Below are positions 1 to 64,000 of a stretch of DNA of 64,000 bases, piece by piece. Numbering within the stretch: the first letter of the stretch is position 1; each line of letters begins with the position of its first letter. The stretch comes from Candidatus Hecatella orcuttiae (lineage in GTDB: Archaea > Thermoproteota > Bathyarchaeia > Hecatellales > Hecatellaceae), in the NCBI GenBank assembly GCA_002011035.2, contig MTLY02000002.1:288001-352000 (forward strand). Direction: 5' to 3'. The notes under the pieces are model-generated. The model was not told the DNA's origin. It searched no databases and was given only the letters and a program-made list of their open reading frames with translations. A program made the translations under genes and the position numbers.

Positions 1-2
1 TG

Positions 3-443
3 AGGGCGGGAGCCCCGGGAATAGGGCTATGCAGGAGGCTGCCTGCCTCCCGCGGAAAAGTTGTTTCCATCTACTGGAAGCCTCTTTCCACCCGGAGTTT
101 TCTGAAAGACCCTCTGGTTCTAAAAAAGATTAGTAGGGAAGGAAACAGGCTTCTTCACCGCTTTATGGAAAAACCTACCGTGGAGGGTTTTCTAAGCTGC
201 TCCAGAGAATTTGCGGACAGGATTTCCCTTTTCACCGGAACCCCCATGCAGGAGTTCATGAAAAAACTGGAGGGGGAAGGTTTTCCCCTTTTCACCGTGA
301 ACATGTTCGGCTGGGCTCTTTTCACACTGGTGACTCCTGAGCAGCTTCCTGAGCTTCTGAGCTGCCTTCACAGCCCGAAATTCTTAGGTGGGCGTGTGCT
401 CGTAGCCGACATCGACGGAGAGGGGGCTCGGCTGCTTGGTTGA
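3..443 (+). CDS. pok: Pantoate kinase (GHMP family), 5'-truncated by the window edge
   Basis: Frame is open from nt 3 (RAGAPGIG... upstream of ORF 165..443); NMFG..LF and DIDGEGA C-terminal motifs; overlaps the PPS gene. Confidence 0.85.
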   Translation, partial: RAGAPGIGLCRRLPASRGKVVSIYWKPLSTRSFLKDPLVLKKISREGNRLLHRFMEKPTVEGFLSCSREFADRISLFTGTPMQEFMKKLEGEGFPLFTVNMFGWALFTLVTPEQLPELLSCLHSPKFLGGRVLVADIDGEGARLLG

Positions 444-1242
444 AGGTTTCATTCCCCCCAGCCACCCCCGAGCTGAATCTTTGAGAGTTAGAGAAAAACT
501 CGTCTCCGCTTACAGGCAGGGAATCGTCGTGGAGGAAGGCCTCATCGCCCACGGCCGGGGGGAATGCTTCGACTACATTTTGGGCGAAAAAACTCAGCCT
601 TTCGCCTTGGAGGCTGAGAAGACAGCGGCGGCAGCGTTGCTTCTGGCTCAGCATCCGGTCATCTCTGTCAACGGAAACGCCGCCGCCCTCTGCGCCGGGG
701 GGCTGGTGGAGTTGGCGAAGCTGGTGGGAGCGAAGATCGAGGTGAACCTTTTCCACTGGTCTGAGAAGAGGGAGAGACTCATCGTGCAGCTCCTCAAGGC
801 TGAGGGAGCGGAGGAAGTTTTGGGCTTAGGCTCAGAGGGGGAAGCAGTCATCCCAGAGCTTCAAAGCTGGAGGGGGAAAGTTAACCCCCGAGGCATCTTC
901 AAGGCGGACACCGTGTTTTTGGCTGTCGAAGACGGAGACAGGACCGCGGCTTTGAGGAACATGGGTAAGAGGGTTATTGCCGTGGATTTGAATCCCTTCT
1001 CGAGAACAGCCCTTGCAGCTTCCATCACCATCGTCGACAACCTCCTCCGCGCCGTGCCTAACTTGAGGGCGGCGGCTGAAGCCTTGAAGCACGAGGGGCG
1101 AGAGAAGCTTGAAAAAATCGTGGAGAACTACAGCAACCCTGAAAACCTGCGGGAGGCTGTTGATTTCATCAACACCAGGCTTCGCTCCCTCGAATTTGGA
1201 AAGTTTGAACATCAACCCCAAACCGGAGAAGGGACGCCTTGA
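436..1242 (+). CDS. pps: 4-phosphopantoate--beta-alanine ligase (phosphopantothenate synthetase)
   Basis: HPRAESL..RE, GLIAHGRGECFDY, EDGDR, DLNPFSRT motifs. Confidence 0.95.
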   Translation: MVEGFIPPSHPRAESLRVREKLVSAYRQGIVVEEGLIAHGRGECFDYILGEKTQPFALEAEKTAAAALLLAQHPVISVNGNAAALCAGGLVELAKLVGAKIEVNLFHWSEKRERLIVQLLKAEGAEEVLGLGSEGEAVIPELQSWRGKVNPRGIFKADTVFLAVEDGDRTAALRNMGKRVIAVDLNPFSRTALAASITIVDNLLRAVPNLRAAAEALKHEGREKLEKIVENYSNPENLREAVDFINTRLRSLEFGKFEHQPQTGEGTP

Positions 1243-2546
1243 AGACTGGAGAAGCCCCTAAGCTTCAACTGGCCTTGGACTTCACCGACCTCCACCGCGC
1301 TCTCCCAGTGGCTGAGGAGGCGGTTGAGGCAGGGGTGGACTGGATAGAGGTGGGCACCCCTCTTATCAAGGGTGAAGGCCTCGATGCTGTGAGAGAGATC
1401 AGGCGGAGGTTTCCCGGCCGCGTTGTTTTGGCTGACATGAAGACGGTGGACACAGGGGCCGTGGAGGTGGAGATGGCGGCGAAGGCGGGGGCCGACGTGG
1501 TGATTCTTCTCGGCCTCGCCGACGACAGCACGGTGAGGGAGGCAGTAGAGGCTGGGAGAAGGTATGGAGCTCGAATCATGGTCGACCTTCTGGGGGTTGA
1601 CGCCATGGCGTCCCGGGCGGTGGAGTTGGAGAAACTGGGAGTCGCCTACGTCTGCGTCCACGTGGGCATCGACCAGCAGATGCGGGGGTTAAAGCCCCTA
1701 GAAGCCCTCAGGGAAGTGGTGAAAGCGGTGAGGGTTCCTGTGGCCGTGGCCGGCGGGATCAACAGCGAAACCGCGGGTTTAGCCGTAAAAGCCGGGGCCA
1801 GCATCGTCGTGATAGGCGGAGCCATCACTAAGGCTGAAGATGTCAAGGCTGCGGTAAAGACCATCAAGAAAGCCATGGGTTTGAGGAAATCCATAGCCAC
1901 GAGGCTTTACAAGAAATACGAGAGGGAGGAAGAACTTCAGAAAGTTTTCGCTGAGATTTCAACCCCAAACCTCTCCGACGCCCTGCAGAGGATGGAGGAA
2001 ATGAGGGGAATCAAGCCTGTCACCTCCGGAGTTAAGGCGGTGGGGAAGGCTTTGACGGTGAGAACTTACCCGGGAGACTGGGCGAAGCCGGTGGAGGCTG
2101 TAGACCTCGCCTCCCCAGGGGAAGTGTTGGTCATCGACGCGGGGGGCGGAGAGAAAGCCGTGTGGGGAGAGCTGGCCACTTGGAGCAGCATTCAGAGAAA
2201 GCTCGGCGGGGTGGTCATCGACGGCGGGATAAGAGACGTGGAAGTCGTTCGGAAGCTCAGGTTTCCCGCCTTCGCCAGGCATGTGACCCCCACCGCCGGG
2301 GAGCCCAAAGGATTCGGGGAAATCAACGTGGAAATCCGCTGCGGTGGAGTGAAGGTGCGGCCTGGGGATTGGATTGTGGCCGATGACAATGGGGTTCTGG
2401 TCGTCCCGAGGGAGATGGCTGTGGAGGCCGCCAACAGGGGGAAAGATATTTTCGAAAAAGAGCAGAGGGTGAGGGCTGAAATCAGAAGAGGAAGCACTCT
2501 CTCCAAGGTTTTGAAGCTGAGAAAGTGGGAGAAAATTCTAGGCTAG
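1239..2546 (+). CDS. 3-hexulose-6-phosphate synthase / RraA-like (HMG aldolase fold) fusion
   Basis: N-terminal LQLALD..IEVGTPLIK..DMKTVD..HVGIDQQ HPS barrel; C-terminal STPNLSDAL, AVWGEL, DGGIRD, PGDWIVADDNG RraA domain. Confidence 0.9.
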   Translation: MKTGEAPKLQLALDFTDLHRALPVAEEAVEAGVDWIEVGTPLIKGEGLDAVREIRRRFPGRVVLADMKTVDTGAVEVEMAAKAGADVVILLGLADDSTVREAVEAGRRYGARIMVDLLGVDAMASRAVELEKLGVAYVCVHVGIDQQMRGLKPLEALREVVKAVRVPVAVAGGINSETAGLAVKAGASIVVIGGAITKAEDVKAAVKTIKKAMGLRKSIATRLYKKYEREEELQKVFAEISTPNLSDALQRMEEMRGIKPVTSGVKAVGKALTVRTYPGDWAKPVEAVDLASPGEVLVIDAGGGEKAVWGELATWSSIQRKLGGVVIDGGIRDVEVVRKLRFPAFARHVTPTAGEPKGFGEINVEIRCGGVKVRPGDWIVADDNGVLVVPREMAVEAANRGKDIFEKEQRVRAEIRRGSTLSKVLKLRKWEKILG

Positions 2547-3503
2547 GTGGGAGAGGGGATTAAAACGAGGGTCGCCATCATGGGAGCTGGAGCCATAGGC
2601 AGCCTCTTCGGCAGCTTGCTGGCGGAGGCGGGAAACGAGGTTTACCTCATCGGCAGAGCCAGCCTCATGGAAGCTGTCAGACAGAGGGGGCTGTGGCTGA
2701 GGGGAATAACGGCGAAACATGTTCTAAGCCTTCACGCAGAAGATTCCCCCCAAAACCTGAGAAGCCAAGCTTTCGACGTGGTTTTTCTGACGGTGAAAGC
2801 CTACGACACCCAGGAGGCATGCTCCCAGCTTAAACCCATCCTAGATGGAGGAACGCCTGTGCTATGCCTCCAAAATGGAATAGGAGTGGAGGAGAAGGCT
2901 GCGAAGGCTTTGGGGAGAAGAAGCCTGTTGAGGGGTGTGACCTTCTGCGGAGCCTTCTTGGAGGCCCCCGGCTCCGTCCGGTTTACAGGCCGGGGGGAAA
3001 CAGTCTTAGGGCTGCCTTTCAAGGAAACCGACGGTCGTCTCCTAGAGAAAGCTTGGCTGGCGGCAGAAGCCCTCAACGCAGCTGGGCTGCCTGCGAGGGT
3101 GGAGAAAAAAATCGAGGGCGCTGTGTGGATGAAGACCCTGATAAACGCTGGAATAAACCCCTACGGAGCTCTGACGGGTTTAAGAAACGGGGAGCTTCTG
3201 GAGGTGGGAGAAATGGGAGAGCTCATGGCTGAAACCGTGGAGGAAGGAACTCGCGTCGCCTGCCGGCTGGGGGTGGCCCTCCCCGGCGACCCGGTGGAGG
3301 AGATGTTTAGGACTGTGAAGGCCACGGCTGGGAACTTCAACTCCATGCTTCAGGACGTTAGGAGGGGGAAGCCCACGGAGATCGACTACCTCAACGGGGC
3401 GGTGGCCAAGCTGGGTTTCAAGGCTTCGGTTCCCGCTCCCTTAAACAGGCTGCTGACTGTGCTGGTGAAAAGCTTGGAAAGAAGGGGGAAGCCTACTTGT
3501 TAA
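2547..3503 (+). CDS. panE: 2-dehydropantoate 2-reductase
   Basis: GAGAIG, VKAYD, LQNGIG, W.K..INA.INP, SMLQD..TEIDYLNG. Confidence 0.95.
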   Translation: MGEGIKTRVAIMGAGAIGSLFGSLLAEAGNEVYLIGRASLMEAVRQRGLWLRGITAKHVLSLHAEDSPQNLRSQAFDVVFLTVKAYDTQEACSQLKPILDGGTPVLCLQNGIGVEEKAAKALGRRSLLRGVTFCGAFLEAPGSVRFTGRGETVLGLPFKETDGRLLEKAWLAAEALNAAGLPARVEKKIEGAVWMKTLINAGINPYGALTGLRNGELLEVGEMGELMAETVEEGTRVACRLGVALPGDPVEEMFRTVKATAGNFNSMLQDVRRGKPTEIDYLNGAVAKLGFKASVPAPLNRLLTVLVKSLERRGKPTC

Positions 3504-4762
3504 CCGGCCATCCGTCCAAAGCCATCATAGGAACCGCCGGCAGGCAGCTGGAGGGAAAGCGGATAGTCTTAGGCGTCACCGGGAGCATCGCCGCCCTCCG
3601 TGCCCCCGAGGTTGCCCGAGAGCTCATGAGGAGGGGGGCGGAGGTCTACGCAGTCATGACTTCTGACGCTCAGAAGATCATTCATCCCTATGCCTTGGAA
3701 TGGGCCACGGGAAACCCTGTGGTAACCGAGATCACCGGGAAAATCGAATACGTGGCCGCGGCTGGGGGGGAGGGCATGGCTCCCGTGGACCTGGTGCTCG
3801 TCGCCCCTGTCACAGCTAACACCCTAGCCAAGATAGCCTGGGGCATCAGCGACACCCCGGTCACCGCCTATGTTTCCGCAGCCCTAGGGGCCCATATCCC
3901 CGTCGTCCTCGCCCCCGCCATGCACCGCTGCCTATGGGACAGTCCCGCTGCCTCTGAAAACCTCAGTCGACTTAGGGCCTTAGGCCTCACCATCGTGGAA
4001 CCTGAGCTGACGGAGGGGAAAGCCAAACTGGTGGAGGTGGAAGAACTGGTGGAGGCGGTGATTCGAAGGCTAACTCTGCCTACCATGGCTGAGATGAACG
4101 TCCTAGTAACAGCCGGGCCGACGGTGGAGTATCTTGACCCCATCCGGGTTCTGACCAACCGAAGCTCGGGAAGAATGGGCGTGGCCCTAGCCCGGGAAGC
4201 CCTCCGGCGGGGTGCTCAGGTTACCTTGGTCTACGGTCCCGGCACCGCCAAGCCTCCCTCAGGAGCGAAGGTGATCCGGGTTGAGACTTCCGACCAAATG
4301 CGGGAGACGGTGGTTTCCCAGCTTCGGAGAGGAAACTGCCATGTCTTCTTTGCAGCGGCAGCGGTCTCCGACTTCACCCCCCTCCAGCCTTCAAGCCGGA
4401 AGCTTTCCACCGCCCAAACCCCTGAGCTCACGGTGAGGCTGAGGGCGACGGAGAAGCTTGTGGAGGAAGTCAAAAGGCTCAGCCCCCAAACTTTTTTGGT
4501 GATCTTCAAAGCCGAATACCAAGTGCCTGAAGAGGAGCTGGCGGCTAAGGCTGAGGAGCGGATGAAGCAAACGGAAGCCGACCTGGTGGTGGCCAACGAC
4601 GTGGGGAGGAAGGGCGCTGAGTTCGGCTCCAAAACCACCGAAGCCCTCATCCTGGATAAAGCCGGAGAAAGGGTAAAGGTTCCCCTCTCTCGGAAAGAAG
4701 ATGTGGCAGCGAAAATCTTAGACTTGGTACAGGAAAAACTGAAAACCCGGAAGCCCGAATAG
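3497..4762 (+). CDS. coaBC: Bifunctional phosphopantothenoylcysteine decarboxylase/synthase
   Basis: GVTGSIAA, APVTANTLAK, PAMH, TAGPT.E..DPIR..TNRSSGRMG, AAAVSDF, VANDV. Confidence 0.97.
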   Translation: MLTGHPSKAIIGTAGRQLEGKRIVLGVTGSIAALRAPEVARELMRRGAEVYAVMTSDAQKIIHPYALEWATGNPVVTEITGKIEYVAAAGGEGMAPVDLVLVAPVTANTLAKIAWGISDTPVTAYVSAALGAHIPVVLAPAMHRCLWDSPAASENLSRLRALGLTIVEPELTEGKAKLVEVEELVEAVIRRLTLPTMAEMNVLVTAGPTVEYLDPIRVLTNRSSGRMGVALAREALRRGAQVTLVYGPGTAKPPSGAKVIRVETSDQMRETVVSQLRRGNCHVFFAAAAVSDFTPLQPSSRKLSTAQTPELTVRLRATEKLVEEVKRLSPQTFLVIFKAEYQVPEEELAAKAEERMKQTEADLVVANDVGRKGAEFGSKTTEALILDKAGERVKVPLSRKEDVAAKILDLVQEKLKTRKPE

Positions 4763-4769
4763 CGCAGCC

Positions 4770-5642
4770 GTGGGGATGGAAAGCTTGGTGGCGAAGGCCA
4801 GAAGGCCTGTGGTGACATTGACCACCGACTTCGGCACCGCGGATTCCTATGTGGCGGAGATGAAGGCGGTTATTCTCTCCCTCTGCCCTGAGGCGGTCCT
4901 CGTCGACATCACCCACGAGGTTGAAAGATTCAACATCAGAATGGGCGCCTACCTCTTGGCCCGCTCAGCTTGGCTGTTCCCCAGAGGAACCGTGCACCTG
5001 GCCGTGGTGGACCCGGGAGTCGGAGGCGGGCGGAAGCCCCTCATCTTGGAGACGCCCTCAGCCTTCTTCGTCGGCCCTGACAACGGCCTCCTGACCGCGG
5101 CGGCCAAAAGACAGGGCATAAGCCACGCCTACCAGATAAGGAAAGAATACTGCTGGCCGTCGAAGGTTTCCGAAACCTTCCACGGGAGGGACCTCTTCGC
5201 CCCTGCAGCCGGCCACTTGGCAGCGGGGAAGCCTCCGTCCTCCTTGGGCGTAGAGGTCTCCACCTACGTGGAGTCCGCCTTCCCATCTCCTAAAATCTCC
5301 GGCAGGATAGTGGAGGGGGAGGTCATCCACGTAGACCGTTTCGGTAACCTAGTAACCAACATAGACCGAAAGCTTCCCGAAACTCGAGGGCTGCGGTTTG
5401 GCTCCGCCATCCGAATTCAAGCGGGGAAAATCCAGCACCCCCGAAAGGTTAGGTTTGCTGAAACCTACTCCCAAGCGGCGAGGGGAGAACTCCTACTCAC
5501 CGTGGGAAGCGGAGGCTTCTTGGAAGTCTCCGTCAACCAGGGGGACGCCTCCAAGCGGCTGGGCTTGAAAGCTGGAGGGAAAATCAAACTGCTCCTCCCA
5601 GCCTCCGGGGGGAGAAAACTAGAGCCTATCCGTTCGAGCTAA
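4770..5642 (+). CDS. SAM hydroxide adenosyltransferase (DUF62, chlorinase/fluorinase family)
   Basis: LTTDFG..D.YV, VVDPGVG, GPDNG, TFHGRD.FAP, DRFGN. Confidence 0.93.
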   Translation: MGMESLVAKARRPVVTLTTDFGTADSYVAEMKAVILSLCPEAVLVDITHEVERFNIRMGAYLLARSAWLFPRGTVHLAVVDPGVGGGRKPLILETPSAFFVGPDNGLLTAAAKRQGISHAYQIRKEYCWPSKVSETFHGRDLFAPAAGHLAAGKPPSSLGVEVSTYVESAFPSPKISGRIVEGEVIHVDRFGNLVTNIDRKLPETRGLRFGSAIRIQAGKIQHPRKVRFAETYSQAARGELLLTVGSGGFLEVSVNQGDASKRLGLKAGGKIKLLLPASGGRKLEPIRSS

Positions 5643-6155
5643 GTTTCGTATGCGGTCTATGCCGCCGATTTGGACGATGTACTTTGCAACGGAGGCGGGG
5701 ACGAGGGCTTCCCAGCTTTCGCCGTTGAGAATCTTGTTGCGGACGTTGGTGGCGTAAAGTTTTCTCCTATCCAAGTAGGGAATGCCCTCCACCTTGAAGC
5801 CGGCTTCCTGGAAGAGTTGACGGCAGAGGGCGTCGTTGGTGAAAACTACTTCGAACTTGGGCGTGTAGGCCACTACCTGAGCGACCCAGATGCTGTGAAC
5901 TTGGGTGTCGGGCACGGGGATGATGGAGTAGGAGGCTCTGTCCACTCCCACCTCATCCAAGGCCAGCCTCAGCATGGTGAATCTTTCCCCCGCGGTGAAG
6001 GGGTTTTGAGGGTCATGGCTGAACTGGGCGCTTCCAATCCCTATTATCAGCTCCTTAACCTGCCGGAGGGCTTGGGTGACAGCGTGAACGTGTCCCCGGT
6101 GAACAGGCTGAAACCTCCCCACGTAGAAGCCTGAATTCCACTTCACCAGCTTCAC
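5619..6155 (-). CDS. nadM: Nicotinamide-nucleotide adenylyltransferase
   Basis: GRFQPVHRGH, GSAQ.SH...NPFTAGER. Confidence 0.95.
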   Translation of the reverse strand: MKLVKWNSGFYVGRFQPVHRGHVHAVTQALRQVKELIIGIGSAQFSHDPQNPFTAGERFTMLRLALDEVGVDRASYSIIPVPDTQVHSIWVAQVVAYTPKFEVVFTNDALCRQLFQEAGFKVEGIPYLDRRKLYATNVRNKILNGESWEALVPASVAKYIVQIGGIDRIRNLARTDRL

Positions 6156-6233
6156 CCATGGCGTTGCTTAACTCGCTTGACCCAATTCGCTTATCAGGTT
6201 TAAGCTTATCTCCAAGTTCGGCTGGAAAATAGG

Positions 6234-6284
6234 TGTGAAAAAGTGGCATATATGAGCATAGGTTTTTTGGGCGAGGCTTCCCGC
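6234..6284. repeat. Dispersed 51-bp intergenic repeat, copy 1 (inverted relative to 53948..53998)
   Basis: 50/51 identity to the reverse complement of 53948..53998, plus an 11/12 match in a flanking block (6215..6226 vs 54005..54016). Confidence 0.9.
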
Positions 6285-6323
6285 TGGGTTGGTGGGGTAT
6301 TTCCCACTCTTTTTTGTTTAGGC

Positions 6324-7541
6324 TTACTCGATGAGTTCTAGATGGATTTTCAAATAGTCTTTAAGATGGCGGGTGATGAGGAAATTTCTTCTCACATGGT
6401 CTCTCCCGTTGGTCCCCAGCATCCTCCCCAGATAAGGGCGCTTGATGATGAGGGTGACCTTTTCCGCTGCAGCCTCCACGGTGTCCACTAGGAAACCTGT
6501 CACGCCGTCTAGGACCTGCAGAGGGATGCCGCCTGTGCGAGTGGCCACCACAGGGGTTCCCTTCCACAAGGCTTCAGTTACCGAGAGACCGAAGCCTTCT
6601 CTGAGGGATTTTTGTATCACCACCGTGGAGGCTCTTTGGAAGGCGTTAACCTCCAAGTCTCCCACCCCCTCTCTGTCGGTTAGTATGTGGATGTCTTTGT
6701 CGCCTCCCGCCTTTTCCACGGTTTTCTTCAGCCATTCATCTCCCTCGGGGTCGTCTGCAGCCATGGAGCCTACCAGCAACAGCTGGGTTTGGGGAATTTC
6801 CCTTTTCACCAGGCGGTAGACGTCGATAACGCCTAAAGGGTCCTTCCAAGGGTCAAACCTAGCTACCTGGGTCAGGATAGGCTTTTCAGGGCTGACTTCG
6901 TATTTCTCCAGCATCTTCAAAATTTGGCTTTCTGAAATAGGCTTGTTTTTTTCTGAGAGGGGGTTGATGGAGGGAGGCATAAGGAAGATGTGCTTGTTTC
7001 GAAGGTCTTCTTTGATGTAGCTTTGGAGGGAGAACACGAGACCGTCATATTCCAGCACGAAGGGTTTCAGAAAATCCCAGTAAACCGGGTTGGCTTTTGT
7101 TAGGTCTATGTGGCATCGCCACACCCATTTCTCAGGTCCCCGGTTTCTAAACCTTAGAAGGGCCGCCGGCTGGGGATCGTGGACCATGATGAGGTCGCCC
7201 TTGAAATCAAGCTTTTCCGCGTTCAGCCGATTATATTCCAAGTAGACTTTCTTCATGGCCTCTGTGAGCTTAAGAGGCATTCCTTGGAGGGCGTTGTGGA
7301 ATTTTTTAGTGACATTGAAAAACTCACTGGAAGCCTCCATAACCTGCCATGAGACGTTTAACCCCACGGTCCTAGCCAGCGGAACCATGTTTTTAAGAAG
7401 CTCCGCCACTCCCCCGCCAAAACGGGTTGAATTGATGTGGACGATGGAGGCGCCTTTCACCCAAGAAGCCAGTTTCTCAATTTCAGCTATTTCCTGTTCT
7501 CCCACGATAGCCTTGTAGTCGTCTAAGCTGAAAGTAGCCAT
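6324..7541 (-). CDS. treT: Trehalose synthase TreT (GT4 glycosyltransferase)
   Basis: HINST.FGGGVAE, TKKFHNALQG, HDPQP, WRCHID, RFDPWKDP, DDPEG, EGFGL. Confidence 0.92.
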   Translation of the reverse strand: MATFSLDDYKAIVGEQEIAEIEKLASWVKGASIVHINSTRFGGGVAELLKNMVPLARTVGLNVSWQVMEASSEFFNVTKKFHNALQGMPLKLTEAMKKVYLEYNRLNAEKLDFKGDLIMVHDPQPAALLRFRNRGPEKWVWRCHIDLTKANPVYWDFLKPFVLEYDGLVFSLQSYIKEDLRNKHIFLMPPSINPLSEKNKPISESQILKMLEKYEVSPEKPILTQVARFDPWKDPLGVIDVYRLVKREIPQTQLLLVGSMAADDPEGDEWLKKTVEKAGGDKDIHILTDREGVGDLEVNAFQRASTVVIQKSLREGFGLSVTEALWKGTPVVATRTGGIPLQVLDGVTGFLVDTVEAAAEKVTLIIKRPYLGRMLGTNGRDHVRRNFLITRHLKDYLKIHLELIE

Positions 7542-7646
7542 AAGTCAACCCCTCGGGAGGCGTCGGAGCGTCTTGGAAATATTCATTAAGGTTGATTTTG
7601 AATTAGATCATGAAGAGAGACATATAAGCTAAACGGAGGATGAGGG

Positions 7647-8522
7647 TTGGCCAAGGCTATGGACGTAGCCTATAAGGAGAACCTTTACATCATCGAAAGC
7701 TTCGCCCCCCTCATCAAAGCCTTGAAGCTGATGGGTGAAAGAGGCGGCATCTACCGCCTTTCCGTAGTAGACGACCAAAAAAGGGCTAAAGGAGTTATCT
7801 CCTCTCTCAGAATCCTCGAATACATCGCCGGCCACAAAGGGAAAATTTTGAAGAAGAAAGCCGGAGGTTTAGAGGCTCTCCTCCAAGAACCCGTCCTCCT
7901 CTTTATGGAGGAATATCTTCACAAGCTTCCCTACAGTTTCGCCTTCGAGTGCATCGTCCAGTATATGGTGGAGAACAAGGTCGGCCATGTGATTTTGGTG
8001 GATGAAAAGGACTGCATAAAAGGCGTGATCACCGAGCGCCCAGCCATTGAGAGAATTCCCCCCCGCCATTATGGAATAAACCTTTCCGCCATAATGACGC
8101 GGAAGGTCCATACCATCAAGCCTGAAAGCAGCATTTTCGAAGCCCTCAACCTTATGGCCGCCCACCATGTGAGAAGACTCCCCCTCCTGTCCGAAGGCGA
8201 AGTAGTGGGGGTCCTATCAGCTTCAGACCTTTTTCGCTATCTTGTCAAAACAGAAGGGCCTGAAGAGGCTTTGAAGGAGAAAGAGAATCTGGAGAACCGC
8301 CTTTCCGAGGAAGTCGTCACCCTCAGCCTCCCCAAACCGGTGCTCATAGGGGAGCACGAGGATGTGGGAGAACTCTTAAAAAGAGTCCAAGAACGTTGGA
8401 TACCCTATCACCCCGTTGTTTCTGAGGAGGGAAAACTCGCCGGAGTGGTCAGTGAAAGAGACCTCATCACCCGGTTCTCCCGGGTGCTGGGCATGGAGCG
8501 GTTTTTGAAGCTTATCGCTTAG
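7647..8522 (+). CDS. Tandem CBS-domain protein (4 CBS)
   Basis: Repeated CBS motifs (VRRLPLL..GEVVGVLS..D; LAGVVSERD). Confidence 0.85.
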   Translation: MAKAMDVAYKENLYIIESFAPLIKALKLMGERGGIYRLSVVDDQKRAKGVISSLRILEYIAGHKGKILKKKAGGLEALLQEPVLLFMEEYLHKLPYSFAFECIVQYMVENKVGHVILVDEKDCIKGVITERPAIERIPPRHYGINLSAIMTRKVHTIKPESSIFEALNLMAAHHVRRLPLLSEGEVVGVLSASDLFRYLVKTEGPEEALKEKENLENRLSEEVVTLSLPKPVLIGEHEDVGELLKRVQERWIPYHPVVSEEGKLAGVVSERDLITRFSRVLGMERFLKLIA

Positions 8523-8617
8523 AAAACAAGGGGCAAGGAAGATTTCTTCTTCCCACCTATTTTACTTTCTTTCGAGCGGAATGGTAAAAAGGAGGTTAAA
8601 TATCATTTAAAAGGTAA

Positions 8618-8896
8618 GTGGGGCCTGTGTGCAGCTACATCCTCAAGCTTATGTTCGTGAACATGAGAACTGGGCACACGGAAGTGTTTGAGGTAGCCTT
8701 GCTCGCCCCCCAAGGTGAAGAGAAATGCTACAAGGCGGTTCTACCCCACCGTCTCTACCACAGGGTTAAAGCCCACTTTGGGGAAGGTCCCTTCACCACG
8801 GCTTTCACCCTATCCCATGGGCCCTACCTTCTCCACGGCTCTGTCAAGGCGGATATGGAAGTCCGCATACCGGTAAGTTTCGAGGAGGCAAAATAA
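8618..8896 (+). CDS. Hypothetical protein (92 aa)
   Basis: Fills the intergenic gap, protein-like composition, AT-rich promoter upstream. Confidence 0.6.
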   Translation: MGPVCSYILKLMFVNMRTGHTEVFEVALLAPQGEEKCYKAVLPHRLYHRVKAHFGEGPFTTAFTLSHGPYLLHGSVKADMEVRIPVSFEEAK

Positions 8897-8956
8897 TTCA
8901 CCCTAGCTGAGAGGGCGGCTTGAACCTTATATGCTTTAGACTCCAAACATACCCCT

Positions 8957-9580
8957 ATGAACTCGCCCTCAGCCCCTGAATCTTCCGAAACCCTGTGGAA
9001 GCTGGTTTTAAAGGTGGGGCGGCTTAAACTGTTTCCCCGCACCGGATGGCTGACTCGCGGCGTGGAAAAGGCCCGCGTAGAATCTGTAGCGGAGCACAGT
9101 TTCCGAACAGCCGTCCTAGCCATGATGCTCGCGGACATGCTCTCCCCCCAGCGGAGGGTAAACTTCGCCCTCGTCCTGCGAATGGCTTTACTCCACGATT
9201 TCCCTGAAATCCTGCTCAAGGACCTGGATAAAGAGGCTTGGAACTGCCTAACCCCCAGCCTCAAAGCAAAACCCAAGGTTGAAAAAGAAGCCCTGAGAAG
9301 ACTTCTGGCAGAAGTTTCTCCGCCTCTGAGGAAAAAATACGAGGCTGTTTGGAGAAACTACCGGAGGGGCAGCTCCTTGGAAGCCCAGATAGTGGAGGCG
9401 GCTGACAGGCTGGAGACCGCCTTCCAAGCTTACGAGTACGTGGAGGGAGGCTGTCCTCTGAGGTTGGTGGAGGAAATCTGGGAGGACGCTCAAAAGAAAG
9501 TCTACCAAACCGGTCTAGCTCCCGCCTGTGCTCTCATGGACAGGCTTAAGGAAAACCTCAGACTTCAGGCGAAAACCTGA
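8957..9580 (+). CDS. HD-domain 5'-deoxynucleotidase (YfbR/HDDC2-like)
   Basis: LK..PRTGW..RG, ESVAEHS, LLHD..E, ADRLE. Confidence 0.9.
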   Translation: MNSPSAPESSETLWKLVLKVGRLKLFPRTGWLTRGVEKARVESVAEHSFRTAVLAMMLADMLSPQRRVNFALVLRMALLHDFPEILLKDLDKEAWNCLTPSLKAKPKVEKEALRRLLAEVSPPLRKKYEAVWRNYRRGSSLEAQIVEAADRLETAFQAYEYVEGGCPLRLVEEIWEDAQKKVYQTGLAPACALMDRLKENLRLQAKT

Positions 9581-9604
9581 AGGCGGAGACCCGCCCCCGC
9601 AAGC

Positions 9605-10093
9605 CTACAGCTTGTAGCCCAAGGTCCTCAGAAATTTTTTCCTAGCCTCCGCGTCCTCCTTCTGCTCTATTCCCTTGGACTTGTAGCCGTCGACGACGCC
9701 TAGAATGCCCCTTCCCTGCTCGGTTTCGGCGACGATGACCTCCACGGGGTTGGCGGTGGCGCAGAAGATGGAGCAGACTTCAGACACTCCCTTGATGGCG
9801 TTGAGCACGTTGATGGGGTAGGCCTCCTTCAGGAAGATGAGAAAACTGTGGCCGGCTGCCAGCTTGAAGGCGTTTTCCGCCGCCGCCTTCTTCAGGGAAG
9901 CGTCGTTGCCTTCGCTTCTCACCAAGCAGGGGCCGGAGCTTTCGCAGAAGCCCACTCCGAACTTGGCTTTGGGAGCGGAGTTCACCACAGCCTCGTAGAG
10001 GTCTTCCACGGTTTTGATGAAGTGGGCCATTCCCAAGATGAGGTTGCAGCCTTCTGGGGTTTCGATTTTGACGATTTCAGTTTTCACACCCAA
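9605..10093 (-). CDS. Adenosine-specific kinase family protein (DUF355)
   Basis: [36 protein letters not shown]. Confidence 0.9.
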
Positions 10094-10211
10094 CCCTCCA
10101 AGGGGATGTTTCCTCTACCTGAGCTAAAAAATTATCCCGCCCTTTTTTTGCTTGATAAAAAACCGTGGACGCGGGGTAAGGGCGGATTTTCCCCTGGTTT
10201 CTTCAAGGGTG

Positions 10212-10580
10212 TTAGAAGTATAGTACCGCGTCGGCGTCTAGGACTAGGTCGTTTAGGGTTGCTGCTCCCACTATTTTGGCGTAGTCCACCACGTTTCCGG
10301 GGGTAAGCCCCAGAAGCTGGCAGCTTTGGTCGCAGACCATCAGCTTCACTCCCGCCTTCACAGCCTGGTCCATGACCTCCTTCAACGAAGGGAAGCTTCC
10401 CAGCTTCACCTTTTCAGCTTCTCCTCTCTGAACCACGGTCACGCCTTTTATGAGGAAGTATACAGTGGCATCCAAGCCCATGGCCACAGCGGTGGTGGCT
10501 AGGATGAAGGGGGCGTAGGTTCTTTCAGGAGTATCCAAACCGCTGGTTTGAACGTAGAGCACCTTTTTCTTTTCCGCCAA
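10212..10580 (-). CDS. DsrE family sulfur-relay protein
   Basis: APFILA..A.AMG, YF...GV, VC.QS, GAATL. Confidence 0.85.
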   Translation of the reverse strand: MAEKKKVLYVQTSGLDTPERTYAPFILATTAVAMGLDATVYFLIKGVTVVQRGEAEKVKLGSFPSLKEVMDQAVKAGVKLMVCDQSCQLLGLTPGNVVDYAKIVGAATLNDLVLDADAVLYF

Positions 10581-10598
10581 ACTTTTTCACCTCCCTTT

Positions 10599-10853
10599 TT
10601 ATGTCTGCTTCGTCTTTTTTATCAAAAAATGGATCTCCCGCCCTGTCTTCCACAGTCGAAGAAGCTGATGGCCTAGTCTTCGCAGGAGACTTTGGATGTC
10701 TTCCTCGCTGGCCGGGTCGTCGGCTATCACCTCCAAGGTTTCTCCCACCGCCATCGAGTCCAGTTCTTTTCGGGTTCGGAAGACGGGTTCAGGGCAGTAG
10801 AGGCCTACGAGGTCTAGAATTCTCCGCGGGGAGTTTTGGGTTGACTCAGTCAA
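10599..10853 (-). CDS. tusA: TusA/SirA family sulfur carrier
   Basis: LDLVGLYCPEP, ADDPAS..DI. Confidence 0.9.
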   Translation of the reverse strand: MTESTQNSPRRILDLVGLYCPEPVFRTRKELDSMAVGETLEVIADDPASEEDIQSLLRRLGHQLLRLWKTGREIHFLIKKTKQT

Positions 10854-10994
10854 GCCGATGACCTATGATAAAAATTATAACACCGTTATTTATGACTTCT
10901 TTCCAAACCTCCGAAACCCCCTTCTTTCCAAATTCGCCTAGGGGGAGTCCTTTCCCTGAAAGAGAGGAGGAAAAAAATATATTGAAGGTTTTCG

Positions 10995-11027
10995 TTATAT
11001 AAACACGTCTATGTTAGGTGAGCCTAA
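10995..11027 (+). promoter_or_regulatory. feoB promoter (TATA box TTATATAA) with DtxR/IdeR-type operator TTAGGTGAGCCTAA at 11014..11027
   Basis: Palindrome TTAGG-N4-CCTAA just downstream of the TATA box; the operon encodes a DtxR-family repressor. Confidence 0.75.
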
Positions 11028-11082
11028 GTCCTTTGAACGCCCACCTCAAAACCAGTAACCCCCAGAGGAAAGGTTCCCCCTG

Positions 11083-13089
11083 ATGCACCGCCATACCTGT
11101 CACGGCAGCGCCCCTCCCCCCTCTTCGAGAAAAGGCTTGAAGAAAATAGCCTTGGTGGGCAATCCCAACGTGGGGAAGAGTGTGGTCTTCCACAGCCTCA
11201 CCGGCGCCTACGTCACCGTCTCCAACTACCCGGGGACAACCGTTGAGATAGCTCGGGGGAAAATTCGCATCGGCAGAACGGAATACGAGGTCATAGACAC
11301 CCCGGGCATGTATTCGTTCATTCCCCTCACCGAGGAGGAGCGGGTTGCCAGGACGGTTCTCCTCCGGGAAAAACCCGACCTAGTTCTGCAGATAGCGGAC
11401 GCCAAAAACCTGGTGAGGATGCTTCCTCTGACCTTCCAGTTGATGGAGGTAGGTCTCCCCGTCATCCTCGTCCTCAACATGATGGACGAGGCTGAAAAGA
11501 TAGGGGTCAAAGTCGACCCCCAGCGCTTAGAGGAGCTGCTGGGCATTCCCGTGGTGGCCACCGTGGCCACAACCGGACGGGGCATCGAGGAGCTGAAGGA
11601 AAGAATAAGAGTCTTCCGCGGAGGCGGGAAAGAGGGAGCTTCCTCCATTCTCGACTACAGTGAGCCTGTAGAATCTGCTTTAGGCGACATATGCGCCTTG
11701 CTGAAGGCGGAGTACGGCTTTCCCAAGCGAGCTGTAGGTCTTTTGCTTTTGCAGGGAGATAAAGAAATAAGGGAGCAAGTCAGGAAGGAAGAGCCCCGAG
11801 ACGGTTACAGCCGAATTGAAGAGCTGGTGGGGAAGACTCAGGCTCACTTCGTTCACCCTTTGGGCTACCATATAGCCTTGAGAAGATTCGACGAAGCCAC
11901 TTGGATGGTGGCCCAAGCGTCTATGCCACCTTCCCGGGAGATGAGGCTGACCTTGTCGGAGCACCTGAGCCGGTTGACGATGAATCCTTGGACCGGCAGC
12001 CTCATTCTCTTGGCTGTTCTGTATTTCGGCATCTACCAGTTTGTAGGCGTCTTCGGAGCGGGGGTGCTTGTGGACTTTCTCGAAGGCCGCATCTTCGAAG
12101 GCGTCGTCAACCCCCGCATTACCGCTTGGGTTGTGAGGAGCATCCCCTATGCTACGGTTCAGGATCTGCTGGTGGGCGAGTACGGGGTCATAACCCTAGG
12201 TGTGAGGTATGCGGTGGCCTTGATTTTACCCATCGTAGGCACCTTTTTCATCGTTTTTTCGGTCATCGAGGATGTGGGCTATCTCCCCCGCTTGGCCATG
12301 CTCATCGACAGGGTTCTCAAAAGGATAGGCCTCACCGGGAGGGCGGTGATCCCCTTGGTTTTGGGCTTGGGCTGCGACACCATGGCCACCATCGTGACGA
12401 GAACCCAGGAGACTCGGAGGGAGAGGGTGATAGCCACCTTGCTGATGGCTTTGGCCATCCCCTGCTCCGCTCAGCTGGGGGTTATCTTGGCGATTTTATC
12501 CGGGAAGCCTACGGCTTTAGTCCTCTGGGCCGGGACAATTCTCCTAATATTTGTTTTAGTCGGGTATTTGGCTTCAAAGCTTATACCGGGGGAGAAGCCC
12601 AGTTTCTTCTTGGAGATCCCCCCGCTGAGAATGCCGAGGCTGGGTAACATTTTGACCAAAACCCTCGCCCGGATGGAATGGTATTTCATGGAGGTCTTCC
12701 CCTACTTCCTCCTAGCCAGCGTCCTCCTCTGGGCAGGTCAACTCACAGGGGTTTTCCAAGCGGTGATCGCCGCCCTGCAGCCGCTGGTGCAAGCCATAGG
12801 ACTGCCTCCAGAGGCGGCGGTGGTGTTTCTCTTCGGCTTTTTCCGGAGGGACTACGGAGCAGCCGGCCTTTTCGACCTGCAGCAGGCAGGTCTGCTGTCC
12901 GGGGTTCAGCTGGCGGTCTCCGCCATCACCCTCACTCTCTTCGTACCCTGCATCGCCCAGTTTCTGGTGATGACTAGGGAACGAGGGTTGAAGACGGCGT
13001 TTCTCATAGCTCTCTTTATTTTCCCCTTCGCCTTCACCGTGGGTTTCACCGTGAACTTCGCCTTAACGGCCTTGGGGGTTCAAATATGA
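11083..13089 (+). CDS. feoB: Ferrous iron transporter FeoB
   Basis: GNPNVGKS, NYPGTT, DTPG, NMMD, GYLPRLA, PCSAQ, PCIA; multi-TM C-terminus. Confidence 0.97.
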   Translation: MHRHTCHGSAPPPSSRKGLKKIALVGNPNVGKSVVFHSLTGAYVTVSNYPGTTVEIARGKIRIGRTEYEVIDTPGMYSFIPLTEEERVARTVLLREKPDLVLQIADAKNLVRMLPLTFQLMEVGLPVILVLNMMDEAEKIGVKVDPQRLEELLGIPVVATVATTGRGIEELKERIRVFRGGGKEGASSILDYSEPVESALGDICALLKAEYGFPKRAVGLLLLQGDKEIREQVRKEEPRDGYSRIEELVGKTQAHFVHPLGYHIALRRFDEATWMVAQASMPPSREMRLTLSEHLSRLTMNPWTGSLILLAVLYFGIYQFVGVFGAGVLVDFLEGRIFEGVVNPRITAWVVRSIPYATVQDLLVGEYGVITLGVRYAVALILPIVGTFFIVFSVIEDVGYLPRLAMLIDRVLKRIGLTGRAVIPLVLGLGCDTMATIVTRTQETRRERVIATLLMALAIPCSAQLGVILAILSGKPTALVLWAGTILLIFVLVGYLASKLIPGEKPSFFLEIPPLRMPRLGNILTKTLARMEWYFMEVFPYFLLASVLLWAGQLTGVFQAVIAALQPLVQAIGLPPEAAVVFLFGFFRRDYGAAGLFDLQQAGLLSGVQLAVSAITLTLFVPCIAQFLVMTRERGLKTAFLIALFIFPFAFTVGFTVNFALTALGVQI

Positions 13090-13268
13090 AGTGTCCTCTC
13101 TGCGGCTGCGAATGCGGAGAAAGGGAAGAAGCCGCGGCGTGTAAGGGTTGCCCCTTAGCCCTCGGGGATGCTTGCAGCTTGGCCAGGTGTCCGCGGTGCG
13201 GCTACAGCTTCCCTAGGGAGTCAAGGCTTTTGAAAAAACTCAGGGGTTGGAAAAGCGGATGGAAATAA
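13086..13268 (+). CDS. Small Cys-rich FeoB-associated protein (60 aa, 8 Cys)
   Basis: ATGA overlap with the feoB stop; CPLCGCEC, CKGCP, C...CPRC. Confidence 0.75.
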   Translation: MKCPLCGCECGEREEAAACKGCPLALGDACSLARCPRCGYSFPRESRLLKKLRGWKSGWK

Positions 13269-13981
13269 GTGAGCCAGCGGAAGAGGTTTTGGAAGCCCTT
13301 TGGACGGTGCTGGAAAAGAAGAACGCCTCCTCCACAGCCCTCCAAGACATCGGATTTAAGAGGGGGGACAGAGAAGTGGAGGAGCTCTTTAAGCTAAATC
13401 TGATACGCTCGGTTGACGGGGAAGTGGAGTTCACCGAGGAAGGCCGGAAGCTGGCGGAGGACATCGTTAGACGGCATCGGCTGGCGGAGCGGCTTCTCGT
13501 CGACGTCTTGGACCTTAAGGGAAAGCTTGTTGAGGAAACTGCCTGCAAGTTTGAGCACCTCCTCCGAGACGGTGTGGACGAACATATCTGCATCCTCCTC
13601 GGCCATCCGAAGATATGCCCCCACGGCCTGCCTATTCCTCCCGGGAGATGCTGCGAGAAGGAGGAGGAGGCCACGGGGAGAATCATCTGCCCTCTCTCCG
13701 ACCTCAAACCTGGGGAAGGGGGGAAAATAGCCTACATCTACACCTCAGACCGGAGGAAGCTGGAGAGACTGATGGTCATGGGGCTTCTGCCGGGAAGCCC
13801 GGTTACCCTCATCCAGCGTAGTCCCTCCTACGTTTTCCAAGCAGGCCAAACCCAGATAGCAGTGGATGAGGAGATAGCCAACAGCATCTACGTGCGCATC
13901 GTGGAAGGGGAAACCAGTCCGGAAAAACCTCCCACGCGGGGCCGGCGGAGGTTCCGATTCGGCCTTCGCAAAGGCTGGTAA
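13247..13981 (+). CDS. DtxR/MntR family metal-dependent repressor with C-terminal FeoA domain
   Basis: RRHRLAERLL.D, ACKFEH, CPHG.PIP, FeoA L..MGLLPG. Confidence 0.93.
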   Translation: MEKRMEISEPAEEVLEALWTVLEKKNASSTALQDIGFKRGDREVEELFKLNLIRSVDGEVEFTEEGRKLAEDIVRRHRLAERLLVDVLDLKGKLVEETACKFEHLLRDGVDEHICILLGHPKICPHGLPIPPGRCCEKEEEATGRIICPLSDLKPGEGGKIAYIYTSDRRKLERLMVMGLLPGSPVTLIQRSPSYVFQAGQTQIAVDEEIANSIYVRIVEGETSPEKPPTRGRRRFRFGLRKGW

Positions 13982-14025
13982 AACTTTTTACTTCAAACCC
14001 CCTAGTAAAAAGGGGGGGCAGCGGT

Positions 14026-16230
14026 TTGAGCAAGACTCTAGGCTGGCTGGCTTCCAGTTTCCTAGTCTTCACCTTCGGTTACACCTATCTTTTACCCCAG
14101 TCTTTCGAGATGCTGGCCGCTTGGTTGGCGCCTCTCCTAGGGCTGGGTTTGAGAACAACCCTGGTTAGCCTTTACCTTCTCTACGGAGACCCCTTCCGCG
14201 ACGTTTCCCTACTGGCCGCCTGGCTTTCCGCTGCCTTTGTAGGGGGGCTCATAGCCCGAAGAGGCCTGCGGGGAATAGGCGTCGCTGTTTCCACCTACTC
14301 CGCCATCCACGCCATCCTAGGCCTCAGCGTTTTAGCTGTTCTCCAAACCCTCCAACCCGCCTTGGAAGCGGGACCCGAAGGTCTGAGGCTGCCACCTGTG
14401 CCCCCCGGTTTCTCTTTCCCAGCTTTGTTCAACGCCCCCGTGGTCGGCCCGGGGCTTCGCTTAGCTTTGGACATGCTCGCGGCAACCCAGCCTTTCGACC
14501 CCAAGCTAATCTTGGAGGCTGTGGGTGAAATGGTGGTGGTAAACGCTGTGAAGGTCCTCGCATTGGCCTGCGTTGCTGGGTTGGCAGGCGGACTGCTGGG
14601 CGGCTTCCTAGCCAAAAAAGCCTCTGGCCGTGGCGGGTCGGAGGCCGCTGGCTTCCCTGCCTCCAAGGCGTTGGCGTTGATTCTACTTTTGACCTTGACG
14701 GCTTCAACCTCCCTCATTCCTTTGGGTTCAGCGCAGGCTTCTCCCTTCAAACTGGAGGCCTTGGGCGGGCTAATTTCTTCCGACGGCTCCGTGGCCGTGG
14801 CCTCCGCCCTGGTGGCTTCGGAGCTTAACCTAGGCGTTCAAACCCCGAACCCGCAGTTGGACGGTCTCATCCTAGCCATACTGCTCACCCAGTCGTTTCC
14901 CCCAGATAAGCTGCCTTCCCTGCCTTTAGAAGGACCTCTACCTCTCTCCGGCGGGTGGCAAAGCCTTTACGCCGCGGCGCCTCCGACTGTGCTCGTCGTT
15001 GTGGAGGAAGCTTTGGGGGAGGGCGGAGAAGCCGGGGCTGCCCCCGCGCTCAGCTCTCAGCTTTCCGCCTACTTCAACCTCCCTCTAACCTATTTGACCG
15101 CGGTTCCCTTGGATTGGGCAGACCGAGCCTATCGGGTCGCTGTCTACTGGAGCGAAGCCTCTTACACGGTTTCCGAGGAGAAACTAATGGGGGTTCTCGC
15201 CCAAAACCCAGAAGGCTTCGCCTCCTATGTTTACGATGTCTACCGAAACGGAACCTTCACCCCCGGCTCTCAGCCTTGGAGCGCCGACGGCAGCCTGGTT
15301 GCCGTGGGATTGGTCAACGCCCCCAAGGCCTTGCAGCTTCTAGAGGAAGGAGGCTTCCTCGGTCAGGCGGTGGTAGGTTTAACGTCGGAACAGGAGCCTT
15401 TAGGCAGTTTAATCCGCTCCTTCACCCAAGCTTCTCAGCCTGTTCCTTTCTTCTTTCACGTTTCCTTCTGGGAGCGCAGCCTTCATTCATCCCCCCAGCA
15501 GCACACTTTCAACCTCTTCAGCTTCCTGAGAAACTCCAAGCCTCCCACCGCCGCATCCGACTCCCATGCCTCTTTCTTCTTCATAGCCGCGCCCTCCGCC
15601 GTTGAGCCTGCCCCGGGTTGGCTGGTTTTGGAGGAGGGGGCGGTTTTGAAACTTCTCAGGCCGGGGGAGCCTCTCTCCGAAGCGACGGTGAGTTTCGAGC
15701 GAGTCTTCCCCGCCGACTTGAAGGTTTCAAAACAGGTGGAGCCGGTTTCCTTGGAAGAGGGAGACTTCGTCCAAGTTCGGATTGAAATCCGCAACGAGGG
15801 CTTAACTCCCGTCTTCAACCTTCAACTCGACGACTCTGAAGCCTTGGAAAACTACGGCTCCGCGGTCAGGCTGGTGGACGGCTCCCTGAAAGCGGAGTGG
15901 GCTCAGCTGGAGGGAGGCACCGCGGTGGTTCACACTTACACCCTGACCCTGCGAAACCTAGGCGTCTACACCTTCCAACCCGCGGAGGTAAGCTATGTTT
16001 ACCGGGGAGAAAACTTTGAAGCCGCCTCCAACGCAGCCTCCGTCGAGGTTGAACCGCCGGGGGTCTTCCAAGTCTGGGGAACAGGCATTCTCTTCTCTTG
16101 GAAATTAGCCGGGAAGACGATAGACGCTTTCCTACCCGGCTACGGAAGCATCCTCGCCACCCTAGCATCCGCCGCCGTCGCCGCGGCCATCGTCTACTCT
16201 GTCTTCCGCAGCTTTAGAAGGAAAAAATGA
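14026..16230 (+). CDS. Large membrane/surface protein: N-terminal multi-TM block, extracellular region, DUF11/BatD-like Ig domain, C-terminal TM anchor
   Basis: Hydropathy pattern; LKVSK.V....GD.V.V.I.I.N.G motif; ends in TM + RRKK. Confidence 0.75.
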   Translation: MSKTLGWLASSFLVFTFGYTYLLPQSFEMLAAWLAPLLGLGLRTTLVSLYLLYGDPFRDVSLLAAWLSAAFVGGLIARRGLRGIGVAVSTYSAIHAILGLSVLAVLQTLQPALEAGPEGLRLPPVPPGFSFPALFNAPVVGPGLRLALDMLAATQPFDPKLILEAVGEMVVVNAVKVLALACVAGLAGGLLGGFLAKKASGRGGSEAAGFPASKALALILLLTLTASTSLIPLGSAQASPFKLEALGGLISSDGSVAVASALVASELNLGVQTPNPQLDGLILAILLTQSFPPDKLPSLPLEGPLPLSGGWQSLYAAAPPTVLVVVEEALGEGGEAGAAPALSSQLSAYFNLPLTYLTAVPLDWADRAYRVAVYWSEASYTVSEEKLMGVLAQNPEGFASYVYDVYRNGTFTPGSQPWSADGSLVAVGLVNAPKALQLLEEGGFLGQAVVGLTSEQEPLGSLIRSFTQASQPVPFFFHVSFWERSLHSSPQQHTFNLFSFLRNSKPPTAASDSHASFFFIAAPSAVEPAPGWLVLEEGAVLKLLRPGEPLSEATVSFERVFPADLKVSKQVEPVSLEEGDFVQVRIEIRNEGLTPVFNLQLDDSEALENYGSAVRLVDGSLKAEWAQLEGGTAVVHTYTLTLRNLGVYTFQPAEVSYVYRGENFEAASNAASVEVEPPGVFQVWGTGILFSWKLAGKTIDAFLPGYGSILATLASAAVAAAIVYSVFRSFRRKK

Positions 16231-16257
16231 CGGCTCAAGGCTGATTTCCCCCCGACT

Positions 16258-17325
16258 TTAATGGGGAAGCTGGCCTGTTGCCTCAGTTTTCTCCTTGGTC
16301 CACTGGAAAAAGGCATAGACAGTGAGAGTTGCCCAGCCGCCTAGGCCGAAAAGAAAGATGGCTAGGTTCGCTGATGTCGCCCAGCTGTGGAAGGCTTGGC
16401 CGAAATGCTGGTAGCCAAGCCAGAGGAGGACGAGATGGTAGTTGTGAAACCAGTGGACCAGAATGGCGGCCGCCAGCCCATAGATAAGGTAGACGGCGGC
16501 GAAGACGAGGCCGAGGATGAAGGTTAAGCTGACTTTTCCAACCTCCCACTCCGAGCCTGAGAGAATGTGGGCTAGGGCAAAGACGGAGGCGGAGGCCAAA
16601 ACCATGAGCCACTCAGCTCTGCCTATGCCCTTCTGCCAGCCGTAGGCTTCCACATTCCTCAGCCCCACCCTCTTCTTGACGCCTTCAGGATAGAGAAAGG
16701 CGAGGAGCAGCAACCACAATCGGTGGGGAAAAGATGTTTGCCAAAATTTCCGCCATCCCTCCCACAAAACCAAAGCCGCCACCACAGCGCCCAGAGGAAC
16801 CAGCCTGAATCCTATTTCCTCGAAGACAGCGGCATAGGATGCGGAGAAGAACAGCAGGTAGGGGTTGGCTACCTCCAAGCCTCCCGTGGGGACTCCGTGG
16901 GCTTCCTGAATGCTTTCTATGAAATTTTCCGCCACCAGCAGCATGCTGGTCAAGATGGGAAACAGGTAGAGGTAGTTTTTGAAAGACCGGGTTAAGGGGT
17001 GGGAAAAACTGAGCTTCACCGCCTGGGGAAAGCTTAAGCCGGGGCCCTTCCACGCGACGATGAAGCAGAGGATGAAAACAATCCAGAGGGCTAAGAAAAC
17101 GAAGCCCACGGGAAGAGGGCTGGGAACCAGCACTTTGAAAAAGAGCAAGTCCACCTTAGGGACAACCCGCCGGGCAACGTCTAAACCGGCTGGGGTGAAG
17201 AAAAAGAGGAAGAACCCCAACCCCAAGGACCACAGGTAGGTGGAAAGATGGAAAAGAATCCCCGCTGCCACCGTTCCAGCGCAGAGTTTTTTCAGAAATC
17301 TTTCAGGATTGAAGCCTAAACCCAA
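16258..17325 (-). CDS. CPBP (CAAX protease-like) intramembrane metalloprotease
   Basis: EEIGFR, FALAH, HWFHN motifs. Confidence 0.9.
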   Translation of the reverse strand: MGLGFNPERFLKKLCAGTVAAGILFHLSTYLWSLGLGFFLFFFTPAGLDVARRVVPKVDLLFFKVLVPSPLPVGFVFLALWIVFILCFIVAWKGPGLSFPQAVKLSFSHPLTRSFKNYLYLFPILTSMLLVAENFIESIQEAHGVPTGGLEVANPYLLFFSASYAAVFEEIGFRLVPLGAVVAALVLWEGWRKFWQTSFPHRLWLLLLAFLYPEGVKKRVGLRNVEAYGWQKGIGRAEWLMVLASASVFALAHILSGSEWEVGKVSLTFILGLVFAAVYLIYGLAAAILVHWFHNYHLVLLWLGYQHFGQAFHSWATSANLAIFLFGLGGWATLTVYAFFQWTKEKTEATGQLPH

Positions 17326-17460
17326 GATGTTCCACCTAATCTTAGCGGAAAACCATTATAGGCATTTCGCTGTGAAATGAAAGATTTGAAAGAAGCCTCT
17401 TTAGGGCATCTTTCAGCCTTAGAAAAGTTTATTACCTAAAATCTCCATGAAACTCCAAAA

Positions 17461-17679
17461 TTGGCAGGTGAACTAAAAGTGGTTGAAGTCAAAGTTGACT
17501 GGAGCAAATGCAACGGCGACTCCATCTGCGTGGATGTTTGTCCGGTTTCGGTTTTTGAGATGCAAGATGTGGAAGGCTACGAAGGGAAAAAATCCGTTGT
17601 AGTCAACAACGACGCCTGCATCGTGTGCAGAGCCTGCGAGGTTCAATGCCCCACCCAAGCCATTGTGGTCACAGAATAA
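17461..17679 (+). CDS. fdx: Dicluster ferredoxin with Asp in the first cluster motif (7Fe-type)
   Basis: [12 protein letters not shown] and [12 protein letters not shown]. Confidence 0.92.
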
Positions 17680-17824
17680 GCTGGGCTATCTTTTCCAAGA
17701 CAGCCCTCAAACCAGAGGTTGGGAGGAGGCTGAGGGAAACAGCTGGTTTTCCAGCTTTAAGGCAGGTTTCTCCGCCCTCTATCCCGCCTATTTTACATAA
17801 ACAATTTTAACCGGTTTTCTTGGG

Positions 17825-19285
17825 TTAAACCTGTTTGCGGCTTAGAATCTCCACGAATTTCTCCGCACCCTTCGGAGGCTTCGTCAGGAAGCTCACCGCG
17901 AGGAAGACTATTGAGCTGCAGAGGATCCCCCAAACTCCAGGCCAATGCCCAAGAGGAAAGGTGCGGGTAAAGTAGAGGAAGCCTACCACGGCGATTCCGG
18001 CTAGGATGCTGGACACAGCTCCCGCGGCTGTGGCCCTCTTCCAGAAGAACCCTCCTAAAACCGCGGGGACAAACTGTAGCAGGCCTGCGGAAGACATGAC
18101 TGAAAGCTCTACAAGTAATCCCGCGGGGCGAATGGAGAAAGCTACGATGACCGCTGCCATGATCAGAATGGTAGCTCGACCTACTCTCAAGCCTCCCAGC
18201 TCACTAGCTTTCGGCCTCAGACCCTTGTATAGGTCAACAGCTGTCATGGAGCTCAAGGACAGGAGAATGGAGTCCACTGTTGAAACCGCTGCGGCCAAGA
18301 TTCCCACCATGACCAGCAGGGCTAAGGGAGCGGGCACGAGGGTGAGAAGCGACGGCATGGCCAAATCCGGGTTAGCCAAATCGGGCAGCAGGATTTTAGC
18401 CGCCAACCCCAGCATGGTTACGATGATGGTGTAGGTGAAGCCGAAGACGAGGAAGCCTCTGAACATGTTCTTCAGGGACCAAACCGAGTTGGGGACGAAA
18501 AACCTCTGAACAACTTGGGGGTTGGTGATAGAGAAGAAAAACCAGGGGAGAGTCAAGCCTAGAAACTTGGGGAAGTTAAAAAACTTCCCGGGCCCCGGCA
18601 CCACCAGCAACTCAGGATGCTCTGTTTCGAGGGCGGAGAAGAAGCTTCCGAAGCCTCCTAGGCCTATCTGGATGACAAAGAAGAGGAGAATAAGGGCTAG
18701 GGTGATCATCATGGAAGCCTGCAAGGCATCCGTCCAAGCTACAGCCCTCATGCCACCCCACCAGGTGTAAGCGGCGATGACGAAGCCCATGAAGAGCACC
18801 CCGGCGATGAAAGGTATCTGACCGCCAGAGAGGGTGCTTATCAGGTAGGCGGGGCCGACCAACTGCACCGACATGTAGGGAACGAGGAAAACCAAGCAGG
18901 CGGCAGCCATCACCACCGCGGCGAATCTGTTCTCATACCGGTCCCCCAAAAACTGGGCGGGGGTTACGTAGCTTCTCAGCCTGCCGGCGGCGTAAAATCG
19001 AAGGCCCACCATCACCGCTACCATCAAACCCATGAGGTAGATGAGCTCAAAACCCAGAGCTCCTACGCCTCCCACGTAGGTGAACCCCACGAGGCCCACC
19101 ATCATGAAAGCGCTGTAGGTTGTGGCGCTGTAGGTGAGGGCGGAAACCGTGCCCCCCAGCCTCCTACCCGCTATGAAATACTCCTCTAGGCCTTTGCCCG
19201 TTCTCATGCGGCCGTAATGGGCGATGAGGAAACTGGCGGTGAAGAAAACGCCTATGGTGAGGTAAATCCACCCTGCGGAGACCAA
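17825..19285 (-). CDS. Sodium:solute symporter family protein
   Basis: YFIAGR, ATTYSAF, GGMRAVAWTD, AAAVSTVDS. Confidence 0.93.
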   Translation of the reverse strand: MVSAGWIYLTIGVFFTASFLIAHYGRMRTGKGLEEYFIAGRRLGGTVSALTYSATTYSAFMMVGLVGFTYVGGVGALGFELIYLMGLMVAVMVGLRFYAAGRLRSYVTPAQFLGDRYENRFAAVVMAAACLVFLVPYMSVQLVGPAYLISTLSGGQIPFIAGVLFMGFVIAAYTWWGGMRAVAWTDALQASMMITLALILLFFVIQIGLGGFGSFFSALETEHPELLVVPGPGKFFNFPKFLGLTLPWFFFSITNPQVVQRFFVPNSVWSLKNMFRGFLVFGFTYTIIVTMLGLAAKILLPDLANPDLAMPSLLTLVPAPLALLVMVGILAAAVSTVDSILLSLSSMTAVDLYKGLRPKASELGGLRVGRATILIMAAVIVAFSIRPAGLLVELSVMSSAGLLQFVPAVLGGFFWKRATAAGAVSSILAGIAVVGFLYFTRTFPLGHWPGVWGILCSSIVFLAVSFLTKPPKGAEKFVEILSRKQV

Positions 19286-19286
19286 G

Positions 19287-19478
19287 CTAATCTTCCCACC
19301 TTGAAATCAGAGAAAACATGGAGACTATGGCGACCAGCGCCAAAACCGCCCAGAACAAGTAGGCTCCGTAGATGCGGGGGAAATCCGCCAAAACCGTATA
19401 GGGTACAACGTAGGCCAAGGCTAAAAGGGCGACGAACCAGCCGAGCCACAGAAGCCGGGCTCCCGGCAAAGGGGTCAC
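19287..19478 (-). CDS. Small 2-TM symporter accessory protein (DUF3311/DUF485-like)
   Basis: Two TM helices directly upstream of the SSS gene. Confidence 0.75.
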   Translation of the reverse strand: MTPLPGARLLWLGWFVALLALAYVVPYTVLADFPRIYGAYLFWAVLALVAIVSMFSLISRWED

Positions 19479-19563
19479 AACCTTTCAAAAGTATTTTCAT
19501 TACTAAAAGTGGAGCCAGATATTAAATATTTCGACATCCAAAATATAGGATGAGCTGAAGCCT

Positions 19564-20403
19564 ATGGCTGAAAAAATACTGCTAGGCCCCGCAGGAATCC
19601 CCACGGTAACCAAGCCTCGGTCTTCGGTGGAAGGTGTTAAAACCGTGGCCGGCCTAGGCCTCCAGGCCATAGAAATCCAGTTTGTGCGGGGAGTGAACAT
19701 GAGCCTTGAAGCGGCTGAAGAAGTGGGAAGAGTGGCGAAAAAATTAAACGTGGAACTCTCCATTCACGCTCCCTACTACATCAACCTCTGCTCTGAGAAG
19801 AAGAAGACCGTCGAAGAGTCCAAGCAGAGGATCCTCGACTCTGCTACTCGAGGAGAGAAGATGGGCGCACACATCGTGGTCATTCACCCCGGGTACTACG
19901 GTCAACTGACTTCGGAGAAAGCCTTCAAGATGGTGGAGGAAAGCTTTCAAGACCTCCTAGGCAGGCTGAGGGACGAAGGCGTCGGAAAGGTTAAACTCGG
20001 GCTTGAAACCATGGGGAAGCAAAGCCAGTTTGGAACCCTCGACGAAATCATCCAGCTATGCCGGGAAGTGGACTGCGTGCCCAACGTGGACTTTGCCCAC
20101 ATCTTCGCTAGGCAGGGGGGCAAGATAGACTACGGAGAAATCCTCGACCGGGTGGCTGAGCTGAAGCTGCCGCATCTCCACGTGCACTTTTCAGGAATAA
20201 ACTGGACTCCTGTTAAGGGAACGGATAAAGGCAACGAAAAAAACCACTTGGAGATAAAAGCCAACCAGCCTCCCTTCGAGCCTTTGGCAAGAGAAATTTT
20301 GAGGAGAAAAGTCAGCGCCACCATCATTTCCGAATCCCCCATTCTAGAACAGGACAGTTTAGCCATGAAGAGGATCTTTGAAAAACTCGGCTACAAGTTT
20401 TAA
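19564..20403 (+). CDS. nfo: Endonuclease IV (AP endonuclease family 2)
   Basis: SIHAPYYINL, HPG, ETMGK, DFAH, HFSG, ISESP. Confidence 0.93.
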   Translation: MAEKILLGPAGIPTVTKPRSSVEGVKTVAGLGLQAIEIQFVRGVNMSLEAAEEVGRVAKKLNVELSIHAPYYINLCSEKKKTVEESKQRILDSATRGEKMGAHIVVIHPGYYGQLTSEKAFKMVEESFQDLLGRLRDEGVGKVKLGLETMGKQSQFGTLDEIIQLCREVDCVPNVDFAHIFARQGGKIDYGEILDRVAELKLPHLHVHFSGINWTPVKGTDKGNEKNHLEIKANQPPFEPLAREILRRKVSATIISESPILEQDSLAMKRIFEKLGYKF

Positions 20404-20441
20404 CCCAACGATTAAGACTGCTTTTTAAAGGAAACAAATTT

Positions 20442-21401
20442 ATGCGATTCCGAAGATCAGTCTTGGGGAACAGTGAACAAAAAGTGTACGACCTCGTTAT
20501 TGTGGGAAGCGGCTGCGCCGGGTTGACGGCGGCTCTCTACGCGGCCAGAGCTGGACTGAAGACCGTGGTTTTGGAGAAAGAGGTCATAGGAGGGCAGATT
20601 TCCCTCACGGCCACGGTGGAAAATTACCCCGGCTTCAAGGAAATCAGCGGCCCGGAGTTGATGAGGCTTTTCCAAGAGCAGGCTGAAGCGGCGGGAGCTG
20701 AAATTCAAACAGCGGAAGTTTCAGCCATAGAAGACCTAGGAGACAGGAAGCTGGTTAAGACAAGCTCAGGGGACCTTGAAGCCAGAGCCGTCATCATAGC
20801 CACCGGCTCCTCTCCTAGACAACTGGGCGTCAAAGGGGAAAAGGAGCTCATCGGGAAAGGGGTTGCCTTCTGCGCACTCTGCGACGGGCCTATTTTCACC
20901 GGCAAAGACGTGGCGGTGGTGGGAGGGGGAAACTCAGCCACGAAAGAAGCCATCTACTTGACCAAGATGGTGAACAAAGTGTATCTCATTCACCGAAGAG
21001 ATAAGTTGAGGGCTGAGAAGTCATGGCAGGAAAAAGCCTTCCGAAACGAGAAAATAGAATTCATCTTCGACACCGTGGTGGAAGAAGTAGTGGGAAGAGA
21101 CCGGCTGGAAAAACTCGTGCTCAAAAACCTTAAAACAGGGAAGCTTTCCGAGCTTCGCGTAGACGGTGTTTTCATCTACATCGGCCTGAAGCCCAACACG
21201 GATTTCGTCAACGTTAAGAAAAATCCGAATGGAACTATCCTAACCGACGAATGCATGCGAACCTCGGTTCCCGGAATCTTCGCAGCGGGAGACTGCAGAG
21301 ACAAGTGCATGCGGCAGATTGTAACTTGCGTAGGCGAAGGAGCCACCGCCGCTATCCAAGCTTACGAGTACGTAGAAGAACTGAGGGGAAAGAAAACCTG
21401 A
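20442..21401 (+). CDS. trxB: Thioredoxin-disulfide reductase (start may be TTG about 20463)
   Basis: G.G.AGL.AA, VENYPG, CALCDG, GGGNSA, HRR, AAGD. Confidence 0.95.
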   Translation: MRFRRSVLGNSEQKVYDLVIVGSGCAGLTAALYAARAGLKTVVLEKEVIGGQISLTATVENYPGFKEISGPELMRLFQEQAEAAGAEIQTAEVSAIEDLGDRKLVKTSSGDLEARAVIIATGSSPRQLGVKGEKELIGKGVAFCALCDGPIFTGKDVAVVGGGNSATKEAIYLTKMVNKVYLIHRRDKLRAEKSWQEKAFRNEKIEFIFDTVVEEVVGRDRLEKLVLKNLKTGKLSELRVDGVFIYIGLKPNTDFVNVKKNPNGTILTDECMRTSVPGIFAAGDCRDKCMRQIVTCVGEGATAAIQAYEYVEELRGKKT

Positions 21402-21420
21402 ACACCAACTTGAGCGAAGA

Positions 21421-22443
21421 CTACAGCTCCTGAGGTGAACTTTGAAGCGCCTTCCAAAGCTCATCTTGGAGAGGTGCGGGCAGTCTTCTTGCCAAGCCGT
21501 TTTTTCCCACCATTACTCTGACTTTGGGGTCTTTCAGAATCTTCCCTATGACAGCGGCTTCGGAGCCCTCGCGAGTAAGGCTTTCTACGATGTCATCCGT
21601 CCTCTGCGGCTCCGCTACTATGAGGAGCGCCCCAGAGCTCACCAGCCTCAGGGGATTGACGGCGAAGACCCGGCAGATTTCCCGGGTTTCAGGCCTGATG
21701 GGAATTTTGTCCTCGTAGACCCTGAACCCCGTCCCCGAGGCGTCAGCCAGCTCGTGGAGGCCTGCAGCTAGGCCTCCTTCTGTGGGGTCGTGCATGGCTT
21801 GAACTCCGCCCGTTTCGAAGGCGGTTAAGGCTTCTTGAACCACGCTGATTTCCCGGTAAAACTTCTCCGCCCTTTCCACGGTTTTCTTCCCCAGCCTTTC
21901 AACCAACAAACTTTTCCTGTCAGATGCTAGGATGGCGGTGCCTTCGATGCCCACTCCCTTGGTCAGAATTATCTTAGCTCCCGCCTTAGCATTCCTGCAA
22001 GCCGCATACCGGCCCCTCTCAGCCAAGCCTGCTGAAAAACCCACGACCAAGGGGTGGCTTAGGCCCGGAGTAACCTCGCTGTGGCCGCCTACCACAGCAA
22101 CCCCCAACCGGAGGGCGGCTGAGCCTATTTGGGCGGAGATTTCCTTCAAGGTTTTTTCTCCAGACCCCGGGGGAAGCATGATGCAGGAGAGAAGCCACTG
22201 AGGCCTGATCCCTCGCGTGGCTACATCGTTGCAGGCGATGTGAGCTGCCGCCCAGCCGATTTTTCTCACCGCGCCGCTGATGGGGTCACAGGATAGGGCT
22301 AGGAGGCTTCTCCCCGCCTTGACGATGGCGGCGTCCTCCCCTTTGGCAGGTCCGAGGACCACGTCGCCACGTTTTAAGCCTAAATATCGGAAGACCTGGG
22401 CCTTCAAAACCTTCGGGGGTGTTTTTCCCAACGGCAGCTTCAT
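21421..22443 (-). CDS. AIR synthase (PurM/HypE/ThiL superfamily) protein
   Basis: GEDAA, DPI, NDVA, GGHSE, MHDPTEGG. Confidence 0.88.
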   Translation of the reverse strand: MKLPLGKTPPKVLKAQVFRYLGLKRGDVVLGPAKGEDAAIVKAGRSLLALSCDPISGAVRKIGWAAAHIACNDVATRGIRPQWLLSCIMLPPGSGEKTLKEISAQIGSAALRLGVAVVGGHSEVTPGLSHPLVVGFSAGLAERGRYAACRNAKAGAKIILTKGVGIEGTAILASDRKSLLVERLGKKTVERAEKFYREISVVQEALTAFETGGVQAMHDPTEGGLAAGLHELADASGTGFRVYEDKIPIRPETREICRVFAVNPLRLVSSGALLIVAEPQRTDDIVESLTREGSEAAVIGKILKDPKVRVMVGKNGLARRLPAPLQDELWKALQSSPQEL

Positions 22444-22451
22444 GCGCTATT

Positions 22452-23717
22452 TTAACCTCTAGCCTTCTCATCTGAAAACAGTCTGGTGGAGGGTTTGGAC
22501 TCCGACTCAGAAGGCTGAGAAATTAGCTCCACGACGGTGAAGCTTCCTGTGGAAAGCTCCGTTTCCCCCTGAAGACCCGGCTTAGCCGTCACGTTTTTCA
22601 GCCTGATCTGAACGCCCGGTGGAAACTTGGCCAAGATCTCCGCCTGCTTTCTCCAAGCGGAAACCCTGAGGACGCCGGTTTCATCCCTCAGCCTAAAGCT
22701 GGCCACCTGGGTTTGGGTTCCGTCCTTCAGGGTCACTTCCCTCACAGCCGGAGCGTCGACCATCACGCCTTCCACGGTGAGGTTCCTCATGCCGGGGTTG
22801 ATCCTGCCTAGGGGTGTAGGCTTGTCTTCCACTGGAGCGGCGGGTGTGGGTGTAGGCGTCAGCTTCAGGTAGGTGTTTCTGTTGACGTGGGCTTCCAGTT
22901 CACCCAGCCTGTTCTCCCGGGTTTTCCCCCTGATTACCTCTATTCTGTCTCCCACCCGGGCTTTTTCCACGGCCTCCACCCAGTCGTTCCATACTACGAG
23001 GTTTATCTCCCCGGAGTCATCCCTCAGCCTCAGCCGCATCACCGTCCCCTCCCCTCCGTCGCTTCTGAGAAATTTTCTGGCAGGGTAGGCCTGGATGATT
23101 TCCCCTGAGAGGTTGACTTCTTCCCCCGGTTTCTTCAGGCTTCGGATTTCTTGGAAAAACTCCCCGAGGGCGGGAACTTGGACTTCCCCGCCGACTTGGC
23201 TTGGGGGGATAAGCGCTATCCTTCCGCTGTCAGCCACATGGAGCTCGGTTTTTCCCGCGAGGGAGGTTCGGGTGTAGCCGTGTTCTATCTTCACAACGGC
23301 ATCGGGCTGGATTTTCAGCCGCTCCGCTTCTTCAGCCTTCTGATTCCACAGGTAAACCTCCAGCACTCCTGTCTTGTCCCCTAAAAGCAGCCTCTTGAGT
23401 TTTCCTTCCTGACCGTCCGGTCTCTTGAAGAGTTTTACCGGGTAGACTCCCAGAACCCTCCCTGTGAGGGATACGTCCCTCAAACCTGAGATGACATCTT
23501 CGATTTCAGTGTCAACAGCCAGACTGCTGTCCCAAAGAGAAACTCCAAGGTCTAGAGCCACGAGGAAAGCGGCACCTTCAGGGTTGAGGAGGCTTTTAGC
23601 TTCAGCCCTCTTACTTTCCACCATCTCCAGCAGTTTTTCTCTGGTCAAATCCGGCTTCTCAGCCATAATTTTGACGAGGATAGCTTCAAGCCTGCTGGAA
23701 GGCTGCGGCTCCGTCAT
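22452..23717 (-). CDS. rpa: Replication protein A (three OB folds)
   Basis: N-terminal dimerisation-type domain plus three repeats of L.D.TG.....W. Confidence 0.92.
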   Translation of the reverse strand: MTEPQPSSRLEAILVKIMAEKPDLTREKLLEMVESKRAEAKSLLNPEGAAFLVALDLGVSLWDSSLAVDTEIEDVISGLRDVSLTGRVLGVYPVKLFKRPDGQEGKLKRLLLGDKTGVLEVYLWNQKAEEAERLKIQPDAVVKIEHGYTRTSLAGKTELHVADSGRIALIPPSQVGGEVQVPALGEFFQEIRSLKKPGEEVNLSGEIIQAYPARKFLRSDGGEGTVMRLRLRDDSGEINLVVWNDWVEAVEKARVGDRIEVIRGKTRENRLGELEAHVNRNTYLKLTPTPTPAAPVEDKPTPLGRINPGMRNLTVEGVMVDAPAVREVTLKDGTQTQVASFRLRDETGVLRVSAWRKQAEILAKFPPGVQIRLKNVTAKPGLQGETELSTGSFTVVELISQPSESESKPSTRLFSDEKARG

Positions 23718-23887
23718 TTTTTTCCAAGCCCTAAAGAGAAGAGCGGTGGGAGGCGGCTCTTCATCGATCCCTTCATGGTAAGCCGTTACCTAAAATAGAT
23801 TTTGCTCCAAGCGAACTCCCTCAATCTTTAAATAAAGGAGGCCTTCACAATTCTAACGGTTTTTGAGAGAGGTTCTGACCGTGGACG

Positions 23888-25156
23888 GTGGTCGAGTTCC
23901 ATCGGAAAAAGCAGGAGGACTCCTTTCTCCACACTAGAGACGTGGAGGTGGAAGGCCACCTAATCGACTCCATGATCCTCTCCAGGATCTGGGACAGGAT
24001 TATGGAGTTGGGCGGAGATTTTGAAGTTTCCGAATTCCGAGTTGGCAAGCGGAAAACCGACTACAGCTACGCCCGAATGCTAGTCAAGGGAAAAAGCGAA
24101 AGCCACCTGGAAAGGATCCTCCAAGAAATCTACCGGTTGGGGGCTATTCCCCACGAGGTTCAAGAGGCTGTCTGCGAACCCGCCCCCGCGGACATGGTTC
24201 TCCCTGAGAACTTCTACTCCACCACCAACAACCCTACTTTCATCTACTTTAAAGGAAGGTGGGTGGAGGTGGAAAATCCCATGATGGATAAGGTGGTGGT
24301 AGTGGAACCCGACGGCAGCAAGGCCTACTGCAAACCTCTCCGAGAGGTGAGAAAAGGGGAACTGGTGGTCGTCGGCGAGACAGGGGTTAAAGTCAAACCC
24401 CCTGAAAGGCCCCGGGAAAGCATCGGGGTTTTCAAGTTTATGGGAAGTGACGCCTCATCGGAAAAACCCTCCGGCTCCCTGATGAAGCAGATCGCCAAAG
24501 ACCTCTATGACACCAAGAAGGCGGGGGGCAAAATCGTGGCTGTGGCAGGCCCGGCTGTGGTTCACACAGGAGCTGCTGAGGCTCTGGCCAGCATCATCCG
24601 GGAGGGTTTCATCGACGTGTTTCTCTCCGGTAACGCCTTGGCGGTGCACGACGTGGAGGCCGCCCTGCTGGGGACGTCCCTCGGGGTTTCCTTGGAGGAA
24701 GGCGTCCCCTCCGTCCGGGGGCATAGGAACCACATGGCCGCCATCAACGAAATTTACAAGGCCGGCTCCTTGAAGGAGGCAGTGAGGAAGGGTGTCCTCC
24801 GAAAGGGCATCATGTACGAGTGCATCGTTAAAGGTGTGCCTTTTGTCCTCGCAGGGTCCATCAGGGACGACGGGCCTCTTCCCGAGGTTGTCACCGACAT
24901 GGTGGAGGCTCAGAGACTGTACAGGGAGGCTCTCGCCGGAACCAGCATGGTTTTGATGTTCGCCTCCACCCTTCACTCCATAGCCGTGGGAAACATGCTG
25001 CCTTCCACGGTGAAGATCGTCTGTGTCGACATCAATCCCGCCACCGTTACCAAGCTTCTCGACCGCGGCTCCATGCAAGCCATCGGGGTGGTCTCTGACA
25101 TCGGAACCTTTCTCCCCCTCCTCGACCAAGAGCTGAAGCGGCTAAAAGGGGCTTAA
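23888..25156 (+). CDS. TIGR00300 family protein (AgrE/ArgZ C-terminal-like ornithine cyclodeaminase)
   Basis: GHLIDS, P..FYSTTN, SSEK, GNALAVHD, GSIRDDGPLP, HSIAVGN. Confidence 0.88.
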   Translation: MVEFHRKKQEDSFLHTRDVEVEGHLIDSMILSRIWDRIMELGGDFEVSEFRVGKRKTDYSYARMLVKGKSESHLERILQEIYRLGAIPHEVQEAVCEPAPADMVLPENFYSTTNNPTFIYFKGRWVEVENPMMDKVVVVEPDGSKAYCKPLREVRKGELVVVGETGVKVKPPERPRESIGVFKFMGSDASSEKPSGSLMKQIAKDLYDTKKAGGKIVAVAGPAVVHTGAAEALASIIREGFIDVFLSGNALAVHDVEAALLGTSLGVSLEEGVPSVRGHRNHMAAINEIYKAGSLKEAVRKGVLRKGIMYECIVKGVPFVLAGSIRDDGPLPEVVTDMVEAQRLYREALAGTSMVLMFASTLHSIAVGNMLPSTVKIVCVDINPATVTKLLDRGSMQAIGVVSDIGTFLPLLDQELKRLKGA

Positions 25157-25205
25157 ACCCTAAGCCTCCACGAATCTTCCTCCCTAATTTGGAAGGCGAG
25201 AAAAA

Positions 25206-25643
25206 TTGTCAGCGGGAAAAGGAAGTCTGGAAAACATGCTGGCTGAAGCCTTGAAGGGGGAAGAGAAATCTGTCGAAGAAATATTCTCCGAGAGGAATCT
25301 AGCCGGCTTAGGAGACACTTACATCAACTTCCTCTACTCCCTAGCCTTCAGCCTTAAAAAGAAAAAGCCATGCGGAATGAAAGTCAGCAACAAGGTTCTA
25401 GCCGAAGCCGTCAGGCAGGCGGGAGTCCGAAGGAGGCTTCCCTCCCGGCTTTCAAGGAGAGATATAGGCAGCTCCGCGGAAGCCCTGATAGTCTACGCCG
25501 CCGCCAAAAACCTGATCTCAAGCCGGGAGCTCGTCGACCTGCTCCGAGAGGCAGAAGACCCCGTCTCAGCTTTCAGCCAAGCCCTCACAAACATATGGAC
25601 TAGAGCTGGGCTTCACCTTCCCAGAAGGAAGGCCGAGGGTTAA
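25206..25643 (+). CDS. Archaeal ribonuclease III-like (single-domain) protein
   Basis: LAGLGDTYINF resembles the RNase III signature; SAEAL second motif. Confidence 0.75.
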   Translation: MSAGKGSLENMLAEALKGEEKSVEEIFSERNLAGLGDTYINFLYSLAFSLKKKKPCGMKVSNKVLAEAVRQAGVRRRLPSRLSRRDIGSSAEALIVYAAAKNLISSRELVDLLREAEDPVSAFSQALTNIWTRAGLHLPRRKAEG

Positions 25644-25690
25644 GAAAACAGCCATTCAGCCGGATAAAGCAAAATATAGGGTGAATACCC

Positions 25691-26269
25691 CTGAAACTGC
25701 GGAGCGTAAAACGGGAGATCAGAGTCCTAGGCATCGTAAACGGCAACATGCCCCTCCCTCAAAAACGTTGCCCCTTTTTCGGCGTTGTTTTCAGGGGGAA
25801 GGAATGGCTGGAAGGGCTGCTGAAAGGCTCCGCAGAGTGGAACGGGCTGGATGCAACCCGGAAGATAACTCAAGCAGTGAAAGGATCCAGCCATTATGGG
25901 CAGATCCGCGTCGTCATGCTGATGGGTTTATGCTTCGCCGGCTTCAACGTAGTGGATGTAGCTCAGCTGGCGGAAAACCTCCAAAGGCCTGTGATGGTTT
26001 TCTGGGAAAAAGCGCCTGACCTAGGAAAGCTTAAACGCCAACTCGAATCCCTGCCTTTTGGAGAGAAAAGGGTGAGCATGGTTGAGAAAGCTGGGAACCC
26101 TACTCCATTAAAGCTGGAGGGGGGAAAAACTTTTTGGATTCAGTCCTTTGGGCTGAGTGTGGAAGAAGCTGGGAGAGTGGTGAAGGCAACCTGCAAGCCG
26201 GGGTTCATTCCTGAACCTCTCAGAATAGCCCGCATGGTAGGTTCCGCTTTCACTTCCCTGAAGTCTTAG
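25691..26269 (+). CDS. DUF99 (endonuclease V-like fold) protein, probable CTG start, catalytic residues apparently degenerate
   Basis: In-frame extension LKLRSVKREIRVLGI upstream of ATG 25748, bounded by TGA at 25682; SD GGGGTGA; FAGFNVVD and IPEPLR motifs. Confidence 0.8.
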   Translation: MKLRSVKREIRVLGIVNGNMPLPQKRCPFFGVVFRGKEWLEGLLKGSAEWNGLDATRKITQAVKGSSHYGQIRVVMLMGLCFAGFNVVDVAQLAENLQRPVMVFWEKAPDLGKLKRQLESLPFGEKRVSMVEKAGNPTPLKLEGGKTFWIQSFGLSVEEAGRVVKATCKPGFIPEPLRIARMVGSAFTSLKS

Positions 26270-26320
26270 GGCTATTTGAAAAGAAGCTTTATTAAAGAAA
26301 ATAAAATTAAGCATTAACCG

Positions 26321-27433
26321 ATGAAATTGAAACAGAAGTATGTGTTTACCGGATTTTTAGCATTTACGGTAACGGTGATCGTGGGGTTTGCCCTTGTAGG
26401 AGGCTATATCTTTCAAGAACCGCCAGCAGAGGCGCCAACAGAAACACCGGCGGGCGTTCAACCGACAGCTTCTCCGTCAAAGGAAGCGCCGCTGCAGGTT
26501 CAGCCCCAGCAAACTGAGCCATCAATAGAGGAGCAGCCAGAAGATGGTAAGCCATCGGAGCAAGAAGTGTCGGCGGAACAAGCGGAGCAACTGCAAGACG
26601 TAGCTGTCCAAGAATACCGAAGGCAAAATGTTACTTTTTTGAAGATGGTTTCAAGTGAAAACGGTTTGTATGTTTTAAACGATGAGGAAATAGAAGAACT
26701 TAGAACACTGCGCATAAACACCCTCAGAATATGCCCTCTTTACAGCATAGATTCAAACGGCGACATCAGACAGGATGTGCCAAACTTTCTCATCATCGAT
26801 TTGATCAGAAGGGCTCACAGTGCCGGGTTTGCGGTTTTTCTGGAGCCAAATCTCGCCAGCCGCGGCGGCTTCCCCCATTTGACCGACCCGCAATATGTTG
26901 AAGCCGTGATGGAGATATCCTCAAAATGGGCTGAAATAGCTGAAGAAGAAAACGTGGAGTTTTATTCTCCGTTAAACGAGCCGAATCTCGTTTTTTCGGA
27001 AGAACATCTGGTGGAAGAATGGATGGTTGAGTCTCAAAATCTACGGTCCATGTTTTCAGGCGGGTTGGTGTTAAAGCTGGCCGGCATGGGCCCGGAGGAA
27101 ATTGAAAGTTTAGGAGGATATGACTACTTGGCTTTCGACATCATGTGGGGAGACTCGAATTACGATGAGCTTAGAAACTATTTAAACGCAGCCGTAGCGA
27201 AAGGGAACTCTCTGAAGCAAAAATACGGCCTCAAAGGCTTCTTCTTCGGAGAACTGGGGGCTGAGAAAGCAAGGGTTGATGAAGATACCCAAGCAGAAAT
27301 TTTCAGGACGATTTTGGATGAAACATGGGAAGAAGTTGACGGCTACTGTTTTCTAGGCTGGTCGGAGCTGGAGTTCAGCTTTAAAGACAATGAAAAGGCG
27401 AAAGACGTGATAAGAGAGTGGTTTTCCCGCTAA
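26321..27433 (+). CDS. Membrane-anchored clan GH-A glycoside hydrolase (GH113/GH5-like TIM barrel)
   Basis: N-terminal TM, P/E/Q-rich linker, NEP acid/base motif and FFGELG nucleophile motif. Confidence 0.7.
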   Translation: MKLKQKYVFTGFLAFTVTVIVGFALVGGYIFQEPPAEAPTETPAGVQPTASPSKEAPLQVQPQQTEPSIEEQPEDGKPSEQEVSAEQAEQLQDVAVQEYRRQNVTFLKMVSSENGLYVLNDEEIEELRTLRINTLRICPLYSIDSNGDIRQDVPNFLIIDLIRRAHSAGFAVFLEPNLASRGGFPHLTDPQYVEAVMEISSKWAEIAEEENVEFYSPLNEPNLVFSEEHLVEEWMVESQNLRSMFSGGLVLKLAGMGPEEIESLGGYDYLAFDIMWGDSNYDELRNYLNAAVAKGNSLKQKYGLKGFFFGELGAEKARVDEDTQAEIFRTILDETWEEVDGYCFLGWSELEFSFKDNEKAKDVIREWFSR

Positions 27434-27638
27434 GCCGTAAATAAACAGTTTTCCGTCGCGCCATAACAAGACGCTTAAACCTGAAAATACAGGAGAGCCC
27501 TTCAACAGGTCAGAAGTGGCTGTTTTAAAGTCTTTCAGCTTTAGAGGCCTCATTATGGCGGTGTTAAACCTTCGGGGGAAACCTTTAAATCGGAGTGTCC
27601 CTTGCTTTTGAAGCGCTGAAGCGGTCCAGTGATGCCAG

Positions 27639-27986
27639 ATGGAATTCTGTCCTAAATGCGGAATGAGGCTGGTGCTTTCGGTTAAGGAGAAAAAGTCTTC
27701 CCGGGTTTCCCTGAAATGCCCCAACTGCAACTACGTCTTACGAGGCAAAAAGACCAGTCAGCCGGCTTTGGTTAAACCCACCGAGAAACCTTCCAAGGAA
27801 TCCATCATCATCATCGGGGAGAAAGAAGCTAAGCTTAAGACCCTTCCCACCCAGAAGGCTCAATGCCCCAAATGCGGTAACATGGAAGCCTACGTATGGA
27901 TGGTTCAGACCCGGGGAGCTGACGAGTCTTCAACTCAGTTCTTCCGATGTACCAAATGCGGAATGACTTGGCGGGAATATTCTTAG
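27639..27986 (+). CDS. tfs: Transcription factor S (TFS/RpoM-like)
   Basis: Two Zn ribbons; QTRGADE..T.FF.C..C. Confidence 0.95.
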   Translation: MEFCPKCGMRLVLSVKEKKSSRVSLKCPNCNYVLRGKKTSQPALVKPTEKPSKESIIIIGEKEAKLKTLPTQKAQCPKCGNMEAYVWMVQTRGADESSTQFFRCTKCGMTWREYS

Positions 27987-28008
27987 CACCCTTCACCCGT
28001 CGGAACAC

Positions 28009-29208
28009 TTATTCCCGCAGTTTTTCCAGCTGCTGGAGCAGATATTTTCTAATTTCTTCGGAAGCAGGTAACGGCTGCGTTAGCTTTCCGTTTTTAAGCA
28101 CGGGCTTCAGCATAGACTCTGTTTTTCCTCCGCAAGCCGGGCATGGAGGCTGGGAAGCTTGAGCTGGGAGCACGGTGTCGGTGAGGCATCGGGGGCATCT
28201 CCAAAGCTTCTTGCTTCCCCCCAGTTTTCCTTTTTTAGCCACAGGTTTTCCTTCTTTTTCCACGATGTCTAAGGCGAAGTCTACGATGGGAGCGGCGCTA
28301 ATGGAGGAGCCTATGCCGAAACCCTCCACCCCCGCGTCGATAAGTGGGGGGAGGTCCTTCTCGTCGATGCCTCCTGAAACTAGAATTTTAACGTGGCTGA
28401 AGCCTCTGAGAGACAGCTCCCACCGAACCTCCCGAACTATCTGAGGCAAGTTTCCTCTCCTCGACTTGGGAGTATCCAGCCTCACACCGTAGAGCTTCTC
28501 CCCCAAGGCCTCCGCCGCCTTGATGGCCTCGGTTTTCTCATCGCTGTAGGTGTCCACCAAGGCTATCCGAGGCACCCCTGCCTCCACCACCTCGTCGAAA
28601 GCTTTCCAGGCTTTAGCCTGATCCCCGAAGAGAATGATGAGCGCATGCGGCATGGTTCCCGTGGGCTTTCGTCCGATGAGCTTCGCCCCCGAAAGACTGG
28701 ACACGCTGTCAAAGCCCCCTATGTAGGCCGCCCTGTCCACCATGGGGGAAATGACGGGGTGAATCCGGCGGATTCCGAAAGAAATCAGAAGACTCTTAGG
28801 AGCGAGTTTCCGCATTCTCGCCGCCTTGGTGGCGATGCCCGTAGCTTGGCATAGCAGCCCCAAAAGAGGTGTTTCCAGAAGGCCGAAGGCGCCGTAGGGC
28901 CCCTCCACGACCATTACGGGCGCTCGAACCCCGAAGCTGTCGGTTGGATGGAAGATACTCCCCTCAGGGAGGCTGTAGACGTCGACGGGGTAACCTTCCA
29001 GCAGCCGCAAGGCCTCCTCCAAACCGCAGTACACAGCCCAAGGCCAGCCTTGAGGTAGGCCGGTGGGGGTGATTTCAGCCACCACCTTTACCTTGTTCAG
29101 CCCCTTGGCTTCCAACACTTTTTTCGTGTGGACAAAGTAGATGTCGGTGGTTTCCCCTTTCTTAACTTCTTCTTCAGAAGCTATGTGAAGCCACTTCACC
29201 GTTTCCAC
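28009..29208 (-). CDS. pncB: Nicotinate phosphoribosyltransferase
   Basis: TDIYF, SFG.RR, GTMPH, LVDT, VRLDT, SGG; C-terminal Zn ribbon. Confidence 0.95.
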   Translation of the reverse strand: METVKWLHIASEEEVKKGETTDIYFVHTKKVLEAKGLNKVKVVAEITPTGLPQGWPWAVYCGLEEALRLLEGYPVDVYSLPEGSIFHPTDSFGVRAPVMVVEGPYGAFGLLETPLLGLLCQATGIATKAARMRKLAPKSLLISFGIRRIHPVISPMVDRAAYIGGFDSVSSLSGAKLIGRKPTGTMPHALIILFGDQAKAWKAFDEVVEAGVPRIALVDTYSDEKTEAIKAAEALGEKLYGVRLDTPKSRRGNLPQIVREVRWELSLRGFSHVKILVSGGIDEKDLPPLIDAGVEGFGIGSSISAAPIVDFALDIVEKEGKPVAKKGKLGGSKKLWRCPRCLTDTVLPAQASQPPCPACGGKTESMLKPVLKNGKLTQPLPASEEIRKYLLQQLEKLRE

Positions 29209-29272
29209 CTTTTCTGAGCTTGGGTTAATTATTAAAACTGTTTAATTTAAGCCACTCAGCCCTTTTATATTT

Positions 29273-29816
29273 TCAAACAGGCTTGGAAACGTTTCGCTCC
29301 CTTGGGGTAAAGGGGTCGTCCCCCAACATGAGGCTTGGCTGGGGGTTCACTCGCCCAGATGGGCTTGGGGAAACTGGGAGAAACCCCACAAGCCTTTCCA
29401 AGTGTCCATGGTCGCTCTTCGCAGAGAATGACTCCACAAGCTTGTCCAGTAGCTGATGGTGTTTTTCCTCATCCTTCAATATGCCTTCAAGGCTGGCGCG
29501 GAGGACTGAATCCTTGATCTTCTTCTTAAGCTGCTTAAGTTCCTCCATCATGTCTTTTTCAGCCTTCAGATGTCCTCGGAGGGCGTTGGCTATTTTCTCC
29601 TTGTCCGCATCTTCCATAACCTCGCCGACTGCTAGGTCGGACATGGCTTGAAACATCAGAGCGTGTTTCCTAGAATCAAACATCAACATGCCCAGCACAG
29701 CCTTTGCCACGGAGTTTCTAGTCTTCTCCACGGTAGGCTAAGTTGTCAGCTAGTCTCAGCTCGTTGGCCCTATGCTTTTTGAAGATTTCCACTAACTCTC
29801 TTTCTTCTGTCTTCAA
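29273..29816 (-). pseudogene. Ferritin/rubrerythrin-like four-helix protein with a frameshift near the 5' end
   Basis: SD GGTGA + TTG 29816 gives MKTEERELVEIFKKHRANELRLADNL, then TAG at 29720..29718; the +1 frame continues PTVEKTRN..DSRKH..DEEKHH. Confidence 0.7.
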
Positions 29817-29920
29817 AATTTTCACCGAGCAATTTTCCGTTTTAAAGGCAGCCGCCTGAGTTAAGTTTTCCCAGCCTTATCCTCTGACGCGGGGATGGAA
29901 AGGTCTCGATGGGAAGGCGG

Positions 29921-30223
29921 CTACCTCTGGATTTTCCGATTATCTTTCGTTAAATCCTTTTCAAATTTTTTGCAACTGCTTATGATGGCCTTGAACACGT
30001 TGACGGCGTACTTGCTTTCAAGCTTTTTCTTTTCCGCCATTACCGCCACTCTCGACAAAACTTGAGCTTCCCTAGGGCGGTCGATGGTTGGGATTCCCAG
30101 CTTCTGCTTCGCTTTCGAAATTTTTTTGACGAGTTTAAACCTTTCCGCCAGCAGAGCCACAATTCTCGAGTCAACTCTGTCGATCTTTTTCCTAAGCTCT
30201 GCCAGTTCCTTGGCTTTGGGCAT
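29921..30223 (-). CDS. Chorismate mutase (AroQ type)
   Basis: LRKKID.VD..IV.LL.ER, K, D..RE. Confidence 0.9.
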   Translation of the reverse strand: MPKAKELAELRKKIDRVDSRIVALLAERFKLVKKISKAKQKLGIPTIDRPREAQVLSRVAVMAEKKKLESKYAVNVFKAIISSCKKFEKDLTKDNRKIQR

Positions 30224-30278
30224 AAAAAAAGGTCGACGTTTTCCAATTAAAGTTTTAACAGGCTTCCATGGTCTTCCC

Positions 30279-31040
30279 TCAGTCTAGGGGAAGCTTGAAG
30301 AAGCGCAGCGTGTTTTCAAAAGTCTCCTCAGCTATTTTCTCCCTAGACATGTTCTTCACACTCGCTACTCCCTCCAAGGTTTTAAGAATGTCCGCTGGCT
30401 CTGAAGGTTTACCTCCATAGCTGACGGGGGAATCTGTTTCTAGGAGAAGACGACTCAGAGGCGTGCTCAGGACGGCTTTCCTGTGTTCTCTGCTGTAGGC
30501 TACAGCGGGGGTTGCTGAAACATAGTAGCCGTGGCTTAGCAGGTTTTCTAGAACCTCTTGGGGGCCGCTGAACCAGTGGAAGACAGCTTCTTCAACCCCG
30601 AGTTCTATGGCCATCTTCAAGCTGTCGCCCCACGCTCCTCGGCTGTGAATGATCACCGGCTTCCCGTTGCTCTCCGCCATTTTCAAAAACTCTTCGAAGA
30701 CTTTTCTCTGCAAAGCCTGCTTTTCCCGGTCTCTTCTCGTTTCCTTGTACCAGTAGTCTAGACCTACCTCTCCGACGGCTACAGCTTTCCCGAGATTTCG
30801 GCGGATAAATTCCATGGTGGAATCTAAGGTTGAAGGATTCAGACTCCAAGGGTGGATGCCTAGGGCAGCGTAGACTTTCGGGCGCAGCGGCTTCTCCGCC
30901 AGTTCTAGGGCGAACTTGCTGGAGTGGTAGTCGGAGCCCACGGCGATGATCGCTTTCACGCCCGCCTCCCACGCTCTTCTCAAGGCTTGTTCCAGTTCTT
31001 CCACTTCTTCCAGGTGGGCGTGAGCGTCCACCAGCCTCAA
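30279..31040 (-). CDS. tatD: TatD family hydrolase
   Basis: DAHAH, GIHP, GEVGLD, IHSR, H, ETDSP. Confidence 0.95.
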   Translation of the reverse strand: MRLVDAHAHLEEVEELEQALRRAWEAGVKAIIAVGSDYHSSKFALELAEKPLRPKVYAALGIHPWSLNPSTLDSTMEFIRRNLGKAVAVGEVGLDYWYKETRRDREKQALQRKVFEEFLKMAESNGKPVIIHSRGAWGDSLKMAIELGVEEAVFHWFSGPQEVLENLLSHGYYVSATPAVAYSREHRKAVLSTPLSRLLLETDSPVSYGGKPSEPADILKTLEGVASVKNMSREKIAEETFENTLRFFKLPLD

Positions 31041-31100
31041 CGTTTGAAACCTTCTCCATGCCTAGATTTCTGCCGAAAAAATTCTACTCTGCTTTTAGGC

Positions 31101-32375
31101 TTAGGCTTCGAAATCCTGTGAAAGTAACGCAGCAGCTTCGGTTCTGCTGAAGAGGATAACTTCCACTTCCTCCCCCTGTTTGAGGATGGTTCCAGCTTGG
31201 ATGATGATGAATCCGTGAGCCTTGGTCAGCGAACTTATGGGGTGCGGCCCTCTGAAGGTAGACTTGACTGTAAACGTTGCGCCCTCCCTCTCCAAGCGGA
31301 CGGGCATGAAGAAGCTTCTTCCCGGCCCTGCCTTGGCATCATGTCCCATCTTGGCTTTGACAACCGGCAGCAGGGATGCGGAAACCCCGCTGAGCATCTG
31401 AAGCACGGGAACAGCGAAATAGTAGAAGGTTCCGATCAAAGGCACATATCTCCCCGGCAGGCACACCACGGGTTTACCTCCTGCCACCGCCAACGTGGTG
31501 AGCCAAGGCGGAATCAAGGCAACTCCCCGGACGATGACCCCGGGAGGGTCTAGAGCGTTCAAGGCTTGGGGGACAAAGTCTTCCTTCCCCACTGAAAGTC
31601 CTCCGATGGTGAGGATGAGGTCGGCTTTCTCAGCCGCTGAGAGCAACGCCTCCCTGATGCTGGCGACTTCGTCTCCCACCACCTCCGGCATGGGAAGGGC
31701 TCCGAGGTCGAAGAGCAGCTTCGAGATAAGCATGGAAAATCCGCCTACGGCTTCCGCAGAGGTCTTCTCAGCCAGCTTCACCAGTTCATTTCCCACGGAG
31801 ATGACAGCCACCTTAGGCTTTTTGACCACCGGGACTTCCCACTTGTCCAAGGCTAAAAGCAAAGCCAAATCCTGCGGCCTCAGAAGGCAGCCTTTCCTAA
31901 GGACGGGCGTCCCTTCCCTTATATCGTCTCCTTTGGGGAGAATGCCCAACCCGGCTCTGAAAGGGCGGTTGACGATGATTTCCCCGTCTCCCACCTCCAA
32001 GCTTTCCAAGGACACCACTACGTCAGCGCCTTCAGGCACCTCCATGTAATGGGAAACATACACAGCTTGCCCCGGAGAAACCTTCACGGCTGAGGGTTGC
32101 CCTGGGATAATTTTCCCTGCGATTTTAAGCCTGACAGGTTTCTCAGCTGAAGCGCCTTGAACATCCTCCGCCCTGAGGGCGTAGCCGTCGAGGAAGACCA
32201 GATTGGCGGAGGGCACGTTCACCTCCGAAACGATGTCCCTAGCCAACACTCTGCCCAAAGCTTCCTGAAGAGGTACGAGTTCCTCCCCCAAAACCTTAGG
32301 TTGAGTCTTTTCTAAGAACCCGTCCAACGCCTCTTTTGGTGGAACAAGCTTCCAGCCTAAACCTTCCATCGTCAA
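31101..32375 (-). CDS. moeA: Molybdopterin molybdotransferase MoeA-like protein (divergent)
   Basis: ALGRVLA.DI, DGYA, G.D...G, S.G.EL, GG.SVG..D, LPG. Confidence 0.85.
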   Translation of the reverse strand: MTMEGLGWKLVPPKEALDGFLEKTQPKVLGEELVPLQEALGRVLARDIVSEVNVPSANLVFLDGYALRAEDVQGASAEKPVRLKIAGKIIPGQPSAVKVSPGQAVYVSHYMEVPEGADVVVSLESLEVGDGEIIVNRPFRAGLGILPKGDDIREGTPVLRKGCLLRPQDLALLLALDKWEVPVVKKPKVAVISVGNELVKLAEKTSAEAVGGFSMLISKLLFDLGALPMPEVVGDEVASIREALLSAAEKADLILTIGGLSVGKEDFVPQALNALDPPGVIVRGVALIPPWLTTLAVAGGKPVVCLPGRYVPLIGTFYYFAVPVLQMLSGVSASLLPVVKAKMGHDAKAGPGRSFFMPVRLEREGATFTVKSTFRGPHPISSLTKAHGFIIIQAGTILKQGEEVEVILFSRTEAAALLSQDFEA

Positions 32376-32456
32376 TTCCTCAGGTCAAATAAATGTTTCA
32401 GTATTAAAAAGACCTGCCCCTAGAAAAGATTATCTGCAGAGCTGAAAAAAGACCCT

Positions 32457-32648
32457 CTATTTCTTTCTTTTAACCTTCTGTTTTCGCTGGGGTTTTCGGC
32501 TTTTAGACCGCGACTTAGGCGTAGGCTTCTTTTTCAGGGAGCGCTTGGAAGAAGTTTTAATTCCCCTTTTTCTCCGATACATAGCTCGAACGGTGTTTAC
32601 CGCCATTTTTCTCCGGGATAGGGGGTTGTCTCCCAGTCTCTTGCTCAT
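32457..32648 (-). CDS. Small, highly basic ParA-partner protein (63 aa)
   Basis: ATGA overlap with the parA stop; N-terminal KRLGDNPL motif; K/R-rich tail. Confidence 0.7.
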   Translation of the reverse strand: MSKRLGDNPLSRRKMAVNTVRAMYRRKRGIKTSSKRSLKKKPTPKSRSKSRKPQRKQKVKRKK

Positions 32649-33394
32649 CCTACAAACTCCTTGGCCAAGTTCAGATAAGCTTTCGCCCCCGTGCTTCTGG
32701 GAGCATAGGTTATGATAGGCTGGTGGTGGCTGGGCGACTCCGCCAACTTCACGTTGATGGGAATCACGGTCTTGAAAACTTTACCCCTGAAGGCGTTTCT
32801 AACCTTTTCCTCCACTTCCTTGGACAGGGAAGTTCGCCTGTCGTACATGGTCAGGACGATGCCCTTGACTGAAAGGTTAGGGTTAAGGTCTTCCTTGATG
32901 GTGTTAACGGTGTCCAGCAGTTTGGTAACACCGTCCATGGCAAAATAATGAGTCTGAATGGGAATAATAACCTGGTCGCAGGCGGTTAAGGCGTTAACCG
33001 TCAAAAGCCCCAGGGAAGGAGGAGTGTCGATGAAAACATAGTCAAACCCGTCTAAAGCCTTCAACTTCCGCTTAAGCCTGAACTGCATGTTAACCTCGTT
33101 GGCCAGCTGAACCTGGGCAGCGCTTAATCCTATGCTGGAGGGAGCCAAACTTAGGTTGGGGAAGTCGGTCTTCAGGGTGATGTCTTCCAGTTTAATCTCA
33201 TCCTTCATCAGCAGGTCGCAGGTGGAACTTTGGGGGTTATTTCTCGTCAGATAGTCGGTGGCGTTGGCCTGAGGGTCCAAGTCGACCAGCAACGTGTTGA
33301 AAGAGAAAGAAGACAGAGAAGCAGCTAGGTTGACGCAGAGGTCCGTTTTCCCTACGCCGCCCTTCTGGTTGGCTATGGCGATTTTAACGGTCAT
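32645..33394 (-). CDS. parA: ParA/Soj family ATPase
   Basis: NQKGGVGKT, DLDPQAN, IDTPPSLG, LTMYD.RT, LAESPS. Confidence 0.95.
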   Translation of the reverse strand: MTVKIAIANQKGGVGKTDLCVNLAASLSSFSFNTLLVDLDPQANATDYLTRNNPQSSTCDLLMKDEIKLEDITLKTDFPNLSLAPSSIGLSAAQVQLANEVNMQFRLKRKLKALDGFDYVFIDTPPSLGLLTVNALTACDQVIIPIQTHYFAMDGVTKLLDTVNTIKEDLNPNLSVKGIVLTMYDRRTSLSKEVEEKVRNAFRGKVFKTVIPINVKLAESPSHHQPIITYAPRSTGAKAYLNLAKEFVG

Positions 33395-33849
33395 ATAGGA
33401 GCTCTCTCCTCTAATTTTCGCAGTAAATTATAATAACCTTTAACCACGCTAAGAAGTCCTTTCAGCTGAAAACGACCCGCTTGCCATGAAAATCCGTTGA
33501 AATTTTTTTCTCCAAAAAAGATGTACTTCCGTCTATTTTTTTACTGAAATATGTAAAAAGCAACCCCAAATTAGGCTGCGTATTCTCCTCCGGGCAAGTC
33601 TTCGAAGCTTCCACATCCGCTGCCAACCAAGAGCCCTTATTCCCTCTAATTGGGGGATGTTGCCGTTTAAGTTTGTCAGATAACTGTATAATTTCCTCCC
33701 AACCAGCCGTTGATTTCCACGTCTAACCTCCCATCCCACAGGAGAAATCGCCTGAAAACCCTGCTTCAAACCCCCTTTCTCAAGGATGAAACGTAATAAA
33801 ATATCACCTAGAAAGATTGCTTGACGAGAAGGAAAGGGGAGGTGATCCT

Positions 33850-33978
33850 TTGTCTGAAGGACCCAGAGAAGGAGAAATAAAAATCATCGAAAGGAAGGGA
33901 AGAAAAATCACCATGGTGGCCACCGGTAAAAAGGGATTCGGAGCTTGGAAGATCATCAAAAACGAACCCCTAACCTAA
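33850..33978 (+). CDS. Unannotated 42-aa basic microprotein MSEGPREGEIKIIERKGRKITMVATGKKGFGAWKIIKNEPLT
   Basis: Near-perfect SD GGAGGTGATC directly before TTG; purine-rich coding-like composition; followed by a hairpin and T-runs. Confidence 0.7.
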   Translation: MSEGPREGEIKIIERKGRKITMVATGKKGFGAWKIIKNEPLT

Positions 33979-34046
33979 CCACCCTATCTCCGCCTAGGTT
34001 TTTTGGCGGCAAACAATTTTTCTCCCTAGTTTTTCAAAAAATCGAA

Positions 34047-34200
34047 TGGTGCCCAGGGCAGGGTTTGAACCTGCGATTGGGCCGGCCTTTGGTCAAGGGC
34101 GGAAGGCCGTCAACCCGGTCTTCAGCTTCACCTACCACCTGCCTTGAGGCGGTATCGGGCGCTCTCCTTAGCCTTTGAGATCAGGCTGAGCTACCTGGGC
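34047..34200 (-). tRNA. tRNA-Phe: tRNA-Phe(GAA) with three introns (18/19, 30/31, 46/47), CCA encoded
   Basis: Removing 34181..34168, 34155..34127 and 34110..34077 gives a perfect 77-nt cloverleaf GCCCAGG...CCCGG-CTGAAGA-CCGGG...TTCAAAC...CCTGGGC-ACCA; BHB/HBh motifs at each junction; BRE/TATA upstream. Confidence 0.93.
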
Positions 34201-34377
34201 TCAAACATGTGGACGCAGTTTGGGCACATAAATCTTTCTATGAATCTTTCAGGACAACTCTCCTTTTGTTCATGCGGAGTAAGGGTTACAGTGCCCTTGG
34301 GTAGTGTTGACTTGGAGGGGCTTTCCACTATGCAAATGCTTTAAAGGAGGTGGTGGGTTAAGTTCTGCGAAGTCTCT

Positions 34378-36282
34378 TTGGAGGAAATTGCTGTGAAGGA
34401 TGCCGCCCCCGGCTTCGGAGAAATACTCAAAACCCGGCTGGATGAGGAAGCTTATCGAAGGCTTCTAAGAATAGATAACCCTGCGCTCCACCACTTTGTG
34501 GCAAAATATGTGGAACTCTGCAATCCGGACAGGGTTTACGTCTCCCAGGGCTCGGCGGAGGATATAGAATACATAAAGAATACGGCGGTGAAAAACGGGG
34601 AAGAAATCAAGCTTGCCACAGAAGGCCATACCGTTCACTTCGACAACTACAAGGACCAAGCGAGAGACCGGGAGCACACGTTGCTGCTCGTCTCCAAGGG
34701 GAGGGAGCTAGGCCCTAAGCTGAGGACAGGGGACAGAGAAGAGAAGCTGAAGGAAATTCACGAAATCCTGAAAAACATCATGCAAGGCCATGAGCTCTAT
34801 GTTTGCTTTTACACCCTAGGCCCAGCGGGCTCGGAGTTCACTATACCCTGTGTTCAGCTCACAGACTCCAGTTATGTGGCTCACAGTGAAAACATTCTCT
34901 ACAGGCAGGGATACGAAGAATTCGTCAGGCAGGGCCGCCAAGCCCGACCGTTTAAGTTTGTCCATTCCCAAGGCAAACTGGATGAGAGGAAAACCTCCAC
35001 GAACCTAGACAAGCGCAGAATATACATCGACATCGAAGGTGACACTGTGTACAGTGCTAACACCCAGTACGGCGGCAACTCCATCGGCCTCAAGAAGTTG
35101 GCCATGCGTTTGGCGATAAACCGCGCGTCCAAGGAAGGTTGGTTGACGGAGCACATGCTCATCATGGGCATCCATGGGCCGAAAGGCAGAGTGACCTACT
35201 TCACCGGAGCTTTTCCCTCCATGTGCGGGAAAACCTCCACGGCCATGCTGGACGGTGAGACCATTGTAGGCGACGACATAGCCTACCTTCGAAAGAAAAA
35301 TGGCCGGGTTCGCGCCGTCAACGTGGAGAAAGGCGTTTTCGGAATAATTCAGGGAATTAACTCCAAAGATGACCCCATCCAATGGGAGGTGCTCCACAGC
35401 CCGGTGGAGGTGATTTTCTCCAACGTCCTCGTCACCGAAGACGGCCATGTGCACTGGACAGGGAAGGACGGCGAGGTTCCCCTGCGAGGCTACAACCATT
35501 CCGGTGAATGGTGGAAAGGTAAAAAAGACGAGAAGGGTAAAGAAATCCCCTGCTCCCATCCTAACGCTAGGTTCACCGTGGAATTAAAATATTTCAAGAA
35601 TCTAGATCCCCGCCTCGACGACCCTGAAGGAGTTGTGTTAGACGCCATTGTGTACGGCGGGAGAGATTCAAACACTTGGGTGCCAGTGGAGGAATCCTTC
35701 AACTGGGAGCACGGAATCATCACCAAGGGAGCCTCCCTAGAATCCGAAAGCACAGCCGCCACCTTAGGCGCGGAGGGCGTTCGGGAGTTTAATCCTATGT
35801 CGAACCTGGACTTTCTGTCGATACCCATCGGCCGATATATCGAGGACAACATCAACTTCGGCAAAGACTTGGCGAAGCCGCCTCGCATCTTCGCCGTTAA
35901 CTATTTTCTGAAAGGTGAAGATGGAAACTTCTTGACTGAGAAGACGGATAAGAAAGTTTGGTTTAAATGGATGGAGCTTCGTGTCCACGAAGATGTGGGC
36001 GCCATAGACACGCCTACTGGGAGGATACCTGTCTACGAAGACTTGAGGAAGCTGTTCCAGCTGGTGCTCGACAGACACTACGCTAAGGAAGCCTACATTA
36101 AACAGTTCACTGTCAGAGTTCAGGAAAACTTGGCTAAGATCGACCGAATAACCAAAATTTACAGGGAGTTAACCAGTGTACCTTCAAGGGTGTTCGAGGT
36201 GCTTGAAGAACAGAGGCAGAGGCTCATCCGAGCTAGAGAGAAGTATGGAGATTACATATCGCCCTTCGAACTCGCTTCTTAG
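34378..36282 (+). CDS. pckG: Phosphoenolpyruvate carboxykinase (GTP)
   Basis: YGGNSIGLKK, WL.EHM, AFPS.CGKT, VGDDIA, HPNARF. Confidence 0.97.
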   Translation: MEEIAVKDAAPGFGEILKTRLDEEAYRRLLRIDNPALHHFVAKYVELCNPDRVYVSQGSAEDIEYIKNTAVKNGEEIKLATEGHTVHFDNYKDQARDREHTLLLVSKGRELGPKLRTGDREEKLKEIHEILKNIMQGHELYVCFYTLGPAGSEFTIPCVQLTDSSYVAHSENILYRQGYEEFVRQGRQARPFKFVHSQGKLDERKTSTNLDKRRIYIDIEGDTVYSANTQYGGNSIGLKKLAMRLAINRASKEGWLTEHMLIMGIHGPKGRVTYFTGAFPSMCGKTSTAMLDGETIVGDDIAYLRKKNGRVRAVNVEKGVFGIIQGINSKDDPIQWEVLHSPVEVIFSNVLVTEDGHVHWTGKDGEVPLRGYNHSGEWWKGKKDEKGKEIPCSHPNARFTVELKYFKNLDPRLDDPEGVVLDAIVYGGRDSNTWVPVEESFNWEHGIITKGASLESESTAATLGAEGVREFNPMSNLDFLSIPIGRYIEDNINFGKDLAKPPRIFAVNYFLKGEDGNFLTEKTDKKVWFKWMELRVHEDVGAIDTPTGRIPVYEDLRKLFQLVLDRHYAKEAYIKQFTVRVQENLAKIDRITKIYRELTSVPSRVFEVLEEQRQRLIRAREKYGDYISPFELAS

Positions 36283-36303
36283 GCGTTTGGAGTGTTTAAA
36301 ACT

Positions 36304-37794
36304 CTATCCTAGGCTTTTTCTCAGCAGCCCTAAGTGGATTATCAGCTTCCTAGAACCTTCAGCCACGCTTGAATTAGGCCCTTTTAGTAAGGCGGCCAGA
36401 TAGGGTTCCAAGAGAAGGAGGAAAGTCGTATAGTTTTCATCAGGCTCTATCTCAAGTTTGAGTATCCGCTTGGTTTTTTCCACATCTTTTTCCAGAAGCC
36501 GGGAAACATGACTTCCTATGAACTTTGATGCCACTTTAAAATTCAAAAACTTGCCAGCTTTCTTCAAGTCGGAGGTTAAGCCGAGATAGTGTTCTCTTAA
36601 AAACTGAAGCTGCTTGGAGGTCAGTTTCTCCAAGAAGGCTCCGACGCCTAAGAATTCGGGGGGAAGACCTATGGTGTAGAATGCTGCTGTGGTTTTTATG
36701 ACTCGGGGAAGAAGGTAAGGCTTGTGCTCGTTTAAAGTTCTTCCATATTTGACGTCGGAATCTATCGACAGCCTATCTCTCTGGTTAGGGATAAATTTAG
36801 AAATTCTCACGATTATATCCATGAGCTTCGCGAGATGTTTCCGGTAGGACCTAGTTGCCAGTTGGATCATCTTCACCATACTTTCCACATCCTTTTCATC
36901 GAATATTGTAGGTTGAGTTTTGGGAATTTCAGCTCGGAGATGCCTGATCAACCGCTTGACTTTTTCCTTAGGATAGTCGTATCTCAAAGCTGACTGCACG
37001 GTTACAGTTTTGATGCCGCTGTATTCTTTCAAAAAGTTCTCGATGTTCTCAGGTGTAAGGTGTCCTCTGAAAGGTAGGCTTCCGACGCCCAGAATCGGGT
37101 AAATGGGGACGTTTAAATCTTCTGATGATAGACCCAGCTTGCTTAAGGCTATTTTAGCTGCGAGAACAGCAGCTACTAAGCCGCACATCATGGCTGGGTC
37201 TGACCTGCCTATGAAAACCCTTAACCTTTCAGGTTTTCCAGCTTTATTGACGTAAGCCTTTACAGTTCTATCGATGTTGAGCAGTGCAGAAACGGATTCG
37301 AACAGAGGTATGATGCTCATGTCTTCAGGTTTGAGTTTGGCTCCCAGCTCGTTCTTAGCCAAGCTTATTGCCTGATTCATTCTACTTTTAGCGCCCAGCA
37401 GTTCACCGACATCCTTTGTCATAGGGTGAATTATCTCGATTACCGCCGGGCTGTCAAGTGTATTCTGGGTCAGATAGTTAGCTTCGATCGCCGCCATTAC
37501 GGACATGATCTGACGGAAAGCTGTTTCCTCCCTTGCACTGGGCATTCTCGGGGTTACGAAAATGTCTCTACCCGGCTTCAGTTTGCTTTCCACAGCCTTG
37601 AGAACTATCTGCGACACCTGATGGTACGGTGTGAGTTTACCTTCATAGTCAACCTTGTATTCGTCGCAGTGGAGTCTCTCCCTATAGCCGTTGAGAAAAG
37701 CCTCCAACGCCTCATCGACTTCCTCCTGTACGGGAACGTATTTTTTGGCAGAATCGGGATGCTGGGTTGCCATTACCGTTGGTACGCCGCCCAT
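36304..37794 (-). CDS. ppcA: Archaeal-type phosphoenolpyruvate carboxylase (start likely ATG 37794)
   Basis: MATQHPD, DYEGK, IPLFE, RVFIGRSDPA, G.GSLPFRG, LPR.I. Confidence 0.95.
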   Translation of the reverse strand: MGGVPTVMATQHPDSAKKYVPVQEEVDEALEAFLNGYRERLHCDEYKVDYEGKLTPYHQVSQIVLKAVESKLKPGRDIFVTPRMPSAREETAFRQIMSVMAAIEANYLTQNTLDSPAVIEIIHPMTKDVGELLGAKSRMNQAISLAKNELGAKLKPEDMSIIPLFESVSALLNIDRTVKAYVNKAGKPERLRVFIGRSDPAMMCGLVAAVLAAKIALSKLGLSSEDLNVPIYPILGVGSLPFRGHLTPENIENFLKEYSGIKTVTVQSALRYDYPKEKVKRLIRHLRAEIPKTQPTIFDEKDVESMVKMIQLATRSYRKHLAKLMDIIVRISKFIPNQRDRLSIDSDVKYGRTLNEHKPYLLPRVIKTTAAFYTIGLPPEFLGVGAFLEKLTSKQLQFLREHYLGLTSDLKKAGKFLNFKVASKFIGSHVSRLLEKDVEKTKRILKLEIEPDENYTTFLLLLEPYLAALLKGPNSSVAEGSRKLIIHLGLLRKSLG

Positions 37795-38040
37795 CTGCGA
37801 AAACCTTACCGAGAATGGAAAAAGGCCTTCTACATAAGTCTTCTCTTCAAAGCTGAAAACATCCAAACCTTGACGGTCAAGGCGCCTCGAATTTTCATCT
37901 GCAAGTATTCTCATAAACACAATATGCTTTCCTCATGGTTCATGTTGACTGTTTCGAGTTGAATTGGAGACAGAGGCCTATTCCATTTGTGTATCTGTGG
38001 AGGAATAGAATTTATAGGCTCATGTCCAAAGATGATAGGT

Positions 38041-38697
38041 ATGGTCCGGGTTCTCAAGGCCGTCTACGATTCTATACTGAATCTCGAGGTAGAGGACATA
38101 GCTTCCTTAGTCCAGAAGGCATTAGATGAGGGAATAAGCGTCCCTCAAATTCTAGACAAGATGACGGAGGCCATGAGAACAGTTGGCAGAAAATTTGAGA
38201 ACATGGAATATTTTCTCGCAGACCTTCTCATGGCGGCGGAAGCCTTCAAGCAAGGTTTCCAGATACTGAAACCTCATCTTCAAACTTTCCGACGCTCAGA
38301 GCCTTTGGCGACCGTGGTCATCGGCACGGTGAAGGGGGACATCCACGACATCGGCAAGAACATGGTGTCCACCATGCTCACCGTGGAAGGCTTCCAGGTG
38401 ATGGACTTGGGTGTGGACATCCCGGCTGAAAAATTTGTGGAAGAAACTGAAAAAACTGGTGCTGAAATCCTAGCTCTGTCCGCCTTGCTTTCCACATCCC
38501 TGAAAAGCATCGAAGAAGTTATAGGGCTTCTGGAGGAAAAAAATCTGAAGGGCAAGGTTAAAGTCATCCTAGGCGGCACAGCTGTGACAAGGGATTTTGC
38601 TAGACAGGTTCACGCCGCCTATGCAGAGGATGCTGTTCAAGCCGTGGAGATGTGCAAAAAGCTGGCAGGAAAAGTTTTCCTTCAACCTAAAACTTAA
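38041..38697 (+). CDS. Methyltransferase cognate corrinoid protein (MtbC/MttC-like)
   Basis: GTVKGDIHDIGKN, DLG.D, SAL, GG motifs plus B12 cap domain. Confidence 0.93.
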   Translation: MVRVLKAVYDSILNLEVEDIASLVQKALDEGISVPQILDKMTEAMRTVGRKFENMEYFLADLLMAAEAFKQGFQILKPHLQTFRRSEPLATVVIGTVKGDIHDIGKNMVSTMLTVEGFQVMDLGVDIPAEKFVEETEKTGAEILALSALLSTSLKSIEEVIGLLEEKNLKGKVKVILGGTAVTRDFARQVHAAYAEDAVQAVEMCKKLAGKVFLQPKT

Positions 38698-39054
38698 TAT
38701 GAGATGCTGATGAAATAATTAACGATCGAGTTAACCGGACGGGTAAGTTAAAGTAGCCTCAGGCTGCTTAGCTTTTCTCCAACGGTTTAAGCTCGAAAAA
38801 GGAAAAGGCTTTTTCGCCTTGAAAGCAGCGAAAGAAAAGAGATAAGTCAAACCGTAAGGAAACGAAATCCGAGTCGAAGTCTATGTTTTATCAACAGATA
38901 AGTTTTGGTGACACGCTTTCTTTGAAAGAGCACAGTTTAACCAGGTTTCCGAGGTTTTCTGCTGCCACTCTTCGCTTCCATTTGAAGCAAGCCAAGTTGG
39001 AAGAATTGAAACCTGTCTGGTTGCGGATGCGAAAGAAAGGGGGTGAAACGTTCA

Positions 39055-39348
39055 TTGAAAATATCTGAGCTGCATGTGGGCATGAGGTCCGTGAACATTC
39101 AAGGTAAAGTCTTGGAGATATCGGAGCCTAGGACGGTGATTTCGAGGATAACCAACAGGCCCAACCGCGTCGCCACAGCGGTTTTGGCAGACGAGTCAGG
39201 GAAGATCAACTTGGCTCTCTGGAATGAACAGATAGACTCTGTTAAACTTGAAGACGACGTTCAGATTGAAAACGGCTACGTCTCCGAATTTCGGGGAATA
39301 AAGCAGCTTAACATAGGGCGCTATGGAAGCCTTAAGGTTTTGCCTTAA
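39055..39348 (+). CDS. ssb: Single-OB single-stranded DNA-binding protein (crenarchaeal SSB type, no acidic tail)
   Basis: KISEL, DESG.I.L.LW, IENGY..EF.G..QLNIGRYG; SD GGGGGTGA before TTG. Confidence 0.9.
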   Translation: MKISELHVGMRSVNIQGKVLEISEPRTVISRITNRPNRVATAVLADESGKINLALWNEQIDSVKLEDDVQIENGYVSEFRGIKQLNIGRYGSLKVLP

Positions 39349-39394
39349 TATTTCCTGAAAACTGTTCACACTCATCAGCAGGAGGGAAAAATGT

Positions 39395-39625
39395 ATGGGT
39401 TATGAAAGAAGGTCGACCTACTCGGGTCGAGGCTTTAGGCCCTACCCTGTCGAAGTTGGCAAGGAATACGATGTGGACATCATGGAAACCAGCCGACGGG
39501 GAGAGGGAATAGCCCGAATCCAAGGCTTCGTGGTGTTCGTTCCTGAAACGAAGCCCGGTGACCACGTCAAGATCAAGGTGACCCGAATAGGTCGAAGATG
39601 CGCAAACGCCGAAGTAGTAGGATGA
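39395..39625 (+). CDS. Stand-alone TRAM-domain RNA-binding protein
   Basis: PVEVG.EYDV.I....RRGEGIAR..GFVVFVP. Confidence 0.92.
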   Translation: MGYERRSTYSGRGFRPYPVEVGKEYDVDIMETSRRGEGIARIQGFVVFVPETKPGDHVKIKVTRIGRRCANAEVVG

Positions 39626-39722
39626 AAATCAGCGTCCACGAAACTCGGCTTGAGATTTTCCGCAGCCGTAAAGGCTTGCAGTAGATGAGAGGCTTCATCC
39701 TAAGGTTCCAGGTTAGTTAGGC

Positions 39723-40391
39723 TTGGACACCTCCAAGATCGAAAAGAGGCCTCTTCCGGAACACCATCGAGGCTTCAACCTCTCTAAAGCTCGGAAAATT
39801 CAAGAAACCTTAGCAAAACGGGTGGAAATCAGACCTCTCCCTCTCACGGAGGTGAAACTGGTGGGGGGAGTGGACGTGTCCTACATGGAAGACCGCGCCA
39901 AAGCCGCTGCGGTGGTTTTAGATTTTCAGACCATGGAACAGAGGGAGGCTAAAATTTCATGGACTCGGGTGGCGTTTCCTTACATTCCAACCTTCCTAGC
40001 TTTCAGGGAGGCTCCACCTATTGTTCAGGCCGTGCAAAAGCTTGAAAACCGCCCCCATCTTCTGCTGGTGGACGGTCATGGTGTTGCTCATCCTTTGGGC
40101 TGCGGGCTGGCTTCTCACGTGGGTGTTCTTCTGAAAATTCCCACGGTCGGAGTGGCCAAAAGGCTGCTATGCGGGGAAGTTGGAGAATTTGAGGGGAGGC
40201 GGGCGCCGATTTTTTTAGGCGGGAAAATTGTGGGTATGGCTTTGGCTCCTAAGCCGGGAAAAAAGCTCCTCTACGTTAGTGTGGGAAACCTGATAACGTT
40301 GGACGAAGCGGTGGATGCTGTTTTCCGATGTATCAGGGAGCACGTTCAACCGGAACCCTTGAAGATAGCTCACCAGCTATCTCGGGTCTGA
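39723..40391 (+). CDS. nfi: Endonuclease V
   Basis: GGVDVSY, FPYIPTFLAFRE, VDGHG.AHP...GLASH, GVAK, PEP...AH. Confidence 0.95.
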   Translation: MDTSKIEKRPLPEHHRGFNLSKARKIQETLAKRVEIRPLPLTEVKLVGGVDVSYMEDRAKAAAVVLDFQTMEQREAKISWTRVAFPYIPTFLAFREAPPIVQAVQKLENRPHLLLVDGHGVAHPLGCGLASHVGVLLKIPTVGVAKRLLCGEVGEFEGRRAPIFLGGKIVGMALAPKPGKKLLYVSVGNLITLDEAVDAVFRCIREHVQPEPLKIAHQLSRV

Positions 40392-40453
40392 AAAATCGTT
40401 CTTATTAATATTTATAGGTAGGTACCTCTTAAGGAGTTGAAAAGGGTTGAACT

Positions 40454-41155
40454 TTGATCGAGCCCCGGCAGTGGTTTCTCCTGTTAAAGCTGGCGGAACT
40501 GGGAGGTCTTAAAAGGCAGATTTTCACCACAACCAGCAGCCTTGCCAAAGAGCTCCTTTGCTCCCAGCAGACGGCTTCTAGGTGGTTGAGGGAACTCTCT
40601 CAAAAAGGTCTGATTGAAAGGAAAATCAACCTTCGAGGAGAGTATTTGAGTCTTACAAAAAAGGGAAGAGACGAGTTGATGGCTGTTCATGCAGCCCTAG
40701 CCGCCTTGCTAAGGCCTTCCAAGGTGGAGGCCCTCCGTTTGGCTGGTAGAATTTTCACCGGCATCGGCGAGGGAGCCTACTACATTACCAGAAATGGTTA
40801 TGAAAAGCAGTTCATCGCCAAACTGGGCTATAAGCCGTATCCCGGAACCGTCAACCTGCGGCTTTCAGGAAGCCACGACTTGGCTGTCAGAAGGGAGATA
40901 GAAGTTCTCCCTAGCATTCTTATTGAAGGTTTCAGCAACGGTGTCCGAACTTATGGGACCTTAAGGTGCATACCCGTCTTGGTCGACGGCAAAATTAAAG
41001 GCCACGTAATCCTCATCCAGAGGACCCATTATGATAATTCCGTGGTGGAGGTCATCGCCCCCATATGCATCCGAGAAGCCTTAAAGCTTAAAGACGGCGA
41101 CCTAGTCCGGCTGGAAATTCCGCTTCCCCAGCTTCAGCCTGCGCTCCGAAGCTGA
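40454..41155 (+). CDS. ribK: CTP-dependent riboflavin kinase with N-terminal wHTH (RbkR type)
   Basis: SQQTASR HTH; G.GEG.YY, PYPGT.N, RTHY. Confidence 0.93.
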   Translation: MIEPRQWFLLLKLAELGGLKRQIFTTTSSLAKELLCSQQTASRWLRELSQKGLIERKINLRGEYLSLTKKGRDELMAVHAALAALLRPSKVEALRLAGRIFTGIGEGAYYITRNGYEKQFIAKLGYKPYPGTVNLRLSGSHDLAVRREIEVLPSILIEGFSNGVRTYGTLRCIPVLVDGKIKGHVILIQRTHYDNSVVEVIAPICIREALKLKDGDLVRLEIPLPQLQPALRS

Positions 41156-41233
41156 AACAATCCTCTTTAAGGCTTATATAAGCTTCCCTGCTCAAAACCA
41201 GTAGGTTGGTTCAGCTTTGGGAGGACGTCAACC

Positions 41234-41428
41234 CTGCCTAAAGAGATAAAGGACGTGGAGGAGTTCCTGAAGCTTTCAGCCAAAGCTGAAGTCTGCTTCC
41301 TCAAGAGGTCTGAAGATGGAGTGAAGCTCAAACTTCGAACCTCCAAGTATCTCTACACTCTCAAAACGGATGAAAAGCACGTGGAAGAAGTGAAAAAGAA
41401 AATAAAATGCCGTGTAGAGGAAATTTAA
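41234..41428 (+). CDS. rpl38e: Ribosomal protein eL38 (L38e), CTG start
   Basis: (M)PKEIKDVEEFL...VKLKLRTSKYLYTL matches eL38; SD GGGAGG; absent from the ORF track because there is no upstream in-frame ATG/GTG/TTG near the start. Confidence 0.92.
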   Translation: MPKEIKDVEEFLKLSAKAEVCFLKRSEDGVKLKLRTSKYLYTLKTDEKHVEEVKKKIKCRVEEI

Positions 41429-41477
41429 ACAAAAAGTCAGCCCGCCGAATGTTTCCTCCGAGAGGGTGGAAAGGGGA

Positions 41478-41771
41478 ATGAAGGTTAAAGTCGAATTCGT
41501 AGGATTCCTGAAGAACTTAGCAGGCCTTCAGCAGACAGAGCTCAGCCTCGACCGGGAGTCGTGTCAAAAACTTTCCTTGCTCATAGACCTTCTGGAGAAA
41601 AAGTTTGGAAAAAACTTGGGCGTAAACTTGGTGGAAAGAAGACCCGACGGAGTAAGGCTTCTCCCCTTAGTTCTGAAGAACGGTGTAGAGGTAAGCGCCC
41701 TCCAAGGATTAAACACGCCGGTGGAGGAGGGGGACTCCTTGGTTTTCGTGCCCGTTTCCCATGGAGGATAA
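41478..41771 (+). CDS. MoaD/ThiS/SAMP ubiquitin-like sulfur carrier
   Basis: Beta-grasp pattern; C-terminal VPVSHGG. Confidence 0.9.
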   Translation: MKVKVEFVGFLKNLAGLQQTELSLDRESCQKLSLLIDLLEKKFGKNLGVNLVERRPDGVRLLPLVLKNGVEVSALQGLNTPVEEGDSLVFVPVSHGG

Positions 41772-41924
41772 AAATTCAGAGATACCCTCCTCCACCGGAA
41801 TGTTTCCCACCAACCATCCCTAAGTGGTGTTTCTTTTCCGATGCGGAATGCGGCTGGGGGAGGATTTAAAATTCAAGCTTTCTCATATATTCGGTAAACC
41901 CCATGCTTCCCCATCAGAGGCAAG

Positions 41925-42114
41925 TTCTGCCTAAGGAGTTGGAGGAGCCTCCGCTGCTATGATGAACCAATAAGCCGGACAGAAGGCTTGAATAGACGGC
42001 GGAGGAGACCTACCCTAACCTCCAACTCGGGTAGAAGGACTGCAGGCGGGCTGTTGGGCGGAGAAACGTCAAGGCCTCTTTTGGCGAGGCGTCTGACTGC
42101 CTCCAGTTCGTCTG
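41925..42114 (+). ncRNA. Putative structured ncRNA (two long hairpins, K-turn), family unrecognised
   Basis: Stems 41936-45/42019-28, 41948-56/41997-42005, 42043-53/42104-14, with several G-U pairs that work only on the + strand; K-turn CTAT-GAT-GA/GA-ATAG; TATA-like boxes upstream; lies between convergent genes. Confidence 0.65.
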
Positions 42115-42126
42115 GAAAAGGCAGCC

Positions 42127-42945
42127 TTATCCCAGCTTGTAAGAAAGGATGAGGATCGCTGAGAACACGGCCAAAAACATGGACTCCCTCAGCCCAACCC
42201 TGAGGACGGCGGAGGTGTAAGTTTTTCTTCTCCCAACTCTCACCAACCTCGCCGAGAAAACCGAAAAAGCCAAAATCGTAAAGGGGGGAATGAGACGTGC
42301 TGCTGTCAGAAAGCCTGCTACTCCCAAGGAAAGGACATGTTGCAAGATCGAAAGCCAGTAGGCGGTCATCCTTTTTGGCTTGGACTTCGCTGAATCTGTT
42401 TTGAGCTCAGCAAATTCTACCTTCATTTCCGACAATAAAGTTCGGATGTAACTGTTGGTTGGAAAGTGGTAGAGGAGAAGAGTCAGCCACAGCATCCAAG
42501 CGGTTAAGTCGAAGCTGCCGGTCATGATGTAGTAGCCGGCGGGCGCTGCCAGTGTTAAACCTGCGATTCCAAGGTACTCTCCCCCCACACGAGACCCAAA
42601 CCTGTACTGAGCTAGGGGAGGAAGGATGACTAGGAGGAAGGCAACTCCGCCCAAGGGTATGAGAAACACCAAGCTGTACAAATGCACCAGCATGGCTAGG
42701 GTTAAAACTGAGACTCCTGAAACCACGGTAAACCAGCGGAAGGAGCCTCGCGTCCCCTCGGGCCTCACCCAGTCTTCGAACAGACGCTCAGCCACCAGGG
42801 CCAGAAAAGTTCCTGCGAAAAACAGTAGTAGCTTTCCCAAGTCAAAAAATTGACTGATCCCAACCCCGGTGAGGGAGGTGATAAGCCAGATTACCACAAT
42901 CCCTCTTTGGGTGGGTCTGATCCTCCGCCAAAAGGCCGGACTCAT
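42127..42945 (-). CDS. YwiC-like (UbiA superfamily) membrane protein
   Basis: P.Q.G N-terminal motif, RS..GE..G, VGL.E C-terminal motif; multi-TM. Confidence 0.7.
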   Translation of the reverse strand: MSPAFWRRIRPTQRGIVVIWLITSLTGVGISQFFDLGKLLLFFAGTFLALVAERLFEDWVRPEGTRGSFRWFTVVSGVSVLTLAMLVHLYSLVFLIPLGGVAFLLVILPPLAQYRFGSRVGGEYLGIAGLTLAAPAGYYIMTGSFDLTAWMLWLTLLLYHFPTNSYIRTLLSEMKVEFAELKTDSAKSKPKRMTAYWLSILQHVLSLGVAGFLTAARLIPPFTILAFSVFSARLVRVGRRKTYTSAVLRVGLRESMFLAVFSAILILSYKLG

Positions 42946-43111
42946 GGTTATGGCTTGTTAAGATTTTAAAGTAAGCTTTATCCTTTTGAGGATAAGAGGA
43001 CGTATTTTTCGATGAAAAAGCATCCCTTATAGGAGTTAATCTTGGGGCTGATTACTATAATTTTTTATATATTTACTATTTATTATAGAAAACTCTTGAG
43101 GGTAGGTTCAA

Positions 43112-43537
43112 ATGTCGGAGGAGGAAATACGCAGGGTAATGGAGGAGATTCTCCAAGGCTGTAAGGTTTGCACCCTAGCCACCGAAAGCGGTGGAAAACC
43201 TTGGGCTACAACCATGTTCTTCGCGGTGAAGGGGACGAATTTTTACTGCATAGTTGAAAATCGCGGCCACGGTATGGCGAATCTTAAAAAGAACCCTCAC
43301 GTGGCGTTGGCTATAGACAACAGAGTTCCGGATAGGTTTGTTCAAGCGGCAGGTACAGCTGAGGTGGTGGAAGGCGAGGAGGAAGCAGAAGGGAGAAAGC
43401 TTGTGCTGGACAGGGTGCCCGAGTATCGGCCTTTCTTCGAAATGGTCACCACCTCGCTGGTTAGAATAGTTCCGAAGGAAATCCATGTCACCGACGTTCC
43501 CCGAGGATGGTTTCCCGCGAAAGTCCTGAGGCTTTAG
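43112..43537 (+). CDS. Pyridoxamine 5'-phosphate oxidase-like (split-barrel flavin-binding) protein
   Basis: TLAT..G.P, NLKKNPHVAL.I, VQ..G.A. Confidence 0.85.
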   Translation: MSEEEIRRVMEEILQGCKVCTLATESGGKPWATTMFFAVKGTNFYCIVENRGHGMANLKKNPHVALAIDNRVPDRFVQAAGTAEVVEGEEEAEGRKLVLDRVPEYRPFFEMVTTSLVRIVPKEIHVTDVPRGWFPAKVLRL

Positions 43538-43564
43538 ATCAGAAGGCCGGAAGACTCGCCGAAT

Positions 43565-43843
43565 TTACTGGGAGAACCGCTGTTTTCCACGCTTTTCCTC
43601 TCCCAGAGAAAGCTCATACCAGAAGAGGGCGTGGAAGAATCTTCGGAAAAAAATCAGGATCACCGCCAAGGTGAAGAGAACCCCTAACCATACGAGGATG
43701 TCGGAGGTTAAGGCTCCCAGCTCTCCGGAGGTCCATGTCTTCACCAGAGGCATGTAGAGCTCAGCCAGCAGCCAAGCTGCCTCCAAGCATAGAACCCAGA
43801 ATAGGACCACGGCCGCATACAGTTTCCAGAATTTCCCCAGCAA
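43565..43843 (-). CDS. Small 2-TM membrane protein
   Basis: Two hydrophobic helices; 2 bp after the preceding stop in the operon. Confidence 0.65.
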   Translation of the reverse strand: MLGKFWKLYAAVVLFWVLCLEAAWLLAELYMPLVKTWTSGELGALTSDILVWLGVLFTLAVILIFFRRFFHALFWYELSLGEEKRGKQRFSQ

Positions 43844-43845
43844 GT

Positions 43846-44844
43846 CTAACCCCCCAACATGAAAAGGGCGGTTGCCAAGGCGAGAGCTCCTGTGAGCAGG
43901 TTTAAAGCCATGAACCCCCTTACAACTTCTTCCTCCCTCAGAGGCTGAGAAGCCACCATCAGCCTAGTCAAGGTTACCGGAGCCTGCCTGCTGGGGCTGG
44001 CTGCGATCCGAGGGCCCGCCACTAGAAGGGTGGGGCGCTCTTTTATCCCCCGACGCTCCACCAGCCTCCCCAAGCTGGAGAGAATGAGGGAGCCGTTGAT
44101 GAGAGCTGGGAGGAGGACGATGAGGGTTAAAACCTCCAAGCGGCCGATGATGGCTGCCGCGGCGAAGGCAGCCCCCACTGCTAGGCTTCCTCCATCTCCG
44201 GGGAAAACCTCAGCTGGGTAGCGGTTATGCCGGTAGAAGCCGTAGGTGCAGGCTGCGAGAAGACCGAGGAGGAAGGCTGTTTCCCACTGGCTGAAAAGCA
44301 CGGCGATGAGGGTGAGGAAGAGGGCGGAGATGGTGGAGGTTCCTGCCATCGACCCGTTTAGGACGTCCAGCATGTTCACCGAGTTCGCCAGCACCGTGAC
44401 CAGCAGAGGCATGAAAATGAAAGGATAGATGAGGGTAAGCCTTAACCCGCCCACAAAGGGAAGCACCGGGTAGGGCGTGTACATTCCCAGAATCAGGAGG
44501 GGAAGCGCGGCCAAGGTCACAGCAGCCACCTTCTCCAAGGGGCTCAAAGGCCTCAGCCAGTCGTCCACAACGCCCACCACCGCAGCCACGACCACCGTAG
44601 AAAGAAAGGCCGCCGCGGTCAGGCTGAACTCAGGGTTGAGGGCTGTGAAAAAACCCATGCCCACCGCCAAGCCGACGACGATGGTCACCCCGCCCATCTC
44701 AGGGATAAGCGGCCTGTCCGGCTTGTGGACATCCCTGCCGCAGATGCCCTTCCTCAACATGAGGCGGGCCCAAGGCTCGGTCAGCCTTTCCACAGCCAGA
44801 AAACCTAGGAGGAGGCTGAGGGCTGCCGTGAACGCGGGAAGCAC
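43846..44844 (-). CDS. aglH: Polyprenyl-phosphate GlcNAc-1-phosphate transferase (AglH/GPT, MraY family)
   Basis: DVHK...PEMGG, GVVDD, N.VNMLD..NG, YPA.VFPGD. Confidence 0.9.
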   Translation of the reverse strand: MLPAFTAALSLLLGFLAVERLTEPWARLMLRKGICGRDVHKPDRPLIPEMGGVTIVVGLAVGMGFFTALNPEFSLTAAAFLSTVVVAAVVGVVDDWLRPLSPLEKVAAVTLAALPLLILGMYTPYPVLPFVGGLRLTLIYPFIFMPLLVTVLANSVNMLDVLNGSMAGTSTISALFLTLIAVLFSQWETAFLLGLLAACTYGFYRHNRYPAEVFPGDGGSLAVGAAFAAAAIIGRLEVLTLIVLLPALINGSLILSSLGRLVERRGIKERPTLLVAGPRIAASPSRQAPVTLTRLMVASQPLREEEVVRGFMALNLLTGALALATALFMLGG

Positions 44845-44887
44845 CGGGAAGCTTATGGTTTTTTTCCTCCGACGTTTTCGAAGCCGG

Positions 44888-45997
44888 TTAGGCTAAAATT
44901 CTAGGGCCTATGAGGCTTATGCCTACTTCCTTGTGGGGGCAGATGGAAACCTTTCTAACCAATTTCAGGGCGTCGGCTACAAAAGCGTGGTCTCCGATGA
45001 CGGTTTGGTCTCGGATTTTAACTCCTCTCCCTATCACGGCTCCTTCCCCCACAACCGAATCTTGTATAAGGCTGCGGGCTCCTACTTCAGCCCTGTCGAA
45101 GACGACGGCTTTCTTTATTTTGCATCTTTCCCCCACGTGTACACCGTTGCCTAGGACCGCATAGGGGCCTACCACCGCTCCGGCTGCTATTTTCGCTTTC
45201 TCCCCAACCCAGACAGGGGGGCGAAGCTGTGCTTCCCGAGCCACTTTGGCGCCTCTGCCGATCTCCAGTCTACCTTCAGCTCTAAGCTCCAAGACCTTGA
45301 AGTTAACCGCCATAAAGTCCTCGATCTTACCTATGTCGCTCCAGAGGCCTTCATGCTTGAATCCGTAGAGTTTTCCCTCCTCAGCCAGCCGGGGGAACAG
45401 TTCTCTTTCTAGAGAGAATCTCCTCTCCTCCAGCCTCCGGAAGATCTTGCGGTCTGTAAGGTAGATTCCAGCGTTTATCAGCCCCTTTCTCTTTCCCCCG
45501 CGAGGTTTTTCCCTAAACTTCAAGATTCTCCCCTTTCCATCTACTTCCACAACTCCATAGCGGCTGACGTCTTTCACCTCTCGAAGCGTCAGAGTCATTA
45601 CAGCGTCATACTCTTCCATGTGGCGGCGGTGTGCCTCCCTCAGAGCTGCAAAATCCACATCAGACCAGATGTCGCCGTTGAGGATGAGCAAGGGCTCCCC
45701 CGGCTTGAGTTTTAAGATTTTTTCCGCCAGCTTTATGGGGCCGCCTGTGCCGAGGGCTCTCGGCTCCTTGGAGTACAAAATCCTCAAACCGTACTTGCGC
45801 CTACCGAGGAAAGCCTGTAAGGCTGCGGCCATGTAGTTCACGGCCAAGACGACTTCGGAAACCCCTGCCTTAGAAAGGTTTTCCAGCGTCCAGTCGAGGG
45901 CGGGGCGGTTGAGGATGGGAAACAAAAGTTTAGGCCTAGTGCAGCTTAAAGGCCTCAGCCTGGTTCCCGGGCCTCCTGCGAGGATTATCGCCTTCAT
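44888..45997 (-). CDS. NDP-sugar synthase (sugar-1-phosphate nucleotidyltransferase + LbH)
   Basis: LAGG.GTRLRPL...PK, LGTGG, NGD, EKP, INAGIY, W.DIG. Confidence 0.93.
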   Translation of the reverse strand: MKAIILAGGPGTRLRPLSCTRPKLLFPILNRPALDWTLENLSKAGVSEVVLAVNYMAAALQAFLGRRKYGLRILYSKEPRALGTGGPIKLAEKILKLKPGEPLLILNGDIWSDVDFAALREAHRRHMEEYDAVMTLTLREVKDVSRYGVVEVDGKGRILKFREKPRGGKRKGLINAGIYLTDRKIFRRLEERRFSLERELFPRLAEEGKLYGFKHEGLWSDIGKIEDFMAVNFKVLELRAEGRLEIGRGAKVAREAQLRPPVWVGEKAKIAAGAVVGPYAVLGNGVHVGERCKIKKAVVFDRAEVGARSLIQDSVVGEGAVIGRGVKIRDQTVIGDHAFVADALKLVRKVSICPHKEVGISLIGPRILA

Positions 45998-46030
45998 GGC
46001 TTGACACCTGAGGTTGAGTTGGGCTGGCTG

Positions 46031-47137
46031 TTAGGTTTCCAGATACTGGTTTACATCCTTCCAGTCCAACCTGTCAGTGGACAATATGTTATGGAGGAAG
46101 TTTATGAGTTTTCGCCGCACTTCAAAGCTGAGGGTCGGATACCATTTAGGGCTTGCCAAAACCAACGCCCTCCAAGCGTAGAAAGGCTGAACGACCTCCA
46201 ACAGCTCCTCGTCTCCTGTCTTGTCGAGGTAGTTTTTCATGAAGGCTTCGAACAGTTTCTGGAAGGGCCCTGCTAGTTTTCCGTGGGATTGAAGGGAGTA
46301 GAAGATGTAGTTCACCGTCATGCAGGACACGTCGTCGCCGGCTTCCCCCCACTCCCCCCGGCTTCGATCTAGCACCGTGAAGTCTACACCTTCCCTGAAG
46401 AGGACGTTCCAGGGGTGGAAGTCTCCGTGCACTTGGCAGAGGCGGTGAACTCGGTCTTTGAGTTTCCACCTCCAGTCCACGCATGTTTTCTCTATTCGGT
46501 GAAGCTCCTCGCGGCTGATGAACCTCTCCTCCGGAGGGTAGTTGTCGATGAGGCCCATGATGCATTCCCCATGCCCTAGGAGGTCGCGGATCCTCCGCGT
46601 GTAAAGGCTGGGCATATCGTTTTTCCTGAAGGAGTGAATTTTCACCAGATAGTCGGAGAGAGCCAGACAGCGGTCCAAGTCCAGCGGGCGGAGGTTCCCC
46701 CTGCTGGAAACCTCGTCCAAGTCCCAGTGATACTCCTTTCCCTCCACTTTTTCCAAGAGGATGAAGAATTCGCCGCAGGAGCCTAGGGAAGCCATGGTGC
46801 CGTCTTCCCGCACAGCGCCTAGGTCAAGGGATTTAACATGCCCCTCCAGCCTGTTGTAGGTTTTATGAGCTAGGATGAGGTTCTGAGCCCTGTCGCTGAG
46901 GTACTCGTGGCCGAAGCTGTCCTGCCTCATGGTCTGAAGCACGACGCTGCGTTTTTCCCCACGGACTTGAAACTCGATGAGATAGGATTTCCCGTAGCCG
47001 AAACCCTTGAGCTCCAAGAAGGGCTCGGAAACTTTAGCCCTTTCCACCCCCAGTTCTTCCACGTGGGTTATTCTGGCTTCTCCTCGGTAAAGGGAGGCCA
47101 AGTAGTTTTGGAGTTCAGCTAAACTGAGGCTTGTCAT
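46031..47137 (-). CDS. APH/choline-kinase-like phosphotransferase
   Basis: KGFGYG loop, HGDFHPWN, LDRSRG. Confidence 0.85.
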   Translation of the reverse strand: MTSLSLAELQNYLASLYRGEARITHVEELGVERAKVSEPFLELKGFGYGKSYLIEFQVRGEKRSVVLQTMRQDSFGHEYLSDRAQNLILAHKTYNRLEGHVKSLDLGAVREDGTMASLGSCGEFFILLEKVEGKEYHWDLDEVSSRGNLRPLDLDRCLALSDYLVKIHSFRKNDMPSLYTRRIRDLLGHGECIMGLIDNYPPEERFISREELHRIEKTCVDWRWKLKDRVHRLCQVHGDFHPWNVLFREGVDFTVLDRSRGEWGEAGDDVSCMTVNYIFYSLQSHGKLAGPFQKLFEAFMKNYLDKTGDEELLEVVQPFYAWRALVLASPKWYPTLSFEVRRKLINFLHNILSTDRLDWKDVNQYLET

Positions 47138-47733
47138 GTTGTTCCTCCTCTTCTGGAAACATTCCGCCTTTTCCCGGCTTGAACTCCAAACCTGCCCGCT
47201 AAAGCTTTAAGGATTTTTTCAGCAGCCTGCCGAGGGGACACGGCGTCCGTTTCTACGATCACCTCAGGCTTGTGGGGTTCCTCGTAGGGAGCACCCATGC
47301 CGGGAATGGTTCCGCTCAGATTTTTGAAGGCTTTTTCGTAGATTTTTTTAGGGGCTCCGAAGGTTTTCCCTCGGCTTTCCTCCCTCCGGATGCAGGTGGG
47401 TAGAGGACATTTCAAATAGACTTCCATGAACTTCTTAATTTCCCTGCGAGCCTTATCCCTGTAGCTTCTTCTGTTTCCCGTGGCGTCGATGATTATGTTT
47501 GTTCCCCCCTCCGTCAGCTGCTTAGCCATGAAGACTAGGACATTGTAGACCATCTTCCGCTCTTTCTCCGTGTAGGTTGGTTTGGGGGTTAAGATTTTCC
47601 GAAGCCTATCAGAGGATAGGATTTGAACAGGAACCTTCTTTTCGCGTAGTTTACGCGCCACTAGTCGGGCTAGAGTGGACTTTCCCGACCCCGGTAAACC
47701 TGTGAGCCAAACAGCCCAGCCTTTCATTTTCAA
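47134..47733 (-). CDS. Adenylyl-sulfate kinase-like P-loop kinase
   Basis: WLTGLPGSGKST, D.LR, DATG, PG...PYEEP..PE. Confidence 0.85.
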   Translation of the reverse strand: MKMKGWAVWLTGLPGSGKSTLARLVARKLREKKVPVQILSSDRLRKILTPKPTYTEKERKMVYNVLVFMAKQLTEGGTNIIIDATGNRRSYRDKARREIKKFMEVYLKCPLPTCIRREESRGKTFGAPKKIYEKAFKNLSGTIPGMGAPYEEPHKPEVIVETDAVSPRQAAEKILKALAGRFGVQAGKRRNVSRRGGTT

Positions 47734-47852
47734 CCATCCGTAAAGTTTGCGGATTTTTCACTCAGCCTAAATCACAATTATTAAATGGCTTAAAGGGTTA
47801 AATCTTTAATTGTAAGAAGTTTCCTAAATCAAGATTAGAAGCTCTGGAAAGG

Positions 47853-48473
47853 ATGTTCATGATCTTCTGGCGACGTAAGGAGAAGAAAGAAACAGAGCCT
47901 CCGAAAAGCCTTTCCACAGAGGTCCCTCCAGTTTTGAAGGTTGAGAGAAGCTTCACCCCCGAAGACATCGAAAAAGCCAAAAGCGAACTCAGACTCTCCA
48001 CCGTGGAGAAAGACATTCTCGGTGAAACTGTAACCCATCTTTACGAGGCCGCGGCGGAAGGGAAGATCACTCCTGAAGAAAGAGACCGCCTCATCTCAAA
48101 GTACAAGGACCAGCTGGCCATGTTGGACTCCATCGTCGAACGCAACCAGCGGATCATCAGCCTTCACGAACTGGAAGAAACCCGCGCCGAGCTTGCTAAA
48201 ATGTTCCATGATAAATTCATGGAGGTCAACACCAAGATCGAAGAGTTCCGGAGAAAACTTGGACTGAAGACCAAGGAAACCGTAGAGCTAAAGCTAGCCC
48301 CAAAGGTTGAAAGAGAAGCCAAACCGTCTCCCCCGGAAAAGGTTTCTCCACCAACCCCCACACCCGCTCCCCCGCCGAGGAAGCGGACGAAAGCCGACGA
48401 GGAACTGGAAAAGCTGAGGGAAGACCTCCAAAAGGAACTGGAAAAACTGGAGCAGATTGAGCTGGAGGCCTGA
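47853..48473 (+). CDS. Coiled-coil hypothetical protein with Pro-rich linker and C-terminal helix
   Basis: Long charged heptads, EGKITPEE, PPTPTPAPPP, C-terminal LEKLEQIELEA. Confidence 0.8.
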   Translation: MFMIFWRRKEKKETEPPKSLSTEVPPVLKVERSFTPEDIEKAKSELRLSTVEKDILGETVTHLYEAAAEGKITPEERDRLISKYKDQLAMLDSIVERNQRIISLHELEETRAELAKMFHDKFMEVNTKIEEFRRKLGLKTKETVELKLAPKVEREAKPSPPEKVSPPTPTPAPPPRKRTKADEELEKLREDLQKELEKLEQIELEA

Positions 48474-48478
48474 CCTAG

Positions 48479-49171
48479 ATTCCCTCTTGGCGGGAGAAGG
48501 CGAAAAAGAGAGCTGCAGAAGAAGCGGTTAAACTCGTGAAAGACGGGTTTGTTGTAGGGCTGGGAAGCGGCAACACCGTCGCCCACGCCATAGCTGAACT
48601 CGGGCGGAGGGTGAGAGTTGAGGGGCTACAGGTTTCAACCGTCCCCACCTCCTACCAAGTCTTCTTCGCAGCCATCAAAGAAGGGTTGAAGGTCACTTCC
48701 CTAGACGCTCACCCCCAGCTCGACCTAGCCATCGACGGAGCTGACGAGATCGATGGAAAGCTGAACTTGGTGAAGGGAGGCGGGGCCGCGCTCGCTCGGG
48801 AGAAGATGGTAGCCTTTTCAGCGAAAAGATATGTCATCATAGCCGATGAAACCAAGCTGGTGAAAAAACTGGGCTCCACCCATCCTCTGCCCGTGGAAAT
48901 TCTACCCTTCGCCGCCTCGGTAACCTTAGAGAGGATTAAAAAACTCTGGAAGAAAGCTGAAATCCGGGAAGGCGGGGGAAAAGTGGGGCCCCTCATCACC
49001 GACAACGGAAACTTCATCGTAGACGTCCACTGCGGCCCCTTGAAAGACCCTGAGAAGGCCGATGGAATGTTGAAGGCTATCCCCGGTGTGGTGGAAACAG
49101 GACTATTTCTTAAGCTGGCGGATGTTGCCTACGTAGGCGACAGGGAAGGCCGGGTTAGAAAGTTAGCTTAG
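48479..49171 (+). CDS. rpiA: Ribose-5-phosphate isomerase A (probable ATT start)
   Basis: GLGSG, DGADE, KGGGAAL.REK, TDNGN, PGVVE.GLF; conserved first helix (AKKRAAEEAV) lies upstream of GTG 48536. Confidence 0.95.
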   Translation: MPSWREKAKKRAAEEAVKLVKDGFVVGLGSGNTVAHAIAELGRRVRVEGLQVSTVPTSYQVFFAAIKEGLKVTSLDAHPQLDLAIDGADEIDGKLNLVKGGGAALAREKMVAFSAKRYVIIADETKLVKKLGSTHPLPVEILPFAASVTLERIKKLWKKAEIREGGGKVGPLITDNGNFIVDVHCGPLKDPEKADGMLKAIPGVVETGLFLKLADVAYVGDREGRVRKLA

Positions 49172-49181
49172 GTCCTTTCAG

Positions 49182-49868
49182 CTAGGTCCATATTCCCAAG
49201 GCGGTGATGAGAAGGCCGCCCAGCAACACGGAGAGGATAACTTTGAGGTTGAATTTCTCATGGGCTTCAGGCAGCAGGTCGCTGGCTCCGATGTAGATGA
49301 AGGTGCCGGCTGCGAAGGCGAGGATATGCTCAAACACAGCTTCAGGGATCAGAAAAGAAAGCAAAGCCCCCAGAGGAGTGAACATGGCAGCCAGAAACAA
49401 GGCTATCAGTATCTTAGAGCCGCGGTATTTGGCTTTCATGATCACCGCCATGGAAAGCCCTTGGGGTAGCTCATGGGTTGCAACCGCTAGGGCTACTGTA
49501 ACTCCCAGTATGGGGCTGAGGATGGAGCCTACGGCTATTCCCGCACCGTCGACAACGTTGTCCAAGGTTAAACCGCTCACCGGAAGCCATCCCACGTGGT
49601 GAAATTTGTAGGGGCATTCCCTCTCTTGGCAGGCGTGGATGATGGTTAACTTTTCAAAGAAGTAAAGGAAGAAAAAGCCCAGCCCAGCCGCCCAAAGGCT
49701 TCCTTTCACCTCGGGGAGCATGACCAAGAGGGCTGTGGAGATCAGAACCCCCGCGGAGAACCCCGCTAGGTATCGGAGGTCCACGTTCTTCAGCCCAGTG
49801 TAAAGGGCCAAAGCCCCTCCTAGGATGGTGGCTGCGCCGGCGATGAGGGCTAAAATAAGAAATATCAA
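49182..49868 (-). CDS. ZIP family metal transporter
   Basis: FSAGV, DN..DG, HELPQG, AAGTFIYI..DLLPE.H. Confidence 0.9.
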   Translation of the reverse strand: MIFLILALIAGAATILGGALALYTGLKNVDLRYLAGFSAGVLISTALLVMLPEVKGSLWAAGLGFFFLYFFEKLTIIHACQERECPYKFHHVGWLPVSGLTLDNVVDGAGIAVGSILSPILGVTVALAVATHELPQGLSMAVIMKAKYRGSKILIALFLAAMFTPLGALLSFLIPEAVFEHILAFAAGTFIYIGASDLLPEAHEKFNLKVILSVLLGGLLITALGIWT

Positions 49869-49944
49869 CGGTAAGCTCGCCTATCAATAGGGCATTAGAA
49901 GAAAGTGGGTTTTTTAAGGCTTTTCGAAGAGGCTCCCTTTTGCC

Positions 49945-50859
49945 TCATCCGCCTTTGAGGTAGCGGTAGGCGTTTACCGCCGCGGTTATGCCTTCCCCCA
50001 CGGCAACGCCTACCTGGCGTACGTTCCCCGTCACGTCTCCCGCGGCATATACAGCTTTGAGGCTGGTTTCCTGCTTCCGGTTGACGAGGATGAACCCTTC
50101 ACCGTCAACCCGAACTCCTGCTTTCTCCGCCAACTTGCTTTGGGGAGCTTCGCCCACGTAAATGAATACGCCGTCCACGGGAAGAGCTGCCTCTTCCCCT
50201 GTTAGGCTGTTGGCCAGTTGAACACGGGCTACATGCCCGTTTCCTTCTATTGATTTGACTAAAGTGTCCCAAAGAATCTCTACGCCGCTTTCCTCCAACC
50301 TCTCTCGGAGGACAGCGTCCGCCCTAAGCTGGCTTCTTCGGTGCACGAGGTAAACTTTTTTCGCTAAATCCTTAAGGTGAAGCGCCCCGGACACAGCGGA
50401 GTTTCCTCCGCCCACCACCATGACAGTTTTATCCTTGAAGAAGGGGCCGTCGCAGGTGGCACAGTAGCTGACGCCTTTGCCTTTGAATTTTTCTTCACCG
50501 GGGACTCCCAGTTTTTTGGGAGCGCATCCAGTGGCGATGATCACCGCCCGGCAGGAGTAAAGGTTCCTGTCGGTTTTCACCTTCTTCTCCTCCCCGTGGA
50601 GGACCAGTTCCAAGACTGTTTCCGGGGCGTGGATTTTCGCCCCATACTTTGCAGCTTGCCTATGCAGCCTGTCCATGAGTTCGAGGCCGGTCACGGGTTC
50701 GACGCCGGGATAGTTTTCTATCAAAGCGGCTTCCGTAGCCAGTCCGCCTAGTATTTCCCCTACGACAAGCGTGTTCAACCCCATTCTCGCCCCGTAGAGT
50801 CCAGCTGCCAAGCCGGCGGGGCCTGCTCCGACGATGATGAGCTCGAAGTTTTCGGCCAA
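49945..50859 (-). CDS. trxB: Thioredoxin-disulfide reductase (second paralog)
   Basis: GAGPAG, IENYPG, SYCATCDG, GGGNSA, AAGD. Confidence 0.95.
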   Translation of the reverse strand: MAENFELIIVGAGPAGLAAGLYGARMGLNTLVVGEILGGLATEAALIENYPGVEPVTGLELMDRLHRQAAKYGAKIHAPETVLELVLHGEEKKVKTDRNLYSCRAVIIATGCAPKKLGVPGEEKFKGKGVSYCATCDGPFFKDKTVMVVGGGNSAVSGALHLKDLAKKVYLVHRRSQLRADAVLRERLEESGVEILWDTLVKSIEGNGHVARVQLANSLTGEEAALPVDGVFIYVGEAPQSKLAEKAGVRVDGEGFILVNRKQETSLKAVYAAGDVTGNVRQVGVAVGEGITAAVNAYRYLKGG

Positions 50860-51019
50860 AATTTCCCCCTCAGCCTCGAAAGGCTTCCGCCATGATTTTC
50901 ATCTGATGTAAAGGCTTATAAAATATGATAGAATGAAGGTAATGTCGGAAAGTCTAAGTTCAGGTATGCACGCAGCCGAGGTCAGTCTTGAGAAAAGCTC
51001 TGCTGGTGAATGGTTAATT

Positions 51020-51736
51020 TTGGCTATAATCCGCTACAGCATCTTCGGAAGCCCTAACATCGGCATCTATTCTCTGGCCACCGACAAGTTCGTCATGCTT
51101 CCCGCCGGAGTTTCGGCCAGAAAAATTGAGAGGGCTGAAAAGGTTCTAAAGGTTAAGGCTGTAAGCCTGGATTTAGGCTACTCTAAACTGATAGGAATCC
51201 TCGCAGCCGCCAATTCCCACGGCATAATCCTACCTCACTACATTTCCGACGAGGAAGTCAGCTTCATCCGGAAACAGTTGGACGTGAGGGTCGACAGGCT
51301 TAACAGCAAGCATACATCCCTGGGAAACCTGATCCTAGCTAACGACCGCGGCGCGGTGGTAGCGCCTCTCTTCAGCCGAAGGGAGGTGAGGAGAATCGAA
51401 GAAACCTTAGCCGTTGACGCTGCCTCCAGCCCGCTGGTAGGTCTGCCTCTTCCCGGCTCCTTGGCCGTCGCAACCAACCAAGGGGCTCTCGTTCACCCTG
51501 AAGCCTCGGAGGAGGAGAAGAAATTGCTGTCAGAAGTCCTGAAGGTTCCGGTAAGCGTGGGAACCATCAACGGAGGTGTAACCTTCCTGAGCAGCGGCAT
51601 CCTTATCAACAGCCATGGGGCGCTGGTGGGTGCTTTCACCACAGGCCCTGAACTCATGGGCATTTCAGCTATCCTCCCCTCCAAAGCTCGAAGTCGAACT
51701 CGGGATTCCTCTAAGCCCTTGAATAGGAAGAGTTAA
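51020..51736 (+). CDS. eif6: Translation initiation factor aIF6 (start probably TTG 51020)
   Basis: GSPNIG, GNLILAND.GA, TN.GALVHP, GTIN.G, TTGPEL. Confidence 0.93.
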   Translation: MAIIRYSIFGSPNIGIYSLATDKFVMLPAGVSARKIERAEKVLKVKAVSLDLGYSKLIGILAAANSHGIILPHYISDEEVSFIRKQLDVRVDRLNSKHTSLGNLILANDRGAVVAPLFSRREVRRIEETLAVDAASSPLVGLPLPGSLAVATNQGALVHPEASEEEKKLLSEVLKVPVSVGTINGGVTFLSSGILINSHGALVGAFTTGPELMGISAILPSKARSRTRDSSKPLNRKS

Positions 51737-51775
51737 GAATTTTCCTTCTTATCGTATCTTGGGATTCGAAGGGAA

Positions 51776-52231
51776 GTGTCTGAAAGGAAACCTACCCAAG
51801 TAGGCTGGATTCCGATGGGGCGGGGAATAGGAAGCGAAAGGGAGCTTGTCCGTAAACTCGACGGCCTCGGGTTCGCCGTCCTCCGAGCTCCTGCTTCCGG
51901 CTCCCGAACGAAGCTGGACCGCCCTGACATCCTAGCCGGCCGGAAGGGTTTCTGCCTTGCCTTGGAAGTGAAGACCACAGCGAAAAGTATCCTATACGTT
52001 GAGAAGGCGTCTGTAGCCCAGTTGCTCCGGTTCTCCGAGAGATTCGGCGCCAAGGCCATGCTTGCTGTGAAGTTTAAACATAAAGGGAAGGGGTGGCTTC
52101 TCCTCGAACCCGGGAAACTCCCCTCCACCAGGAAAGGCTACAGAATAGCCTTCAAAGAAGCCTTAAAAACGGGTAAAAGCTTGGAATCCCTTGTCGCCCA
52201 CAAGCTTGAAACCTACCTTCAGCCTTCTTGA
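51776..52231 (+). CDS. hjc: Holliday junction resolvase Hjc (start may be ATG 51815)
   Basis: G...ERELV..L...GFAVLRAPASG, PDI.A, EVK. Confidence 0.95.
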   Translation: MSERKPTQVGWIPMGRGIGSERELVRKLDGLGFAVLRAPASGSRTKLDRPDILAGRKGFCLALEVKTTAKSILYVEKASVAQLLRFSERFGAKAMLAVKFKHKGKGWLLLEPGKLPSTRKGYRIAFKEALKTGKSLESLVAHKLETYLQPS

Positions 52232-52257
52232 AAAACCCAAACAGGTGAAGAGAAAAC

Positions 52258-53343
52258 TTGGAGTTCGTGGAAATCGACGGCAGCATGCTGGAGGGAGGCG
52301 GGCAAATCCTCCGGGTTTCCGCAGCCCTCTCCGCCCTCACAGGTCGGGCTGCCCGAATTTTCAACATCAGGGCTAAGCGGAACCCTCCGGGCCTTCGCCT
52401 TCAGCATATCGCAGCCCTAAAGTCTGTGGCTTCCGTGGCGGAAGCTGAGGTGGAAGGCCTAAACCTCGGCTCCTCGGAGGTCAGGTTCAACCCCAAAACC
52501 TTGAGGGGAGGGGAGTTCCTCTTCCAGATCGGAAGCGCTGGAAGCACCATGCTCATCCTCCAAGCGTTGGCTCCGGTGGCAGCCTACGCTCCGAAGACCA
52601 TGTTCGCCGAGATCCACGGGGGAACCAACAACAAGTGGGCGCCTCCCGTCGAATACGTGCAGCAGGTTCTTTTCCCAACCTTGGAAAAGATAGGCTTCCG
52701 GGGCAGTGTTGCGCTGGTGAGAAGAGGCTTCTACCCACGAGGAGGCGGCGTGGTCAGGGCTAGGCTGAATCCGGCTCGAAGGCTGACGGCCGTTGACTTC
52801 ACAGATTTCTCCAAGGTTTCCCAGATTCGGGGACTGGCCTACGTCTGCCGCCTCCCCGGCCACATCGCCTCTAGGATGGCTAAAACCGCCTTGGAAATGC
52901 TTAGGGACGCCGGGTATGCCGACGTGGACATTCAGGTGGAGGTTCTTCAGGATGGGGATGGCGCCTGCGCGGTGAGCCCCGGCTGCGGCCTGTTTTTGGT
53001 GGCGGAGCTTCAAAACGGCTTGAAGATAGCTGCGGACAGTTTGGGGGAGAGGGGGAAACCTTCGGAGAAAGTGGGCGCTGAGGCTGCTGAAGCCCTTCTA
53101 AGCCAGCTGGGAACCAAGGCGCCTGTGGACACGCATCTAGCAGACCAGCTTATCGTCTGGTTGAGTCTAGCTCAAGGTGTTTCAAGGCTTAAAGTCTGCA
53201 AGCTCACTCTTCACGCGTTGACCTCCATGGAAGTCTGCAAGCTTTTCGTAGGGGCGGGCTTCAAGGTGGAGGGAAAGCTGGGGGAAACCGCCAACATAAC
53301 CTGCGAAGGAGTAGGCTGGAAGAACAGGTTTCTCGAACCCTAA
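52258..53343 (+). CDS. rtcA: RNA 3'-terminal phosphate cyclase
   Basis: EGGGQILR, PGL..QH, GGT, RGFYPRGGG, VD.HLADQ. Confidence 0.95.
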   Translation: MEFVEIDGSMLEGGGQILRVSAALSALTGRAARIFNIRAKRNPPGLRLQHIAALKSVASVAEAEVEGLNLGSSEVRFNPKTLRGGEFLFQIGSAGSTMLILQALAPVAAYAPKTMFAEIHGGTNNKWAPPVEYVQQVLFPTLEKIGFRGSVALVRRGFYPRGGGVVRARLNPARRLTAVDFTDFSKVSQIRGLAYVCRLPGHIASRMAKTALEMLRDAGYADVDIQVEVLQDGDGACAVSPGCGLFLVAELQNGLKIAADSLGERGKPSEKVGAEAAEALLSQLGTKAPVDTHLADQLIVWLSLAQGVSRLKVCKLTLHALTSMEVCKLFVGAGFKVEGKLGETANITCEGVGWKNRFLEP

Positions 53344-53359
53344 GGAGCCGTTTGGAGCT

Positions 53360-53947
53360 GTGATGCGCATTTACAGCCTCCGAAAAGAAGGCGCATGGTT
53401 CTGCGTAGGCATGGAGGAGGACGACTCTGTTTCCTTCTCCAGTTTCTCCCCCAAAAGTTTAAACCACGCCCTCCAAGCTTACGGGGGCTTCCCGGGCGAA
53501 GGCTGGAAGGTGGAAGAGAAACCTTCTCCGGAGGCGAAGGAAATCTTGGAAGCCCTAGCCGAAGCCTACATGGGGAGGGAGACCAACGTGAAGCCTCCCC
53601 TCGCCTTGGGAAGGCTGTCCCCCTTCACGAGGAGGGTTCTGGAAGCCGTGCGGGAGGTTCCCCGAGGCTTCACCGCCACCTATCGGGGCGTAGCTGAAGC
53701 TGTGGGGGTTCCTAGGGGAGCCAGAGCCGTGGGGAACGCTGTGGCCGGAAACCCGTTCTCCCTTCTCGTTCCCTGCCACCGCATCATAAAGTCAGACCTC
53801 ACCCTAGGCCGCTACGGTTTAGGCGCCTCCGTCAAGTTGATGCTGCTGAAGCGGGAAGGCGTAAAGATTTACCTCAGCCCCTCCAGCCGAAAACTCCGGG
53901 TCGACGTGCAGCACGTCTTAAAAAAAGGAACCCGGCGGCTGGCATAG
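53360..53947 (+). CDS. ogt: Methylated-DNA--protein-cysteine methyltransferase
   Basis: RAVG.A...NP...VPCHRI. Confidence 0.92.
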   Translation: MMRIYSLRKEGAWFCVGMEEDDSVSFSSFSPKSLNHALQAYGGFPGEGWKVEEKPSPEAKEILEALAEAYMGRETNVKPPLALGRLSPFTRRVLEAVREVPRGFTATYRGVAEAVGVPRGARAVGNAVAGNPFSLLVPCHRIIKSDLTLGRYGLGASVKLMLLKREGVKIYLSPSSRKLRVDVQHVLKKGTRRLA

Positions 53948-53998
53948 GCGGGAAGTCTCGCCCAAAAAACCTATGCTCATATATGCCACTTTTTCACA
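53948..53998. repeat. Dispersed 51-bp intergenic repeat, copy 2
   Basis: Reverse complement of 6234..6284 with one mismatch. Confidence 0.9.
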
Positions 53999-54144
53999 TT
54001 CACCTCCAGCCGAGCTCTAGTCTTGACTCAGCTTAGGTCACGTTGCCTAAACCCGGTGATACGTTTGATGGGGCATTAGTTTTTTCGTTTTTCAGTGCAA
54101 AAAAGTATATATTCAACGGCAGCGAGGTTTCGGAGGGTTCTTCC

Positions 54145-54258
54145 CTGAAGTGCGCTTGGTGTGGAAGCGTTCTCAGCAAAAATTCCGCCTACTATCCTAG
54201 GTCGATGAAAGAACCTGTCTGCCGAAGCTGCTACCGGAAATATGGAGAAGACTACTGA
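54145..54258 (+). CDS. 37-aa C4 zinc-finger microprotein, probable CTG start
   Basis: (M)KCAWCG...PVCRSCYRKYGEDY; TATA about 54105, SD GGAGG before CTG; 3' part of ORF 54043..54258. Confidence 0.6.
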   Translation: MKCAWCGSVLSKNSAYYPRSMKEPVCRSCYRKYGEDY

Positions 54259-54384
54259 GCTTCGGTGATGCTGCGGGAAGGCGGGGACGATAGCTATCAG
54301 TTTCGTTGGAAAGAATTATGGCACTTATTTATGAGTAATAACTTATTAATAGTACTCCAGATATAAGCCTTCTCGGCTGGAACT

Positions 54385-55017
54385 ATGATGCGCAAGCCGA
54401 ATATCGTAGGCATTGCAGGCGCAGCTGTGCTGGCAGCCTTATCTGTGACCTTACAGCTTCTACCTCCCCTTTTCCTAACCCCTTGGTTCATGAGAATAGA
54501 CTTCGTGGCGGTGCCTTGGATTTTGGCCTGGATCTTCTTCGGATTTAGGCCGGCGGCCCTCAGCCTCCTCATAAGCGTCCCCTTGGTGGGGCTTCTCGGC
54601 CCCTTCGCTGGAGGCTGGGTGGGAGCCATCATGAAATCCGCAGCCAGCGTGTGGATGATCGCCGTGCCAGCCGGCTTCGCCTGCAAGTTCGGAGTTAACC
54701 GTCTGCTTCACAGCAAATGGCTTTACGCTTTGGTGGGCCTTGTGGCTGTAGCCGTACGGGATTTGGCCACCATCCTTTTCAACCTGTATTTCGCCATTCC
54801 CGTCTTCTTCGGGATGACCGTCCGCCAGGTGGTGGAGTTTTTCTCCAACCCTGTTTTCCAGAGCTTTGTAGGCCTCTCCCTAGGGGCGGCTGGGATAACG
54901 GCTGTAGCCGTGGAGATAGCCTTCTGGAACTCCGTTCAAGGCTTCATCGACCTCTATGTGGCCTTAGCCTTAGGTTTAGCCGTCCTCCGCAGGCTGAAGA
55001 TAAGGCCGGCCTCTTGA
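54385..55017 (+). CDS. ECF transporter S component
   Basis: Hydrophobic multi-TM protein; F..IDF..VP motif, N.Y...P. Confidence 0.8.
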   Translation: MMRKPNIVGIAGAAVLAALSVTLQLLPPLFLTPWFMRIDFVAVPWILAWIFFGFRPAALSLLISVPLVGLLGPFAGGWVGAIMKSAASVWMIAVPAGFACKFGVNRLLHSKWLYALVGLVAVAVRDLATILFNLYFAIPVFFGMTVRQVVEFFSNPVFQSFVGLSLGAAGITAVAVEIAFWNSVQGFIDLYVALALGLAVLRRLKIRPAS

Positions 55018-55073
55018 GCGCCAATCCGCCTCGGTTTTCGCTGAGTATTTTTGGCTAACCTGAGCCTCCGAGC

Positions 55074-56363
55074 TTACCGCTGCCACCACATGAAGATGGG
55101 CGGTAAAACTATCAGGTCCACAGGTTCACTTACGCTCGTTGCATAGGCCGGGTCATCTGGAACGAAGATGATGTAAACCTTCAGCGTAAGCCACAGCCTT
55201 TCGGAAGGTAGCTGCCAGTTAAAGGAGTAGTTGCCGTTTTCCACCCTGATGTCGCGGAGGATGATGTCGTACTCTGGGCCTCGGCCTGAGTAAGCTACGA
55301 AGATGATGGACCCGTTTACTGCGGGCTCCACCGAGCCCACGGTCTCTAGGCTTGCACCAGCTTCAACAATAGGCAGTTTCATGGCAAAGGGCAGAGGAAC
55401 CACCGGTAAGTCTAAATTCATCGTCACCAAGGTGGGCCGCTGAGTCTGTATGACTATTTCCGGGTGAAGGATAGAGGCCAAAGTGTAGAGGCCGTTCACT
55501 ATCCGGGGCCCCGGCCTTAGGAAAAGGTCCTCGTCCACCACGTAGATTCGCTCATTTCGCACAGCGTCGATGATGTCCCACCCCGGCCTGCTCTTGACAT
55601 CGTTCGGGGACACTCCTCCGGCTGAGTGAGATTGGAGGATGATGAACTCGGGGTTGCGGTCGATGATGGTTTCGCTGCTCACAACCGGGTACTGGGAAAG
55701 GGCGTCGTGGAAAATGTTACTCCCACCTGCCTTGGTTATGATCTCGTCCACCCACGTGTCGGGGCCGAAGCTCATGAAGGGGTCATGCCAAAGCTCAAAA
55801 TAGACCCGGGGCGTGTAATCCGCCTCAGCGGCTACAATGTCTTCAACCCGGGAAACTTGGTCCATCATCTCCTGCGCCACCCTGTTTCCTCCTTCCACGT
55901 TTCCCGTGGCCGTTCCCACTAAGATGGCGTTCTGGATTACATCGTCGATGCTTTTGGGGTCTAGGGCGATCACCGCATAGCCTAGGTCGCTGAGTTCCTC
56001 AACGTAGGGCAGCTGAACTCCGGCGGTGGCGAGGATGAGGTCCGGCTCCAAGCCGATGACCGCCTCGATGCTGATGGAGCCGAAGCCTCCCACGGTAGGT
56101 AAGCCCACAGCTTCAGGAGGATAATCCGAGTAGGTGTCCACCCCCACAACCTGAGGCCCCGCGCCCACCGCGAAGAGAAGCTCCGTGTTGCTGGGGGCCA
56201 AGGAAACGATTCTTTGAGGAGGATAAGGATCAATCGTCACCGACCTCCCCAAATTGTCCACCACGGTAATCGAGTCAGCCGAAGCGGAAGGAACAACCCC
56301 GCCCGCCAAGGAAGCCAAAAGCAAAACCAAGACGAAATAGGTAAGGACTGCCCTCATACGCAT
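55074..56363 (-). CDS. btuF: Cobalamin-binding (BtuF-like) ABC substrate-binding protein with C-terminal extension
   Basis: Signal peptide; RIVSLAPSNTE, VGVD..SDYP, EPDL, AGG.NIF, RPGPR. Confidence 0.88.
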   Translation of the reverse strand: MRMRAVLTYFVLVLLLASLAGGVVPSASADSITVVDNLGRSVTIDPYPPQRIVSLAPSNTELLFAVGAGPQVVGVDTYSDYPPEAVGLPTVGGFGSISIEAVIGLEPDLILATAGVQLPYVEELSDLGYAVIALDPKSIDDVIQNAILVGTATGNVEGGNRVAQEMMDQVSRVEDIVAAEADYTPRVYFELWHDPFMSFGPDTWVDEIITKAGGSNIFHDALSQYPVVSSETIIDRNPEFIILQSHSAGGVSPNDVKSRPGWDIIDAVRNERIYVVDEDLFLRPGPRIVNGLYTLASILHPEIVIQTQRPTLVTMNLDLPVVPLPFAMKLPIVEAGASLETVGSVEPAVNGSIIFVAYSGRGPEYDIILRDIRVENGNYSFNWQLPSERLWLTLKVYIIFVPDDPAYATSVSEPVDLIVLPPIFMWWQR

Positions 56364-56375
56364 TCCCTCTTAATG

Positions 56376-56406
56376 ATATATGGATGGTTAATCCATCCTT
56401 ATATAT
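56376..56406 (-). promoter_or_regulatory. Operator-like palindrome GGATGG-TTAAT-CCATCC next to the btuF TATA box
   Basis: Perfect 6-bp arms (56382..56398) flanked by ATATAT on both sides, between the TATA box and the start codon. Confidence 0.55.
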
Positions 56407-56548
56407 TTAACGCACCAAAACCGGCAACGGCAGTCAGTTTTTTACCCTCTTTTCTCTTCAGTCGATTTTTGATTAAACTTTAAATTTAGCCGCTGTGAAA
56501 CGAAATATGCGCAATTATATCTACTGGATGATTAAAAGGTAGGCTGCG

Positions 56549-57883
56549 TTGGAGTTCGAAGTTTTGAAGAAGGTTTACGAGTTAACCCAATTTGGGTTAA
56601 CGCTCCTTCAGGCTAAGGTTTACGTTGGGCTTCTTCAGCTCGGCAAGTCTTCTGCAAGTCAGATAGCGAAGACGGTGAACATGCACAAGGCGGAGGCCTA
56701 CCGGGTTTTGAGAGAGTTGGAGAAGTTGGAGTTGGCGGAGGCTTCGTTAGGCCGTCCGATAACATTCCAGCCTGTCCATCCCCGAAAGGCGCTTACAAGG
56801 CTTCTCTCTCAGCTTTCTTCAAAAATGAAGAGCTTGAGCGCGAAGAAGAGGGAGCTGAGCTTATGGTTATCTTCCATTCCCAAAAGAAGCGTAGTGGAGG
56901 AGAAAGAGCATGTTAGGTTTGAATTGATTTCGGAGCAAGCTGGCAACAAGAGAATAGCCTCCATGCTGAAGCGTGCAAAAAAGGAGTTTCTCTTCGTTAC
57001 GCCGGTTGAACTTTTGGGAACCTACATTTCCATGTTAGACGGCGCAACGCTTAGAGGACTTATGCGAAGGGGAGTGAAGGTTAAGGGTATTTTAGAGGTA
57101 AAACAGTTCACTGACAGATTTTTAAACCATCTCATGGGATTGGTTAAACGCTACCAGAGAGTGGTTGACCTCAGACATTCTGACGACCTAGCCTCCCGCC
57201 TCACAATTTGCGACGGCAAAGAGCTGTTGGTCGGCGCTCAGGTTAAGCCTGGGATGGGAGAGCGTTTTGACCTCTGGACTAACAGTCCGAGTTACATTGC
57301 CATAACGAAGAGGTTCTTTGATGAAATGTGGGTTGACTCCGTACCCATGGGTGAAAGAGTTCAGGAGCTCAAGACAGGGGAACCTAGGGAGCTTTTCACC
57401 GTCATCAAAAACTTTGGAGCTTTCAGGGATAAAGCTCTTGAAATGATGAACAGGGCTGAAAAGGAAATGTTGTTCATCTCCGGCGTCCGAGGTTGGCGTC
57501 AGGTAGCCCAAGCTGGTTTGGTGGAAGCATTCACCAAAACCTTAAAAAGAGGTGTGAAGGCCAAGGGCATCGTCGAGGTGGAGGAAGAAAACTTGAAGGA
57601 TGTTAAGAAGCTTCGCAAATACTGCGAACTACGGCATCTGAGCCACCTCAACACTCGGATCTTCGTCGTTGACGGGGAAGAAATGACCTACGGCTATGCG
57701 ACAGAAAAGTGGACCCGCATCTGGACGAACAGCAAATCGTTCGTTGCCGCTGCCAAAGAACACTTCCAACGGCTATGGGAAATATCGTCCAATGTCGACG
57801 CTAGGATTTCCGAGCTGGAAACGGCTTCGTTGAAGAATCCTAGTCTAGCCCAATGGATGCAGGCGGCGTCTTTCCCTGTGTAA
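56549..57883 (+). CDS. TrmB family transcriptional regulator with duplicated PLD-like effector domain
   Basis: FGLT..QAKVY..LL, HTH; two repeats of A.KE....RGVK.KG....D..E....F..W. Confidence 0.88.
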   Translation: MEFEVLKKVYELTQFGLTLLQAKVYVGLLQLGKSSASQIAKTVNMHKAEAYRVLRELEKLELAEASLGRPITFQPVHPRKALTRLLSQLSSKMKSLSAKKRELSLWLSSIPKRSVVEEKEHVRFELISEQAGNKRIASMLKRAKKEFLFVTPVELLGTYISMLDGATLRGLMRRGVKVKGILEVKQFTDRFLNHLMGLVKRYQRVVDLRHSDDLASRLTICDGKELLVGAQVKPGMGERFDLWTNSPSYIAITKRFFDEMWVDSVPMGERVQELKTGEPRELFTVIKNFGAFRDKALEMMNRAEKEMLFISGVRGWRQVAQAGLVEAFTKTLKRGVKAKGIVEVEEENLKDVKKLRKYCELRHLSHLNTRIFVVDGEEMTYGYATEKWTRIWTNSKSFVAAAKEHFQRLWEISSNVDARISELETASLKNPSLAQWMQAASFPV

Positions 57884-57916
57884 TCTGTTTTGCTTGAGGC
57901 TATTTTTCCTACATGT

Positions 57917-58114
57917 TCATGTATAGGCGTGGATTATCTTGCCAGGGAAGTTCTCCGGAGAACTTCCCTTAGAGTTTTGGTTGGTGGAGCTTACGTAGAT
58001 TTCCTTAACCTCATGTTTTTCTTTCAGTAGCTTCCTTATGATTTCACCTATTTCCGCGGGGGCCCCGAAACATTCGAACTGCATACCTTTAACCTTAAAT
58101 TTTAACTTAATCAT
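57917..58114 (-). CDS. Hypothetical small protein (65 aa)
   Basis: ATG-led ORF in an otherwise empty gap; N-terminal beta-beta-alpha pattern. Confidence 0.45.
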   Translation of the reverse strand: MIKLKFKVKGMQFECFGAPAEIGEIIRKLLKEKHEVKEIYVSSTNQNSKGSSPENFPGKIIHAYT

Positions 58115-58361
58115 GGTTATAGGCCCCTTAAACAGGGAATCAAAAGAAAGCTGCTTTTTCTATTAAAGATTAGTAAGTTATATTCCAACTTTATTTATAG
58201 GTAAATAAAGAGGCTGCCTATCTTTCAGCACCACCCAACCGGTGGAAAAGGCTGAATGCTGAAATTCTTGACGGCTCCCCGGGCTAAAGTTTATCCCTGA
58301 GCCCCGAATTTTATTTGACCGTGGAACCGATTGAAAGAAGACTCCCTCAGGCGGTTTTAAC

Positions 58362-59003
58362 ATGGTGGCCCCTCCTTCGGTAAGAGTCCTCGCCCTAGTA
58401 TCCGGGGGTCTTGACTCCCCGGTGGCTGCGTATCTGGTAGGGAGGAGTCTGGGCGTGGAGGTTTCTGTTCTTCATTTAGACAATTTCCCCCTTTTAAAGG
58501 AGACAGGCCGCTTGAAGGCGTTGAGGTGCTGGGAGAAGCTGAAAAGGCTTAAGGTGGTGGGAGAGGCCTATGTTCTCCCTCACAGTCACAGCCTTTTGGA
58601 GTTCTACAGAAAATGCGAGCGGAGGCTGGTGTGCGTGCTCTGCCGAAGGCAGATGCTGAGGGTAGCGGAGAAGCTGGCGGAGGAGCTCTCAGCCTCAGCC
58701 TTGGTGACGGGGGAAAGCCTAGGCCAGGTGGCCAGCCAGACTTTGGCCAACATCGCCGTAGAAGACCAAGCTGTGAAGCTTCCGGTCCTCCGCCCTCTTA
58801 TCGGCTTTAACAAGGAGGAGATCGTGGCGATTTCCAAGCAGATAGGAACATACCTTGACTCCATCATACCCGGGGGATGCTGCGCCAACCCTAGGAAGCC
58901 TGCCACCCAAGCTAGGCTGGAAAAGGTCTTGGAGGAAGAGGCCAAGCTGAACCTAGAAGCTATGACGGCCAAGTCTTTAGCCGGGAAAAAAGTATACTCC
59001 TGA
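58362..59003 (+). CDS. ThiI-like PP-loop sulfurtransferase lacking the THUMP domain
   Basis: SGGLDS, CVLCRR, TGESLGQVASQTL, RPLIG..K.EI. Confidence 0.88.
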   Translation: MVAPPSVRVLALVSGGLDSPVAAYLVGRSLGVEVSVLHLDNFPLLKETGRLKALRCWEKLKRLKVVGEAYVLPHSHSLLEFYRKCERRLVCVLCRRQMLRVAEKLAEELSASALVTGESLGQVASQTLANIAVEDQAVKLPVLRPLIGFNKEEIVAISKQIGTYLDSIIPGGCCANPRKPATQARLEKVLEEEAKLNLEAMTAKSLAGKKVYS

Positions 59004-59122
59004 GCGGCTACAGAGGCTCCTGCCAGTGGAAAGCCTTTTTTGCCGGCGAGGGCAACCCGCCGGAAGGTTCTAGTTAGTTTTTAACCTTCAAAGAAATAAA
59101 AAGTAAGGAAGGCTGAGGGGAG

Positions 59123-60223
59123 TTGAAGACCATCATCTTAGCCGGCGGCTACGCCACTAGGCTGAGGCCTCTGAGTATCACGCTGCCTAAACCCCTTTTT
59201 CCCATCCTCGACAAGCCCATCCTCGACTGGATGATGGAAGGCCTAAGCCGGGCAGGTTTGAAGAACATCATCCTCTCCATCCGGTATTTTGCAGAGGAAA
59301 TCATGGGAAGATATAGCACCGGCCTTGACTTCGGCGTAGACGTTCGCTACGCTCGCGAGGTTACCCCTTTAGGGGATGCAGGTCCTCTGCGTCTGATCCA
59401 CAGCCTCTACGGGCTGGATGAAACTTTCATGGTGGTTAACGGAGACATCTTCGGAAACATCGACTTCCAAGCTGTGGTGGATTTCCACCGAAGAAAGGGA
59501 GGGATCGCCACCGTTCTGCTTACCAAAGTTAAAGACCCCGGGCACTACGGCGTAGCTGTACTCGACTCGGAGGGCAGGATCGTGAAATTCGTGGAGAAGC
59601 CCAAAGCCAGAGAGGCGCCTTCCAACCTAGCCAATGCAGGGGTTTACATCTTCGAACCAGAAGTCTTGAAGTTCGTGCCTGAAAATGCGAGGATGAAGCT
59701 GGCCGCGGAGCTGATGCCGCAGCTACTTTCCACTGGAAACGTTTTCGGCTGCATTCATGAAGGCCTGTGGACGGACATCGGTAACCTTTCAGCTTTCCTC
59801 CAAGCCAACTTCGATGCCCTGAAACTTTACCGCCCTGAGGGCTATGTAAGCCCCAACGCAGAGGTTCACCCCGAAGCCGAGCTCCTCCAACCAGTTTACG
59901 TCTCCCACGCTGTGAGGGTGGACGCTTACTCCAAGGTGGGCCCCTACGCCGTGCTAGGCCGGGACACCACTGTGGGAAAAACCGCCAGGGTCTACCGAAG
60001 CGTCCTGTTTCCCTCCGCCTTCATCGACACCGGAGCCTTGGTGAAAGGCAGCATCGTGGGTAACGGTGTTGTGGCTGGGAAATGGACTACCTTCAGTGAG
60101 GGAGTAGTAGTGGGGGGCGACGTCACAGTAGCCGACGAGGTCACCCTTGCCTCCGGCGTCATCGTTTTCCCCTACAAAGAGCTCACTGAAAGCGTGGAGG
60201 AGCCGGGAAAGATCATCGTTTAA
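59123..60223 (+). CDS. NDP-sugar synthase (second paralog)
   Basis: LAGG.ATRLRPL...PK, NGD, EKP, NAG.Y, W.DIG, LbH C-terminus. Confidence 0.93.
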   Translation: MKTIILAGGYATRLRPLSITLPKPLFPILDKPILDWMMEGLSRAGLKNIILSIRYFAEEIMGRYSTGLDFGVDVRYAREVTPLGDAGPLRLIHSLYGLDETFMVVNGDIFGNIDFQAVVDFHRRKGGIATVLLTKVKDPGHYGVAVLDSEGRIVKFVEKPKAREAPSNLANAGVYIFEPEVLKFVPENARMKLAAELMPQLLSTGNVFGCIHEGLWTDIGNLSAFLQANFDALKLYRPEGYVSPNAEVHPEAELLQPVYVSHAVRVDAYSKVGPYAVLGRDTTVGKTARVYRSVLFPSAFIDTGALVKGSIVGNGVVAGKWTTFSEGVVVGGDVTVADEVTLASGVIVFPYKELTESVEEPGKIIV

Positions 60224-60312
60224 CATGTTTTCTTTAAACCCCCCTTTCCACTGGAAGAAAACCGAGGGAATTCCAACCATCCCAGGAAAGCAAGCGCCGC
60301 GACGGGCCTCAA

Positions 60313-61044
60313 TTGATGCTATGGGTTTTTTTGGGACTGTGTCAGAGGGAATTTTACATGGGCGCGAAAACCTCTAAACGGCGGGGGAGAGAGCCTCCCC
60401 ATTCCTCAGGACTCTCCTTCCTTGAGGTAAAGGAAGAAAAGCAGAGGCTTAGGCGTAGAATCTGGAGGCTGCTGGAACAACGCCAAGCGGCATTATTTCC
60501 TTTCCCCGTTTGGGGGAGGATGCCCAACTTCGTAGGCTCGGATGTCGCTGCTGAAAGGCTCCGCCAGCTAAAAGAGTGGGCTGCTGCTTCGGTTGTTTTC
60601 TGCAACCCCGACTACGCTCAAAAACCCGTCAGGGAAAGAGTCCTCAAGGACGGGAAAGCTCTGCTCATGGCTACGCCTAGGCTTAAGGCCGGCTTCCTTT
60701 TCATCCCTCCAAGGGACGCAAGAGGCAGGGAAAGCTACCTAGCCACCATCAAGGGGGCCTTCCGCCACGGCACCGCCCTTCCACTGGAGCGGGCTCCGAA
60801 ACCCGACTTGCTGGTCACTGGCTGCGTGGCGGTGGACTTGGAAGGCTTCAGGCTTGGAAAGGGCGGCGGCTACGGGGACAGAGAAATCAGAGAGATTCAG
60901 GAAAGGTTCGGCAGGATTCTCGTGGTCACCACCGTCCACGACTTACAAGTGGTGGACAAGGTTCCAGTGGAAAAGGGGGATGTGAAAGTCGACATCATCG
61001 TAACCCCAACTCAAACCTACCGGGTTGACGGGAAGGAAAGCTAA
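60313..61044 (+). CDS. 5-formyltetrahydrofolate cyclo-ligase family protein (MTHFSD-like; true start likely downstream)
   Basis: GR.PNF.G, NPD..Q, TPRL, G.RLGKGGGYGD, H..Q, D.IVTP. Confidence 0.88.
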   Translation: MMLWVFLGLCQREFYMGAKTSKRRGREPPHSSGLSFLEVKEEKQRLRRRIWRLLEQRQAALFPFPVWGRMPNFVGSDVAAERLRQLKEWAAASVVFCNPDYAQKPVRERVLKDGKALLMATPRLKAGFLFIPPRDARGRESYLATIKGAFRHGTALPLERAPKPDLLVTGCVAVDLEGFRLGKGGGYGDREIREIQERFGRILVVTTVHDLQVVDKVPVEKGDVKVDIIVTPTQTYRVDGKES

Positions 61045-62126
61045 GCTAAGCCGGCCTTTTCTTCTCCAAGCTTCTTCCTCACCGCCTCCACTAAACCTAA
61101 GGTTCCCGCCATCATGACATCGCCCCCAGGGTAGGCGAAGTGCACCTTTAAACCGGAGTCTTTCAGCATCCCCCGCCGGGGCCCTGTGGCTGCGACCAGT
61201 TCTAGGTTCTTAAACCCTCGAGGCGAGGAGATATAAAAGGCTCCGTGACCGCCGTCAGCTAGGACTTCTTCGGATGTTAACCTCCCCTCCGCCAAGTTCA
61301 CTGCGAAGGTTTCCAGTTTAGAAGGCGTCAGCAGGGAAGTGTGATGCTCCATCAGCCCCAGCACAGTGCCTTTATCCACCACCGCCATGATGGTGTGCGA
61401 GTTTCCCAAGTTCATGGCCAGCACACAGTCAGCGAATTTGACGGCTTCATCTTGAAGACAGCCTAAAACAGCCGCGGGCACGCTGTCCATGACCCATACA
61501 CCGATGTTTGGCAGCTGCCGTTTAGCCGCCTTGACTCCCGACTTCATCCTATAGTAGCAGTCGGGAATTCTGTCTTCAGAAAACATAAGGCTGGCAAGTG
61601 AAGGATCCTTCAAGAGAGGCTCCCTCATTTTTTTCAGCCTAAACTTGTTTCCAGCTTCCCCTCTTGGGGGAACCCCGTGGTCCTGCACAGCCAAGGCCAC
61701 AGCGTCTAGGTTCTCTAGTTTTTCTCCGAAACTCTGCAAGAACAACGCTAAGGCTTTTATGTTCACTTCTTGAGTTTCAAGACGGGGACCGTTCCAAGTC
61801 TCGGGGGCTTTGCTTAAAACTTCCACCCCCAAACGCCTAACCCTGTCTAGGTCGTTGTAAAAGGTGTAGGCTGCAGCCTCCGTGGCGTAGAAACGATATC
61901 CCTGCTTCAAGAAGTCTTTCACCACACCTGTTAAGGCGCCACCGCCTACTGTGTCTCCTGTGATGAGAAAGCGCCGCCCTTTCTCCGCCAAGGCTTTTAG
62001 TTTTTCAGCCAAAATCCCCGTTGGGCTTGGAAGCACCAGTTTGATGCAGTTCTCCAAGTTTTTGTTAGAGTCGTAGAGTAAAATGTCCTCCGTCCCCGAA
62101 CCGATGTCTAAAGCCAGAATTTTCAA
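61041..62126 (-). CDS. DUF1786 family protein (ASKHA-like)
   Basis: DIGSGT.D, EN..K.VLPSP, VQDHG, N.GN.H, EHHT, GGHG, GD.MM.G. Confidence 0.85.
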   Translation of the reverse strand: MKILALDIGSGTEDILLYDSNKNLENCIKLVLPSPTGILAEKLKALAEKGRRFLITGDTVGGGALTGVVKDFLKQGYRFYATEAAAYTFYNDLDRVRRLGVEVLSKAPETWNGPRLETQEVNIKALALFLQSFGEKLENLDAVALAVQDHGVPPRGEAGNKFRLKKMREPLLKDPSLASLMFSEDRIPDCYYRMKSGVKAAKRQLPNIGVWVMDSVPAAVLGCLQDEAVKFADCVLAMNLGNSHTIMAVVDKGTVLGLMEHHTSLLTPSKLETFAVNLAEGRLTSEEVLADGGHGAFYISSPRGFKNLELVAATGPRRGMLKDSGLKVHFAYPGGDVMMAGTLGLVEAVRKKLGEEKAGLA

Positions 62127-62208
62127 GGCTTAACCTCCCCGCCGCGGGGAAGACTGTTCAAAAAGCTAGGGGGCGCTCAGAGGTTAAAGAAGGTTTCCCA
62201 GCCGCTGG

Positions 62209-63414
62209 CTATTTAATGAATCCTTTGAGGTGTAGGTCTTCTCGGAAAATTCTTTCCAAAGTGCTGAAGGGCACTTTTAAACGGATTTTTTTAGTCCGCC
62301 CATAACGTCCTAGGCTGGCAATTTTGGCATTAACCGCCCCCAGCATGTCCAACTCGTTCAGGAGGCCGCTTATCCTCCGCTGAGTCAGGGCTTCAACTCC
62401 AATCCTCTGAGAGAGTTCCTCATAAGCCTCATAAAGTTCTCCAGAAAAGAGGCCTTCTCTCGCCGTCTGCTTTTTTTCGTAGAGCACAAAAAGAATTAGC
62501 TTAGAATGAAGGGGGAGAGAGTTTAAAACCTCCAAAACCCGGTCATGTTCTATCTTCCTCTGCGCATCTCGCACATGCTCCTCCGTCACTACACTGGCGC
62601 CGTCCCTCTCAGCCACTTCCCCAGCAACCCTTACCAAGTCGAGAGCCCGCCTTGCATCCCCATGCTCAGCGGCAGCAAGGGCTGCACAGAGGTTCAGTGT
62701 AGCGGAGGGAAGACTTCCGTTGCGGAAGGCCAACTTTACCCTCTGTTGCAGAATATCCCGAATCTGCTCAGCGCTATAAGGTTTGAAGACCATTTCCTCT
62801 TCGCTGAGGCTGCTGAGGACTCTGGCGTCTAACATGTCCTTGAAATAGAGGTCGTTAGATATGCCTATGGTGGTGAGGCTGCTGGATTTCAGCTCTTCGT
62901 TGATGCGGGTTAACTTGTAGAGCAACCGGTCTCCATGTTCTTTGACTAAAGTGTCAACTTCGTCCAAAGCAACGATAAAGGCGCAACGAGCATCGTTTAA
63001 TCCTTCTTTAAACCTGTCCAAGGCTTCTGCCACTGAAAGCCCAGTGAAGGGAATGCTAACTCCTACAGCTGAGCACATGTTTGAAACTACTCTATACTCG
63101 GTTCCTGCTGCTCGGCAGTTTGTGTAACAAATTCTCACTTTTTCCCCCCTTTTTTCGCTTTTTTTAACCAATCTCTCCAGAACATACCTTGTCACCGCCG
63201 TCTTTCCTGTCCCAGTTTTACCGTAAGCAAAAAGATTGGAGCATTTCATTTTTTTAAGGGAAGGAGCAAGGATGGAGGCAAATCTTAATATTTCTTTTTC
63301 TCGGTGAGGGAGTTCTTTCGGTACAAAATCATGTCTCAAGACTTCCCTGTTTACAAATATTGAAGATTCACCTGCATATTTTTCGAAAAGCTGCTCTAGT
63401 TTATCTACAGACAA
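62209..63414 (-). CDS. cdc6: Replication initiator Cdc6/Orc1 (start probably TTG 63414)
   Basis: LPHRE, YGKTGTGKT, LDEVD, ISND, GDARRALD, wHTH GRYGRT. Confidence 0.97.
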   Translation of the reverse strand: MSVDKLEQLFEKYAGESSIFVNREVLRHDFVPKELPHREKEILRFASILAPSLKKMKCSNLFAYGKTGTGKTAVTRYVLERLVKKSEKRGEKVRICYTNCRAAGTEYRVVSNMCSAVGVSIPFTGLSVAEALDRFKEGLNDARCAFIVALDEVDTLVKEHGDRLLYKLTRINEELKSSSLTTIGISNDLYFKDMLDARVLSSLSEEEMVFKPYSAEQIRDILQQRVKLAFRNGSLPSATLNLCAALAAAEHGDARRALDLVRVAGEVAERDGASVVTEEHVRDAQRKIEHDRVLEVLNSLPLHSKLILFVLYEKKQTAREGLFSGELYEAYEELSQRIGVEALTQRRISGLLNELDMLGAVNAKIASLGRYGRTKKIRLKVPFSTLERIFREDLHLKGFIK

Positions 63415-63530
63415 TGCCTCGCCTCTAGAACTTTCTCTAAAACAGCGAGAGACAAAATAAATGGTTGACTTAAGAAAAGAAGACATGAAACACAAAAAGA
63501 ATAGATTAGACATAAAAGATTAACCAGTAC

Positions 63531-63900
63531 ACCCGCCGGTTTCCACTGGAAAATAAGTTAGGTGCCCAGAAAAAATATATTACAAATGCCAAAAGATACC
63601 TCATACGGTTTATCTTTGTTTCAGATATAAAATTACTCAACCAAACTTTTAATGTTAACCTCAATTTCTCTGTAACAACATCACTTCTTAGAAATTTAAC
63701 TTTTCCAGTGGAAACATAGGGGTGGAGCAGGCGATATAAGTTCAAATTAAAACCGTTCACAAAATATAATATTTCAACCCCCTTATTTCCACTGGAAAAG
63801 GAAGATACGGCCTCTTAAAGGATATTTTCCTTAGAAAAGGTTGTGAAAAGGTGAAAAGAAATTTTTCTTTAGAAACTCCAATTTCTAAATTTTTCCCATA
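63531..63900. other. oriC: Replication origin oriC: ORBs at 63531..63553 (-), 63701..63722 (+) and 63778..63799 (-), with an AT-rich DUE between the last two
   Basis: TTTCCAGTGGAAA cores with G-strings, inverted around an AT-rich stretch, immediately upstream of cdc6. Confidence 0.92.
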
Positions 63901-63966
63901 CGATCCCTGTTTGACTTCACAATTAAATTTATTACATTGTGAAGAGAAGTAAGTGAAGGACAGACG

Positions 63967-64000
63967 TTGGAATTGAGAAAGGTAAAAGTGGAGGTCGAAG
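63967..64000 (+). CDS. Probable start of a gene running off the window (MELRKVKVEVE...)
   Basis: TTG after purine-rich SD-like AAGGA; open to the window end. Confidence 0.35.
   Translation, partial: MELRKVKVEVE

Follow-up and report, generated by a model that had tools for sequence, protein, structure and literature searches.

A 3-nt bulge next to tandem G.A pairs makes up the kink-turn (K-turn) that is bound by L7Ae. Bathyarchaeia occur in abundance, most of them uncultured, and the non-coding RNAs of the group are, to our knowledge, essentially uncharted; a literature search on Bathyarchaeia non-coding RNAs returned nothing relevant. H/ACA guides and their atypical variants are among the archaeal RNAs closest to the one considered here. 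According to one report, the GA stem has 10 stacked layers in productive H/ACA guides and 8-13 in H/ACA-like RNAs (PMC4652768). For Sulfolobus islandicus, another describes a functional H/ACA RNA with a single 3' guide, sR148, as well as guides that do without an ACA box, and a further RNA, sR666, which binds L7Ae and Cbf5-Nop10 in vitro and is of unknown function (PMC11077068).

Here we describe a probable genus-restricted structured small RNA of an uncultured Bathyarchaeia archaeon. Its locus lies in the window (the whole stretch of 64,000 nt that was analysed) in the gap between two convergent genes, an Urm1-like gene on the + strand (stop at 41771) and a YwiC-like gene on the - strand (Table 1). 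These neighbours had previously been named moaD and ywiC. The first does encode a beta-grasp protein of the ThiS/MoaD/Urm1 type with a C-terminal GG, for which we use the Urm1-like assignment, and the second name reflects a YwiC match that stays below threshold (18.6 bits; cut-off 25). In line with the view that the gap holds no credible open reading frame (ORF), just two of at least 30 aa are present (36 and 54 aa, both on the + strand). A PNPOx-like gene (ATG at 43112) follows ~1 kb downstream of the candidate RNA. The reading that we favour, at a probability of roughly 0.45, is a small, independently transcribed + strand non-coding RNA gene found in one Bathyarchaeia genus, with hairpin 1 as its core and forming an L7Ae ribonucleoprotein (RNP).

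Table 1. Features of the candidate RNA locus; positions are those of the window.
Feature	Sequence	Position	Strand	Basis
T-run, likely terminator of the upstream L38e/Urm1-like operon	TTTCTTTT	41830..41837	+	sequence
TATA-like box, putative promoter of the RNA	TTTAAAAT	41865..41872	+	resembles host ncRNA promoters
Small 5' leader hairpin	UGCUUC/GAGGCA	41904..41922	+	fold; variable in relatives
Hairpin 1, conserved core, 112 nt		41925..42036	+	fold, conservation in X8/X9
Hairpin 1, basal stem	UUCUGCC/GGUAGAA	41925-31/42030-36	+	
Hairpin 1, 10-bp stem	GAGUUGGAGG/CCUCCAACUC	41936-45/42019-28	+	also found as 10-nt perfect inverted repeat
Hairpin 1, internal loop	AG opposite AGACCUACCCUAA	41946-47/42006-18	+	
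Hairpin 1, upper stem	CCUCCGCUG/CGGCGGAGG	41948-56/41997-42005	+	
K-turn-like motif and apical element		41957..41995	+	sequence; motif bases same in X9
Hairpin 1, apical stem	AAGCC/GGCUU	41972-76/41985-89	+	
Hairpin 2		42043..42114	+	fold; five G-U pairs, 12 x 6 nt internal loop
Hairpin 2, basal stem	CAGGCGGGCUG/CAGUUCGUCUG	42043-53/42104-14	+	
Hairpin 2, middle stem	GGGCGG/CUGCCU	42056-61/42097-102	+	
Hairpin 2, upper stem	GCCUC/GAGGC	42074-78/42086-90	+	
TTTT in hairpin 2 apical loop, possible terminator	TTTT	42079..42082	+	sequence; kept in X8 loose end

Read from its base, hairpin 1 has a basal stem of 7-8 bp, separated by a bulge of 3-4 nt from a 10-bp stem; above the internal loop of 2 x 13 nt come an upper stem of 9+4 bp, the K-turn-like motif and an apical mini-hairpin. 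Helices, motif and 13-nt loop all fall within 1-2 nt of where the preliminary description had placed them. Folded as + strand RNA, hairpin 1 reaches -50.9 kcal/mol (z -5.9), a value that 0/200 shuffles equalled, against -38.0 kcal/mol (z -1.9) on the - strand. For hairpin 2 the corresponding values are -38.1 kcal/mol (z -3.3, 2/200 shuffles as good) and -23.1 kcal/mol (z -1.55), and for the 241-nt stretch as a whole -99.0 kcal/mol (z -3.2, 0/200) and -81.5 kcal/mol (z -0.2, 78/200). The structure is thus non-random and specific to the + strand, as had been suggested, with z-scores lower there than on the opposite strand. An alternative pairing is available to part of the 13-nt loop, where CUACCC can pair with GGGUAG (42029-34).

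The K-turn-like motif is composed of CUAU (41957-60), the bulge GAU (41961-63) and GA (41964-65), opposite GA (41990-91) and AUAG (41992-95). A C stem, a 3-nt bulge with U in its third position and both GA dinucleotides are therefore present, and all are the same in the relative represented by X9 (see below). On the apical side the tandem G.A pairs (41964-65 with 41990-91) are followed by ACCAAU and then by AAGCC-GGACAGAA-GGCUU, so that the non-canonical side is atypical, with a 6-nt bulge between the two G.A pairs and the 5-bp apical stem. Moreover, in the energy-minimal fold U41971 pairs with G41990, in competition with the G.A arrangement. A descriptor of such motifs (10 or more stem pairs, a 3-nt bulge and GA...GA) has 450 matches in the genome and 246 in a shuffled genome, and with this ~1.8-fold enrichment the motif by itself is weak evidence. 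The genome encodes L7Ae (C3:470200-470475), Nop10, fibrillarin and a TruB_N (Cbf5-type) protein, and from its sequence hairpin 1 could fold as a K-turn and bind L7Ae.

Signals around hairpin 1 are consistent with the independent transcription unit proposed earlier. T-runs act as archaeal terminators, and one lies 59 nt past the Urm1-like stop codon, upstream of the TATA-like box. This box is similar to those upstream of the host tRNA-Arg (GGTTTAAAATC), SRP RNA (AAAATTTAAC) and 5S genes, and it carries no change among the X8 and X9 differences listed; both TATA-like elements of the preliminary description are present (TTTAAAA, 41865-71; CATATAT, 41884-90). The predicted start of transcription is near 41895, and the TTTT within hairpin 2 may end the RNA at a length of ~187 nt, in which case hairpin 2 would be unable to form in the RNA. 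A scan of the DNA for sigma-70 promoters and intrinsic terminators was uninformative, the host being an archaeon.

Two vent metagenome runs supplied the contigs used to assess conservation, X8 and X9; they carry a diverged relative in which the neighbouring genes differ by ~15%. Each is a single low-depth contig (depth 2-4), the X8 alignment ends at 42062 and that of X9 at 42047, and the comparison covers what lies 5' of these points; all counts are among the differences listed, with 17 further differences in X8 and 4 in X9 that have no position. In X9, the 118 nt from 41930 to 42047 contain 3 listed substitutions and no indel, against 14 listed substitutions and 3 indels in the 95 nt from 41835 to 41929 and 25 differences in 172 nt of the Urm1-like gene (3/118 vs 25/172, Fisher test, p 0.0004; p 0.02 in the worst case, with all 4 further differences placed within the hairpin, 7/118). 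In X8, 89 nt (41974-42062) contain 4 differences, compared with 21 for 143 nt of the L38e gene (p 0.016). The many substitutions and indels of X8 and X9 in the leader hairpin suggest that it is probably outside the functional core.

Four X9 changes were placed on the fold. Two (41968 C>A and 41969 A>G) are in the unpaired ACCAAU bulge, 42000 C>U turns the pair of G41953 with C into G-U, which is tolerated on the + strand only, and 41929 G>A turns G-U into A-U; two others, 41925 U>C and 41926 U>C, would break the two outermost basal pairs unless further changes near the contig end compensate. No listed X9 difference touches the 13-nt loop. Conservation is lower in hairpin 2 than in hairpin 1: in the 30 nt of 42063-42093, the loose end of X8 has 1 deletion and 4 substitutions, of which the deletion and 3 substitutions are at loop positions and 1 substitution is at the loop-closing pair C42078-G42086. 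These comparisons support the conclusion that hairpin 1 is better conserved in a diverged relative than its flanking genes, and they show no compensatory double change.

Beyond X8 and X9, a blastn search of 40 relatives and 400 genomes of the class Bathyarchaeia yielded only chance matches of 20-35 nt, the best of them within a 365-aa ORF. Covariance models of the RNA (R1/R2) found no homologue in 60, 13 and 39 genomes, the matches being a 16-bit partial one and one of 17.7 bits that falls within a 647-aa ORF and has many non-standard pairs. Nothing usable came from metagenome and genome contigs searched with the exact 23-mer of the conserved stem and K-turn or with the YwiC-like protein, nor from viral contigs searched with a gapped K-turn pattern. 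The preliminary description had looked to relatives for conserved, covarying structure; the sequence is indeed conserved in X8 and X9, but no homologue was found in the other genomes and contigs searched and no compensatory change was seen. At 7 loci of the family a convergent ORF of 395-466 aa abuts the Urm1-like gene downstream, at the remaining ones the gap contains a tRNA or unrelated sequence, and synteny downstream of this gene offers no foothold for an RNA counterpart in relatives.

The RNA region matches no Rfam family at gathering score. Its earlier separation from SRP RNA and RNase P RNA holds: covariance models of these two and of 5S RNA give no match at the locus even at E up to 10, and their full matches are elsewhere in the genome (RNase P at C2:470380 and C3:4813, SRP at C2:451502, 5S at C2:82634). 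ARAGORN finds no tRNA in the window. A bulge-helix-bulge motif needs a second bulge 4 bp away, and that second bulge is missing beside the single 3-nt one (AAG, 41933-35), which removes an intron of this type from consideration. A SECIS element was rejected for want of an upstream selenoprotein gene and of an Rfam match, mobile-element terminal repeats are not found at the locus, and a transposon-associated guide RNA would have no such transposon gene nearby. The 'new class' put forward in the preliminary description is possible, on the basis of one genus.

The position of the RNA, exactly between convergent genes and with hairpin 2 ending 13 nt from the YwiC-like stop codon, could mean that the structure is a cis-acting 3'-end element, either a bidirectional terminator or stabiliser of the convergent genes or read-through antisense to the YwiC-like mRNA. 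A - strand T-run (42116-19) would fit this reading, as would the lower conservation of hairpin 2, expected of a purely structural element; the RNA and the YwiC-like and PNPOx-like genes are also all absent from the relatives searched and for that reason may have come together. However, the T-run and the good TATA-like box between the Urm1-like stop and hairpin 1 count against it, archaeal termination requires T-runs and not 112-nt hairpins, and a terminator or stabiliser would need no conservation several-fold tighter than that of the neighbouring coding genes. We therefore consider a cis-acting 3' end unlikely, while giving it real weight. The same conservation, far above both flanks and coding genes, is difficult to reconcile with there being no functional RNA at all, that is, with a DNA-level palindrome, with what is left of an inserted segment or with a structure due to chance. 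What speaks for such an origin is that the RNA is single-copy and confined to one genus, that the surrounding segment has no synteny with relatives, and that, with just two G-U pairs, most of hairpin 1 could also arise on the - strand or as a cruciform in the DNA. The folding z-score of hairpin 1, the 42000 C>U change acceptable in + strand RNA only, the five G-U pairs of hairpin 2, and a neighbourhood with neither mobile-element genes nor flanking terminal repeats all point the other way, and we give this explanation little credence.

Two further readings concern the 13-nt loop, which would resemble an anti-Shine-Dalgarno sequence (ACCUACCCUAA, then ACCUCC; the 16S 3' end is ...GAUCACCUCCU). 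If the K-turn-like motif were coincidental, the RNA might be a base-pairing regulator that uses this loop on the purine-rich ribosome-binding regions of mRNAs such as that of the PNPOx-like gene, where + strand 43097-43107 (UGAGGGUAGGU, 5-15 nt before the ATG) complements it over 10 consecutive pairs including one G-U. This site, 1.1 kb away, ranks 20th of 9681 start regions by duplex energy (-17.8 kcal/mol), which also means that 19 other start windows pair better, and any anti-Shine-Dalgarno-like sequence matches ribosome-binding sites. Likewise, the genome has 4 copies of the exact 11-mer, 3 of them intergenic, against 0-1 in five shuffles, but with one mismatch allowed the count equals shuffled expectation (30 vs 20-35), and the exact complements of greatest length (15 and 14 nt) are on the non-transcribed strand or upstream of promoters. 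We regard such a regulator as improbable. A pseudouridylation guide of an atypical H/ACA-like kind, with just one guide strand (3') and bound by L7Ae, Nop10, Cbf5 and Gar1, has the slimmest chance of the readings weighed here, even though the K-turn-like motif (41957-65/41990-95 at the sequence level) sits in the upper stem over a large internal loop and the genome encodes H/ACA proteins. The guide role formerly proposed for the 13-nt loop did not stand up: its best rRNA/tRNA duplex (-16.8 kcal/mol) is equalled by 8/100 shuffled loops, and no rRNA or tRNA target stands out, the best anchored match having 9 pairs and one mismatch. The top 3'-guide match borders on the 23S A-loop, where AGGGUGGG pairs with CCUACCCU just upstream of a U that we take to be the equivalent of E. 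coli U2552, but it is 8 bp long, 2-3 nt off the U, and missing in the second 23S copy. A second proposed guide, ACCAAUAAGC, fares no better, carrying 2/3 of the listed X9 substitutions of the conserved block. The GA stem of 9 bp, a bulged A, 4 bp and two G.A pairs gives 15-16 stacked layers from the pocket closing pair to the second G.A, instead of the 10 (8-11) of a classic H/ACA sRNA and outside the range for H/ACA-like RNAs in the report cited above (PMC4652768). A bipartite pocket would have 5-6 nt in its 3' strand; the loop has strands of 2 nt (5') and 13 nt (3'). As noted in the preliminary description, the RNA also departs from the rule of 14-16 nt between closing pair and box. An ANA box would be expected at that distance on the 3' side, directly after a lower stem of 7-9 bp, but the place is taken by CCU/CUC; 42019-22 are CCUC, and no well-placed ANA follows the lower stem (GGGUAGAAGGACUG). 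Precedents for a single 3' guide and for ACA-less guides come from the Sulfolobus islandicus work (PMC11077068). The atypical H/ACA-like sRNAs of Pyrobaculum and Sulfolobus are those without a lower stem and with free guide strands on both the 5' and the 3' side; here 10-bp and 7-8 bp stems (17 bp in all) close the loop.

We return to the reading of an independently transcribed RNA that possibly forms an L7Ae RNP. Its transcription would begin near 41895 and terminate either at the T4 (42079-82) or close to 42115; the 112-nt hairpin 1 would be the functional core and under purifying selection. CUAU-[GAU]-GA/GA-AUAG would fold as a kink-turn and recruit L7Ae into a stable small RNP, and the activity might be carried by the conserved, exposed, C/U-rich 13-nt loop or by the protein scaffold itself. 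A bolder version, which we think quite doubtful, makes hairpin 1 the RNA subunit of an undescribed class of archaeal L7Ae-type RNP (not C/D, H/ACA, RNase P or SRP), recent in one genus, in which a K-turn-bent scaffold would present the 13-nt anti-Shine-Dalgarno-like strand to capture purine-rich RNA, regulating translation or serving as a guide of a new kind. The genome encodes full sets of C/D and H/ACA proteins, yet a regex C/D box descriptor gives 2 hits over the genome and a classic H/ACA descriptor 12, against 5 in a shuffled genome, with no clear guide reference set; with almost no canonical guide RNAs by simple descriptors, the small RNPs of this host may look unusual. A conserved K-turn hairpin outside the geometry of both guide classes would, if true, reveal either L7Ae put to a novel use or an RNA gene that is young and recently born; if the K-turn is coincidental, it would be one more lineage-specific structured small RNA, helpful for annotation and unsurprising.

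To place the RNA among known systems, we compared it with four of them. The register of the K-turn in the C/D motif differs from that in hairpin 1. Like C/D box sRNAs, the RNA has a perfect AUGAUGA resembling box C, in which the second GA is able to make tandem G.A pairs with UUGA of the opposite strand beside a Watson-Crick stem. It differs from them in lacking C'/D' boxes and two guides of 10-12 nt, and in being ~190 nt rather than 50-70 nt long. The ATGATGA (41959-65) and CTGA (42093-96) boxes noticed earlier are both there, but they are 128 nt apart and so can form no C/D motif; of box C (RUGAUGA) and box D (CUGA), which build a terminal K-turn in such RNAs, only box C counts as present, CUGA lying inside hairpin 2, and Rfam scores (sR14, 17.8 bits; SNORD105 clan, 10.2 bits) are below gathering (45 and 38). 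Archaeal H/ACA RNAs share with it a hairpin whose lower stem is topped by a large internal loop and then by an upper stem containing a K-turn (here a K-turn-like motif), although the lower stem here is longer (10+7 bp), the loop is 2 x 13 nt and there is no ANA box. The K-turns of archaeal mRNA leaders are in 5' leaders of protein genes, unlike this 112-nt hairpin with no downstream ORF; they too lie outside classical RNPs, with L7Ae binding proposed for regulation (PMC5539422). By its description, sR666 of S. islandicus has no single-stranded regions, whereas a conserved 13-nt single strand and a second hairpin are present here, and it is likewise a small archaeal hairpin RNA with a potential K-turn and no recognisable guide (PMC11077068).

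Every helix listed in the preliminary description is present, exactly as given, in the 355-nt gap between the convergent Urm1-like (+) and YwiC-like (-) genes, where the helices make up two hairpins. On the + strand, hairpin 1 folds with -50.9 kcal/mol (z -5.9, 0/200 shuffles as good; - strand -38.0, z -1.9), hairpin 2 with -38.1 (z -3.3, 2/200; - strand -23.1, z -1.55) and a 241-nt region with -99.0 (z -3.2, 0/200; - strand -81.5, z -0.2, 78/200). Given the helices and these fold statistics, the structure is confirmed and is not due to chance. The K-turn motif by itself proves little, since a descriptor for it (a stem with 10 or more pairs, a bulge of 3 nt, GA...GA) matches 450 times in the genome versus 246 times in a shuffled genome; its non-canonical side is unusual in that the G.A pairs are followed by a 6-nt bulge, where the energy model favours a U41971-G41990 pair. 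A box-C-like AUGAUGA starts a four-codon mini-ORF (AUG AUG AAC CAA UAA, 41959-41973) 13 nt 3' of GGAGG, which is probably incidental.

Features of the candidate RNA and its adjoining genes (window positions)
Feature	Position	Strand	Details
L38e ribosomal protein gene	41255-41428		very short, 57 aa; directly upstream of the Urm1-like gene
ThiS/MoaD/Urm1-type gene	41466-41771	+	ubiquitin-like; product ends in GG
T-run TTTCTTTT	41830-37		3' of the Urm1-like gene
TATA-like box TTTAAAAT	41865-72		close likeness to boxes of this genome's ncRNA genes
Hairpin 1	41925-42036	+	basal stem UUCUGCC(U)/(G)GGUAGAA
Hairpin 1, above basal stem			5' bulge of 3-4 nt
Hairpin 1, middle stem			perfect, 10 bp; same as inverted repeat I5 from the repeat search
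Hairpin 1, internal loop			AG opposite AGACCUACCCUAA (2 x 13 nt)
Hairpin 1, upper part			9-bp stem, bulged A, 4-bp stem
Hairpin 1, K-turn-like motif			CUAU-[GAU]-GA versus GA-AUAG on the other strand
Hairpin 1, apex			ACCAAU, then 5-bp apical stem with 8-nt loop
Hairpin 2	42043-42114	+	five G-U pairs
YwiC-like membrane-protein gene	42127-42945	-	weak YwiC likeness

The stretch is present in public sequencing runs. A diverged version of the locus occurs in two metagenome runs of hydrothermal vents (X8 and X9, each from a different study), compared here as single contigs of depth 2-4 aligned to the window. In X9, the Urm1-like gene has 25 differences over 172 nt (14.5%); among the differences listed, 41835-41929 (95 nt) has at least 14 substitutions and 3 indels, and 41930-42047 (118 nt) has 3 substitutions and no indel (3/118 versus 25/172, Fisher test p 0.0004, or p 0.02 if all 4 unlisted differences are put in the hairpin). 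The corresponding counts for X8 are 21 differences over 143 nt of the L38e gene (14.7%) versus 4 over 89 nt at 41974-42062 (p 0.016). By these counts and tests, the hairpin 1 core is several-fold better conserved than the adjoining protein genes, and the conserved block starts at the same place as hairpin 1. Four X9 changes mapped on the fold model are compatible with it: two (41968 C>A, 41969 A>G) sit in ACCAAU, an unpaired bulge, while 42000 C>U converts G41953-C42000 to G-U (an A.C mismatch on the - strand), and 41929 G>A converts a G-U pair to A-U. Counter to the model, U>C changes at 41925 and 41926 would disrupt both outermost pairs of the basal stem if no unlisted contig-end changes compensate. 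Hairpin 2 is less conserved: X8 has 4 substitutions and one deletion within the 30 nt past 42062; the deletion and 3 of the substitutions fall in the internal loop of the preliminary model and 1 in the loop-closing pair. No compensatory double changes were seen in either contig, and the data show sequence constraint rather than proving structure.

The TATA-like box is unchanged among the differences listed for X8 and X9, and boxes 25-40 nt upstream of the genome's tRNA, SRP and 5S genes resemble it (e.g., GGTTTAAAATC before tRNA-Arg). Transcription predicted from this box would begin close to 41895, where the variants keep a pyrimidine-purine step. The first T-run downstream of the box, TTTT at 42079-82, is in the hairpin 2 loop; a stop there would yield an RNA of ~187 nt in which hairpin 2 is unable to form, and continued transcription one of ~220 nt.

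When the element was compared by blastn with 40 relatives and 400 genomes of the class, there was no homologue, just chance matches of 20-35 nt, the best within a 365-aa ORF. Covariance models built from the single sequence, one for the whole element and one for hairpin 1, found nothing credible in 60, 13 and 39 genomes, the sole full-length match (17.7 bits) lying inside a 647-aa ORF. The relatives searched are distant (Urm1-like protein identity at most 51%), and the locus is not syntenic in them.

No Rfam 15 family reached its gathering score in the 64-kb window, in line with the original view of the RNA as unrecognised, and ARAGORN found no tRNA there. When 41700-42250 was scanned permissively, the element was matched only by SNORD105 (17.8 bits against a gathering score of 45) and sR14 (10.2 against 38), with AUGAUGA driving each match, and a C/D reading was rejected on register, size and missing boxes. 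As had been argued for SRP and RNase P, the element is neither of these RNAs, nor is it 5S rRNA: the genome's SRP RNA, 5S rRNA and two RNase P RNA copies lie elsewhere. The misfit to H/ACA geometry also stood. According to excerpts of PMC4652768, productive H/ACA guides have a GA stem of 10 layers (8-13 in H/ACA-like RNAs) versus 15-16 in the element, and two guide strands, the 3' one being 5-6 nt long, versus a 2 x 13 nt loop; there is also no ANA box 14-16 nt away. An atypical H/ACA-like guide is very improbable, as such guides are without a lower stem in the same excerpts and the element's loop is closed by one of 17 bp, its GA stem is too long and its loop pairing is within the shuffled range. 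When tested for membership, the element fell outside each of these families: H/ACA, H/ACA-like, C/D, RNase P, SRP and tRNA.

K-turn RNPs are to be expected in this organism, whose genome encodes L7Ae, Nop10 and fibrillarin together with a TruB_N protein of the Cbf5 type. Because Sulfolobus islandicus has single-3'-guide and ACA-less H/ACA RNAs (excerpts of PMC11077068), targets of the loop were searched. In free duplexes with rRNA or tRNA the loop reached -16.8 kcal/mol at best, as did 8/100 shuffled loops. The best anchored match, 8 bp, adjoins a 23S stretch that we take to be the A-loop; it is off-register, 2-3 nt away from the U, and is missing from the second 23S copy. With the H/ACA rules also failing, the guide role suggested for the 13-nt loop is unsupported.

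The two rRNA operons of this 1.75-Mb archaeal genome of three contigs (C1-C3), at C2:464353-470771 and C3:4-5114, are very unlike each other (aligned blastn pieces about 76-82% identical for 23S and 87-91% for 16S), reflecting either a chimeric bin or unusually heterogeneous operons; an RNase P RNA gene lies within about 150 nt 3' of each (178 and 189 bits). The C2 16S match (C2:464353-466521) spans 2169 nt versus a 1478-position model, and the C3 23S match (C3:827-4683) 3857 nt versus 2987 positions, which suggests large insertions (introns) in these genes. ARAGORN found only 24 tRNA genes genome-wide, one labelled tRNA-Pyl (C1:349861), and a simple C/D box regular expression just 2 candidates (C2:145847, C3:11755), despite the RNP protein genes; it is likely that many of the tRNAs and guide RNAs contain introns or are atypical.

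The neighbourhood of the element is housekeeping. One flank carries, in order, PEP carboxylase, a B12-binding protein, an SSB-like OB-fold protein and endonuclease V, then CTP-dependent riboflavin kinase with an HTH domain, L38e and the Urm1-like gene; the other carries the YwiC-like and PNPOx-like genes, glycosyltransferase 4 and a nucleotidyltransferase. The Urm1-like gene is present in 38/41 genomes searched, and what comes after it varies. Neither mobile-element genes nor terminal repeats were found around the element. No relatives were detectable for the YwiC-like gene in 40 related genomes or in metagenome and genome contig collections, nor for the PNPOx-like gene in 13 related genomes, and the RNA and these two genes (42127-43537) may be one lineage-specific insertion.

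We put at about 0.45 the probability that the element is a stand-alone, genus-restricted structured sRNA whose conserved hairpin probably assembles with L7Ae. That it is instead a cis-acting 3'-end structure, or an antisense regulator of the convergent gene, is possible but unlikely. A base-pairing sRNA in which the K-turn is coincidental is distinctly improbable. It would account for the 13-nt loop being complementary to the PNPOx-like ribosome-binding region (UGAGGGUAGGU, 43097-43107 (+), just upstream of ATG 43112), with 10 consecutive pairs 1.1 kb downstream of the RNA, and for the loop 11-mer ACCTACCCTAA occurring 4 times in the genome versus 0-1 in shuffles, 3/4 copies being intergenic (C3:54553, C3:104351 and this RNA). 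However, the PNPOx-like site comes only 20th among 9681 start windows, and anti-SD-like sequences match ribosome-binding regions by nature; the pairing is a weak lead. A non-functional palindrome or remnant is slightly less probable still.

The conservation signal is real and no known family fits; the element is restricted to a single genus, which belongs to an uncultured lineage. We rate the L7Ae-associated sRNA proposed here as an orphan archaeal K-turn sRNA, the K-turn being predicted, and consider a categorically new RNP class doubtful. Among described RNAs the nearest is sR666, an S. islandicus sRNA that forms a K-turn hairpin and, in the excerpts describing it, binds L7Ae and Cbf5-Nop10; the element is likened to it by description only.
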